64,000 bases of DNA from Ostrea edulis (taxonomy: Eukaryota). This document shows positions 1 to 64,000 of this stretch, one piece after another. Below the pieces are notes generated by a model. It saw only the letters and a list, made by a program, of their open reading frames with translations, was not told where the DNA came from and searched no databases. Within the stretch, counting starts at the first letter, position 1. Each line of letters opens with the position of its first letter. A program made the translations under genes and the position numbers. Location of the stretch: assembly GCF_947568905.1 (NCBI RefSeq), contig NC_079169.1:36208001-36272000 (forward strand), read 5' to 3'.

Positions 1-1000
1 CCTGTTTTTCCTTTTTTGATAAATCTCTTCTTCTCTACTCTCGGCGTGTTTATTCTTTGCGTCAACTCACAAAGTAGATTAATTGACAGATTTACATTGT
101 ATCTTTGTCGTGTCTTTTCGCTTACCGTGCCATACTTATTTGAATTATTCCAAAAAGTTCAAAGAGGTACAAAACTGGGCATGACCTTAAAAGCCACCTC
201 AAGCCGCGGTTCAAAATGGTCGTTTCTAGGGTGAAAGAATGCTTTTTCCATTGCATGCTATTCGTAACTGAATCTCGAAGAAAATATGACAAGGTGGAAT
301 TCTTACAAAAACGATTATTACTTCCATAGACATTAATATCATGATGTTTAAAGATAACGAACATAAGAAACAAACCGATTGCCCCGTTGGATTCGAACTC
401 ACGATCTACGAATCTGTAGTCCAGCGACACGCACACACATTGCAGCGTAGACTTTTGTTTGTAAGGACACCCCCCCCCCCCCTCGTAAAAACGGGTCCGG
501 GTTAGACTTTCCCTCGGAAATGAGCCCATCATAGAATTTCCCCTTATGAAGAATTACCCAAGCCCATCTTTCACTTCTAGGAAAAAGCGCCCCAGTAAAG
601 AAATATCCCCCCCCCCCCTTTGACTCAGTACGTTTTCCCCGCTTCTTCCATCTTTAGCGAAACATCTATATTCGTTTCCGGTTCTATTACTAGAATTTAC
701 AAACTAAAAAAATTGATTAATTAAAAAAAGACGAAACACCGTGAAATCTTATTCACACAGTTAGGTTTTTGTCTACTTTAATATTCGATCATTTAGTAAA
801 TATAAGTATACATTTTTGAAAACCAATTTTCGATCAAAATGTTTATGCAATATCCGCGTGTATTCCCATAGACTGGGCAGCAGACACAGACTATTTCAGC
901 AGGAATAAGCTATATACCATTCACTACCCAGAATTTCGTGCGCTGTTCTCGTGTAAGTGAAGCTTGCGCAATGCGCCCTCTGGTGAGACAAGTTTTTACG

Positions 1001-1071
1001 ATTGATTGAATATTGTTTAACGTCCCTCTCGAGAATATTCACTCATATGGAGACGTCACTACTGCCGGTGA
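1001..1071 (-). mobile_element. SINE 3' fragment
   Basis: attgattgaatattgtttaacgtccctctcgagaatattcactcatatggagacgtcac matches the 3' end of the SINE copies at 1594-1908 and 5177-5408. Confidence 0.75.
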
Positions 1072-1367
1072 ACTTTTACGATAACACACTACACTGGAGA
1101 TCTATGCAGATCTGCAGCTCTCTGGGAAAATATTGGGACAGAGCTACAGGTCCAACCCTTATAAAAAAAACAACCTTCGATTGAAGGCGTAGAAAAATCT
1201 GTGCAGGTTTGAAGCCTTGCATCGCGCATCGCCATCTCAAAAATGTAATATCAAAAAATCATAATACATTTCCCAACTCTACTTGTGTTCAAACATACCT
1301 TCAAACATTCACTAAACCACAACGCAAACCAAAAATTCACAGCTACAAATGATTTCGCTGTTTCAAG

Positions 1368-1490
1368 CACAGGCACTCGACGTTTTAAATATCTATAATA
1401 AAAAAAATTGTCTTCCTCTAAACATAATATTATGTTTAGAGGAAGACAATTTTTTTTTATTATAGATATTTAAAACGTCGAGTGCCTGTG
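1368..1490. mobile_element. Palindromic MITE with 8-bp TSD (hAT- or P-like)
   Basis: Near-perfect 123-bp palindrome CACAGGCACTCGACG...CGTCGAGTGCCTGTG, flanked on both sides by GTTTCAAG. Confidence 0.85.
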
Positions 1491-1593
1491 GTTTCAAGCA
1501 TTCGCTAAGTACAATGCAGCTGTTTGTTGTTGTTACCATAAAAGGTTTCACCAAATGACGAGCATTGTGTGCAGAATAGGATTACACGATTGG

Positions 1594-1908
1594 TTGATTG
1601 ATTGAATATTATTTAACGTCTCTATCGAGGCTTTTTCACTCATATGGAGACGTCACCAAGACTGGTGAAGGGCTTTAAATTTAGGCCTTTGGCCATTGAG
1701 CAGTGAGGGTTCTTTAGCGTGCCACATCTGCTGTAACATGCCCCATCCGTTTTCAAGATCATCTCCGAGGACCTGTGACATTCACATCTGATGCCTAGCG
1801 TTTGGCGATTTTAATGTTTTAACGACTTAGGTCTGTCGCGGCCGGAATTCGTACCACGGCCTTCCGCATGCGGGGCGAACGCTTTAACCTCTAGACCACT
1901 GCGACGGT
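1594..1908 (-). mobile_element. tRNA-derived SINE, near full length
   Basis: Reverse strand begins with a tRNA-like head (gtggtctagagg A-box-like; ggtacgaattcc B-box-like), has a central core and ends in a (CAAT)n tail. Related copies occur elsewhere in the window. Confidence 0.8.
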
Positions 1909-1915
1909 CTCTTAT

Positions 1916-2048
1916 NNNNNNNNNNNNNNNNNNNNNNNNNNNNNNNNNNNNNNNNNNNNNNNNNNNNNNNNNNNNNNNNNNNNNNNNNNNNNNNNNNNNN
2001 NNNNNNNNNNNNNNNNNNNNNNNNNNNNNNNNNNNNNNNNNNNNNNNN
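1916..2048. other. Assembly gap
   Basis: Run of N. Confidence 1.
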
Positions 2049-2637
2049 TCATGTGACAGTATCGGAAATAGGATCTGAAAAGAGCTGCTTCAAGATATGT
2101 GACAGTATCGGAAATAGGATCTGAAAAGAGCTGCTTCAAGATATCTGTATAGTGTGATTTTCAATTTTATTATATATTTGTTATATAATACAGGATTTCT
2201 GCATCCCTGATATGAACAGAGGTTCGCGCCCTTTATCACACACCCTGTATCAGCACCCTTTATTTTATTATTTATTTCACCCTCAATCGTACGTTTCTGG
2301 AACACCTCTGTAGTTGTCATACGGAGTACCTCGGACTTTTTCGGCTTGGAAGCAGACAATATGATTTTGTAACCAAATAGAGAAAGAGAGAACGCTGGAA
2401 TCGTTAGCGAGGAGAATTGGAGAACTTGAGGAATTGATCAAGTTGGTCAAGATGTAACACTAATTTTAGCAAATAGTAATATCAAACTATACTTGATCTA
2501 AATTGCTATCTTATGTTATATACCGGTACATGTATTCATTGAATATCTTAAATCATTCTAAAACAGTAATCGTTGTTTTAACTTTATCTGTTAATGAGCC
2601 CTTAAAATTCACTATTTTCAAATATACAATAAAAATG

Positions 2638-2810
2638 ATAATACATGACCAAATCTGCATCACACTCCATATCAACCCTCGGCCAATATCAGCCTACGGC
2701 CCTCGAGCTAATATCGGAGTCTCGAGTTGATATCAGCCTACGGCCCTCGAGCTAATATCGGAGTCTCGAGTTGATATATGGAGTGTGATACAGATTTGGT
2801 CATGTATTAT
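2638..2810. repeat. Foldback element with internally duplicated GC-rich centre
   Basis: Arms ataatacatgaccaaatctgcatcacactccatatcaac / gttgatatatggagtgtgatacagatttggtcatgtattat; the centre gatatcagcctacggccctcgagctaatatcggagtctcgagtt occurs twice. Confidence 0.75.
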
Positions 2811-5151
2811 TCTCTATATATTTTCTCTGGTTATGTGGTCAAAACCACGATTATAGGACAAAAATCTTTCACGATAGCAATTCTAGCACTTTCAGTGATT
2901 TTAGTCACTTGTCGCCTAAATGGAAAGTCGCACAGCAATCCGTTTGATAAACCGGATTTCAATTTGAAAAGAATGATGTTTACTTTATTTTGAAGTGCTC
3001 GGTGTTTCTTATTTCTCATTGATGTTACCCGTGATACTCATCAAAACTGTATTTAGAAATCCCAAGTAAAGATATGTAATCATTACACAGTTTATCAAAA
3101 ACAAAGTTTCAGCTGTCACAGGAACTCGGAGCCCTAATAGGTATTCGTTCCAGTTCGAGTAAATCTTTTATTTCTGTTCATGTTAAAACTGAGTTTTGAT
3201 TCTTATACTTTGTTTTAAACTTGGTATTTTTAAAAGACTATGTGGAAAATTTGAAGAACTTACTTATATTTTCAGATAGAGTAGGCCTTTACTTCGTAAA
3301 CAATATATATTTTCACGATATTTCAATATCTAGTATAATGACTACTAAATAGAGTATTCCTCATGCAGGTTTTTGAGGTGTTTTACTATCAAGAAATAAA
3401 AATGTGCCCGAGAGACAATGCTCTATTTCTCTCCCCGTAATTTGAGTATATTGTAGATATCATGCATAGCTACCGTCCCATTTATATCTTAACCTTTCAA
3501 ATCAGATCACTCTGTATCTGTAAAGTTATTGTTTACGTTGAGCTTTGAACTGGCTAGTAGGGATTATTATTTTTCTCTCCATTGGACACTTGGAGGAATT
3601 TTGCCATATCCAATCCTTATCATTGGTGTTATTTGATTATATTAGCATTTTTACTATCAAATTACTTATCATTATATATTGTTGGTTTTTTTTTAATTCT
3701 GTTTCATCATTTTAAACATGTAAGCCTATCTATGAAAATAATGTATATGTTTTGTGAAAATATATTTCCTTCCAAGAATCATTGAAAGTAGGTGCAAGTG
3801 ACATTCAAATTGGATGCCAAATACTCCCACAATTTAATATACAAGATTTTTCAGTGACCTTGACACGTTACATTTAGCCTTGAAACAAGGTCACGTTTCA
3901 CAACTACTTGATTTTTCGTTCTGCTCATTTTGTTGTCTCTTCTTTGGACAATAGAAACAGTCTATTGGAGATCACAATTAAGCAAAACTTTATGACTACG
4001 AAATTATAGGACCAAACCAAAATTTTTATTTTGGTCAAACTCTGGGATGGACTATCGAAAACAAAACAGTTATAGTATTAAATCTCCATCACAACTCTGT
4101 AACTAGGGATTCATACCAATTCGATAATATGCCATTGTGTCTTTTCTCAATGAAAAATGAATAATAAAAAAAAGAATTGAAAAATCAAACCCTTTATTAC
4201 GTAACATTAAGTGCCTGTGTCAGAATCGTAAAGAAGTCAATTTATCATTTTAGAATGTTGATTGCGTTCCAAATACATTGCGCGTCATTTTTAGCAACAA
4301 TGCTCCTACTTGTTAATGACTAATCCCTGATCTCGCGGTGGATGGGATAATGGCGAGACTTACTGGATACTTAGAAGTGTGTTTGTCGACCTGTTTAGAA
4401 TGACTTTAGTTTCCCGGACACGAAGCTCTCTATCACTGCTTGGGGGAGATATATGGTCCATAATAAATGAACAACTTTACTTTCATTGTACAATCACCTT
4501 CAAATACTTTATCTCTCAAAAAACGTTCAAGTTGTCCCACAAACAAACCTAAATTTCACAACACAGATTTAGATTTAAGTGGCCACATAAAAGACACGAA
4601 AACACTCTTATTTCTTGCTGAGAGATAAGAAGGTGAGAACTAAAATAACCACCCCATGTATGTTAAACATTAGGAATGTATACACAGCACTATTTGCGAC
4701 CCGCGGAAACGTTATAAAGTCTGGTTAATAAAGACTGTTCTCCTCCCCCAGGGCCGACCGTTAGAGAATCATTCCAAGCTGAAAAATCCCACATGTCATT
4801 TCAGAGTTTATACCCATTGTAAGATTTTGGATTATGGTTAGGTCCGAAGTCATCAGCCAACTAAGACTGCTCAGCCTCCTGTCTAAAATACAATCGTGTA
4901 CTTTTACATGTACAATGAATTTAAGTCTCGTTTTTAACAATGTAAATGAGACAAGTTTTAAATTTGCCCTTTTCGTTTGATAACGTAGATCCACCACAGA
5001 ATTTTTTCTTTTAATCCAGAATATTTAAAAATGGGGGACATTGCACCTTAGATGATGTTTTTTCTGCCCCCCCCCCCCCCCCCCAATTACAGTTCCCTAT
5101 TTTGACAAAAAGTAAACTTTTTTAATTTAGCTTCTCTATACAAAATCTAGT

Positions 5152-5655
5152 CCCGTGGTGATCCGAGTTAGATTCATTGATTGATTGTATCCTGTTTAAC
5201 ATCCCTCTCGATAATTTTTCACTCATATGGAGACGTCACCAATACCAGTAAAGGACTTCAAATTTAGGCCTATGTTCGGCGCTTACGGCCATTGAGAGTA
5301 AGGATTCTTTAGCGAGCGTTTGGCGACGGACCTGTCACTACCTGTTTTAATGACTTCGGTCTGTTGCGACCGGGATTCGAACCCGCGAACGCTCTACATC
5401 TAGACCACCAGAATAGGTTCTCAGTACCCCTTGCTTGTCGTAAGAGGTGACTAAATGGGGCAGTCTTTCGGATGAGACCGCAAAAAACGAGGTCCCGTGT
5501 CACAGCAGGTGTGGCACGATAAAGATTCTTCCCTGCTCAAAGGCCATTAGCGCCAAGCATAGGCCTAAATTTTGCAGCCCTTCACCGGCAGTGGTGACGT
5601 CTCCGTGTGAGTGAAAGATTCTTGAGAGGGACGTTTAAGCAATATTCAATCAATC
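5152..5655 (+). mobile_element. SINE (Meta/Deu-core-like) interrupted by a second SINE
   Basis: 5' cccgtggtgatccgagttaga resumes at agaataggttctcagtacccc, followed by cttgtcgtaagaggtgactaa and cggatgagacc...gaggtcccgtgtcacagcaggtgtggcacg cores and a caatcaatc tail. Core naming is from memory of bivalve SINE families. Confidence 0.7.
5177..5408 (-). mobile_element. tRNA-derived SINE, internally deleted, nested
   Basis: Same tail and body as 1594-1908; gggattcgaacccg B-box complement at the right end. Confidence 0.75.
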
Positions 5656-7403
5656 TATACAAAATTTATGCGGCGGGGTTGGGGTGGGTGTAATTCCATA
5701 ACTTCCTCAACATCATCCACAGCAAGTTGCACCTTTTACAAAAATTGAGGAATTTGAAATGTGTAACGAGAGGAAATACAAGTAAACAGTTTTCTCTAGT
5801 TTCATGAAAGTAGTACAGTAATACAGATTCTAAAGCTGTCTGAACACAACATATAATTTGTTTCTCCTACACTTATTCACGAGTGCCCCGCCTCCCTGGT
5901 ACATATTCCTTATCTCAGGTTATAATCATTTTTCATCAACTACATATATAATTTTTGTATATTCATTGTGCATATTGAAATATTAAAATCTACTTCGCAC
6001 GTAAATGCTAAAAATTCAACAACAAAAAACAAAACAAAAAACCCCACACATACACTTGAATGAAAAATGAGTGTAGATAACGAACAGTGATCAATCTCAT
6101 AGATCCTATATATTAAAGAATATAAAACTGAGGGTAGAATTTCTTGAACACTCCATAGTATAATATACACTCGTCGTACTGGTCAAAGAATCTGGCTTAA
6201 ACAGATTTGCTTTGGGTTTAATGAAAATGGGGTGGGTTTTTTATTGGTATGGAATAAATACCTTATACTACATATAACTGATTTAAAACAAAAAAACAAA
6301 ACAAATATCCCCTGAAATGTGGACCACCAACCAGTGGGGCTGGGCGACCTACAAACTTTTGCCGGTTCGTAGTTTGTACAGCAGAGAAGCTAATTTTCAT
6401 AATGCAAAGAAATATGTAAGCGTTGTATTTCCATAGCAACATTCGATAGGTCAGATTGGAGGAGGGAATTTAATTACGGTATACATCGGATTTGATTAAA
6501 TCTTATTAATACCTGTGTGTGTTTGACGTTAAATTAATTAGCTTCATCCTATATTAATTTAACAGACTTTTGTTAAAGTTTCAGAGAACCTCCATCAATA
6601 TTGAATAAGAGATTGGCATAATTAGTAATGTAAGGGACGGTGTACGCTCAAAATTCATGAATTTTATTTCCAATATACGTTAAGAGATTTAAATGGGCAT
6701 GTTTAAATGTTTATGGTGCTGTGGGTTCAGGTTTTGATAAAATTTGACAATTATCATAGAAACGGGCCGAAATAATTAAACAAACAATGGTTTACACCTG
6801 AGATAGGTGAATTATCTTTATCCATTACCCCCCCCCCCCCCAACCCCCCAAAAGCTTGAATTGAAGTGTTTGTGTGTGTGTAGATCAAAGTGGAGAAACA
6901 CGCACTTGTCTGTTATATTCTAACAATATCAATTCAATCAAACATTCAATTTCTAATGCTAAACGTTTATCAACTTATAAACATACGTATACATATCCTG
7001 GATAAATGGATGGGACCAATATGTGGCTATTAACAAATGCAGGCAGTCCCAAACACGAGTTTAATTGAATCAGTATGAAAGCATAGCAGATATTTAATTA
7101 CAGAGCAGAGATATTTTCCAGTTGAGAGGGCTTATGGATATTTGCGAGCACATTAATGAGATGACGGCGAAGAGCACAATAAGGTAGCCCCTACACCCTG
7201 GGTTAATTACCGTATAAAGGGACGGGGGAGTTTATTTCATATGTCATATATTCTTATTGATTTATCACATTGGCTTTAGTATCCAAGGTTATGATAGTGC
7301 ACTAAAGATCTTCCTACTGCGGGTATTAAAATGTGGTATCCTGGCAAAAGTTAAATACCTGTATTATGGTATTCTTTGTGGCACTAATCTATCCTACTGC
7401 CAA

Positions 7404-7550
7404 TGCTAAACCTAGATTCACTGAAATAATATCTAACTCACTGCAACTGCTAAACCTAGATTCACCGAAATAATATATAACCCACTGCAACTACTAAACC
7501 TAGATTCACCGAAATCATATTAAACCCACTGCAACTACTAAACCTAATTT
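7404..7550. repeat. 44-bp tandem repeat, ~3.3 copies
   Basis: ctaaacctagattcaccgaaataatatataacccactgcaacta repeated with variants. Confidence 0.85.
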
Positions 7551-8308
7551 TCAATACACAAAATTAACCAGAATAATGTAACCCAATGCAACATGCAAAG
7601 CCATTTTCTACAGATACAAAGTTGATTGTTTCGCATAGTCCACACTTCCGTGTTAACTGTTGTGCAGTCTGTTCTTTCATGGAGTTTTAATCAGTCACAG
7701 CTTTGTAAAAAAAAAATCATTGATAGGCAATTACTAGTCAAATTATTTTACTTTCATCTCCAAAATCTATAGTTAATTACTCACCTCTCAGAATGAATTA
7801 AATGCCATGCCAGTTCTTATCCCAAGCAATTAAAAAAAAAAGGGGGGGGGTTGCCTCCTTTATTTTCCTGAAAAGTTTGAGGAAGTTCTTTCCTTTCTAT
7901 CAGACTGTTTAAACGGCAACATAAATCGATGTTTTGTGCAACCAACAAAAGCATTTCAAGGTTAGAATTACCCGTAAATAATGGTGTAAAGTATCGCGCT
8001 TTCACTATCAGAAGGAAAAGTCCTTTATAGTATCACAATCATAAATGATTTCGTCGACTCTCAAAGTGCAAAAAAGGATTTCAGTTTTAAGACCTTCGTG
8101 ATGGAATGTGTAGGAAAATCGCAATCACAAGATTTGAATTCTACGATCACTGTCAAAGAAATCGATAACATTCTATAGAAAATTCACGACGGTAAAGATT
8201 AGACATCTTACAATATGAGCTCATTTGTAATTAATTGTGATAAATAACTATAACTTGGTAAATACAAAATATCAAAGGTCATGTGAAACGACAGTACGAC
8301 CTTGAAAC

Positions 8309-8420
8309 CACAGGCACTTGGACATCTCTGATAAAAAAAATTGTCTTCCTGTAAGCAACATAATTTGCTTAAAGGAAGACAATTTTTTATCATTGATATT
8401 TAAAACGCCCAGTGCCTGTG
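8309..8420. mobile_element. Second, more diverged copy of the palindromic MITE
   Basis: CACAGGCAC...GTGCCTGTG termini and the same ttgtcttcct/aggaagacaa inner arms; flanks CTTGAAAC / CTGGAAAC. Confidence 0.8.
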
Positions 8421-9662
8421 CTGGAAACACAACAACAGTAGAACAGAAATAATTCTACCTTACCCTCGACCTCAAACCCTTTAAAATAAGTGCCTAATTT
8501 AAGTCCACGAAGCTGACTTGAACAGTATAAACTTTGAGGGGGGGGGGGGGTGACCCATAGCATTCAATGAGTAAAAAATAATTAACATTTCAAATTTGGG
8601 ACCTACAATTTCAAACTCAATTTACAACCCTTCAAATCTTAATCGATTTTGGGCTAAGCTGGACCCTCCTATAATTTTGATCAAGATATGTGCAAACATT
8701 GTAATAAAATTGATTCCTTCGACAACATTTCCGCTGCGTGCAGTCACTTCGTCAACACAGATTCCAGTTTACACAATACCCTAACGTCAATTTTCGGGCG
8801 ATAATGAGCTTTCAGGAGGGGCAATCATTTCTCATGTTGTCATATCTTTAGACAATCTTGACAGGAGAAACAGTAATCAAAGTGATGGTGTTCAACTTTA
8901 CCCCCCCCCCCCCTCCTAACCCCACCCCAGGAATCACAAACAAATGATGACATCAATATTTAAACCCAAAATCAAACACAAAACTTTAATTAGAGAAACA
9001 TTTTAAAAAACTAACTTTTTTGAATTTCTTGCTATAAAAACCCCCACATTGAAGGCTAATGCTTTTTATGGATATGATATGACGAGATGCAGGTTAAAGT
9101 ATGACAGCTTTATTCAATGTGAAGTCTATGAGGAAACTAAAAATATTCCTTATTTCATCCATATAGGAAAGGGCATTCAGAAATAGTCCATAGACTTTGT
9201 AAAGGTACAATTCATGCGCATCAACATGTTGGGGTCCCTTACTATTTATCAAAGGCAATACGAAATGATCCTAAATAATAAATTATATGCCTTCATTCAC
9301 AACCTTTCAATATTCAGTTTGCAAGTTCAATGTATAGAATTTTAATACAGGTAGTTTTGTGTGCTTTAAACCATCATTTCAATTTCGGGGCTTACCATCA
9401 CATTATGTTAGTATAATACACAAGGTTGTCCTCATGCATATTGAAGGAAGAAATGTAGATTTTACAACTAACCTTTATCTCGCTATTCTACCCCATTTAT
9501 TACAATTGTCCGTGTAAACACTTCATACGTCGCAGAGGAAAGAAATAAAAATTCATATGCAAACACTGAGACATTCATTTATTGAACTTTACCCCGTGTT
9601 CCTTAGTCAAGGATTTCCGACGCGCTACGTTCTTCATAAACCGGGGATGAAATGGGGTGAAA

Positions 9663-10052
9663 GGAATACCCTTGGGTTAAGAGAGGAATACCCTTGGGTT
9701 GAGAGAAGAACACCCTTGGGTTGAGAGGAACACCCTTAGGCTGAGAGGAACACCCATGGATTGGGAGAGGAACACCCTTGGATTGGGAGAGGAACGCCCT
9801 TGGATTGGGAGAGGAACGCCCTTGGATTGGGAGAGGAATACCCTTGGGTTGAGAGAGGAACACCCTTGGGTTGAGAGGAATACCCTTGGGTTGAGAGAGG
9901 AACGCCCTTGGGTTGAGAGGAATACCCTTGGGTTGAGAGAGGAACACCCTTGGGTTGAGAGGAATACCCTTGGGTTGAGAGAGGAACACCCTTGGGTTGA
10001 GAGGAACACCCTTGGGTTGAGAGAGGAACATCCTTGGGTTGAGAGGAACACT
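9663..10052. repeat. 20/22-bp minisatellite
   Basis: cccttgggttgaga(ga)ggaa(c/t)a units. Confidence 0.95.
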
Positions 10053-10429
10053 TGTATAATTGACTATATATAGCGAAGTAGAAATCTAGGGTTTTTTGTG
10101 GGAAATATATAACCTCTGCTTTTAACTACGTGTTCAAAGCACGTACTTTTGCAGATAAATTTGGGTCAAAGTAATTTAGTACCACCCTTGATTATAAAAT
10201 TGAAGAGAATGAAGTTTTAAAATTTTAGCAGCATTTACATGTAGGTGTATGTCACACCATCAATACATTTAATAGATGAATCAGGAAATTTGAGTTATTA
10301 TGACTGCATCAAAATACCTCAAAGGAACTTGGCGATGCCCCCACCCATTTGTTTGAATTGCAGCATTAAAGCACCAGTAATACTGGTTGCGTCTGTGACC
10401 TGTGTGTAATAGAATAGTGCAGTACTTAC

Positions 10430-10743
10430 GGTTTGCCGATATTCTTATACTTCTCCGCCCCAGCAGCCACATATTGCCCATCCTCCTTCATGTCATCAAA
10501 TCCCGAAATTTTGTGTTTTCCTGAAGGTGTGTATACATTCCTAATTGCACCAAATCTCGGGTTCAGAGACTTCCCAGCATCATCCAGAAAGGTGTCGAAA
10601 TTTCTGTACCGTTTAGGGTTGACTAGCAATGATTTACTTTGGTAGTGTTCCTCACCGTTGATGAAGAAATGCGCGGTGAAGCCTTTCATGGCGCCTCTCA
10701 TATAGTTGGGGATTTCCGTGTCCCCGTACCCGTGGTCTTCCAT
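10430..10743 (-). CDS. DCDC2: Doublecortin-domain protein, DCDC2-like, coding exon with one DCX domain
   Basis: MEDHGYG...AHFFINGE...FDTFL...FGAIRNVYTPSGKHKI...YVAAGAEKYK resembles the first DCX domain of DCDC2 (FGAVRNIYTP). The exon ends at a gtaagt donor (10429). The start ATG at 10743 is assumed; downstream exons were not found. Confidence 0.8.
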
Positions 10744-13533
10744 CACTTCGTCTGGCAGTGCAACAATCACAACCAGGAAAGGTAAAATAGACTCTTCCCT
10801 CCTACTCTTCTCTAAGCGTTCCACATGCAGGTTCCTGTAGTTTTGACGTTTCTTATTAAACAGTGACTTGGAATAATTGTAAACTCAGAGACAAGGCGTT
10901 CTTCACTATTGGTCTTCCACAAAGTTACTAATGAAAATGTCAATAATTACAGACCGTAGACCGCTAGTTAGACCATTCTTGTAATAAAGCTTTGGATGTC
11001 GCGTATCTAAGCAAACCGGAGGTGTAAACAAAGTCCTTCTTATTTGTCAATCAAATCCCGAATACAACCACGGCATAGGTAAATCCCGCGATTCTAGAGA
11101 AATTCCCGACATGGCTAAGAAACACTACAGATCGATTTTCGTTTCTTGGAGAAAAACATGCATAACTGCTGGGCAGAAAATTAGTATCCTGTGTTTTAGC
11201 GGAATCAAGAATCGTGTTCTGACACCTTAAAGCGTCTAAAGTCAGCTAACACGTAAAAACGATCTTCAATAGAACCACACAGCGAAAGACAACAATGAAA
11301 TTTTCTGTTGAGGTGAACTCTTCCATATAAAAACGCTCTCTCTACCTGGTAAGCACTGATTTGCCGTAGAAAACACAGGACTTAGTTTTCTAAAGAAATA
11401 TAAGGCATTTAAGCCAGGTTAGATTATTTACGTATTTCTGTATTCATGTTTACATTTATTTCTTAATTTTAAGCAAGCTGGATCGAAAAGTTATCAGTAG
11501 ATAAAAGCCCGCGGTGTTACTTGATATACGACCGTGTTGTTAAAATCAATCGGTTCGATGTCTAAGAGTTACATTTACAATAGCCTGTTGATACTTGAGC
11601 ATTCTTTTGACATTATGGCTACAAATGCAGAGTCGAAGCTTGATAAAGGAACTTGGAAACAAAACTGGATCACGTTGCAATTCTTTATGCAGTAAGTCAA
11701 AGCAGTTGGCAAATCGACTGGCGTAAACTTTGGAATACTAAATATCAAGAAAACAGCGCCAGTGCTATTCACCATACAAAGTCATTCAAAACCCACATCA
11801 TTTCATATGTAAAATTTATTGCCCTGATTGATGCAAAACTAGGAATAAAAGAATAAAGGAAAAAGACTCCTTCCTTTATATCTATAATAATAGGTTAACT
11901 TGGTCCACCGCCGCATCAATGCCCGTTGCCTTGGAGTCAAACAGCAGACCGTGTTCTGTCCTGGTCGTATATCTTCTCATTACAAAAAACGTAAGCTCGG
12001 ATCGCCAGAGGGTAATATTACAGAGTGACACTGAATAACAATTTAGATAACGGGGTATTGGCCATAGTTATGTACAGTATAACGGGGAAGTGCAACTTTA
12101 CAAAACAGTGGTTATTTATTACACGTCATGTACCGGTAAACCGTAGCATTTTTGTATTGCATTCAAGCTATAAAATTCATTCAATAAAAGTTTTGCCAAT
12201 CTTTAAAAAAATCTTTTCTTTTACGCTTTAAAAAAGATTACGATGTCTTTTGTTGGATTTTCTACTGAAAATTCAACATTATATAATGCCGAACGGAGCC
12301 CACTTGATGTGAATATTGTAACGTTGGTAAAGTCCATGCCTTATCGAATACCGCTATTAATCTGACATGTGCAGTGCATTATTTTGTTAACTCATTCTTT
12401 TCATGGACATTTGTAAACTGGTTACGTTTTTACGCTCCCAAGATCGAAGATCGGTGGTGGGGGATAGGGGTGGGGTTATATTGTGTTTAAGCTGTCTGTA
12501 TATCGGTCTTTTTGTATTGCCCAACTTTATCCTTTGAACTATACAAGATATATGTTTCATGCTTGCTGAACGGAAAGGTCAAGGCCAGATACATATAAAC
12601 AGGGTGAGGGTCACTTGTGTTTGTTGAGGTCGCCACAATTGATAATTTGATCTCGTTGAAGAACACGATGTTTCATGAACACATCTCTTTTTCCTGAATA
12701 ATAAAATTTTTGCAATTTATGAATTATAAAGCATCTTTTAAAGGGAACCAAAACAACATTTATTGGGAAAGCTAAAATCATAAACTGTAGTGTAAATTGG
12801 CGGTCAGAAATGCTTTTGAAGTAAGTATGAAATATCAAGTAATACAATTTATGTCTTCATCTCTATTTCATAACTCTAGACTATACTTAACAAATAAAAC
12901 TTAAATATCTGCATGATAAATAATGTTTTACGATTGATTAACTATATAATGAAAGACTCTGATCTATAGTTAACATGTACTATTTGTATTTTACAACTCT
13001 AAATAACTTGACGTTAAATGGTGTGCAAAAGAAATACAGACATTATTTGAATTTACGCTAGATGGCGCGCAAGAATATCTACGTAATCATTATATGTGTA
13101 CTTTTTCTGAAACGTAATTCCTGCGAAATTGCCAATCATGTCGGACTCTCAGAACGCCAAGATATCAGAAACTGCAAAACATTTCTGCCTTGAACAGATA
13201 TGTCTTAAGTTGTTGTTTTTCAACCTCCTTGTCTCATTCCAATACACTATACAATCTGAAATTAGATCTATGGTCTGCTTTTTACTAGTCAAAAAAGCGA
13301 AAACCCTTAACGAAAAAACTCTACATAGATATCAATATTTTAATTTGGTAAAATTGATCTAAATCTAAACATTCGGCAAAAAGAAAAAAGATAGTGTGTG
13401 TGTGTATGTGTGTGTGAGGGGGTGGGTGGGTGGGTGGGTGGTTAAAGACGCCTTTGTTCCTGGAGTGACCAAGGACAATATCATTTAACCGATTTGTTTG
13501 AATGTTAAAGAGCTCAAAGTTTTCTAACCTATA

Positions 13534-14075
13534 TGGAGCGCCAAATTAACATAAACTCAAATAATTGAAGATATCATCAATTCATTTGATGCGCGCAACA
13601 ATTTGATTAAAGATCTCTTCAAATAATTAATGATATCTTCAATTCTGAATTATTGCGCGCATTAATTGAATTGATGATAGCATTAATTCTTCAGCTGAAT
13701 TGATGCGCGTTTTAATTGAATTAATGATTTCTTCAAATGAATTAATGATATCAACAATTGAATTGATGCGCGCTACAATTCAATTGAAGAGAGCACTAAT
13801 TGATATAATGCGCGCATTAAATCAATTGATGAGAGCATTAATTGAATTAATGTGCGCATTAATTCATTTGATGAGAGCAATAATTGATTTAATGCGCGCA
13901 TTAATTCAATTATTGCTCTCTTCAATTGAATTAATGATATTTTTTATTCATTTGAAGAGAACAATAATTCTTTTAGAGAGAGCAACTATATAATTAAAGA
14001 TATCTTCAATTCAACATATCCACAATTGAATTAATGATCTCTTTAATTGAATTGTTGCTCTCTTTAAAAGAATTG
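13534..14075. mobile_element. MITE with degenerate ~21-bp internal repeats, right end lost
   Basis: Left end TA|tggagcgccaaattaac as in 19492-19846; internal aattgatgcgcgcattaatt-type repeats. Confidence 0.75.
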
Positions 14076-14084
14076 ATGCCTGCA

Positions 14085-14690
14085 TCTGGACGGTTTACAG
14101 GGGTGCTTTGTGTGTATGAGTACTTTGTACACAGGGATCTGGACGGTTTACAGGGGTGCTTTGTGTATATAAGTACTTTGTACACAGGGATCTGGACGGT
14201 TTACAGGGGTGCTTTGTGTATATAAGTACTTTGTACACAGGGATCTGGACGGTTTACAGGAGTGCTTTGTGTATATGAGTACTTTGTACACAGAGATCTG
14301 GACGGTTTACAGGGGTGCTTTGTGTATGAGTACTTTGTACACAGAGATCTGGACGGTTTACAGTGCGGTGCTTTGTGTATATAAGTACTTTGTACACAGG
14401 GATCTGGACGGTTTACATTGGGGTGCTTTGTGTATATAAGTACTTTGTACACAGGGATCTGGACGGTTTACAGGAGTGCTTTGTGTATATAAGTACTTTG
14501 TACACAGGGATCTGGACGGTTTACAGGAGTGCTTTGTGTGTATGAGTACTTTGTACACAGGGATCTGGACGGTTTACAGTGGGGTGCTTTGTGTATATAA
14601 GTACTTTGTAAACAGATATCTGGACGGTTTACAGTGGGGTGCTTTGTGTATATAAGTACTTTGTACACAAAGATCTGGACGGTTTACAGG
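14085..14690. repeat. 53-bp minisatellite, ~11 copies
   Basis: ggatctggacggtttacaggggtgctttgtgtatataagtactttgtacacag units. Confidence 0.95.
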
Positions 14691-15533
14691 GTAAAGAGGT
14701 CATGGACACTAGTAGGAACATTCCAAATTGCTTATGTTCACCATTTCGAATGTACATATATTTAATATTTCCAAAAAGCGGAGACACACTCCTGTATGAA
14801 AATCTAATTCTTATTGATGGAAGGACAAGGTTACAGGGAAACACATTTGGAAATGTTGCTAGGAGATCGAAGGTTTGCACGCCTGCTAGATTGTTCATAC
14901 ATATCATATCAATGTATTAACATCATACAAAGATTCCACTTTTTGAGCAAACTAACCTCGTGTTTGATTACAAGTAAACCGAGTCCGGATACATGGAGTT
15001 TTTGCATGGCTCCAAGATGGCAAAAAATGTTGTGAGACGACGGACACTCCTTGTTTCTCTTCAGTAATTCTTTGCGGAACATAATAAAAAATCTCGTCAA
15101 ATAAGTTACATAATTCTGATAGAAAGTGGACAAATTTGATTTGGTAACTTGACCTTTCATAGAAAGAGATCTTTGAGCGAGAACAGCAGCAGTCACTGAC
15201 AGATTGGGGAGCCTCAGCGGAAGTGTGCACTCTCTGAAAACCGCTTGTCTCACTTCCTTGAAGCAATACTAGCTGTCATTTTGGTGTCGAACATTTTTGT
15301 TGCAAAATTGTGATTTATTATTTCAATGACAGAAAATACGAGGGTTGTTCGATGTGTAATGTGTATTGTATCACAGCGCGATAATGCTTTGCACAATTTC
15401 ATGGATGATGATATTCTTGAATAGCTCTATTCAATACCTTTCCAACGGTATAAACACGAGCCTTCAGCTCCACATAGTTTTAAAGTTATAGTCATTTCAA
15501 TAGAGCATGCAGTCGATGACCACTGTTGTAAAA

Positions 15534-16690
15534 ATGGTTGGGAAATGGGTTGAGAATATTGAGGAAATTAGAGCTATATAAAAGTTCGCACAAAACTCGG
15601 TCAATCGGTAATGCAGATTTTTACTGAATTGGGGGAAGTTTATGGGTCTGATAATTAAGGTATCTTATGAGACAGTTCGTAGGTGGAGAAAAAGTTTTTT
15701 GACTGGCACAGAGTCCGTCAGAGATGCAGCAAAATCTGGCCGACCTGTGACTGCAACAGGCAAGGCAAATGTCTCAAAAGTCAGGGAAATAATTGAAAGT
15801 GATGACAGATACACGATTCGTGAAATTGCCAAAGCTGTTGGTATATCGCTATCGCGGGTGCATTTCATTTTGAAGCGTATTTTGAAAGTACGAAAGATTT
15901 CTGCCAGATGGATACCACATATATTGACAGATGACCAAAAACGGGTACGAGTACAAATCGCTAAGCAATTGCTCAAAATGTTTCCAAAATTCAATCAAAG
16001 ACAATTGCCAAACATTGTTACTGGTGACGAAACATGGGTTCACTATTTCGAACCAGTAAGAAAAATTGGAAACAAAATATGGCTAACTAAACACGGTAGA
16101 AGGCCTGTAGTTGCCAAAAGAACAATAAGCAAAAAAGAAGGTTCTTTATTGCATATTCTTCTTATGTGATGGTATAGCCGTACAAATTCCGGTGCCGAAG
16201 GGCAAAAGTGTTACAGGTCGGTATTACCGAGATGTTATACTAAGAGAAGCTCAAGAAATATTATCATAAACGACGCCCCGTGTCAGGACTTAGGCATGTT
16301 CGCCTACTTTATGATGATGCTCCATCACATACATCTGAGCTTGTGAAGCAATTTTTGAAGTAGGAGATTGATTGATTAAATATTGTTTAACGTCCCTCTC
16401 GAGAATATTTCACTCATATGGAGACGTCACCACTGCCGGTGAATGGCTGCGAAATTTAGGCCTGAGGTTACCGTCTTGCCACACCCACCATACTCTCCAG
16501 ATCTAGCCCCATGCGACTTTTTCCTTTTTTCCAAAACTTAAAAAGTCCTTATCTGGTCGTCGTTATAAGTCCTGACAAGCCCTTGCATCAGTCAGTGCCT
16601 CAGAGGTCTACCTAAATCAGCATACCGTGACGCATTTCAGAGATTGAAATTATGTATTTCAAACCGCGGAGAATACATTGAAGGTATGTA
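15534..16690 (+). pseudogene. Mariner transposase pseudogene
   Basis: HTH region SYETVRRW, SGRP, WIPHILT, VTGDETWVHYFEP, YDDAPSH and YSPDLAPCDFFLFP; 34 residues between the second and third D once the SINE insert is removed; frameshifts and stops present. Confidence 0.92.
16367..16463 (-). mobile_element. 5'-truncated SINE inserted in the mariner transposase
   Basis: ttgattgattaaatattgtttaacgtccctctcgag...tttaggcct interrupts FLK*E|KVTVLPHPPY. Confidence 0.85.
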
Positions 16691-17138
16691 ATGTTCATTT
16701 CACTATTTGAGTCGAATGTTTTTGAGATACCGTACAATACACATTACATATCGAACAGCCCTCGTAATAAGGTTTATAAACTTTTGTTATTAATATTCGT
16801 GTTTAACCTATCCAGAGGCTCTGAATGAAGCAACATTGCATTATTGTCTTCCCGTAAAAAAAAACCCCCCGATTTCTATATGATGCCAAATGTGTATATA
16901 TTCAATAGAACCGAAATCTTTATTTCAATAAAATTTTAAACTTAGTTTTAATTTTACCAATGACTATGGTTAAAGTTATATACAAAACTGTCATAATGGC
17001 ACATTTACAAATTACAGATTTAGAGCTACGAGATATAACTCTAAGTAAGCTACACAATATATCCGTCTCCACGAATAGCACAAACCGCAAATAGTTCATA
17101 GGAGTGGATCTTCGCAGGCAAGCCAACCCCCCTCCTCC

Positions 17139-17180
<42 letters not shown>
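17139..17180. repeat. (GA)n microsatellite
   Basis: Direct reading. Confidence 0.95.
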
Positions 17181-17183
<3 letters not shown>

Positions 17184-19076
17184 CTGGTGATTAAAACTCA
17201 ACAAGCGTTTTTCATATCTTTCTATTTTAATACCCGGACTTGCATAGCAAATCAATGATCATCCAGAGTAAGCCTCTATTCCCGGGAAAGCTAACTATAT
17301 CAGACCATGGTATATCGATATCTACCGATTCATTGTCACGTGTTCCAGTAATCACCTATCTCCACAAAACGTCCAGAAAACGTTTTCGATGTCTACTTCC
17401 AAACCAATTTATCAACCTCTTTTCATTTCAAATCAAAATTGGGTTCACTAATTACAGAGAACTCGTGTTTACCTACACCTGAAAAATAATTAACAACCGG
17501 TAATATTTAAAACTAGTACAACATCACAAGCAACAGGGAATTCCGAATAGGGAAAATAAATACAAAGAAGGGGGACAGATTTAGTCAAACATAAAAAAAA
17601 AATCGGTTTTTATGTGATGTACAAGCAAGAACTATAATCAGTGGCGGATCCAGAAATTTCTGAAAGGAAAGGGGGGAGGGTAAGGGGGGTAAAAAGCTAA
17701 GGGCTGCCTTGAAGTCTCCAGTGGATAAAGCCCTTCGGGGTGGGGGGTGCGAAGCCCCTTGTAACTACTGAGTTCTGACAAAAATATGACGTACATGTAC
17801 ATTTTAGGTTTAGTATTTCTGTAAAAGATTGACATTAATTTCTGCATGATAATACTATCTAATATCAATTGCTACACGTCATTAAAAAGGGTTGGGTAGG
17901 GCGCAAGATGCTGGATCCTAAGTATATGTATAAAGCACTACGTAACCCTCTCCTTGGTACCGGAATAAACTCTGATTATGTAGCATCACTAAACTTTACA
18001 CTGAGAGTTTCCAAGCATAAATCAGTGTTTTATGTTTGTTTATCTATGAAAGACTGGAGTTTAATATTGATTTCTCTGTAAGAAGAAAAGACAGTCATGT
18101 ATTTACCAGGTCATTTTAATACCGCTTTAACGAGCTGTTGTTCTCAAACAGTAAAAGTACGTATCCGCTGACCTTTAACAGGCGCAGACTTAAAAAGATT
18201 CTGTATCCATTAGACTCCAATTCATGTCTTTACATAAATTTCAGACAAATATTTTAAACAGATTATCCCATTTAATGTGAACTCTAAATAAAGGGTTGAT
18301 TTCTTCGTCCACCTGACCCATTGAACTGATATTTTCATAAAGTGCTCTCTTTAAACTTAACAAAGTCCGCAACATAAATGCAAACTGTTCAATACATTAT
18401 AAATATGATATCATAACACATTTTACAAACATATAAATAATTACAAATTGTTTCAAACTGATGGTTTTCGTGTGATTTAAAAAAAACCGTAATCACTAAA
18501 TATGTTACACAGTGAATTATTAGTGTAAAACAAAAAAAAACGTCCATTCCATGATTTGAAACCGTGATTCGGGGTTTAGAAATAATACGCTTGGCATGCA
18601 TGTAGAGTTACAAGAAATATAGATTGGATTTGAATTTACAGTTGGATATCACAAAAATGACAATTTAGAACTTATCCGCATTCTTGCAATTTGCAAAATT
18701 CAAAATATACACCACTAAAACAAAATTCAAAAACACAATCAATCTTTTAGAGAATGTTAAGCAAACCTCAATTACAAGAGATCCATGGGCCACAGTGCTC
18801 ACCTGAGTCAAACTGGTCCTACTGTCCTTCTGAAAAAGATTTTTTTTAAAAATTTAATTAACCTCTTTATTCCCGTAAACAGTTTGAATCCATATTATGA
18901 CCCCACTTTAAGTCAAATGGGGGTGTGATTTCTACGCAAAATAGGGATGCCAAATATGTAAAAATTTATCCCAGATTCTGGTCTAACCCCATAATCCTTA
19001 AAAAAAAAAAGATTAAGAGTTCTCCTAATGTAACCTAAACCTTCCCCAGCGGTACTAATTTGAAGAAAAATGAATC

Positions 19077-19397
19077 AATGCTTGTATGTTGAATCTGCAC
19101 GACCCGACAATGCTTGTATGTTGAATCTGCACGACCCGACAATGCTTGTATGTTGAATCTGCACTACCCCGTTGAATCTGCACGACCCGACAATCCTTGT
19201 ATGTTGAATCTGCACGACCCGACAATCCTTGTATGTTGAATCTGCACGACCCGACAATGCTTGTATGTTGAATCTGCACGACCCGACAATGCTTGTATGT
19301 TGAATCTGCACGACCCGACAATGCTTGTATGTTGAATCTGCACGACCCGACAATGCTTGTATGTTGAATCTGCACGACCCGACAATGCTTGTATGTT
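19077..19397. repeat. 32-bp minisatellite inside a degenerate HINE-like element
   Basis: aatgcttgtatgttgaatctgcacgacccgac x~10; flanks carry HINE motifs (caagagatccatgggccacagtgctcacctgag near 18775). Confidence 0.9.
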
Positions 19398-19491
19398 GGT
19401 ATGATTAATTCTGACTCTGCTGCTCTTGAATTTTTTTTTTTAAATCTATTTTTATTAAAAACTTTGAAACCCTATTGAGAGTCCATCCTTA

Positions 19492-19846
19492 TGGAGCGCC
19501 AAATTAACATAAACTTAAATAATTGAAGATGTCTTCAATTATTTGAAGATATCATCAATTCATATTGAATTGATGCGGGCTTTAATTGAATTAATGATCT
19601 CTTCAAATGAATTAATGATATCAACAATTCAATTGAAATTAGCAATAATTGATATAATGCGCGCATTAAATCAATTGATGAGATCAATAATTGAATTGAT
19701 GCGCGCATTAATTCATTTGATGAGAGCAACAATTGATTTAATGCACGCATTAATTCAATTAAAGAGAGCAATAATTGAATTGATGATAACTTCAAATAAT
19801 TGAAGATATCTTCAATTATTTGAGTTTGTGTTAATTTGGCGCTCCA
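19492..19846. mobile_element. Complete MITE with ~45-bp TIRs and TA flanks
   Basis: tggagcgccaaattaacataaacttaaataattgaagat / atcttcaattatttgagtttgtgttaatttggcgctcca, with TA on both sides. Confidence 0.85.
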
Positions 19847-21169
19847 TACATCTTACCCCCTACCCCTGAATTTGAACTATCTGAGGATGCTTGCATGCTA
19901 ATACACGTATCACAGGGGATGGCTGGCTGTGATCGTGACCAATCATAAGATTGTTAAAGAACCCATGTAAAACTTTGATCCTGCACGGTCTGCTACTTCG
20001 CTAGCTAAGGGTGACGCTCCACGGCGTGTTCTCTGATCACGGAGGAAGAGAAACAATGTTCATCGTATATACATATACAAATCAGCACATACACAATTAG
20101 TAAACCTCTTAATCAACCTGGGGGTTGGACTCTGTCCTTGATATAACTTATGAATTTACATAATTTTAACAACAAAATTTTATCCATTGGGTGAATGAGG
20201 TTATTATTTGTAAATATATTAGAATTTTAAACGCGATATATTTCAGGTAAAAACAGAATTTTATCAACATTACTACATTTTAAAAGCTAGTGATATTCAG
20301 CTCCAATTCCATCTAAGTCGTAAAGTGTGCATTTTCGTTCACATCGTGGAATACCATGCTATCTACCAGTTTCTGTTATTTACATACTATTTTTGTTTGG
20401 GAGGTGCAACTTTTTAAACTCAGTATTGTTTTGAAAATTCTATAGCTGATTGCTCAAGGCGAATTAGAATTATCGCTCTGACATTTCTGTACAAACTGAT
20501 CATACAATATTTTATAAACAGTATATTTCGTTACCAATTTTACACTAGGGAATGTATGAGTCAACCAAATATAGGATAGTCCACATTCTTCAAGAATATT
20601 TTTTAATACATTTCATCCAAGATGTGCAGGTTATTTTATATATAAGATAGTATGCTTTAGAACACAATTTGATAGAATATACCAATTTTGCCCAGAACGT
20701 AGTCATTCGTACTTTTATATTCTAAGCCAAGGGATATCTTCCTAATTCTCCATACACCATATAATTTGGAGTAGAGTTCAAAATATATTTACAAAATCTC
20801 AAATGTAATTCCTCAACTATATCTGTTTGAAAACCATTTCACAGCTATATATAATGATATTAGTGAAATAATTTTATCAGATAAGTCTTATTGACAATTA
20901 AATGGTATATTATGGTTTCTACATTTAGAAATTACACGGTACATAGCTTTCATACCTTAGTCATATCAATATTTAACATGACTCTGAAACGCCCATTCTT
21001 GAAAATAATACGCCTAAATACTGAAAATTATTTACAATATCAGTGTTAGAACAGTTCTATACAAACGTTAAATCGAATGCTTGTCTCCCATAACAAAAAC
21101 CATGACCTTAGTTTTTCCTTCATCAATTTTCAAGTGCCAAAAATGAGCATTATTCACAAAACTATCTAG

Positions 21170-21604
21170 TTGGTACTGTAAATCCTCTTTAGAATTTTGA
21201 ATCTGCACTATGTCAGGAAGCTTTCATGTAAATTTGTACTTTCCTGGCCCGGTGGTTGTTGAGAAGATTTTTACTATGTTTGTATGTAAAACTTTGATCC
21301 GCCATTGTGGCCCCATCCTACCCCTAAGGGTCATGCTTTTAACAAACTTGAATGAATCTGTACTATGTCAGGAAGCTTTCATGTAAATTTCAGCTTTTCT
21401 GACCCAGTGGTTCTTGAGAAGAGTATTAAATGACCCCACCCTATTTTTGCATTTTTATGATAATTTCCCCTTTGAAGGAGATATGGTCCTTCATTTGAAC
21501 AAACTTGAAAGCCCTTCACCCAATGATGCTTTTTGCCAAGTTTAATAGAAATTGGTCCAGTGGTTCTGAAGAAGTCGAAGATGTAAAAAGTTTACAGACA
21601 GATA

Positions 21605-21652
<48 letters not shown>

Positions 21653-21653
21653 T
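21170..21653. mobile_element. HINE-like (Helentron-associated) element, partial
   Basis: Internal satellite-like units (ttgaatctgcactatgtcaggaagctttcatgtaaattt) and terminal hairpin agctcacttgagctttcagctcaggtgagct; homologous to 49751-50584. Confidence 0.75.
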
Positions 21654-21742
21654 AAAAAAGGGGACAGGTTTTCGCCTTGTCTAACTCCTTTAGTACATGG
21701 AAAACTCTTTGAGAAAATATCATTTGCCTTAATACCATTGTA

Positions 21743-22439
21743 TCGGAGTAGGTTCCAGAGAGTTTTCCTGTCCAGGCTATCGAAATCCTTCTCATTATCC
21801 ACAAAGTTGATATAGAGCGGCGAATTATATTCCAAGGACTGCTCAATGATTCTGCATTAACACCATCAGCAGCGAACCAGTCAAGATGGAAGAAGAGATA
21901 CTAGAAAAGGCGGAGTCTTTCACATACTTTTGAAGTGTCATCGACAAACTGGGTGGAACCGATGCTGATGTGAGAGCTAGATTAGGAAAAGCCAGAGCAG
22001 CATTCCTACAACCGAAGAACAGCTCTTCTCTACGGAGCTGAAAACTGAATGACAACAGTCAAAAGGGTCCAGACCTTTATAAATTCTTGTCTGAGAAGGA
22101 TGCTCCAAATCCGCTGGCCGAAAACTATCAGCAACAAAGACCATTGGCAACAAACCAACCAACTCCCTGCAGAGGACGAGATTTTAGGGCGACGCTGGAG
22201 GTGGATTAGGCACACACTCTGTAAACCAGCGTCAAACATTACAAGACAAACGCCGGCCTGGAATTCCCAAGGAAAGAGAAACAGAGGCCGGCCGAAAAAC
22301 ACTGACGCGACGAGTTCTCGATGCCGACACCAAGAAAATGGAATATAACTGGACACTGATTGAACGGAAGACCCAGGGTAGAGACACCTGGAGATCTCTT
22401 GTCGGTGGCCTTTGTCCCAGGAGGGGTAGCAGGCATAAG
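21743..22439 (+). mobile_element. RTE-clade LINE 3' fragment with inverted 5' segment and 13-bp TSD
   Basis: Plus part: ESFTY...[42 protein letters not shown]. Minus part (21743-21847): EQSLEYNSPLYINFVD.EK.FDSLDRKTLW. TAATACCATTGTA at 21730-21742 and 22440-22452. Confidence 0.85.
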
Positions 22440-23254
22440 TAATACCATTGTACATATTTGCAATAACATAACTGAATCATTTTCCATTGACTGAATTATT
22501 CAAAATTTTGAAGAGGCACCGAGGATACTAGGTTATTAATATGACTAATCATGGCCCTGGAGATAAAGATTTTAAAGTTTTACCTTTTATATTCCAATAT
22601 AAAAGTTTGATCTTCTATCGTGGGGGCCAACCTACCTACTGCAATCATGAACTTGAATCTGCATTACCCAAGGATGCTTGCACATGAATATGTCATATCA
22701 AGGCCCTGTTGATTTCAAAAGATTTTTTCCCTATATTTTTCGACCCAGTGGTTCTTGAGATGGTTTTTAAGACAGAACCATAATTTCTCGAGTTTATCCT
22801 CTTTGTAAAGGGTACGACACTACATGTATATTTGAAATCCCCTTTAGCCAAATATGGTTTATGGGAAGTTTAGTTGAAATTGGCTGAATGGTTCTGAAGA
22901 AGCAAAAACCTGTGTAAAGTATTGAGACAGAGGGATCAGAAGGTGATCAGAAAAGCTAAGAATGGGATTTTGTTTTTCAAGAGCAATTTTTCACAAAAGC
23001 CCTTGGTTTAATGGGTGAAATTGACAAATTACGTGACATGTTCACTTTTCATTTCTTAATACATGCAATACCAATCGTTGTTGATTTCAGACAGTCCTGC
23101 TTCCATGTCAAGTTTTTCACGAGTCTTAACATCAGTCTAGGAAGACAAAACTTTCCACTTGGGAAGTGCAACACTTTTAGGGAAAATAACTTCGGACAAG
23201 CAATGTCCTCCTTCATTTCTCAAGATGTAAAACTTATACGGTACCAATTTTGAT

Positions 23255-23298
23255 GCACCAGATGCGCATTTCGACAAATAATGTCTCCTCAGTGATGC
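23255..23298 (-). ncRNA. Minimal type I hammerhead ribozyme motif (Penelope-like element type)
   Basis: Minus strand: GCAUCA-CUGAGGA-GACA uuauu UGUC-GAA-AUGCGCAU-C-UGGUGC. Intact core, 4-bp stem II, palindromic stem III, 6-bp stem I. Confidence 0.75.
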
Positions 23299-26200
23299 TC
23301 AACCGAAATCCGAAATAACTATGAAGTTTTAGAGCTCAATACAGCCAAAACCAGCGTTCCAAAAAAGTGGAGCCAAATTCGTCCAAGGATAAGACCTATG
23401 CATGAGGGAGATAATCCTTAATTTAGAGATATAGAGACAGTTTACATTTATCATACAATGTTCACCATATTGGTGGTACAAAGTTCAACCTGTTTCTGAT
23501 CATGAACCTCTCTCATTTCTTTCTCTTATGCTCAAACTCCTGATTAATTTGGATCCTGTATACTGACCCAATCAAAAATATAAAACATAATAAAGTAAAT
23601 AAAGCATGGTAACGAGAAAGCAATATATTATGATTTTAATATGCTAAAAAGTAAAATTTGCACAAACCTTAAAATGTTCATTTCTTTAACATTGTACCTA
23701 TATTAACAACAATAGTAAGCACTTATATTTTCCTTGGCAACACAAAGAAACAGATCTAGGAACCAGCCCACCATTACATCTGGTAACCAAGACAACAGTC
23801 AACAAACTTGTTATCTGATGGGTCATTCCTGAGGTACTTCTATGTGTATGTATAACAGAAATGAGTATATTACTCTCCTGTACCGTGAGGAAACCAACAT
23901 CTCAAAACAAAAAAGCTAAACATTGCAACATATATGTCTATTAGGACATTGCCACAGATTTATTGAAGAAATGCATGAAATGTGTCTTTCTGCTAAATCA
24001 AAGAAAAATATGAATTGATGAATTTCTACTACTTGTAACATAAATAAACTCTACTTAAAGTAGTCTAGTTCATATTTAATGATAAGAATTTCACTTCTAT
24101 GAAAGAATTCTAGTTAAGAGCAACAAATTGCACTTATATGTAATATGACAAGAGTTGTCTTTTCTTACACTGGTAACACCACCAACTGCAGTATAACTTG
24201 CATTAGATGCAGCAAAAGCCTCTATCATGATGCTTTAAAATAAACAGCACACAGAATAAGCATCTCAAACATACCCCCTAAAGATGCACGTGATTTTGTT
24301 CTGTGATGATTAATTTTGCTGTAGCTTTAAACAAATGGGAAATGAACTTTCATTGCATATATTAGCAATTTATCGTCAACATTTATTTTCACTTTCTCTT
24401 TGAAAGTTGTTAATCAAGACAGTACAATGTATTTCTAAAAAAATGATAACAACAGCCTTGAGCCAAAACAAAAGACAACACAGTAAAAACAAGACAGGTT
24501 TTAACGTAATGTATAATATATTCAGAAAAATGACAACATACCCCATGGTCAACACAAGGCTCCTGTGTATAATGTATATATAGATAAGCACTCTATACAA
24601 CACATGTATAGTCAGTATAGAATATATATTAAGCATGGCACATAAAAAGTAGTACTGAAGATGTAGTATTTTCAATACGGAAAAACAACGGATGAGTTTC
24701 TACAACTAGTAAATGCTATATGAAATTCTATTTACAATATATGGAAAAAACATTGAAGTGCATGGCATTTGTCTATGTTGATTCAGTGAAGAAGTGCTTT
24801 CCAGAGAATAAAATGTTTCTGTGTAGATGTATTCATACACTACCTGCTGGAACAATTTCATAAACCTTACAATGAAGAAAAAAAAAAAGACCAAAAAAAA
24901 TCTACATGAAATTAACAATAAAGAAAAGCCTAACAGGACTAATTTCAACCCATCTCTACATATGCAACTCCTATGGTGATGTGTTTACAGCTAAAATATA
25001 TAATGGATGGTCACCCACTGATAAATTCTATTCATTTGAATGATAAATCTAATTATATCTATTATAAATTGGAATTGAACTTAACAAGTTTTGAAATAAT
25101 TTAATGATTAATAAATATACCATACAGCATATACATTTACTTATAAAATAGGCAAATCGTAAACATTTGCCAAAATCTCGCCTACTTGACTGACTTTGGG
25201 TCATGTGTCGCTGTTTGAAACTACACTTTCATTTTACTTTGAAATGATATATTTTATGAAAATGTTATTATATTTCAATTGTGTTGTTGCTAGGGTTTAG
25301 AAGGTTTGAACTTTACATCTTTGATTATCAAAATAGTAAATGTAATTTAAATCAAAACAATGTGCATTTCTGCCAAAGTACCATGGTTTGCGAGATAATA
25401 CAAGATTTGAGGAATTGCGATCTCTGATATTACTGACAGAATGTACAGAAAATCATTTTCTAAATCTGAAAATAGAAAATTTCTTCTAAATTGAGTAAAT
25501 CAATCTGAAAATACATGATGTTAAACATTTCCACAAAATCTGGGTAAAAATATATCCCCAGCGAAAATCTCTGAATGAAAAATGTCTATGGACAGACAGG
25601 ATGATTCCATTATACCCCCTCCCCAAAACTTTGTGTGGGGTGTAAAAAAAATTGCTGTAATATGTACACATACATCACATCTTTTTATGATACCAATATG
25701 CAAAATATATTCAAACTTTAATCTGTACAGAGCCATTTTCACAGACATATCACAGCCAAAGGTCATCAAGGACCTAGAATTTCCCAGATCTATTTCACCT
25801 CCAGCCAACCAAAATTTTTTAAGATATTTAAAATTGACCATTAGGAAAACAATCCTTAGCTCATCAATATTTTGCATTAGGTACAACATGGTATGGTATA
25901 TTACCCAAAAATACAAAACAATGTTGTTTTTCATCTAGTTCAGACAATATGACTTTGAAGTTTTCTTAACATTTCTTCCAATATTTTGAATGTTTGTTGG
26001 ACTGGATATAAGACTGAAGTACAGAGATGATATGCAAGTAAAAAACAACACTGCCTGTCGAGTACATCTAGGACATATTATGCATCATTTCAAGCATGTC
26101 ATCGAAAGAGACATTGCTCATATCATCATTTTGGCATTCTTACATAGTCTACATGTAAACTACACACGTGCATAGATGAAGGGATCCGAGAAGACTCCTT

Positions 26201-26671
26201 TTGATAACAACAATGAAAAGAAACTTTTAAGTAGCCAACTGTCATTATGTTACATGTATTCTTAAATTGCACCCCAAACATTTGTCTTTTTTAAAATCTA
26301 ATCCTCAGAGTTATTTCCTTTAAACAATAAACTAATAACGAGTTGTTGGAAGACACTGTAGCTCACCGGGAAGCATGGCTCTACTTATCTCAATCCTCCT
26401 TGGATAAAGATGAAGCCAAGATTAAGATCTTTGAAAAGTAAGTCAAAGTCCAAGGTAAAGTTTACAAATTTTGGTACCAAATGAAAGGCCTAGTCATGAG
26501 GCATCTATATTTAAAATATCAATGTCCTATCCCCCTTGGTTCAAAAGATAAAGCCCAAGTTAAAATTTTCCCCATAAAGTGTGAAGCAGATACCAACTTC
26601 AAGGTCATGACAATAGCTCTCCAAACACGTCCCGGCGAGCTAAAATGTGCTCCATTTTGAAATACTGTAAT

Positions 26672-26853
26672 AGTGGTTATTTACGCTGGGGGTTAAGTAC
26701 GCGTTTTTCTGTGTCAAACATTATGCGTGGAGGAAAAATATACGGTAACTGAATATATATATTATATCAAATATTTATAACTATACACATGGGGGAAATT
26801 TACGCGCTTACTACGTGACCGCATAAATTCCCCCCCATGCATAAATAACCACT
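26672..26853. mobile_element. Short MITE-like inverted-repeat element downstream of the MBD5 stop
   Basis: agtggttatttacgctggggg / cccccatgcataaataaccact. Confidence 0.55.
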
Positions 26854-27074
26854 TTTACAGTCTATAAAAACTGATTCAAAATGAAAATCACCACACAATG
26901 AGTCACAGAATGTCTTCTATGATAATGTTCATCATTAAAGTAAAGTCTCCAAGAACCATTACCCTATAACACAAATCTAATAAAGACCAGTTTTCTCTCC
27001 TTATTCAACTTCATTCAGAGTTGTGACACACAAGATTCCGATTTCTTCTCAATATCTACAGCCTTTGAATTCTG

Positions 27075-27198
27075 CTATCTCACTCGATTCTTTTTACTTG
27101 TCTTTCCTCTACTGTTGATACTGCTGGCGGTTATTTGTCCTAAATCAGCCAAGGCCTCTTTTATTGCAGCCTCAAGATTTGAATTCATCTTCCTTCCT
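27075..27198 (-). CDS. MBD5: MBD5 terminal coding exon
   Basis: cag|A GGA AGG AAG ATG AAT...NLEAAIKEALADL...TAG. Confidence 0.9.
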
Positions 27199-30100
27199 CT
27201 GAATAAAAACAAGTATATGTAACACAGGAACTGACATTCTGCAGAACAAGCCTCATGGCAGGGAGACAACTGAGTAAGGAACCTCTTTTTTGGAGGCTGA
27301 TCTTCAAATTGGGGATCACTAAAGGAGTCTTGCCTTCTGATTTTAGGACGTTAAAGCTGGTTTTGTGGTTGTACATTGAATTTTACTGGTGACACTATAG
27401 CAAAGCCATTATAAAGGATGTTGGTGACCTTTTAACTATCATTAATGCTATAAAATCTCAAGACGTAGGCTACTAGTTCTAATCTTAATGCCCTAAAATC
27501 TCAAGACGTACGCTACTTGTTCTAATCTTAAATGCATCTCTCTGTACTGATGTTTGACTAAAAGCTATTGATTGTTTCAATAAGGCAATAACTTTGGTGA
27601 TGTAAAAAAGTCTGGAAAACTAACTACAGGGTTAAAAATTACCACTTGCCCACTCGCATTGGCAACTAAACTTTGCTTGTGGGGAACCAAAATTTCCGTT
27701 CTCATCGCCCACTTGGTGACCGTAATTGTCCGATGAACATTTTTCTTTCCGACCCATCTGAGTCCTAATATAAATGAAGTTCAATTTCCGTTTGAGATTT
27801 TGCCACTTTGCAAGACATTCCTGATGTATCAAACCTTCCAAAACGTAAACCAGAAGAAGTTGAACAACATAAGGGTTACTTCAAATGAAAGGAAAGCGTC
27901 TGTTTTTCAAAGTGGAAAAAAAAGGGGAGAATATGGCTCGATGACGGCGAAATGGGGATGGCATGTGCTGTGTATACAAAACACGACACGAAAGGTCCAA
28001 TCATTATGACAGCTTCCCCGAGTTATAAACTTGACAGCGTTGTGACGCTGAGAACTTTTGAAATCACATAAAAAATTTGAAGGGTGTGTTGAAGTCAGAC
28101 GCCGCAAAGATCGTGAAATCCATGAACTTTGATATTTTTGCTATGATAATGAAATGAGAGAGAGGGAGAGAGAGAAAGAGAGGTGTTTGAAACAATTACG
28201 GAAATGGAAACAGAATTTGAATATTGATATTCTAATTTTTTAATTAAATTGTAATGTGACCTGATGTTTCTTTTTTCTTGTAAAAAAAAACATATTATTC
28301 AATTTCATATGTGTGGGCTACTAAAATTTCATGTGGGCTAAAAAGATTTTTTATTCAGGGGCCCACTTGGCCCCAAAGGTATTTAGTCAAAGTTGGAACC
28401 CTGAACTTTGACGGAATGACAGAATGGTGCAGTGACCGACAAAAGGGGATAACATTGCATGCCCCGCTCACTTCATGGCGGGGGCATACAATGTGAAATA
28501 CTGACACCTGGACATTGTTCACCATATTACATGTTAATTATAAGTTAAGTTCACCTGAATCACATCTTGGTTAAATAGCAGAAGAATCTAAAGTAAATAC
28601 ATTACTTCCTGTTTTTTTGCCTTTGGTGAGCCTTCAGTCCATCCACCAGGGATTTCAATTTGTCCTGCTCCACCTGGGTAAAGGTGTGATCACCGTACCA
28701 TTTGACCCAGATCTGAAATATACATACATGCACATTGCTTATCAATTTCTGCATTCTACAAGCTAAATTTCTTGCATATCACTAGTTGCATTAATAAGAA
28801 CTAATGGTGTTAAAGAAATCAGATCACCCTATGAAAATTGAATTCAAGTCAGCATTCTAAACTGTACTATCATATGATAGAGCATCACAATATTTAATAC
28901 ATGTAGAACAGCAAATATTGGATTTTGGCCAAACAAGATAAAGGACATGTATTAGGAGAGAGAGACTTTAAAATCATATCAATCTATTTACCAGCAGGAA
29001 CCTGTGGTTTCCAATACTTAAACCTTACTCATACCTTTCCCATTTCCAGTGGTTCCGGGTCTATGACTTCACATGGTGGTACCACCTTCCCAGGCCAGGA
29101 AGGAAACCCCCTGATTTGTCCCCAAATCAGGTCTCCTTCAATGAAAGTCACCCCTCCGTTAATACCTTTAGGTAAGTTGGTATCCTCTAAAATGAACAAC
29201 AACTGCTCGTCATATACATATTGTACCACGAATAAAATTTTTCAAATGAAACAAAAATGTGTTCATAAAATGCTATGGCCCCCTTGCATGGCCATTGTTT
29301 GATGGGAATATTTTATGAAGCATTGTGAAAATGAGTTGGACATGTTTCCTGACTACAAGATGCAAATCTTTCCTGATCCATCTGATGGTTGAAGGGGAGT
29401 AACCATGCCAACAGATGGACATTCAGGGACCTAGACGTCCGGAATAATCCAAACGAATACTGTAAACTAATTTTTTCCCCCACAGATCACTAATGGTACA
29501 AGAATATGCATATTACAGTTATACTCATGAATCATTAATAAATGGTAAATGAGTTTGCATTAAGTTATATTTCAGAGTAAGCCTACATATGCTCCTAAAG
29601 ATTTAACATAATGATTGCTTCGCAGTGAGAAATATTTATCTGAAAGTGGTGCTTGCGAATCTCACAAATACTTCTTGGATACAATAACAGTTTGTTTATA
29701 GTGTGCACACAGGCATTCACAAAATAAAATAGCAAAATACCATAAAATTATTTAAAATTTACAGTTCATTATACCTTCTCGCCTAGCAGTTTAAAATTTA
29801 CAGTTCATTGTACCTTCTCGCCTAGCAATTTAAAATTTACAGTTCATTATACCTTCTCGCCTAGCAGTTTAAAATTTACAGTTCATTATACCTTCTCGCC
29901 TAGCAATTTAAAATTTACAGTTCATTATACCTTCTCGCCTAGCAGTTTAAAATTTACAGTTCATTATACCTTCTCGCCTAGCAGTTTGGGAATCAGTCAT
30001 GGATTCTGCTATGTTTTTGGAATGCTTTGTACTGCTGGTCACCCATGGGGTATCAAAGGACTGTTTACCGCAGTTCTCCCCCGTCTGACTGGAGTCCGGT

Positions 30101-33100
30101 ACACACACACAGTCATCGCTAATGAAAACATTCTGTTCCTTGTAACTAATGACTTTCTTTTCAGTGTCTTCATCATTTTTCTTCTCGAAAGCACATTCTA
30201 CTTCTGCAACACTCTCTCTTTTGTTACGTTTTAACCTCTCTTTACCAAACGTTTCGGTGATTATGCTAGTGTCAGAATCGGTTTCATTTGGATGCACTGT
30301 TTCTATCTTTGTCTCTGTGCTACTGTTAATTCTCATATCACCTCCATCTGTACACTGTTGTGAATATTGTTCATCATATTTCTTTGAGAATCTCGTGGAA
30401 ACACTGTCACTTTCTTGTTCCATACTTGAATGCTGGGTATCTGAACTCTCCATATCTTCATCTACCACAGCCATATTTTCTAGTGCTGCTTGTTGCCTCT
30501 CAGACTCCTTCTCTGAAGATACTTCAGAGTCCACATACATCTCAGTGTCTGACCTCTTGACCTCTGTTTCTGCACTCTGTGATGCCTCACTTTCAGTGCT
30601 GTCCACATTTTCTGATTCAGTATTTCCAGCATGTGTACTTGTAACCTCTGAACTCAATTCTAAGTTGGGGTCTTCATCATTTTCCTGACTCTGTAAGGGA
30701 GGCGATTGTGTTGTGGTGGAGACATCATTGACCATGGTGACCATCGACAATGCATTGCTGTCCTTCCTGTCCACCTCCATTTGGAAATGTGGAGGAAGCT
30801 TACTCCCGTCATTAGCACTAAACTGGCTAATCAGAGACTGCATGCCCTGAAGTTGCTGAATTTGTTGCAGAAGCTGCTGCTGCAGTTGCAGAGTTTGTAG
30901 CTGCATGGCAGTTAAGTTGCTCCCTGTTGTGAGGTTGTTCCAAACTTGTTGTGCATTAAACATGGGTGCTAAATTTGTCTGAAGCTGTGATAGGACAGAA
31001 TTGATGTCAGCTGCTCCATTTTTCTGGCCATTGCCAAACACTTGAACAAGAGGCATTTGGAGGTTTGGTAAGACCAGTAGTTGACCTGGAGGGTTCTGTA
31101 TTCCTGGCTGCAGATTGCCCTGAGAGAGATCACAGGACTGCGTTGGTAATGCCTGCTTTATCTGATTCGTATCCATATTGATAAATTGCCCCAAAGGTTT
31201 GATGCAAACATTAGAGTTATTTCCCACAATTTGCTGATTTCCAACTCCACTAAAGTTAAAGTTAGCAGGCATGCATTGATCTGGTGCATAAGTCAGGTTT
31301 CCTGGCATCATCAGGGAGGAAGGATTCATCACTGGGTTAAACACTGAATTATTCTGTGCACAGTTCAAAGCTGGATTTGGAAACATAACAGCATTTTGAT
31401 TAATATTTCCAACAGCAGACAGGAATGGTGAATTCTGATTGTTCATGATTGAAGTTGCCTGTGTGTTGATAATTGGTGTAGTCTGCGTGTGTATAATTGG
31501 TGTAGTCTGAGTTGTAAGTATTGATGTGGCCTGGGTGTAAATAATAGGAGTTTGCTGGGTTCCTGCAAGCTGAGCACTTTGAGTGTGCACCACAGTAGGT
31601 TGTGATACTGCTATATGGCCAGACTGGGAACTCACTACACCAGGCTGATGAGAAAACAATTGTGCAGACACAATAGGTGTCGTTTGTGTACTAAGCAGTG
31701 GTGCATTATGGGAATTTAGGATCTGTGATGTTTGCTGGGTAGTATTCATAACAGTGAGGACATTTGAGACTGCTATACTAATTTGTGGTTGTGATCCCGG
31801 TTGCAACATTACACTTGGGATTTGGGAATCCACAGAAAATGTAGAATTTGTATTTGCTACTTTTACACCTCCAGGATTTGCGTTACTATGCTGAGACTCT
31901 GGTAAAGTTTCTGACAAAGGTGAAGAGACTACTGTTGCATTTTGGGCAAGAAGTTTCAGTGCCTCCTGTTCACTTGTTACTATGGCTCCAGGTTTATCCA
32001 TAAAAGTCTTCTGAAATGATGAAAGCAATTGTTGGGTTACTTGAATGCTATTCAGTTCTGTTGGCAGTACAGTCTTTTGTGCCATTTGAGCTCGAGCTGC
32101 TGCAGACAACATTTTGCTGGCAGGAAACTGATTAGAAATATTATAACCTAATAACTGTTGTATAGTGCTGAAATTGGGTAATACTGTCCCATCACTCTGC
32201 TTAGAATTATTATTGCTTGGCGTCTGCATTGGCAAAGTTTGAAGATTTGCTATATCTGATGTTTTGGTGGTATCCGACACTTTGACTTCTACCTTGGGAA
32301 TCTCCGTTTTTCCAGTGTGATGAACAATGGAAGTTGGCATCATAGTCTCTGCTAAACACTCTCCATTGGAGTCACTTGGCGACAGCGAATGGCACCGGTC
32401 TTCAGTGAAAGTGTTATCACTCATGGACAAAGCTCTCATGGTAGTGTCCGAGATCGAGATACTTAGATCAGGTCTCTCAGGTTGCGAAGTGTGAACCACC
32501 ACATTAGCACTAATGTCAAGATTGTCGCTGGCATTTCCAAATGTGGGTGAAGATGGAATAGGATAAGCACCGGAAACTCTTGGTGTGCTGGGGTTGTCTT
32601 TGGAATCCCGGGAACCAGAAGCTAGAGAGCTCTTAGACATAATTGTCTGATCAGATAGAAACCCTGTGGTATTTTCAAGAAACTGACTGGAGGGAGAAGA
32701 ACATTTGACCTTGGGTATGGGTCCATGCCCTTGATCTTTGAGCACACTCACATCCACATTTGGGGGTGGAGTGTTGCTCTCAAACACTGATGTAGTTTTC
32801 TTTTTATCTTTCTTCACTCGTGGTTTTTTGGATCTTGTTTTCTTCTTTTCTGACCATGAAGCGGGATCAATGAGGTCTGACAGTGCAGGATTTGTGAATC
32901 TATACATTGAAGGTTTGGTGTAGGGCATGGGATAGGAAGAGTTACCTCTCTTGTCCATGTACGGTATTCCAAAGCCAACATGTGAAAACATGTTAAAACT
33001 CTGGGGTCCTATGGGAGGGCTTCCTAATGGAGGGAGATTTCCAACTTGTTGGGAGTGAATATTCCCTGTGCTGTAGTATGCTGGAGACTGAATAGGTAAC

Positions 33101-36100
33101 TGAATACTGCTGCTTTTTGCATTCATTGCATCAGTCATTGTTTGTGTATATGTCTCGGGTAAAATACCAGCTGACTGCATGGAGGATAAATGCTGTGGAT
33201 AAATTTGTCCTGTATCTGAAACAGCCTGTATCAGAGGCTGAACAGTGTTTGAAGGAGGTAATGTTGGAGACATTAGGCCTGACTTTGAGTTGAGAGGAGA
33301 TGGCGATTTTCCCTGGTCAAGTGGGGCCTGAACACCAAGTGAACCTATACTGGAATCTTGAGAGGTTTGTCTAGCCAGAATTTCCTCCTCCGATCTCAGT
33401 CTGTCTCTCTCTGCAATCAGGTCAGCCACACGGACTCTGTCATAGGGAGTGCCAAAATTACTAGGTCGATTTCGTTTCTTCTTGGTCTTTCCTTCTGCAA
33501 ATCAAATACATGCATTAAAGATGTTATCAAACAAGAGGCCACATCACTGATATAGACAGTTACATTTTATCAATCTTGCCTTGTTAATTAAAGAGTAAAC
33601 AAACTCAAATTTACACTTTTATAAGTATGCTATATCAATTTGATAAATTGAACCCTTGTGCTTCTTGAGAAGATAACTTTTTCTATACAAATACCCAAAT
33701 TCCATGTAAATTCTAAAAACCTCTATAACTACAAGGTCATGGCTTGAACAAACTTGAATCTTCATTAGGCCAAAAAAAAAATATGTTTGTTTCAGGTCGC
33801 CTCTGATTTTAAAAAAGGGTCGGTAGGTAGGTTTTTTTTTTTTTTTTTTTTTTAAATTTAAAAAAAAATAGAAAATTAATATGTGCCTTCGAATCAATGA
33901 AATTTTGATAGTTAAAGTTGTTATACAATGTGTTTAATAGATAAAAAATGGGTTCAGAGCACAATGTTTGATTTACACAATACACAGTATGTGATTGAGT
34001 TTTGATATATATACATTTACAATAAATGTCTTGACATTTTGGGTAATAGTTCGTACATTGATAAATTGAAATCGGAATATTGAAAAAAATTAATAGGGTC
34101 GGTGGATATATTTAGGGTCGGTAGGGCGACCTGAAACAAACATTTTCTATTTTGGCCTTATGACAATTTGTTTTTTTAAACCTCTCTCGTGGCCCTGCCA
34201 TTAAACCCTGGGGCCATGGTTTCAATCACATGAGTTGACAAGCTCAAGTTAACCAACACCTAGATATTATGTAACACATTTCACTAGTTCATCCCGTTCC
34301 AGAATTCATACGAGACTGTATACTTTTTGGAAAACTAGTCTACATCCTTTTCATTGGAACAGAACTGTACAGTAAATAAATTATTGGCAATATCGTAAAT
34401 TTTATCCGGTTTTTCAACTTACTGTCTGTTGACTTGGAGCTGTGGGTAACATGACTTGCCACTTCTTCGGAAGCAGTCAGTGTGGAATTGTGGGTTACAG
34501 GACTTGTCACTTCTTCGGAAGCAGTCAGTGTGGAATTGTGGAATGTAGCCATGCTGATGATTTTACGTCGATGGTTACAGAGATTCATCAGATCTTCTGA
34601 CGACTTTGTTTGTTCCAGGCGCCAAGACTTCGACTCCACTGATATGTCAAAGTTAAATGTCTTATTGACTATCACCGGACACTCCAGTCCACACTTACAT
34701 GTGGAGTCTGACAGTAAATATTGAGTGACCTCTTCCACTGAACACAACGACACATTACTTGGACTGAAACGAAATGAATCAGAAATGTTTCAGAATAACA
34801 TCACATTAACACCGAACACAGTTATCTTTATACTTGAATCCAAGATTGGGTACCATACACACACACATAATGGTAACTTTATCATATTTACTCAAGAAAT
34901 GAATTTTATTTTTGAAAATACATGAGGGTTAAAGCCAGCATACTTCATGAAGCTTGCTACGTGCTGCCGTGAAGTGCGGCAGTTCATACCCTCGTGCTGT
35001 GGTGAAGTGCTGCAGGTCATACCCTCGACATGTATTTTCAATTCTGCAATGATTATCAACTTCTTATATATTGATATTTTACTTCCATTTCTGTCAGAAT
35101 TCTCAGTGATAACACTTTGTAGCTCCGATGTGTTAATTTCCCCATATACACAACTGGATGCAAATTTTCACTTGCATGCAAATGAATGGCATCAGTGGGC
35201 GGGGACTGTGGAAATCAATGTGGAATTACATGTGTAATTCTATTGCTATTGGGCAGTATTTTTGATTATGTCGATTTTATATTTTCATTTCAAATATATA
35301 TTTAAGGAATCACTGTCTAGTTTATTGGGTACCTGAGGTGATCAACTATAATGAAAAATATGATAATCTAGGCAGTGACAATTCCGTTATGCAAATTTTC
35401 ACTTTTTCCACTGCAGTTAAATCACCTCATACCAAATGAACTTAACAGACAGATTTCTGACTAGATAAAATGGACATAAATTGTACAGTTACTGTAATTA
35501 TGGTTACTAACCATGCTAGCGAAGTTCTATATATATTCAACAATATAACTGTACTTTGAAGATGTGATTCTGATAATCAGGAGGAGATAACCTACATACA
35601 CTTTGTCGAATAAATATACATACATTATATATAATTATTATATCATATATATATATATATATATATACATCATAAACTAGAGGTTCAGGAGAACACACAT
35701 ATTGCCTACAGGTATTGGTATGTGAGGGCATGTTCATTGTATTTTTGCAAGTTACTTTGTTCATCAATTGAAATGTGTTGATAAAATATAATGACTGAAT
35801 AGAGAGGATCTCCTATATATCTAATATCAAGTCACAGGTATCACACTGATGTATCATATACCCATGTATTCAAGTTTAAATGTAGACTAACGAATTCACT
35901 AAAATTTAAAATGTAGCCAATTTGATATTTAAATACACAGATTTGACATACCTGGTATACATGTATCTTCTGTTTTTATGTATTCACATACATGTTTTTT
36001 CTTTGTAAATGCTAACTGTTCTTATTGATAAATGGCTTTAAAACCACAAATTATAGCCCTGCATATGTGAGCATATAATATCATGATGTAAAACGATGTT

Positions 36101-38416
36101 CTATGTGAGCTCATTTGTTGTAATAAACTATCTATACACAGCTTGTCATTACATTCCATATCTGTTCAGTGTGCAATATATTGGCCACATTATCAATGTA
36201 AACAGGATCAAGTGAGTAAAAAATTTTAATTGTCAGTATTTTGAGACTTGAGGTTGATAAAGGTTACACAAATATCACCACAACATAGAAAAATTCACAT
36301 AGCCAGACAAATATGGTTGGAGTATGTATCCTGGACTACTTTTAAACCTATCTGTATTAATGTGCCCATTTAGGGGCGAGATCAAAAGTTCAATGTCTGA
36401 CAAAAAACTAAATTCACATAGTTTTCACCAAGACCCCCCACCCCCCTTGAAAACTAGTTATGATGAATGTTGAAACTAATCTTTGAACAAGTAAAAACAT
36501 ACGAGAATACAAATAACACTCTGTATACCTTTTCTTCTGTTTATTCACAAATGAAAGTGTACATTAAAACTACTAAATGTTCATTAAAATGTAATATTAT
36601 TATGTGGTTTTTAACAGTCACTTATTTTTCTTTCTTTTTTGTTTTTTCCCCAATAAAGTGTAATAGATATCGGATGACAAATGTACGGGAGGTTTTATCC
36701 CCCTCCCCCTTACTATATGAATTCAGATTTTTATCCGACATCGATCTTTTGATCTCGCCCCTTAAGAAACTGTACCCTAACCTCTTACAAGTTCCAATTA
36801 GGTTGGTTAACAAAGAATAAACATGATAAAAGTTAAAACTTCACCTTACACAGTTACAAGATGTATTAAAGGCGAGACAGACAGAAGGATACAACAGGCA
36901 GCCAGATGACACTTGTTTTGAGTGCAAATCATCATAGTGTGCTACATTTTGTTTTCAAGCGAAGTGGAGTGTCATCTCAACTGTTAGTGTGAAATGTCAA
37001 AGTAATAAAATGTGATGATGCAAAACAACTATGATCCTGAAGTGTGTATATCAAAAACAGCTGTTAGGATGGGACTCTGAATATCAAAACAGTTTCATTT
37101 TATGCTTTTTATCAAATAAATTCTCACTAAATTTTCTTGGACATCTGGATTGACAAGGCGTTCAAACTTCAAAGCAGACATCACCAATTTTGAAAGGTTT
37201 TGCTGACAGGATAAAAAGTTTTTTCATTTATATTGGACATCAACTATCTTTAAAGGTTTAACAGAGAGGACAGAAGAAGACAGAGAAGAAGGTTTTCAAC
37301 AACTCTAATGTTGATGTTGGCTGTGCCTTGGTTGACAATGGTTTTCTCATTGTAAAAGTGCTAAGTTACCTTCCATTTTACGCTATCTTATGTTACTTAT
37401 CCTCTCATTGCATACCTAATATATACAATAGCACCATCTTTTTTCTCTCTCTTCCAGCCCAAAGGGACCACAACCTGAGATTTTTCTTCTTTGAAAAGAT
37501 TTTGAGTCTGATCTACTTTAGGATCAGATATCTGTTCTTTAACTTTGTCACTTGCAATTTCAGCATCCCCCACCACAGTTAAATGCTCCGTCACTCTTTC
37601 ACTTGATTTCAAATTCGTACTCTGATCTATGCCTTTCATCAGGTCAGTCGTGTTTTGAGATATAACATCCACTGCAGGTGACAATGGTACCAAAGAGGAA
37701 GTCAAACTCTCACATGTTGAAGAAACAACATTTTCCTCAATTGACTCACAAGATTTCTGTTGAGGATATGCTTTCTGTGGAGTACTTGAGATCACATTGT
37801 AAACATTTGGACTTAACAAACACTCTGGACTGGAAAATGGAGCACAAATGCTTTGATTAATGCTGGGTTTTGGAATATAAGCACTAGTATCTATCATAGC
37901 ACTACTCGGAGTTTGAACTGAATTTGCAGCTGATGACACAGGAACAGCCATACTTGGAATCTGGTGTGATAAGACATGAAATCCACTCGAAATTCTCTCT
38001 TGATTTGTGTTAAACAGTTGTTGAGGCAGATGGGTTTGTTGTTGATTAAAAGAAGGGGTTAAAAAGCAATGTCCAAAACTTGGTAGTGTGTTATTTGAAG
38101 GAACACAAACACTCTGGGCTATGTTGGGGTAAGCAGAGATATTTTGCATTCCTAATCTTGCAATATGTGGAGACTGTTGCCCTTGCATTGTCAGACAGTT
38201 AGAATAAGTGGGCTGACCTATGAACGTTCCCATAGAGGGCAGGACATTCACTGGAGAATTTACAATATCACACTGCACCGATAACCCCTCCACATTAGAG
38301 CCAGAATTACTCATCATCATTGGATTGTAAATCCCTGCACTGGCCAGTGCTGTCTGTTGGCCATACAGCCCTGAATCATGAGGCATAACATTTCGTCCTC
38401 CACCTGAAGGGTCCAT
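27075..38416 (-). CDS. MBD5: Methyl-CpG-binding domain protein 5-like (MBD + PWWP), six coding exons, 1749 aa
   Basis: Exons 38416-37416, 34763-34423, 33494-29970, 29186-29035, 28712-28606 and 27198-27075. All introns are GT-AG, phases agree and the total is 5250 nt. Contains MBD (VPLGWKR...YISPS...[15 protein letters not shown]...FNFD), PWWP (GDLIWGQIRGFPSWPGK) and the MBD5-type tail KMNSNLEAAIKEAL. Confidence 0.93.
27627..28130 (+). mobile_element. hAT-like transposon 5' fragment with decayed TTF-type zinc finger
   Basis: Begins CAGGGTTAAAAATTACC; relic WLDDGEMGMACAVY...SPSYKLDSVVT; no matching right TIR found. Confidence 0.5.
28606..28712 (-). CDS. MBD5: MBD5 exon, PWWP second half
   Basis: IWVKWYGDHTFTQVEQDKLKSLVDGLKAH; cag acceptor, gtaatg donor. 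Confidence 0.9.
29035..29186 (-). CDS. MBD5: MBD5 exon, PWWP first half
   Basis: FIEGDLIWGQIRGFPSWPGKVV; ttttag acceptor, gtatga donor. Confidence 0.92.
29751..29987. repeat. 39-bp tandem repeat (6 copies) spanning an MBD5 splice donor
   Basis: tttaaaatttacagttcattataccttctcgcctagcag units; minus strand reads ...GCTAGGCGAGAAG|GTATAATG. Confidence 0.95.
29970..33494 (-). CDS. MBD5: MBD5 giant exon (3525 nt), low-complexity S/Q/T/N-rich region
   Basis: Uninterrupted frame; ttgcag acceptor and gtataa donor are in phase with the neighbouring exons. Confidence 0.92.
33768..34157. mobile_element. PIF/Harbinger-type MITE
   Basis: GGCCAAAA...tgtttgtttcaggtcgcc / ggcgacctgaaacaaaca...TTTTGGCC, with TTA on both sides. 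Confidence 0.85.
34423..34763 (-). CDS. MBD5: MBD5 exon, MBD C-terminal part
   Basis: [40 protein letters not shown]; tttcag acceptor, gtaagt donor. Confidence 0.93.
36373..36761. mobile_element. PIF/Harbinger-type MITE
   Basis: GGGGCGAGATCAAAAG / CTTTTGATCTCGCCCC, with TTA on both sides. Confidence 0.85.
37416..38416 (-). CDS. MBD5: MBD5 first coding exon
   Basis: MDPSGGG...VPLGWKREKKDGAIVYI(S); donor gtatgc at 37415. The start is taken as the first in-frame ATG after the acceptor at 38482. Confidence 0.85.
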
Positions 38417-38868
38417 TGTAGAAGCACTAGATTCGATTATCCAATACCAAGGCTCAGAAAGTTCTGCATGATGATGGTAAGCTGTAATATTAAAATAATA
38501 CAACCATTACAACTATTATAAAATAATCAATTACAAGATACTCAGTCACTGCCGTTATTAACAGCTGTTACACATTACTTTTGTATAACAACTGGATGAC
38601 CCAATTTCAGAAGTGAAACAGCCTGCGGTTATTTGACAGCAAAATGTAAACGCGGACTTCGTTGAAGACATTCTTAAAGTGCACAAATATTTAGTTTCAA
38701 TGATAATGAAAAGATTCGCATTCCAAAAATATTGTTAGAAGTCGTAAAACTTGTACACGAATCGGCTGAAGAAACCAAAACAACAGACCACGAGACTGTG
38801 CGAGCTGACCCGTACGACAGGTGTCCCAACATCACAACTAACAGCCACAGGGAAATGATGCGACCTAC

Positions 38869-38940
38869 CTCTTTCTAGTGAATCATTCAGTCCTATTCAT
38901 GCATACTGACTTGTACTTCAATATGGTACTCTGACCTGTC
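38869..38940 (-). other. Candidate MBD5 5' UTR exon
   Basis: AG|gtaggt donor at 38868 pairs with the ttacag acceptor at 38482; the upstream boundary is uncertain. Confidence 0.5.
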
Positions 38941-39802
38941 TGTAATAAATGATTGATATCTAAAGTTCTATATTTTTAATCGTTTAAAATTAAAATGGCT
39001 GACTGCAATATTGCGCATGTGTTGACAAATCGTAATGCAATAGTAATATTAATGCGCGGTCGCATTTTAGAGAAAATACAAAAAGTCGTGCATTGGCGCA
39101 ATTTTTTTAAACATTTTTTTTTGTGCATTAATTTGTAAGGATAACTTTCTTGTTCGAAGCAAACTCATTTAGAAATGATCTTAGTTTGCCACTGAAAGAT
39201 GAATATCATAAAAAGATTTGCGGAATTTTTAAAATTCATGTAAAAAACAACATTTCATATATAGATATATATATTACTTACCTGAGTGGCAGGTAAACAT
39301 ACCTAAATCCCATAGTTTTATAATTATAATACCTAACTTAATTCAGAGACATAAAATTTGTTTCATAATATCTCTGCTAAATCGTGTTAAAATATGCATG
39401 CAAAAACTTCCCTATTTTTCTTACATCATTAATAATTCATCATATCTTTAATAAAAACATTTGGGGGGGGGGGGGGGGGGGGGGGGACAGATCGACAAAG
39501 TAAAATGGGCCGAATCGACAACGGGATGGACCATTTTGGGACAGATCAACCATGGGATGGATCGACCTGACATGTATCATATCGATTTTACCAAATTAGT
39601 CTTCTTTTTTTTTTTTGGATAGAAATTTAATGAAATATAAGGAAAGGAGAAAATTTGGCCTAAACTGGAGAAAAAACCCAGGGCCCCTGCATTATATAAT
39701 CAGGTACTCTAACCACTGAGCTACCCATGCTTTTTGCCCTGGCAGGATTTAAAAAAATCCTGCAAGTGGTATGTCAGCAGCACCAAATGTATATATACAT
39801 GT

Positions 39803-40500
39803 ATAAGATAAGATAAGTTTATTCCAATTTTGGGCCCAGAGGGCATAACAGTAAGACAGTTTATAAAGAAGGAAATTCAAAAAAGAAAGAAATTACAACA
39901 TCAACTACAGGTTACATAGACTGCAAACTGCATGTGGATGAATTGCTAATCATGTATATATACAAGTAAATGAACAGTATCAGTATTATACCAATATATG
40001 AATAATAAACTATAATGATTTTTGCAGTTTTAAAGCATCACTTCTTTTTCTGAAAGTCTGCACTTAATATTCACTCAATTTGACAATTACTGGTTTGTCT
40101 TCGTTAATCATCAACCAAGTAAATTTGTCCTTATTTGTTAGATAGGTAAAATTTTTGTTGAGCTTGTATATACCATTAAAAAACATATTTCTCTCTTCAA
40201 CGTAGAGTGGACAATCAGTAAGGAAATGAAATTCATCTTCTACACAATAAAGGTTACATAATTCACATATTCTTTTGTTTCTTTCTAAAGAAATCTTCTG
40301 GCCAGAATTGGTTTTTGTAAATTCATATCTTCCTCTTTCAATTCGAAGGTCATGTGCACTAATTCGAAATCTACATAGAGTTTTTCTTAATTCTAGGGAT
40401 TCTAAAAATATATAACTTTCCATAGTAAAGTTTTCTTTATACGAAAAATATGTTGTGTTTTCCTGATTTCTGACCCTCTTCACGTCGTTTTGACCAGTAA
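39803..40500 (-). mobile_element. LINE 3' end (RTE-X-like by inference)
   Basis: ORF 40064-40483 LCRFRISAHDLRIERGRY...RICELCN...EDEFHFLTDCPLY; (CTTAT)n-like tail near 39803. Confidence 0.8.
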
Positions 40501-41728
40501 AGTAAAAATTCTTTCTGTACCTGATATAGGAAAGGAGAAGAGAAAATTTTGGGAATCAAACCTGGGCCCCTGCATTACTAGTCAGCTGGGATCTTTAAAC
40601 ACTGCACATGCATGGAAGAGTTCTAATGTACTCTCATAATCTAATCAATTATAGCAGCTGGGAGGTGCCAGGTACGTAGTGTATCAATATTAATTTAACG
40701 GGTGGCCATTTATCATCTGATGGCTGCCACTTAAATATTCATCTCGCAGCTGCCATGCAATTACATATAGAGACCACCTCCAAATTCACATATGGCAGCC
40801 AGTGCCACTTAATTTATGATTTTATGATACATGTACTTTTTTAAAAAAAATTGCTCACTTCTTTGCTGGTTACAATTTTAGGCAATGCGAAGTCACATTA
40901 GTAAATTCCTTCTTCTAATAACACAATTTTCTGGTTTATAAAAACATGACACATGCTTACTTAGCGTGTTCAAGTGTTAGGAATTCAATCTTGGCAAAAG
41001 AAGCCTGGTATACTACATTGAAAATAGTATGGACAACTTCTATATATGTACATAATTTTAAATGATCAAGAAAAAATTATGGTTTTCTGAGAAGTATCTG
41101 CAGTAGCTAACTTTATATGTCCACTCCAGCATTAAATATTTATTTTTTTACCTCTAATGTGCTAACAATGCACAACGTACAGTATGCAGACAAATTGAAT
41201 AACATGCTTATATTTACACTAAATTTAGATGTGATTTTTTTCCATGTCATTGCAATATCTCTCTCCATGTTCGTCTGAGTCAGCAATGTATATGTAATAT
41301 TGGTTATATTGTACATGTAATATTGTACATGTAACTGTGATGTCAGTTTGTTGAACAATGTAAATTATTGCCTTATAGAAAACTGCACATTTTCTTCTTT
41401 TCTTTGGTAACAAATTCATGTTGGAATGTAAATAGAGGTACATGTAGATGTGTACCGGTATATTATTCTGAAGTAGCATATGACCAACCATCGGCACGTC
41501 ATAGAACATCAGCTTTAAAAGATTTTGCTCATCATACATGTACACGTATTTTTTTGATGTCATTAAATTCAGGTATTCATACATGCTGATTAATATTTAA
41601 GAAAAAGCTAACCCCAACTGCATCATAAGACAAGCTGCTGATCACTCAAGAATGTAATGAAAACAACACTGTTGAACATATCCCAAAGATTTTAATGAAA
41701 TGACAAAATAACAATAAATCATGGTCTC

Positions 41729-41916
41729 TCAGCGCTTCTTTTTAGATTTCTGAGTTTTGAAGTTTCTGCGAGACTGTTTCTGTTTTTGCCTTTGTTTCTG
41801 AAAAGCCTCTTTTCTGGCTTTTAGTTTTCGCTGTTTGAAGATTTCGTCTGGATGCTTCAGCTCTCGTCTGCTTCCCTTCTGATCATTGTTGTCTTTGTTA
41901 CTGACTTTTGTATGCC
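41729..41916 (-). CDS. DDX54: DDX54 terminal exon
   Basis: WHTK...[15 protein letters not shown]...KKR*; ccacag acceptor. Confidence 0.85.
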
Positions 41917-44900
41917 CTGTGGAGAAATCATGATAGCATTTTCTATTGCATAACAATAACATGAATATAAATTGTGCAATAATATTCTTTGATCTCTGCA
42001 CAATACAGAAAGAAGAGAAGAAGAAAAAGAAATATACAAACAGCAATGAACAGTGTGCAAGTAATTTGTTATATTTTACTGTTTCCATCATGTCTGTAAT
42101 GCTGTTTCCTACTTACAATTCCTTTGTCTGGTTCCCGTGACCTTTAATCTGTAGTCTGGTTCCTTCTTCCTGTTGTCAACTTCTTCCTCTTCATCACCAC
42201 TATCATTGGCTGTAGCCATTTTGTTTCTATTCAGCCAGTCCTTGTAAGTAAATATCAGTTAAGGAGGCCAATTCAACATTTACATTGTATTGCAAAATAA
42301 TCTAAAACAAGAGGTACTGTGAGCAATGCTCACTAAGAATACCCCCCGCTTATCCCAATCTCCCAAAGGGTGTTGGTAATAGGTATAAACTACCTCTTTT
42401 CTGAGTGTAAAAAACAAATGGCATGACAAACCGAACCATATTGCTACTTCGATGTCCAGTGCGCTTGACCTTTGACCTTTTGACCCCAAAATCAATAGGG
42501 AACATCTTCATCCCATGGGTAGTCCATATGTATGATATGGTGACTGTAGGTGGAAAGGATAACGCTTTAGAGCCCGGAAACCATATTGCTACTTCGATGT
42601 CCAGTGCACTTGACCTTTGACCTTTTGACCCCAAAATCGATAGGGAACATCTTCATCCCATGGGTAGTCCATATGTATGATATGGTGACGGTAGGTGGAA
42701 AGGATAATGCTTTAGAGTCCGGAAACCATTGCGTCTACAGACGGACGGACGGACGGACAGACGGACAACCCGATTCCAGTATACCCCCCCCACAACTTGT
42801 TGCGGGGGGTATAAAAATGAACAGTTAAATGCAACACAGAATCACATGAAATCATAACTACTGAAATTGTGACGTTGACTACCTCAGAGGTCACTAGGCT
42901 AAAGTACTCTTTTTACATGTATTCTTAAACAGAAAAATCCCCACAATTTCATTAATTTTAACCTTATATTCAGCCTCACATCTAATCTGTCACTATAAAA
43001 AAATATACTGATAAATCCAAAAATTTCTAAATCATCTAATTGAGTCAAAAAATTCCCTAGCTCATGAGATCTTGATTTATACATGGGATTCTAATCCATG
43101 GGCTATGAATATCAAGCACTGCTTAGAAAATTTGGGATTTCTAGCTTTGACTGAATTTTTACCTCATAATTCATTAAAACCTGTTATCAATATGATTTCA
43201 CAATGCATTCATGACCAAGTATTACAATATCAAAACTCAAAAATATTTGTTTCAAATAAACTTATATTCTTCATAAATATTAATGTATATGAAATGGAAC
43301 TAAAGGTCTGCTTATGTTGATATCCTTACAAATAGATTAGATAGGTCTGCATTAGCAAAGCTTAGACTGAGTTCACGCAATTTAGAAATTGAAAGAGGAA
43401 GACATATTGGAGTTGAGCATAATAATAGTATTTGTAAACTGTGCAATAGTAATAACATACAAAATGAAACTCATTGTGCAAATGTTATGAACAAGAAAGA
43501 GAATCCCTAAACAATAAATTATTAATGTTACATAACTTCGATTATAAGCTGATCAATGATGACAATATTAGGTCAAAGTTATTATTGAATTCCAAGTCCT
43601 ATAGTGTATTTAAATGCCTGTCAAAATTTATTGAAGATGTGTCTAATAAAAGAAATTTCCTTCAAGCAACTGACTCCAATATGTTTACATAATTTATCAT
43701 GAGAAAGTCCTATGACTATTCTTAAATATATGTATTATGACTCCATATACTATTCCTATATACAATGTACTTATTATGGTCCCTTTATCTCATGTACACC
43801 TTATATGCAGTGTAATATATCATAATAATATGATTTTGTCTGGTGCCATATTCATGCATTCAAATCACTGATTGTATTTTGAATATTATTGTTTCTATGG
43901 TATAATCTATAATATGTGCCTTTGTGCTTGTGCAAATAAATAATTGGCATTGTCTAATTTAAGGCCACAACACTCACCAGCTTCTTTTTACAAAGAATAT
44001 ACATATACAGTGGAGCCTCGGTAATCCGTACCCCATTAATCCGGACGCTTCACCTTCCGGACGATTTTTCTAGGGAACGGAATTTTTATACATTATTTTG
44101 CATCATTAATCCGGAAATTTGCGTTCCGGATCCGGACGGTCACTTTTTACTACAAAACGTTATAATGCATTGGAAATTGTACCGTTAATCCGGACGGTAA
44201 TTTTGTTTAGGGAAGGTCTGTGTCGGACAATTTTGGCAAGGCGTAAATTATAAAGAAAACAAGTCACACTGTCTAATTGAAGCGATTACCTGTACCCTGT
44301 CAACACCTCCCTCCAATTAGGTGGTGTGTGATGATAAGTCCGTTATATAGCACGTGCCGATTGAGACATTGTATTGCCAATTTTCGCACATAAGATCGTT
44401 ATTGCGTGTAGTATTGAATTTTGTAAATAAATCTGTAGCATATTATTTTATAGTCTTGATCAATAGCCTAATAGTATTAATAAATTAAACATCATGCCGT
44501 AATGATAATTTTTTTAAACTGCTACACATGTCAGTTATACTGATTCGTAAATTGATATCGGCTTATTCAAATCTAAAGAGTGTAGATTATACTTCTAGAT
44601 TCTGGATTTTATACTGTTGATTGGCGTGAAATATACATGTATGTTCATGCACATGTATATGTAGTATAAGGTTTTAACGTTTAGAATGTCACGCATGTAG
44701 AATGTACCTGTGTACGATTGATTCTTGTTACGATGTTGTAGAGCTTTATTGCTTTCAAATTTTTAAACTCTGGGTAGAAGTGAGAAAATTACCATTTTAA
44801 GAAAAATGACAATTAAATTCTGTATGTACCTGTAATGTTAGTTTCACCCGAGTTTTGTTCCGTTATTATCGCATCATGAAAATAATAGGTGCGCGTGACT

Positions 44901-47900
44901 AGATCAAAGCAGTAGTAGGTCTTGATATTACGAGCTTAAATGATTTTTTTCTCCCGATATTGTCTTGGATAATTATAGAATAAGAAATATAAACTCTGGC
45001 AGATTGAATTTTGGTTAAAGAATGTTGTCAACTGACATGATAATCACGGAATTCTTATATCAACTTTGGACGATGAAGAGTGTTTTAACAGACCGCCGAA
45101 CCCGTGAATCGTGACAGATGGAAATTACTGGCCTCTTTAAGAAGTAAAAGTGTGATGAAATGTTTGAAGTGTAAATGATTATGTTAGTTACTAATGATTT
45201 ATTTACTTATAGTTACATAAAGTGCTTCATTATTTGTTTTAGTGCATACGGTACACAGTTTTCTATATTCATTTGTAAGGTTCATATATACGTACAATGT
45301 AAGCACAGGCAAATACACTGAACACGTACATTAACTTTTAGTGCTTTGAAATGCATGTAAATGTTAACATTATCATAATTTTTTTACTAATGCAAATGGT
45401 CAAATCCAATGATAGAATGTGTTTAATTCACTATGCATCAATAAAGTAGGCACATAAGTATTGGTTACTTATGTAAAGATAGAAAATATGCGATTCAATT
45501 ATCCGGACGCTTCATTTATCCGGACGATTTTGCTGGGAACCAAAGTGTCCGGATTAACGAGGCTCCACTGTATTTCAAAAGCTCATTTGAGGTGCATACG
45601 GTTTTCTACAGAATTTCTAACACTTAAAGGGACATGACCATGATTTTTGATTGAGTGCAAATGACAATTTTTTTTGGTTATAGAAATAAAGGTCTTTTAA
45701 TTATAAATCAGTGGATTAAATTTTTTTTTTTTTTTTTTACACAGGATACAATTTGTATTTACATAAAATCCAGCTCCCTAAATCATATTTGCAAACACCA
45801 TGTTAATCTATATCTAGAGTGAGAACACCAACATGATTTCTAAAAACTATGTAAATATTGCATGCAGTATTTAGACATATGTTATTGCTAAATCGATTTA
45901 GGGAGCAAGCAAAAAGAAGCAAGAATGGAAAATCTTCGTCGTAAAAGCTTTTTTCTCTGCAGCCATCAACTTTAGAGCCATGTTAATAGCTGTAAACATA
46001 AATATGACTTGTGGCTTGTTTTAAAAATGAAAAGTTTAGATGTCTCAAATACATCTTTACATCAGTTTTTGAAATTTAGGTTTTTTGCCATTTTACACAA
46101 CTCAAATACTACCAAATTACTGTTAATATCCAAGTATTTTTTCACCAAATATCGTGTCCATGCCCCTTTAATATTTTTGGAACAAATTTGACTAATGTTT
46201 CCAGTTTGGAAATCTTGGCATAAACTGTGATAAAAATGTATGTGCACAAAGTTGAAGGATATGCACGAGATTTATAGGAGGCTGATATCAATGCCCCACT
46301 CTCGGTTCTGATCTTTTTCTTGTTGGCTGCCTGTTCAATAGTGCTGACAAATTTCTTCTTCTTTCTGTCCCTATGAAAATATAAACAAAAATACATGTGT
46401 ATCAATCCTATCAATGATTTATAATAGTGAGCACAGCAAGGAGCCCTGGATTGAACACTTAAGGAGGTACTCTACATCGTCATAATGGCTGACTTCCTTT
46501 TAAAACATGAATATCAGCAATATTTGTCTATCCATTTCAAATAACATTGCCTAGCTGAGTAGGTTAGTATGTCGACCAAAATAAAAGAACAAAAAAGCAT
46601 GTCAACTGCTGAACTGTAGATTGTGGGTTTGAAGCCAGCAGAGGTTTTTTAAATTTTTTATCAGGTTGCTTTCTACTAAAACTGCATTTTTTGCATAAAT
46701 AAAGTGAATTTGAAAGTTTTCAATTTCAAATATTGTTGTACATATCCTCCTCCTTTCATCCATATCAAATTTCTCTGGTGTAGCACTCCTTCTTAAAGAC
46801 CAGGACAGAGAAAATTTTACTAATACATATTCAAAGAATTTTTGATGTCGAGAAAAATCTCCCATATTTCTAACAACCATTCTTTTTCATCTCACAAAAT
46901 CAAATGTTGTTGGCCCATGAATTTTCATGGATTACCTCAATTCTGACCTATGCCTTATGATTCAGTGTGCCTTACTGATTGAGAATGAGTAGGCCTATAA
47001 ATGTATAATAAAATGTAATATTTATAGGTTATAAACTTTGTATGGGAAAATATGATGACCGAGTTTTTTGGCGCGTAGACGGACCGAGCTTGCGAGGTCT
47101 GTCCGCGACAAAAAACGAGGTCGTCATATTTCCCATACAAAGTCTATAACCTTTTTATTATATACTTTCAATTTCATTTAGAAACTAACTATAATTTTAT
47201 TTTTAACAATAACTTTATCGGTTTAACTGAGTAAAAATGAAAAATTTGAAAATTAACGGCGTAGAAATTTGATTGTGACGTAACGTTTGCAGGTCGGAAT
47301 GTTTCCGGGCATATATCGTTTGATATATGCCCGCAAACTTTTAAAGAAAAAAGAAGAGATGAAATTGAAAGTATATAATAAACTATAATTATACATGTAG
47401 CTAGGACAATGGATAACAAGTCACAGCCTATGCTTTGATGTCACAATGCAAATGATGAACTGGAGGATTTAATTGAGGAGATTCTGTTTTCTGCAACAGA
47501 GAATACAAACCTCTGGATTTTCCTCATCTAAAAAGAGCAACTGCTCACATTGTGTTTCATGTTTCAGCTCTTTGGTATGCCTGGTGATGGAAACCCTTTC
47601 ATTCCCTTAGGGTTAATTTTAGCATGCACACACAAAATGGAAATCAACTATGTCAATTTACTTACTATGACAGAGATATATTGTACTTACATCTTTGAAA
47701 ACATGTAACTGTAATGATCTTGATATCAAAGGACTCATGATCAGCTTAATTAATGATAGGCTTCTGAATGGGTCTCAATAGAGGTCATGTCAAGTGCAGT
47801 TGTAAAATATTTAGTGTTATTATATACCCAACAATGTATCGTTCTTTGATACTGTGGATTTCACAGCGTGTGATCTGGTTTAATTCCGGATCAACGCAAC

Positions 47901-50900
47901 GTTATTTGTGGAAAATATTGACCGCGTCACAAACAAAACTGCGTACACAAAACATAATTGTATGGTATGTACAGTATGTGTTTTTTTTTTATAAGTTGGA
48001 TTACATTTATTATCTTATAAATGTGGATTTAAAATGCATAAGGGGGTATATAATAAATTTATCATTACTACAGTAACTTGATCCGAAGAGTTGGATCGCG
48101 TCTCGTTGACAGGCGCGGATCATCAGATCAAACTCGATGCTTCGCGTCTCGTGTGATCTGATGATCCGCTCCTGTCAACTTGACGTGATCTGACTCTTCG
48201 GATCAAGTTACTGTAGTAATAATATATATTTAGTCCCTACTGTACGTTGGATCACCTGGTAAAATTTGCATGTGAGCTATTCCCAGTAAGTCGTTAAACT
48301 AAATCATCTTTTGCACACCAAGCCAATCTAATTAAAATCAGACTTCTTAGATCCACGTCGTATACTCTGCGTAAGAAGATCTGACATAATCCGACTTGGG
48401 GTCATGTTCAATTGAACTTTATGTTGGCCAATCAGCACATCACCAATGATCTCTTCGGTGTTCACAATTCAAGGAAAATGGATGTGATTGTTTGATTTAA
48501 AAGAAAACACATCGCAGCTAGATGTGACATCACAATGTACTGTTTAGTACTTCGACTGGTGTTATATTCCTCGCATTAATTAAGTACACCATCTTGAAAA
48601 CTATTCAAATCGTACCTATCCCTATTCATAAGTAAATCACATTTCACAATTTATTTAATTTGGGTGTATTTTACATAGTACGATTTGTTGTTTGAATGAA
48701 CGAAATATATCAGGCATTATTGCAAAAGTTTAAAATTCTTTATGTGAGAATACACAATTTTATAGTGTGGAGTATACTTCGTGGTAGAGAGATTACTGCA
48801 ACTTATTTACGAATTGCCGGGAACCACCTAAATAACTATCATTGTTTGTATGGCACAATCTGACTGGCTGATAGTTCTTATGAACATTCCAAGCGAAATG
48901 TCATGCGGATGTGATCCCCTATGGGGTTATGTCAGATCCTATTGTAGTGATTGTGAGCTTATCTTAGGATCTGATTTTGATTAGATTGCATACCAACCTA
49001 GACATCTATTAATATTAATCAGATCCAAAAGGGGAATGTCTGGGGGTTGAACAAATTTTTCTTTAGGTGAATCAAGCTTCATATGTTCTAAACATTAATG
49101 CAATAGATATTTTATTATACAGAATTCTTATTTATTCTCAAAATGTCCATTTGCAATAGAATTATGGTTTGAATAACTTGACATTTTGCTTCAACAATGC
49201 AGAAGAGGAATGTGGGTTCTACTGAAGTGGGATATGATTCCCCAATCACATGACCAAAAAAAACCAATCACATTACTTCTTCATGAAATCTTATATATGA
49301 GGTATGATATTAAATCATAGTTACAGAGAAAAGAACTCACAACACAATTTTTTTCTACATGCAAAGAATCAACTAACCATTTGATGTGAGATGTAGCTTT
49401 GGATTTATTTATCTCATCTCGTAAGTCTAAAACTGCACTCGATGCCTCCTTGTCAAAAGAAGTTCCCAGACTCAATCTTAAAAATAACAACAAGGTTACA
49501 TCATTAGGTGATACACAAAATGTAATATAATTCATCCTTCTTGCGGGATTTATAATGATATCACTTTAGTTACCCCTGCTCCGACTGGAAATCCTTGGGA
49601 CGATAGTGCAGGTAATTTTCTTCATCTCTGACACTCTCCGATTTACGTTTCTTTTTTCTTTTTGGATCAAATACTTTGCTATTGGCCTTCCTCTTTCCTC
49701 CAATTACAGTCCGGAATGTTTCCTGTTTCAATTTAGAATATCTATGAAAGAAGAGGCCCATGGCCACATCGCTCACCTTAGTCACTTTGGCCCATATCTA
49801 AAGATTTTACATACATATTTGCATGTAAAACTTTGGTCCCTTTTGTGACCTGAACCTACCCCCGGGGGGCCATGATTTTTACAAACTTGAATCTGCAATA
49901 TGTCAGGAAGCTTTCATGTAAATGTAAACTTTTCTGACCCAGTGATTCTTCAGAAGATTTTTAATGATTTTCCCTATATATTTGTTTGTTAAACTTTGAT
50001 CCCCTATTGTGGCTGCATTGTACTCCCCGTGGCCATGAATTTAACAAACTTGAATTTGCATAATGTCAGGACACTTTCATGTAAATTTCTACTTTCCTGG
50101 CCCAGTGGTTCTTGAGAAGAAGATTTCTAAAGAATTTCCCTATTTAGAGTTAATTCTCTTATTGTGGCTCCATCCTACCCCCGGGGGGCCATAATTTTTA
50201 CAAACTTAAATCTTCACTATGTCAAGAAGCTTTCGTGAAAATGTAAACTTTTCTGGCCCAGTGATTCTACTTGAATCTGCACTATGTCGGGAAGCTTTCA
50301 GGTCAATTTCAGCTCCTCTGGCCCAGTGATTCTTGAGAAGATTTTTAAAAAACCGCACCCTATTTTTGCATTTTTGTGATTATCTCCCCTTTGAAGGGGC
50401 ATGGTCCTTCATTTGAACAACCTTGAAAGCCCTTCACCCAAGGATGTTTTGTGCCAAGTTTGGTTGAAATTGGCCTAGTGGTTCTGGAGAAGATGAAAAT
50501 GTGAAAAGTTTACGCTGACGACAGACAACAGAGAAATTTTGATCAGAAAAGCTCACCTGAGCCTTCAGCTCAGGTGAGCTAAAAACGTGCAGCGCTGAAT
50601 TTCGTTCAAATGGCTATAACTCTTCTAAAAACTGGGAAAACCATGATAAAAATCCAATTTGTTTGGAAGTTGTTTATGATGAAGCTACACAGCAAGTGTC
50701 ATATCTTAATGTCCTAGAGCATGACCAAAATGTGCAGAAATTGAATTTTATGCAACAGGCCATGACTCTTGTAAAGCGGGGTCCATCATCACAGAAGTTA
50801 ACCTTGATCTGTATGGTTGTTTGTCAGAAAGGTATACAGCAAGTTTCTTATCAATACTTCAAAGCATGACTGAAACAAAAGGCCCATGGGCCACAATACT

Positions 50901-53900
50901 CACCTACCCTTTCTCCAAAGTTCATATTTCAAAAAAAGGAAGATTTTCAAATATTTCCCCATACACTCTCATGTGAAACTTTGAATCCATGTGGCCAAAC
51001 CCAACCCCAGGGCATTGATTTGAAGAAACTTGAATCAGCACTACTTAGCGATACTAGTGACTATAATATGACTAATCCTGGCCCTGCTGCTCATGAGAGT
51101 AAGATTTATAAAAAATTATCTTTCTGTAAAACGTTGATCCCTTGTTGAAGCTTCAGATTACAAAACACACCTGTAGATTACACTACACACCTGTAGATTA
51201 CAATACACACTTGTAGATTACACTACACACCTGTAGATTACACTACACACCTGTAGATTACACAACACACCTGTAGATTACACAACACACCTGTAGATTA
51301 CACAACACACATGTAGATTACACTACACACCTGTAGATTACACTACACACCTGGACGCTGTTTCATCAATAAGTGTAAATTTTCAACTAACTAAGTCTTA
51401 CGCCGACTACGTAAATCTAGTTACGTACAATCTTAGTTTAGCGCAAACCGTGTTTCACGAAACGACGTAAATACATGCGTACGTTACTACTCGACTAACT
51501 TTTCAACTAAGCTTACGTGCTTAGTTACCGCGCCCTGAGCATGCGTACATCATACTTTCGGTTTTTTTCACTTGTCGTCTGGACGAAAATAATGAATGAA
51601 AAGAACGCAAAAAAAAAAATACACAAGCGGAATTGGGAGGAGACAGAGATGGCCGTGTTGGCAGAGGCAGTAAAATTTTCCTATACCATACTATTTGGGC
51701 ACTGCATACTAAATCAAACATATCACTCCATAAACAAAATTTGTTTTTATGTATATAGGCCTATGTATATATTTTACATCTCTTCTTCTTCAAAAAGTAG
51801 TTGTTTTATGATTTCAAAGGTTATTATATTTTAAGTGCATGTAGGTCGACACGATACATGTACATCTACATTGTATATAGATATTAACTATATATTTATA
51901 CTTTAATTGGATAATTAATGTAGACTCGTGGGCCTAAATGTGTTTGAACAAATTGAAGATATGTGCATATTTTACAGTTTGGGATTATATACAGGCACGT
52001 ACCATCGTTTTGCAAAGTGACGGGAGGGGGGGGGGGGGGGGGGGGGGGGGACTGGGACATAGATTAGATGTTGGCCTGGGACATAGATTAGATGTTGGCT
52101 TTTGAAATAATCTTTTTATCCTGCGTTATAACGCAAAAAATAAAAAAAATAAATAAAATGTTTTGTCCTATCTGCAAAATCCTAATTCGGAGGGGTGGGG
52201 GGTGGGGGTGACGGGGGTGGGGGTGGGGGATGGAGTGGGTGGTGTTGGAATCTTTTGCAGTGATTTCCACAATTTTTTCTCTCTCAGGTTTCATTTTCTT
52301 CAATCGTTGGGGTGCTAGAGTCTTCTATTATGAGTGCATCAAAACATTTTCCTTGACAAAGTACAAAATTTTAAAAAATCGTATTGTTAAAAAAAGTGGA
52401 GTAGAAATGCAAGGTGACCCCCTCCCATTCACGCCGATTAGTGCCTAATATACATGTGCATGTCGATGTTTTTCTTTGTTTGATAACATAAAATATATAT
52501 CTGCACGGATTATCCTGCACATCACTTATTACCGAAATTCGTCAAGTATCAAACTGTTACGAAGACTTTTTTTTTTAATTTGGAAGAACTTTATTATCAT
52601 AATATAGTTATATGATGTATCTCTTAAGACGGGATATTTTTTCAAGATTTAAAATATACAATGGAAAATAGTAGATCTTAAAGTAACTGTTCATAAAATA
52701 TACATTACACTCCCATAAATCCACCCACCATACGATTGAGATCGAATTGAATCGGGCTCGCTAATCATTTGTTCCAAGTAAGTCAGAGCGGAAGTTTTGA
52801 AGAGATTTATAAATAGCTTACATATAATACAACAAAGTGAATGTTCCCTATACGGTGGACTACTTTACAAAGGGATTTGGGAATAACACTGTGCGTTCAT
52901 CATTCGTGTACAGATAGACACTTGTGAAAGTAATCATACAGTAAAGGCAAGCCATAAATTTACTAGTTTTCAAAGGGAAGTAACCCTTATGGCCTTACAT
53001 ATTTATCGTTGTAAATGTCTAAAAGCATCCTGTCTTGAAAAAATCGATCACGACGCAAAGCTCGTCGGTAAAAATTCCACATATATTTACAAACAGCTAA
53101 CAGTTGGCCATGATTTTTGCTTACGTAGATACTTGCGTAAGGGTTCGACCTGACGTAGTGTTTCTACTAGTTAGTAGAAAACTTGTGTAAATTCCAATCT
53201 TACGCCACTTGATGAAACGGACTTGCGTAAAATATTTAGTCTAGTCAGAAAGTTACGCCAAACTAAGCTTACACAACTAGTTACGATGTTTGATGAAACA
53301 GCGTCCTGTAGATTACAATACACACCTGTAGATTACACAACACACCTGTAGATTACACAACACACCTGTAGATTACACTACACACCTGTAGATTACACTA
53401 CACACCTGTAGATTACACTAAACACCTGTAGATTACACAACACACATGTAGATTACACTACACACCTGTAGATTACACAACACTCCTGTAGATTACAATA
53501 CACACATGTAGATTACACTAAACACCTGTAGATTACACTAAACACACCTGTAGATTACACTACGCACCTGTAGATTACACTACGCACCTGTAGATTACAC
53601 AACACACATGTAGATTACACAACACACATGTAGATTACTCTACACACCTGTAGATTACACTAAACACCTGTAGATTACACAACACACCTGTAGATTACAC
53701 TACACACCTGTAGATTACACAACACACCTGTAGATTACATTACACACCTGTAGATTACACTACACACCTGTAGATTACACAACACACCTGTAGATTACAC
53801 TACACACTTGTAGATTACACTACACACATGTAGATTACACTACACACCTGTAGATTACACTACACACCTGTAGATTACACTACACACATGTAGATTACAC

Positions 53901-56900
53901 TAAACACCTGTAGAATACTCTACACACCTGTAGATTACACAACACACCTGTAGATTACACAACACACCTGTAGATTACATTACACACCTGTAGATTACAC
54001 TACACACCTGTAGATTACACAACACACCTGTAGATTACACTAAACACCTGTAGATTACACTACACACCTGTAGATTACACTACACACCTGTAGATTACAC
54101 AACACACCTGTAGATTACACAACACACCTGTAGATTACAATACACACATGTAGATTACACTAAACACCTGTAGATTACACTAAACACACCTGTAGATTAC
54201 ACTACGCACCTGTAGATTACACTACGCACCTGTAGATTACACAACACACATGTAGATTACACAACACACATGTAGATTACTCTACACACCTGTAGATTAC
54301 ACTAAACACCTGTAGATTACACAACACACCTGTAGATTACACTAAACACCTGTAGATTACACAACACACCTGTAGATTACATTACACACCTGTAGATTAC
54401 ACTACACACCTGTAGATTACACAACACACCTGTAGATTACACTACACACTTGTAGATTACACTACACACCTGTAGATTACACTACACACCTGTAGATTAC
54501 ACTACACACCTGTAGATTACACTACACACATGTAGATTACACTAAACACCTGTAGAATACTCTACACACCTGTAGATTACACAACACACCTGTAGATTAC
54601 ACAACACACCTGTAGATTACATTACACACCTGTAGATTACACTACACACCTGTAGATTACACAACACACCTGTAGATTACACTAAACACCTGTAGATTAC
54701 ACTACACACCTGTAGATTACACTACACACCTGTAGATTACACAACACACCTGTAGATTACACAACACACCTGCAGATTACACAACACACCTGCAGATTAC
54801 ACAACACACCTGTAGATTACACTACACACCTGTAGATTACACTACATACCTGTAAATTGTCCTCGTCTGCCATCTGTTGCTCTGTATTCTCCCTATCACT
54901 GTCGTCTGCTTCTGCCTCCTTAGATTCTGACGTCTGCTCTATTCTTCTGTGGATGACTGTCTGATGGAAGGCTCTCTTCTGTTTCATTACATCAAAGCTC
55001 TTGTTCTTAGATGAGGTGTTGGTCTCAAAAATTGTCTAAAATTCACAGTTTTTTATTTATGGGTGAGATAAATTAAATTGTTTATCTATTTGGCTTCACT
55101 CACTATCATTTGTATATACAATGTACACAATTTTCCTTGCACTTATCAAATTGAAAATCTCAGTCAAAGACATATATATACATACAAGTATAAATAAATG
55201 TAGAATATTTGATTTGAAATTGATATTATTTGCTAGTACAGAATACGTATCCAAACTAGTAACCACTGACATCCATTTCTAATCTCATCTAAATTAAAAC
55301 TGGGTTGCTCAAAACCTTGGTTAAATTTGACCACTGGTTAAATTTACTATCCACTGAATAACTAACCGCTGGTCAAATTTCTGTTGCTCAAAGTAAATTT
55401 AGCCCTAGGGCTTACTAATCAATGATTACGTACATTTAAACCTTTGGTTAAGCTTAACCAAGGTTTTGAGCAACCCAATCCAGACTTCTATTTATGTGAT
55501 AGTGTAAATAGATGTCTAATCCCCTTTTTACTTTGCAGAGCAATCAGTTCCACGTAGTAGAAAGGTTAAATGCCCATATCTCCTAATTGTATAAAACAAA
55601 TACCGAGTCCATTGATTAGATAGTCTGTTTGTGAAAATTACATTTTAATGAATGAATCAGAGCTTAAGGTAACTGATTCATTTTAATTTTCTGTTAAGTT
55701 TTTTTTAACAATTTCTAATGAAAAAATATTATATTTTTATAAGTAACGAAATGGTATTTAATTTGGAATGTTCCGATTCACATCCTGAAACTTGGTATCT
55801 GTAAACATCCCTGTATTTCTCAATCCCAACACTTAATGAGAGTCTAGAAAATGTTTAAAAATTATATTTCTCATTCCTGACACTCAATGACAGTGTAGAA
55901 TATGTTTAAACCCATAATTCCAGGACTCATTGACAGTATAGAAAATGTTTAGAATCGTATTTCTGAATCCCAGCACTCAACAAGAGGTACTGTGAGCAAT
56001 GCTCACTAAGAATACCCCCCGCTTACCCCAATCTCCCAAAGGGTGTTGGTAATAGGTAAAACTTCAGTATTATGATCCAAAAGGTATCTAGGAACACAGC
56101 ATCTCCATGCGATGAAAAAAGCCATTAAAGAATTTAAATGGAAACCATATTGCTACTTCGATGTCCAGTGCGCTTGACCTTTGACCTTTTGACCCCAAAA
56201 TCGATAGGGAACATCTTCATCCCATGGCTAGTCCATATGTATGATATGGTGACTGTAGGTGGAAAGGATAACGCTTTAGAGCCCGGAAACCATATTGCTA
56301 CTTCGATGTCCAGTGCGCTTGACCTTTGGACCCCAAAATCGATAGGGAACATCTTCATCCCATGGATAGTCCATATATATGATATGGTGACGGTAGGTGG
56401 AAAGGATAATGCTTTAGAGCCCGGAAAACATTGCGTCTACAGACGGATGGATGGACGGACGGACGGACAGACAGACGGACAACCCGATTCCAGTATACCC
56501 CCCCACAACTTGTTGGGGGGGGGGGGGGGGGGGGGGGGGGGGAGAGGTATAATGACAGTGTTACAGTAGAAAATGTTTAGAATCGTATTTCTGAATCGCA
56601 GAACTCACTGTATGTCCTTTGTATGATTTGAGAGCATTCAGGAGATCATTCCTGTGCTGTTCCTCTTCACCAAACTCAGACGCTACAAAGTCATTCAAGA
56701 TGTTTAATAGATAGCAGCTGTCAATTTACCTAATAAATCAATTTCAATTAAACCAAGCTCTACTGTCTTGTAAATGGTTAAATTTATGATTAGGGCTGTT
56801 CCAGAAATGATCAAATGGGGGGGTCGGGCGGCAAATGATATTTTTTTGTGTGGGTGGTCGTATTTTTTCATATTTTAATTGGTCCGTGGTTGGACTGTTA

Positions 56901-59900
56901 AAAAAATATTTATTATGGGTAGTGGGTAGTTTCTATTGTTTTATTTTGTGCCACGTGGGTGTTGAGTTTTCAGAATATTTTTATTGTCGCTCTTGTTGTG
57001 TTGGTTACAAAACGTCGGAGGGAAAATTGAAAACGTGCTTTCGAAATGCTGCTTTCGAAATCGGAAATCGGAAGTAACATAGAACTATTCGAGTTGTCGC
57101 TCTTTGCAGCGCATAACTTTCCATTACGGCACTCTTCAAATTAGAGGCGCGTTTAGTAGGGTCCCTTTGGACGTGATGGCGGCGAACTCTGTTCTGTAGA
57201 TTATTACAGTTTACAGTGCATCGATTTTGGGAATATTTTGAAACCAATAGGTATTCCGTTTTCTAATAAAAATAGGCAAACCTTAGTTGATTTATACGAG
57301 GGTACCGATGCGTTATATTTATCAGTCGGTGTGATGGTGATATAGAGGCCTCCGGGCGCGGGCTCCATTAGAAGACGAACGATTCGTGGAAAAACATATC
57401 CATACCTATTTCATGATAATAGCATCGTTTGGACTCCCAATCTTTCCAACATTCCCGCCATAGAATCCTTTGATTGTTGATGTGACATCGTTTCTTCAGA
57501 ACTACTGTGATACAATGTCGCACAGGCATTACCGTGTCATTGACTAGAATGTTTGTCCCGAAAACCTCGCGAGATTTGTACTGTTTTCATTTTTAAAAAT
57601 ATTTTTGTGGTGGGTCTGGTTAGTTTTTTTTTTTTTTTTAGATGGGTCATTGTAAAATGAGTTTATTAATTTGATGGGTCATGGGGTAATTTTTTATATT
57701 TTTTTATGGGTGCTTGGTATATACAAAAGGTGCCTCCCGACCCCCCCATGTATTTATTTCTGGAATAGCCCTTAACAAAAATCCAAATTTGTGAACATTT
57801 CTACATTTTCTATAAAGGATATATACTTTTATTAACCATATAATTTTTGCTTCCTGAACAAAAAAAAATTATTGCAATCCATGTATTCTTCTAAATATCT
57901 TTTGTTCAATGCACTAAATATGCACCACAATCATTATTTTGAGTAACTATCTCATTTTTATGGTAATTTCTAAATGTTACCTTAAAATCTAGAAAGGTTT
58001 AGATAGTTGGGAAATTATCCGTTGAAGTCATCAGTGATAACTACATAAATACAGTGCTACAGTGAACAAATGCACAACACACACATACATCGCACAGTGA
58101 ACAAACGCACAACACACACATACATAACACAGCGAACAAACGCACAGCACACACATACATCGCACAGTGAACAAACGCACAGCACACACATACATTGCAC
58201 AGTGAACAAACGCACAGCACACACATATATCGCACAGTGAACAAACGCACAGCACACACATACATCGCACAGTGAACAAACGCACAGCACACACAAACAT
58301 AACACAGGTAACAAACTCACAGCACACACATACATAGCACAGTAAACAAACGCACAACACACACATACATAACACAGTGAACAAACGCACAACACACACA
58401 TACATAACACAGTAAACAAACGCACAGCGCACACATACATCGCACAGTAAACAAACGCACAACACACACATACATAGCACAGTAAACAAATGCACAGCAC
58501 ACACATACATCGCACAGTGAACAAATGCACAGCACACACATACATAGCACATCGAACAAACGCACAACACACACATACATAACACAACGAACAAATGCAC
58601 AGCACACACATACATAGCACATCGAACAAACACACACATACATAACACAACGAACAAATGCACAGCACACACATACATAGCACAGTGAACAAACGCACAG
58701 CACACACATACATCGCACAGTGAACAAATGCACAGCACACATGAACAAAGCACGTTCTTTCAGATATGAAGTGGTTGGTCAGTAACTTAAGCTACTAGTA
58801 TTTACCAAACATAGGATGCATTCCCATGGGAGAGGACTGAAGAATATCCTTGTATCGTTTAATTGACTCCTTTGCTGGAAGGGGGCGTGACCGTAGGTAT
58901 TTCTTCAAGGCATTTCCAACCACTTTCTTCATATTCACCTGAATATATGTCACTCACATGACTTATAACGTTTTACAATCTAGCATAATGCTTGCATGTT
59001 AAACATACAGTATCTTCATTTTCACTCACACAAAGTAAATTTTGGAGGTTTCAATCAAAGCACAACTGAATTTGAGTGGTACGATTACAATTTGTCATTT
59101 CACTGTCTCACCAGATCGATGTGGTCTTTGTGCCAAAGCCTAAGTTGATCCTCTGCTTCATCAATTACTGACTGCGGAACATCTCCCATCACTCCATCGC
59201 TATCTGAAATATCACGCATTTCATTGATGATTAAGAAAAGAAGAGAGAGAGAGTGTGTGTGTGTGTGTGTGAACAATTTCTGACAAAACACACATTAAAA
59301 TTTGAATGTACATATGTGGTGAAATCAAAATCAGATTCTACTTGCTCTAACCTGTTAAGTTTTTATGAGGTGTTGCTAAATTGAGAGATCTTCCTAAAAA
59401 GATGTACAAGTCCAAAAGGTAAGGTACTTCATCATGAGCCACTAGAGAAAAAGCATATCCCTCCCTTCCTGCTCGGGCCACTCGACCTGTGGGGACAGGA
59501 TTTCAAGGTCATAAATACAGCAAAGTAACTTTTGATCAAATGAATTTTTTTTTAATCAAGCAAAGAAATCACGGCAGCAATACTGACCCACTCTATGAAC
59601 AAAGAGCTTGGACTTAGCGGGAAAGTTCATATTAATGACGTTATCCAGTAGCGGTATGTCAATGCCTCGAGCTGCAAGGTCAGTCACAATAAGAACCTTG
59701 ACCTTTTTATGCTGGAATTTGGCAATATTGATTTTACGGGCCGCAGGATCTAACGAGCTGTAGATATAAGTGGATTCTATTCCTGCGTAGGACAAAATCT
59801 GAAATATTACATGCATAGGGTGTTTAGAATATAACATGTGCATCACTTCAGAATGAGAGATACAAAAATCGTAATTGAAAGCACAAAGAAATTGAAACCT

Positions 59901-61680
59901 TGCAAAAGAAAAAAAAAATTCAAACCATATTTAAGTATTCCACATGATGTTTGGTTGCAGCAAATACAACAGATTGATGATCTGGATCAATGAGTTCTTT
60001 GAGTATGTATAACAATATGGCTGGTTTGTCATCTTCACGGCAGCGAAAGAATGATTGCTGCAATTTTTTCAAAAACACAATTTCAATAACATGTAGTATT
60101 TCCATATGTCCCTATTATTAACAAATTCAAATTCAGAATCTCACTCTGAGAGTAATTTTTTATAATAAATCATTAAAACTGCTGAAAAGATGAATGAAAC
60201 ACCTTGAGTTGTTCGCTGAGTTTAGTCTCCACATCCAGTCGGATTAGTGTGGGATCATGAAGCCCTGCCTTAGCAAATTCCACCAAGAGTCGGGGCAGTG
60301 TAGCCGAAAAGAGCACTGTCTGTCTGGATTCTGGAAGTCGATGGATAATCTCGTTCAGCTGTTCCTGAAAACCCATCTCAAACAACCTGGGTAAACAACA
60401 TACATAGCCTGACCATTCTGTGTTCCATATTATCTTACAAATAATTCCATACCAGTGGCCTGATATACAAAAAATCTTACGACTATGATTAAGATTTAGA
60501 AACATTTCTTTATCATTCATCTTTTGCTGAGTTTTTTAACAATCACAAACAGCATATTCATGGCTGATAAAACTAGCATAAGATCTTGTGACATTCTTTT
60601 CATTTCATCATCAACGTAAGATTTTTTCTCAAAAGGGCCGAAGTATTACAAATCAAACGTAATACCTGTCCGCCTCATCAAAGACTACATATTCTACAGA
60701 CTTCAGCTTTTTTTCCATCTCCATCAAAACATGCAACAGACGTCCGGGCGTGGCTATCACTCTGAAACAGGACTGAAGTATGAATCTCTGCTCAACAATT
60801 ATTATTTACGATTACATGTACAATCATGCATTCATACAATAATGCCAAGTACATGATATTAATTTTCTTCATAACTTACATGTCAGGATTTTCGTGAAAT
60901 GCAGCAAATTGGTCATCCATCCTGTAGTGAAAATTTCAAATTCATAAACTCTTTCCAATTAAAAAATATGCGAGTTTAATATACTGTAGATATTCCAACT
61001 ATAATTGAATTTCCCTGACGGACACTGACAATGTGTACGTACTTATCTCCTCCTAGCACCACGGCAGCCATCAGTCCTGTGTATTTCCCAAGCTGTAACG
61101 CAAGGAACATAACAAAATTATTTCATGATATATAATATATACTGTAAACCAACTGTTATTTGACATTTTCGCAAGGTTTACGAATATTACTCAACATGAA
61201 CCAGTCCTTTAATGTCTCTCATATTTGTTTAAAGATAATCTCAGTCGCGAAAATTAGTACCATAAAGTAGTTTATCACTGATAAATAGCGAAAAAAAGTC
61301 GTCGCAAATAAAATGTTGGATTATACAATGCACATTATACATGGCTGTTATGGAGGAAGCAGCAATTTAAATCAATTCATAACATTCCAACCTTTTGTCT
61401 TTTAAATGTCTTGTGAATAATAATTAAAAGTCGTACATCTTGCTATACAGGTATGAGAGAATGCTTTGAATATTTATAAAATGAATGGCACCTCTTTGGT
61501 GAACTTGAGAGTTTGTAAAGCTAATTCCCTTGTTGGGGATAAGATGAGGCCCCTTGCTCCGGACTTTGCCATGTGAGTTTTGAGTTTTTCAAACATTGGA
61601 ATGAGGAATGCTGCAGTTTTTCCACTTCCTGTCCTTGCCATGGCAACCACATCTTTCCCCTCCATAATTAAAGGAACAGT
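41729..61680 (-). CDS. DDX54: DEAD-box RNA helicase DDX54 (DBP10), last 17 coding exons; 5' exon(s) not found in window
   Basis: Exons 61680-61492, 61092-61043, 60921-60880, 60761-60666, 60386-60203, 60057-59926, 59798-59588, 59486-59352, 59203-59112, 58938-58806, 56682-56609, 55035-54850, 49722-49574, 49476-49378, 46370-46263, 42247-42117 and 41916-41729 (2199 nt, phases consistent). Motifs [49 protein letters not shown] and the DBP10-type WDRKKKKFV. Confidence 0.95.
42117..42247 (-). CDS. DDX54: DDX54 exon following the U12 intron
   Basis: YKDWLNRNK...DSGDEEEE; AC acceptor, gtaagt donor. Confidence 0.85.
42306..42813. mobile_element. HINE-like element with internal tandem units
   Basis: aacaagaggtactgtgagcaatgctcac start, two ~145-bp units, (ACGG)n, terminal atacccccc...ggggggtat hairpin; same family as 55979-56552. 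Confidence 0.8.
43080..43690 (+). mobile_element. Decayed LINE 3' fragment
   Basis: [37 protein letters not shown] and ICKLC relics. Confidence 0.75.
44008..45570. mobile_element. Non-autonomous Tc1/mariner-pogo-type DNA element
   Basis: CAGTGGAGCCTCGGTAATCCG / CGGATTAACGAGGCTCCACTG TIRs, TA flanks, subterminal atccggac repeats, no long ORF. Confidence 0.88.
45628..46167. mobile_element. Kolobok-like MITE
   Basis: TTAA|agggacatgaccatgat ... atcgtgtccatgcccct|TTAA. Confidence 0.65.
46263..46370 (-). CDS. DDX54: DDX54 exon preceding the U12 intron
   Basis: (W)DRKKKKFV...[17 protein letters not shown]. Confidence 0.9.
47026..47152. repeat. Foldback element
   Basis: aggttataaactttgtatgggaaaatatgatgacc / ggtcgtcatatttcccatacaaagtctataacct around a GC-rich centre. 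Confidence 0.8.
48064..48220. repeat. Foldback element
   Basis: attactacagtaacttgatccgaagag...ctcttcggatcaagttactgtagtaat; inner arms ttgacagg.gcggatcatcagatca / tgatctgatgatccgctcctgtcaa. Confidence 0.85.
49378..49722 (-). CDS. DDX54: DDX54 exons 49722-49574 and 49476-49378
   Basis: [19 protein letters not shown]|[18 protein letters not shown]. Confidence 0.88.
49751..50584. mobile_element. HINE-like element with ~165-bp satellite-like internal units
   Basis: aagaggcccatggccacatcgctcacct start; repeated ttgaatctgcactatgtcaggaagctttcatgtaaa units; terminal hairpin agctcacctgagccttcagctcaggtgagct. Confidence 0.85.
51155..54852. repeat. 20-bp minisatellite (~87 units) split by a Harbinger element
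   Basis: acacacctgtagattacac(a/t) units at 51155-51352 and 53307-54852. Confidence 0.97.
51354..53305. mobile_element. PIF/Harbinger internal-deletion derivative
   Basis: GACGCTGTTTCATCAA / TTGATGAAACAGCGTC TIRs with CTG duplicated on both sides. Myb/SANT-like start MNEK...[25 protein letters not shown] (+, 51592-51699). Nuclease-like start [21 protein letters not shown] (-, ~53000-53070). Confidence 0.85.
54850..55035 (-). CDS. DDX54: DDX54 exon
   Basis: [24 protein letters not shown]...DNLQ; donor gtatgt. Confidence 0.9.
55301..55477. mobile_element. Short MITE
   Basis: Perfect TIR tgggttgctcaaaaccttggttaa / ttaaccaaggttttgagcaaccca; TSD not clear. Confidence 0.7.
55979..56552. mobile_element. 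HINE-like element, second copy
   Basis: Highly similar to 42306-42813; inserted at AA within a degenerate ~50-bp repeat (cagcactc|aa...aa|tgacagtg). Confidence 0.82.
56609..56682 (-). CDS. DDX54: DDX54 exon
   Basis: [24 protein letters not shown]; gtgagt donor. Confidence 0.88.
56793..57771. mobile_element. PIF/Harbinger-type non-autonomous element
   Basis: GGGCTGTTCCAGAAAT / ATTTCTGGAATAGCCC, with TTA on both sides. Confidence 0.85.
58050..58745. repeat. 35-bp CA-rich minisatellite
   Basis: cacagtgaacaaacgcacagcacacacatacatcg units. Confidence 0.95.
58806..61680 (-). CDS. DDX54: DDX54 helicase-core exon cluster (10 exons)
   Basis: All DEAD-box motifs from I to VI in order, with GT-AG junctions. 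Confidence 0.96.
60457..60638. mobile_element. Small degenerate MITE in a DDX54 intron
   Basis: ggcc...aaaaaatcttacg / cgtaagatttttt...ggcc inverted ends. Confidence 0.5.
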
Positions 61681-64000
61681 CTGCAAGCAATAAATGAGGA
61701 TTAAACATCAATGCATAGAATTTACATACAAATAATGATGAGGTCTACAGGCCGAAATGGCTAGACACTTGATTTCTAAAAAGATTAAATTATAATTATA
61801 AGTGTTCCATATTCTTGTCAAAAATAAGAGTATGCAAAATTCTTATTCTTGGGATGAGTGTGCCAAATTTTTTTTCAAATTGTGAGTGTAACTTGTTCTT
61901 CAAAGAGTTTATGCTTACAATATGGGAAACTTAACATTCAAGAAGTCTGACGGAGAAAGTGCTGTTTTTAAACATATTAAAATGATGACATGCTGCTGAT
62001 GGATAACAAAGATAGGCTGACATCCTAATATCAATGTACAATACTGAATTCATGATCAGTGGTAACGTCTTCTGAAAGGTTAAAGACAATTTATTTGGAT
62101 GACCTTGATCTTGTTTGGACTGTCTTACTTTGCTTGTTTATTGGTCCATGGAAGAAAAGTCAAACAAGATCAACACTCGTGCTGCAAAATACGCCCATCC
62201 AATACATTCAGTAATAGTGTACAGAACCATTCTTTAGTGAAAAAATGGCTATGACAATGTTGTTTTGAAAATTCTTCTAATTTCAGAGAGTATTAATCAA
62301 ACATTAGTTCTAAGATGGTTTTGTTAGATGAAAAATTTGTTTGATTTCTCTGTCAAAATTTCGTTCGGAGTTCATCTGCACTAAACACCACGCGAGGCTA
62401 CTTTTCTCTGGAATGTGTCTTCCCCGTTCTAATTTTAGCGCTATTTATAGAACAGGATTTTCCACACAAGCATTATATATAACGAAATGCATTTGTTTGA
62501 TTTTTGTTTTTCATTGCTATCAAAAATTAGCACAACTAAAGATATGAATAAAATACAAATTAATTTAAAGAAACAACATACATAGGCGATGACGTGGCAG
62601 AATAGTCAATTTGATGACGTAGACCACTTACTGGTAGAAGTAGACAGATTACACAAGTTCCCGGTATGAATCGTCTGCTTTACGAGATCGATAACATGAC
62701 TGAGCAAGTGGCGACTTCTGATCTGGTAAATATCAATGAAATTGAACTGCGTTATATGGGGCTCAGTCAACGAGTGCGTTTTAAACGTTTTCCTCGATAT
62801 TGAAATGGAGCCGAATTGCATTCCACCGTTTCAACGACATAACCAGTGTTCAACGTCTCCTCCAACACGATGCAGCATAAATCCAGTCACCACTTGTTAT
62901 CTTCCTTTATATTTAATTCAGCTTTTAACCATTGCACCTTTAATTTGGCGTATAATCCATTTAAATCTGCACAGTAACTGTTCCTGACCTGAACGCACAG
63001 CCATGCCGTTTTGTTTTTGTTTTCATTCTTGCCTATATGTATTCCTACGCGCCATTTCAGAAACGTTAATTCAAGCTTTTTGATGGGAGAAACTATTTGT
63101 TTTTCTATCTTAAAAACATAATTAAATGATAAGAAATAAAACTTATAATTCTTTGTTTGATGCATGTATCAAACGAAACATTGGACGGAAAACTTTTTCA
63201 TCAATGCGCTATTATAAGTTTCATTTCTTAATTGAAGGAAATTTCACTCTAATAAATTAGAACTTAAACTGAGATGCAAAATCATCACTTTTTAAAATAT
63301 ACTTGGCACAAACACTACTAGGATCAAGTATGCCATGTTTCATGATCCTAACCTAGTTTTTCCTTCATGATTGCCCATGAAAATAACACCAATGGGAAAC
63401 ATGTGTACCAGCTATCCTAGCCTTAATAGTACTATTGTTATCCTTCCCACAAGGTATTGATGGATGAACAGACAGAGACACAGAAACACTGTACCTTAAT
63501 ACAACCTCTCCATGATGGTTGAATGTATCAAGTTTGAGTATCCTAGCCTTACAAGTACTGTTTTCATCTTGTTTTGTGCATTCATTATTACCCTTGTCAG
63601 TTTGATTTTGACCTTGAAAATCAATAGGCTTCTTCATCTATTCATTGAAAGCAAACGTTTCAAGTCTGATGATCCTAGTTGTTTCATTCCTCTATTAATT
63701 CAGAACATGTGTACCAAGTTTGAGGATCCTAGCCTTATAAATTTACAGTTGTTATCAGACTCACATGGTGCAGACATATGTGCACACATTGCATCAATAT
63801 ACCATTATATGACCAATCTAATGACTAAATTTAAAAATAGTTCCACACCTTCACACTACACAGAATTTTACCTTCCTCTGTATGGGGGTTGGTATTTTGT
63901 ATCCTTTTCTCATAACACCTTTGTAAACTGAATGTGAAAGACCTGAAAAAAGAATTACAACAAAGAGTAAAGAATGTGATATGCTATCAAAATCTGTTTA

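What the first reader, a model, noticed from the sequence alone, without database searches (positions are those of the whole stretch)
42248..46262. U12-type AT-AC intron in DDX54
Seen: no GT donor fits this junction, whereas ATATCCTTC, a TCCTTAAC branch site 8 nt upstream of the terminal AC, and the AC acceptor join the exons in frame. Established: these are the minor-spliceosome consensus signals, and such introns are rare and often rate-limiting. GT-AG-only gene predictors would mis-model the C-terminus. Whether the position is shared with vertebrate DDX54 needs checking.
Basis: partly seen in the sequence, partly recalled or inferred. Interest (0 to 1): 0.7.

Follow-up and report, generated by a model that had tools for sequence, protein, structure and literature searches.

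The report
Confirmed AT-AC minor intron in oyster DDX54
The second-to-last intron of this oyster's DDX54 RNA-helicase gene is a genuine minor-spliceosome (U12-type) AT-AC intron that transcripts really use, but it is almost certainly the same intron already catalogued in mouse and human DDX54, so it is a correct and ordinary finding.

Summary
**Observation: confirmed.** On the minus strand, exon 46370..46263 ends ..CGTGC. The 4,015-nt intron (46262..42248) starts ATATCCTTC. It has TCCTTAAC at 42265..42258, then 8 nt, then the terminal AC. Exon 42247..42117 follows in frame.

**Interpretation: supported.**
- Spliced contigs from two runs join 46263 to 42247 exactly. The same contigs also cross the next, ordinary GT-AG intron.
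- Both flanking exons are single-copy in the 895 Mb genome (probably Ostrea edulis).
- The genome encodes U11, U12, U4atac and U6atac.

- Human DDX54 aligns without gaps across the junction, which splits the codon aligned with human Leu767 in phase 2.
- The published mouse and human DDX54 minor-intron donors (TCT|GTATCCTGA, CCT|GTATCCTGA) fit that codon.
- Genomic contigs from other eukaryotes carry a U12 donor at this exact position. It is the AT-AC subtype in 13 loci (186–195 nt in close relatives, 5.8 kb in one distant lineage). It is the GT-AG subtype in three lineages.
- One lineage lacks it and has a U2-type intron 7 nt downstream.

**Correction.** "No GT donor fits" is too strong. Nine weak GT/GC-AG pairs are in frame, but none keeps the conserved residues and none is seen in RNA.

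**Novelty.** Low. DDX54 is a catalogued minor-intron gene, and molluscs are rich in minor introns.

The parts
46263..46370 (-). Upstream exon (108 nt), encoding DRKKKKF..SASYKSR plus 2 nt of an Ala codon; part of the DBP10CT domain
   Evidence: Pfam DBP10CT 2.9e-11. Aligns to human DDX54 residues 733-768. Covered by spliced contigs at 46263-46371. Single copy in the genome.
46254..46262 (-). U12-type 5' splice site ATATCCTTC (AT subtype)
   Evidence: ATATCCTT is invariant in 13 orthologous loci while codon third positions in the exon vary.
42248..46262 (-). AT-AC minor (U12-type) intron, 4,015 nt, phase 2
   Evidence: Joint 42247->46263, 'skips 4015, GT..AT' on the + strand, in X1 (depth 121) and X2 (depth 170), with 109 letters on the shorter side.
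42258..42266 (-). Branch-point sequence CTCCTTAAC; the likely branch A at 42259 lies 11 nt from the last intron base
   Evidence: unique in the window. Complementary to GUAAGGAA in this genome's own U12 snRNA. Relatives have TTCCTTGAC or TTTCCTTAAC, at identical spacing in the close relatives and 1 nt nearer in L024.
42248..42249 (-). Terminal AC of the intron
   Evidence: joint. The one-letter ambiguity ('both=1') would give CA..TA termini, so AT..AC is the sensible reading.
42117..42247 (-). Downstream exon (131 nt), encoding (A)[22 protein letters not shown]..
   Evidence: Contigs cover 42116-42247. Single copy in the genome. Orthologous exon found in relatives.
41917..42116 (-). Last intron, ordinary GT-AG, 200 nt (internal control)
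   Evidence: Joint 41915->42116 (CT..AC with the cut moved by 1) in X1 and X2, and in the true RNA-seq run X4.
41675..41916 (-). Last exon, with stop codon at 41734..41732 and a short 3' UTR
   Evidence: sequence. Contigs from X1-X4 end at 41675-41683. Similar to the last exon of L023.
42306..42809 (.). Young high-copy dispersed repeat inside the intron, with an internal 145-nt tandem duplication
   Evidence: At least 40 copies at 96-98% identity on all chromosomes, out of 1,116 candidates. A second copy lies at 55979-56522. Tandem repeat result. It explains the depth peak.
59559..63997 (-). DDX54 helicase-core exons (motifs Q, I, Ia, Ib, II, III, V); the gene start lies beyond the window end
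   Evidence: Motif scan. Pfam DEAD at 1.2e-18, 9.8e-08 and 4.4e-06, and Helicase_C at 9.6e-16.

Best explanation
This is the second-to-last intron of the oyster orthologue of DDX54/Dbp10, a nucleolar DEAD-box helicase needed for 60S ribosome assembly. It is a U12-type intron of the AT-AC subtype. By inference from the established mechanism, U11 snRNA pairs with the donor ATATCCTT, U12 snRNA pairs with CTCCTTAAC and bulges a branch adenosine 11 nt from the 3' end, U6atac then replaces U11, and the exons are joined at GC|T. What is shown here is that transcripts use exactly these sites and that the genome has the machinery. The intron is old. The same codon position carries a U12-type intron in close relatives (AT-AC, about 190 nt), in several more distant eukaryotic lineages (AT-AC or GT-AG subtype), and most probably in mouse and human DDX54 (GT-AG subtype). 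Only the splice signals are conserved. In this genome the interior has grown to 4 kb, partly through a young dispersed repeat.
For: The motifs sit at the exact coordinates. The RNA joint 46263|42247 appears in two runs, in contigs that also splice the neighbouring GT-AG intron; unique intron bins have depth 0-3 against 121-170 for the exons. The exons are single-copy, so no retrocopy exists in this genome. U12 scores 127 bits, U6atac 94, U11 93 and U4atac 83, all above the Rfam cut-offs. U12 contains GUAAGGAAAA, U11 starts AAAAGGGCC, and U6atac contains AAGGAGAGA. Gene identity rests. For conservation, 12 relatives' loci hold complete AT-AC introns of 186-195 nt with TGC|ATATCCTT, TTCCTTGAC and 8 nt + AC. 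L024 is AT-AC and 5,809 nt. L020, L021 and L022 have GT-subtype donors at the same codon and phase. Human SYKRDLY aligns without gaps to SYKSRAY. The published human and mouse donors CCT|GTATCCTGA and TCT|GTATCCTGA fit Asp766 + Leu767 (CT|N) (PMC6717393). DDX54 is listed as a U12-intron gene in PMC1874599 and PMC8848931.
Against: X1 and X2 are labelled RNA only as a guess and carry another organism code, with 3 mismatches in 109 nt. The true RNA-seq runs X3 and X4 are too small to cover this joint. Dependence on the minor spliceosome was not tested. The first branch-site position is C rather than the consensus T. The vertebrate position rests on 3 exonic bases plus a protein alignment, not on an annotated vertebrate gene structure. 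The taxa of the comparison contigs are not named.
Confidence: 0.95

Rival explanations
1. It is an AT-AC intron removed by the major (U2-type) spliceosome, a rare class that shares the termini but not the internal signals.
For: The AT-AC termini alone do not prove U12 dependence.
Against: Both U12 hallmarks are present: donor ATATCCTT, and TCCTTAAC 10 nt from the 3' end. Both are conserved across lineages while the rest of the intron is not. Other lineages have the GTATCCTT subtype at the same position, which is typical of U12 introns.
Confidence: 0.02
2. The joined contigs come from DNA (a processed retrocopy or a mis-assembly), not from spliced RNA.
For: X1 and X2 are 'RNA?' by guess, and their organism code differs from that of the DNA holders.
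Against: Each exon has exactly one place in the genome. Unique intron bins have near-zero depth while exons reach 121-170. Two introns are removed precisely at their splice sites, and a 1,923-nt contig continues into further exons. Run X4, a declared RNA-seq library, shows the neighbouring joint.
Confidence: 0.01
3. The main mRNA uses a nearby weak GC-AG or GT-AG pair, such as GC 46264 with AG 42241, and the AT-AC joint is a minor isoform.
For: Nine such pairs are in frame and stop-free. Contigs cannot show isoform proportions.
Against: Among the joints listed (10 more were not shown), only the AT-AC joint links these two exons, and both runs show it. The alternatives delete or replace the residues A-Y-K, which align with L-Y-Q in human DDX54 and are kept in relatives. 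Their donors (GCATAT, GTGCAT) are poor.
Confidence: 0.02

Closest known systems
The catalogued minor intron of mouse Ddx54 and human DDX54 (U12DB; MIDB, PMC6717393; PMC8848931; PMC1874599)
   Same: Same gene family and the same C-terminal DBP10CT region. The same codon position and phase as far as could be tested: the codon aligned with human Leu767, phase 2. Near-consensus branch site in both (CTTCCTTAACG in mammals, CTCCTTAAC here).
   Different: The mammalian intron is the GT-AG subtype (GTATCCTGA) and is 328-510 nt long. The oyster intron is the AT-AC subtype (ATATCCTTC) and is 4,015 nt long.
Classical AT-AC U12-type introns (Hall & Padgett 1994; Tarn & Steitz 1996, as cited in PMC10639083)
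   Same: ATATCCTT donor, TCCTTAAC branch site close to the 3' end, terminal AC, no requirement for a polypyrimidine tract, and a phase other than 0.
   Different: Nothing of substance. The first branch-site position is C instead of T.
U2-type AT-AC introns
   Same: The terminal dinucleotides.
   Different: They lack the ATATCCTT donor and the TCCTTAAC branch site, both of which are present and conserved here.

Membership tests
U12-type (minor) intron, AT-AC subtype | 5' splice site matches [AG]TATCCTT directly at the exon boundary | tested here: met
   ATATCCTTC at 46262..46254; invariant in orthologous loci.
U12-type (minor) intron, AT-AC subtype | Branch-point sequence TTCCTTRAY about 10-15 nt from the 3' splice site | tested here: met
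   CTCCTTAAC at 42266..42258, with the branch A 11 nt from the last intron base. Spacing is identical in the close relatives and 1 nt shorter in L024.
U12-type (minor) intron, AT-AC subtype | Terminal dinucleotides AT and AC, used in RNA | tested here: met
   Joint 42247->46263 with ends GT..AT on the + strand, in two runs.
U12-type (minor) intron, AT-AC subtype | The genome encodes the minor-spliceosome snRNAs with matching recognition sequences | tested here: met
   U12, U6atac, U11 and U4atac all score above the Rfam cut-offs. The recognition boxes were read.
U12-type (minor) intron, AT-AC subtype | Splicing depends on U11/U12/U4atac/U6atac | not testable with these tools
   Needs snRNA knock-down or an in vitro splicing assay.
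U12-type (minor) intron, AT-AC subtype | A formal classifier score (intronIC or a position-weight matrix) above threshold | not tested
   intronIC is not available here; only consensus matching was done.
DDX54/Dbp10 DEAD-box helicase | DEAD-box helicase core with motifs Q, I, Ia, Ib, II, III, V | tested here: met
   Motifs found in minus-strand exons at 63997-59559; Pfam DEAD and Helicase_C.
DDX54/Dbp10 DEAD-box helicase | C-terminal DBP10CT (NUC160) domain | tested here: met
   PF08147 at 2.9e-11 and 43.9 bits against a cut-off of 27. The best PDB matches are human DDX54 and yeast Dbp10.
Orthologue of the vertebrate DDX54 minor intron | Same codon position and phase in aligned proteins | tested here: inconclusive
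   An ungapped alignment places the junction in the codon aligned with human Leu767. The published exon ends CCT| and TCT| fit Asp-Leu in phase 2, with a chance fit of about 1 in 16. Other lineages with ..L|YP.. or ..M|YP.. read-through show the GT subtype at this position. No annotated vertebrate exon table was available.

The most novel reading that the evidence does not exclude
This intron position may record a full life history of a minor intron: an ancient U12 intron that has switched between AT-AC and GT-AG subtypes in different lineages. In one lineage (L023, probably also P0021) it would have been replaced by a U2-type intron shifted 7 nt downstream, either by intron sliding or by conversion through cryptic sites, rather than by simple loss followed by independent gain at an AAG|G proto-splice site.
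Probability: 0.12. Interest if true: 0.4.

Novelty: new member of a known kind. Interest (0 to 1): 0.15.

Why it matters
It matters mainly for annotation. A predictor limited to GT-AG or GC-AG would either truncate the C-terminus or choose a weak pair that drops conserved residues of the DBP10CT domain. Biologically, it adds an oyster case to a minor intron already catalogued in mammalian DDX54. It also shows that the position is shared widely while the subtype and length vary (186 nt to 5.8 kb). It opens no new question, because minor introns are expected in molluscs (PMC10639083).

Tried and rejected
**Leads that gave nothing**
- The Rfam scan of 41000-48000 found no snoRNA or other curated RNA in the intron. 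It gave only sub-threshold miRNA-model hits on a palindrome at 47026-47152 and at 45279-45337.
- The depth peak at 42288-42681 first looked like a possible intronic RNA. It is a high-copy dispersed repeat.
- The downstream exon alone has no Pfam hit and no PDB hit.
- The interiors of the relatives' short introns share nothing with this intron beyond the 8-nt donor.
- The supplements of PMC8848931 and PMC11347168 are not held. In PMC6865273, the 'ancient' flag for DDX54 refers to the age of the gene, not of the intron.

- The joined two-exon model was not sent to any search tool. All searches were exon by exon, by reference. The join was translated only in a local frame check.
- The large representative-protein search was not used, because the protein's identity was not in doubt.
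- No contig taken for human was fetched. None of the 69 hits carries the human residue string. The only human information used is the PDB chain alignment and the published MIDB table.
- The N run at 1916-2048 was not touched.
Full report
**1. The observation**

Reading the minus strand, an exon that begins after ..TTTTCATAG at 46370 ends ..TCTCGTGC at 46263. The next bases are ATATCCTTC (46262..46254).

About 4 kb downstream lies GGCCTCCTTAAC TGATATTT AC | TTACAAGGACTGG:
- TCCTTAAC occupies 42265..42258.
- Eight bases follow it.
- The terminal AC is at 42249..42248.
- The next exon starts at 42247 and ends at 42117, before GTAAGT.

The join is in frame in phase 2 (GC|T, Ala).

The motifs are rare. 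TCCTTAAC occurs once on both strands of the window, and ATATCCTT occurs four times in 128 kb. From the base composition (36% G+C), finding both by chance at one exon pair has a probability of about 5e-9.

Of 36 nearby GT/GC-AG combinations, 9 are in frame and stop-free. An example is GC at 46264 with AG at 42241, giving ..SYKSR|DWL... All nine have poor donors and remove or replace conserved residues.

**2. The gene**

- The upstream exon matches Pfam DBP10CT (2.9e-11).
- Its best solved-structure matches are human DDX54 (8fkt chain NI, residues 733-768) and yeast Dbp10.
- Minus-strand exons between 63997 and 59559 carry DEAD-box motifs Q, I, Ia, Ib, II, III and V. They match Pfam DEAD and Helicase_C.
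- The stop codon is at 41734..41732.
- The gene therefore runs from beyond the window's end down to about 41675, and the AT-AC intron is the second-to-last intron.

**3. Transcripts use the junction**

The RNA-type runs held 6-14% of the sampled words, which is what exons alone would give. I laid four of them on 41500-47400.
- A 561-nt contig (X1, depth 121) and a 1,923-nt contig (X2, depth 170) both join 42247 to 46263.
- They skip exactly 4,015 nt whose ends read GT..AT on the + strand, which is AT..AC on the gene strand. The shorter side of the joint has 109 letters.
- The one-letter ambiguity would give CA..TA ends, so AT-AC is the sensible reading.
- The same contigs also remove the 200-nt GT-AG intron 42116..41917. 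A declared RNA-seq run (X4) shows that second joint too.
- Unique parts of the intron have depth 0-3.

Each flanking exon has a single place in the genome, so there is no processed copy in this assembly. The caveats are that X1 and X2 are RNA only by the tool's guess and bear another organism code (97% identity here), and that contigs cannot give isoform ratios.

**4. The machinery**

The genome (894,786,893 bases) has full-length matches above the Rfam cut-offs:

| snRNA | bits |
|---|---|
| U12 | 127 |
| U6atac | 94 |
| U11 | 93 |
| U4atac | 83 |

- U12 contains GUAAGGAAAA, which is complementary to UCCUUAAC with one A bulged.
- U11 begins AAAAGGGCC.
- U6atac, read on its own strand, contains AAGGAGAGA.
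- The pairing scheme itself is established knowledge and was not tested here.

That identification is an inference.

**5. Conservation**

A U12 donor in phase 2 translates as x-Y-P. I therefore searched with the stop-free stretch that covers the exon plus the read-through, and then with the alignment of the hits.

Many open frames called on genomic contigs read ..SYK-x-x-x-Y-P and then diverge. The DNA shows the following:

| Loci | Donor and subtype | Intron length | Branch site and 3' end |
|---|---|---|---|
| 12 loci from close relatives | TGC\|ATATCCTT, AT-AC | 186-195 nt | TTCCTTGAC, then 8 nt + AC |
| L009 | AT-type donor | contig ends inside the intron | not reached |
| L024 (more distant) | AT-AC | 5,809 nt | TTTCCTTAAC |
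| L020, L021 | ..AT\|GTATCCTT and ..CT\|GTATCCTT, GT-AG | about 1.0-1.2 kb | near-consensus branch sites, AG ends |
| L022 | ..AT\|GTATCCTC, GT-AG | about 0.6 kb | weaker branch site |

All of these introns sit at the same codon position and phase. The organisms behind these contigs are not named.

Intron interiors are not conserved. Part of this genome's extra length is a young repeat with at least 40 copies at 96-98% identity.

**6. Vertebrates**

- DDX54 is listed as a U12-intron gene in human (PMC1874599) and mouse (PMC8848931).
- MIDB tables (PMC6717393) give the human intron as 510 nt with donor CCT|GTATCCTGA and branch site GCTTCCTTAACG.
- They give the mouse intron as 328 nt with donor TCT|GTATCCTGA.
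- Human ..SSSYKRDLY (to residue 768) aligns without gaps to ..SASYKSRAY. The oyster junction therefore falls in the codon aligned with Leu767.
- The exon ends CCT| and TCT| are what Asp (GAC/GAT) followed by Leu (CT|N) in phase 2 requires.
- The chance fit is about 1 in 16, so this is good but not final evidence.
- The GT-subtype lineages in section 5 make it more credible.

I put orthology at about 0.85. The mammalian intron is the GT-AG subtype, so the subtype differs between oysters and mammals. Subtype differences at one position are also seen among the lineages in section 5.

**7. Verdict**

It is an ordinary, correctly recognised minor intron in a gene already catalogued as containing one. 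Molluscs are reported to be relatively rich in minor introns (PMC10639083). Interest is low. Its practical value is for gene annotation.

- The joined exon model was never sent to a search tool. Only a local frame check translated it.
- Read laying received 5,901 letters.
- No contig taken for human was fetched.
- The N run was left alone.

Noticed in passing
L023:216-1000 (ENA ERZ4903317); also protein P0021: This is a DDX54 orthologue with no U12 donor at this position. The sequence runs on as GC C TAC AAG|GTATGT, so a U2-type phase-0 intron of about 275 nt lies 7 nt downstream, and the protein reads ..SYKSDAYK|AWLRKSK... It is either loss plus gain at an AAG|G proto-splice site, or a shifted conversion. 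The organism is unknown.
   Followed up: partly
window 42306-42809 and 55979-56522: A dispersed repeat of about 500 nt, with at least 40 copies at 96-98% identity on all ten chromosomes (1,116 candidates). The copy in the AT-AC intron has a 145-nt internal tandem duplication (42434-42729). It is heavily represented in the RNA-type runs.
   Followed up: partly
window 46425-46818: Extremely high contig depth (up to about 16,800 in X1), with many broken joints and loose ends. This is another abundant repeat, in the intron upstream of the DBP10CT exon.
   Followed up: no
window 47026-47152: A palindromic stretch that hits the Rfam mir-3913 model equally on both strands (about 40 bits against a gathering score of 100). 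It is probably an inverted-repeat element rather than a miRNA.
   Followed up: no
window 58034-58791: Long open frames made of a repeated [13 protein letters not shown]-like unit, in three frames of the minus strand. This is a minisatellite inside a DDX54 intron, separate from the one earlier notes place at 51155-54860.
   Followed up: no
proteins P0009-P0012: Copies of the relatives' open frame in which many residues look like the result of C-to-T changes (RAYP becomes RVYF). They are probably assemblies of bisulfite-converted reads, not real variants.
   Followed up: no
L007-L019, L024 versus window 42248-46262: The length of this one orthologous minor intron ranges from 186 nt to 5,809 nt, while the donor, the branch site and the branch-to-3' spacing stay fixed or within 1 nt.
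   Followed up: yes
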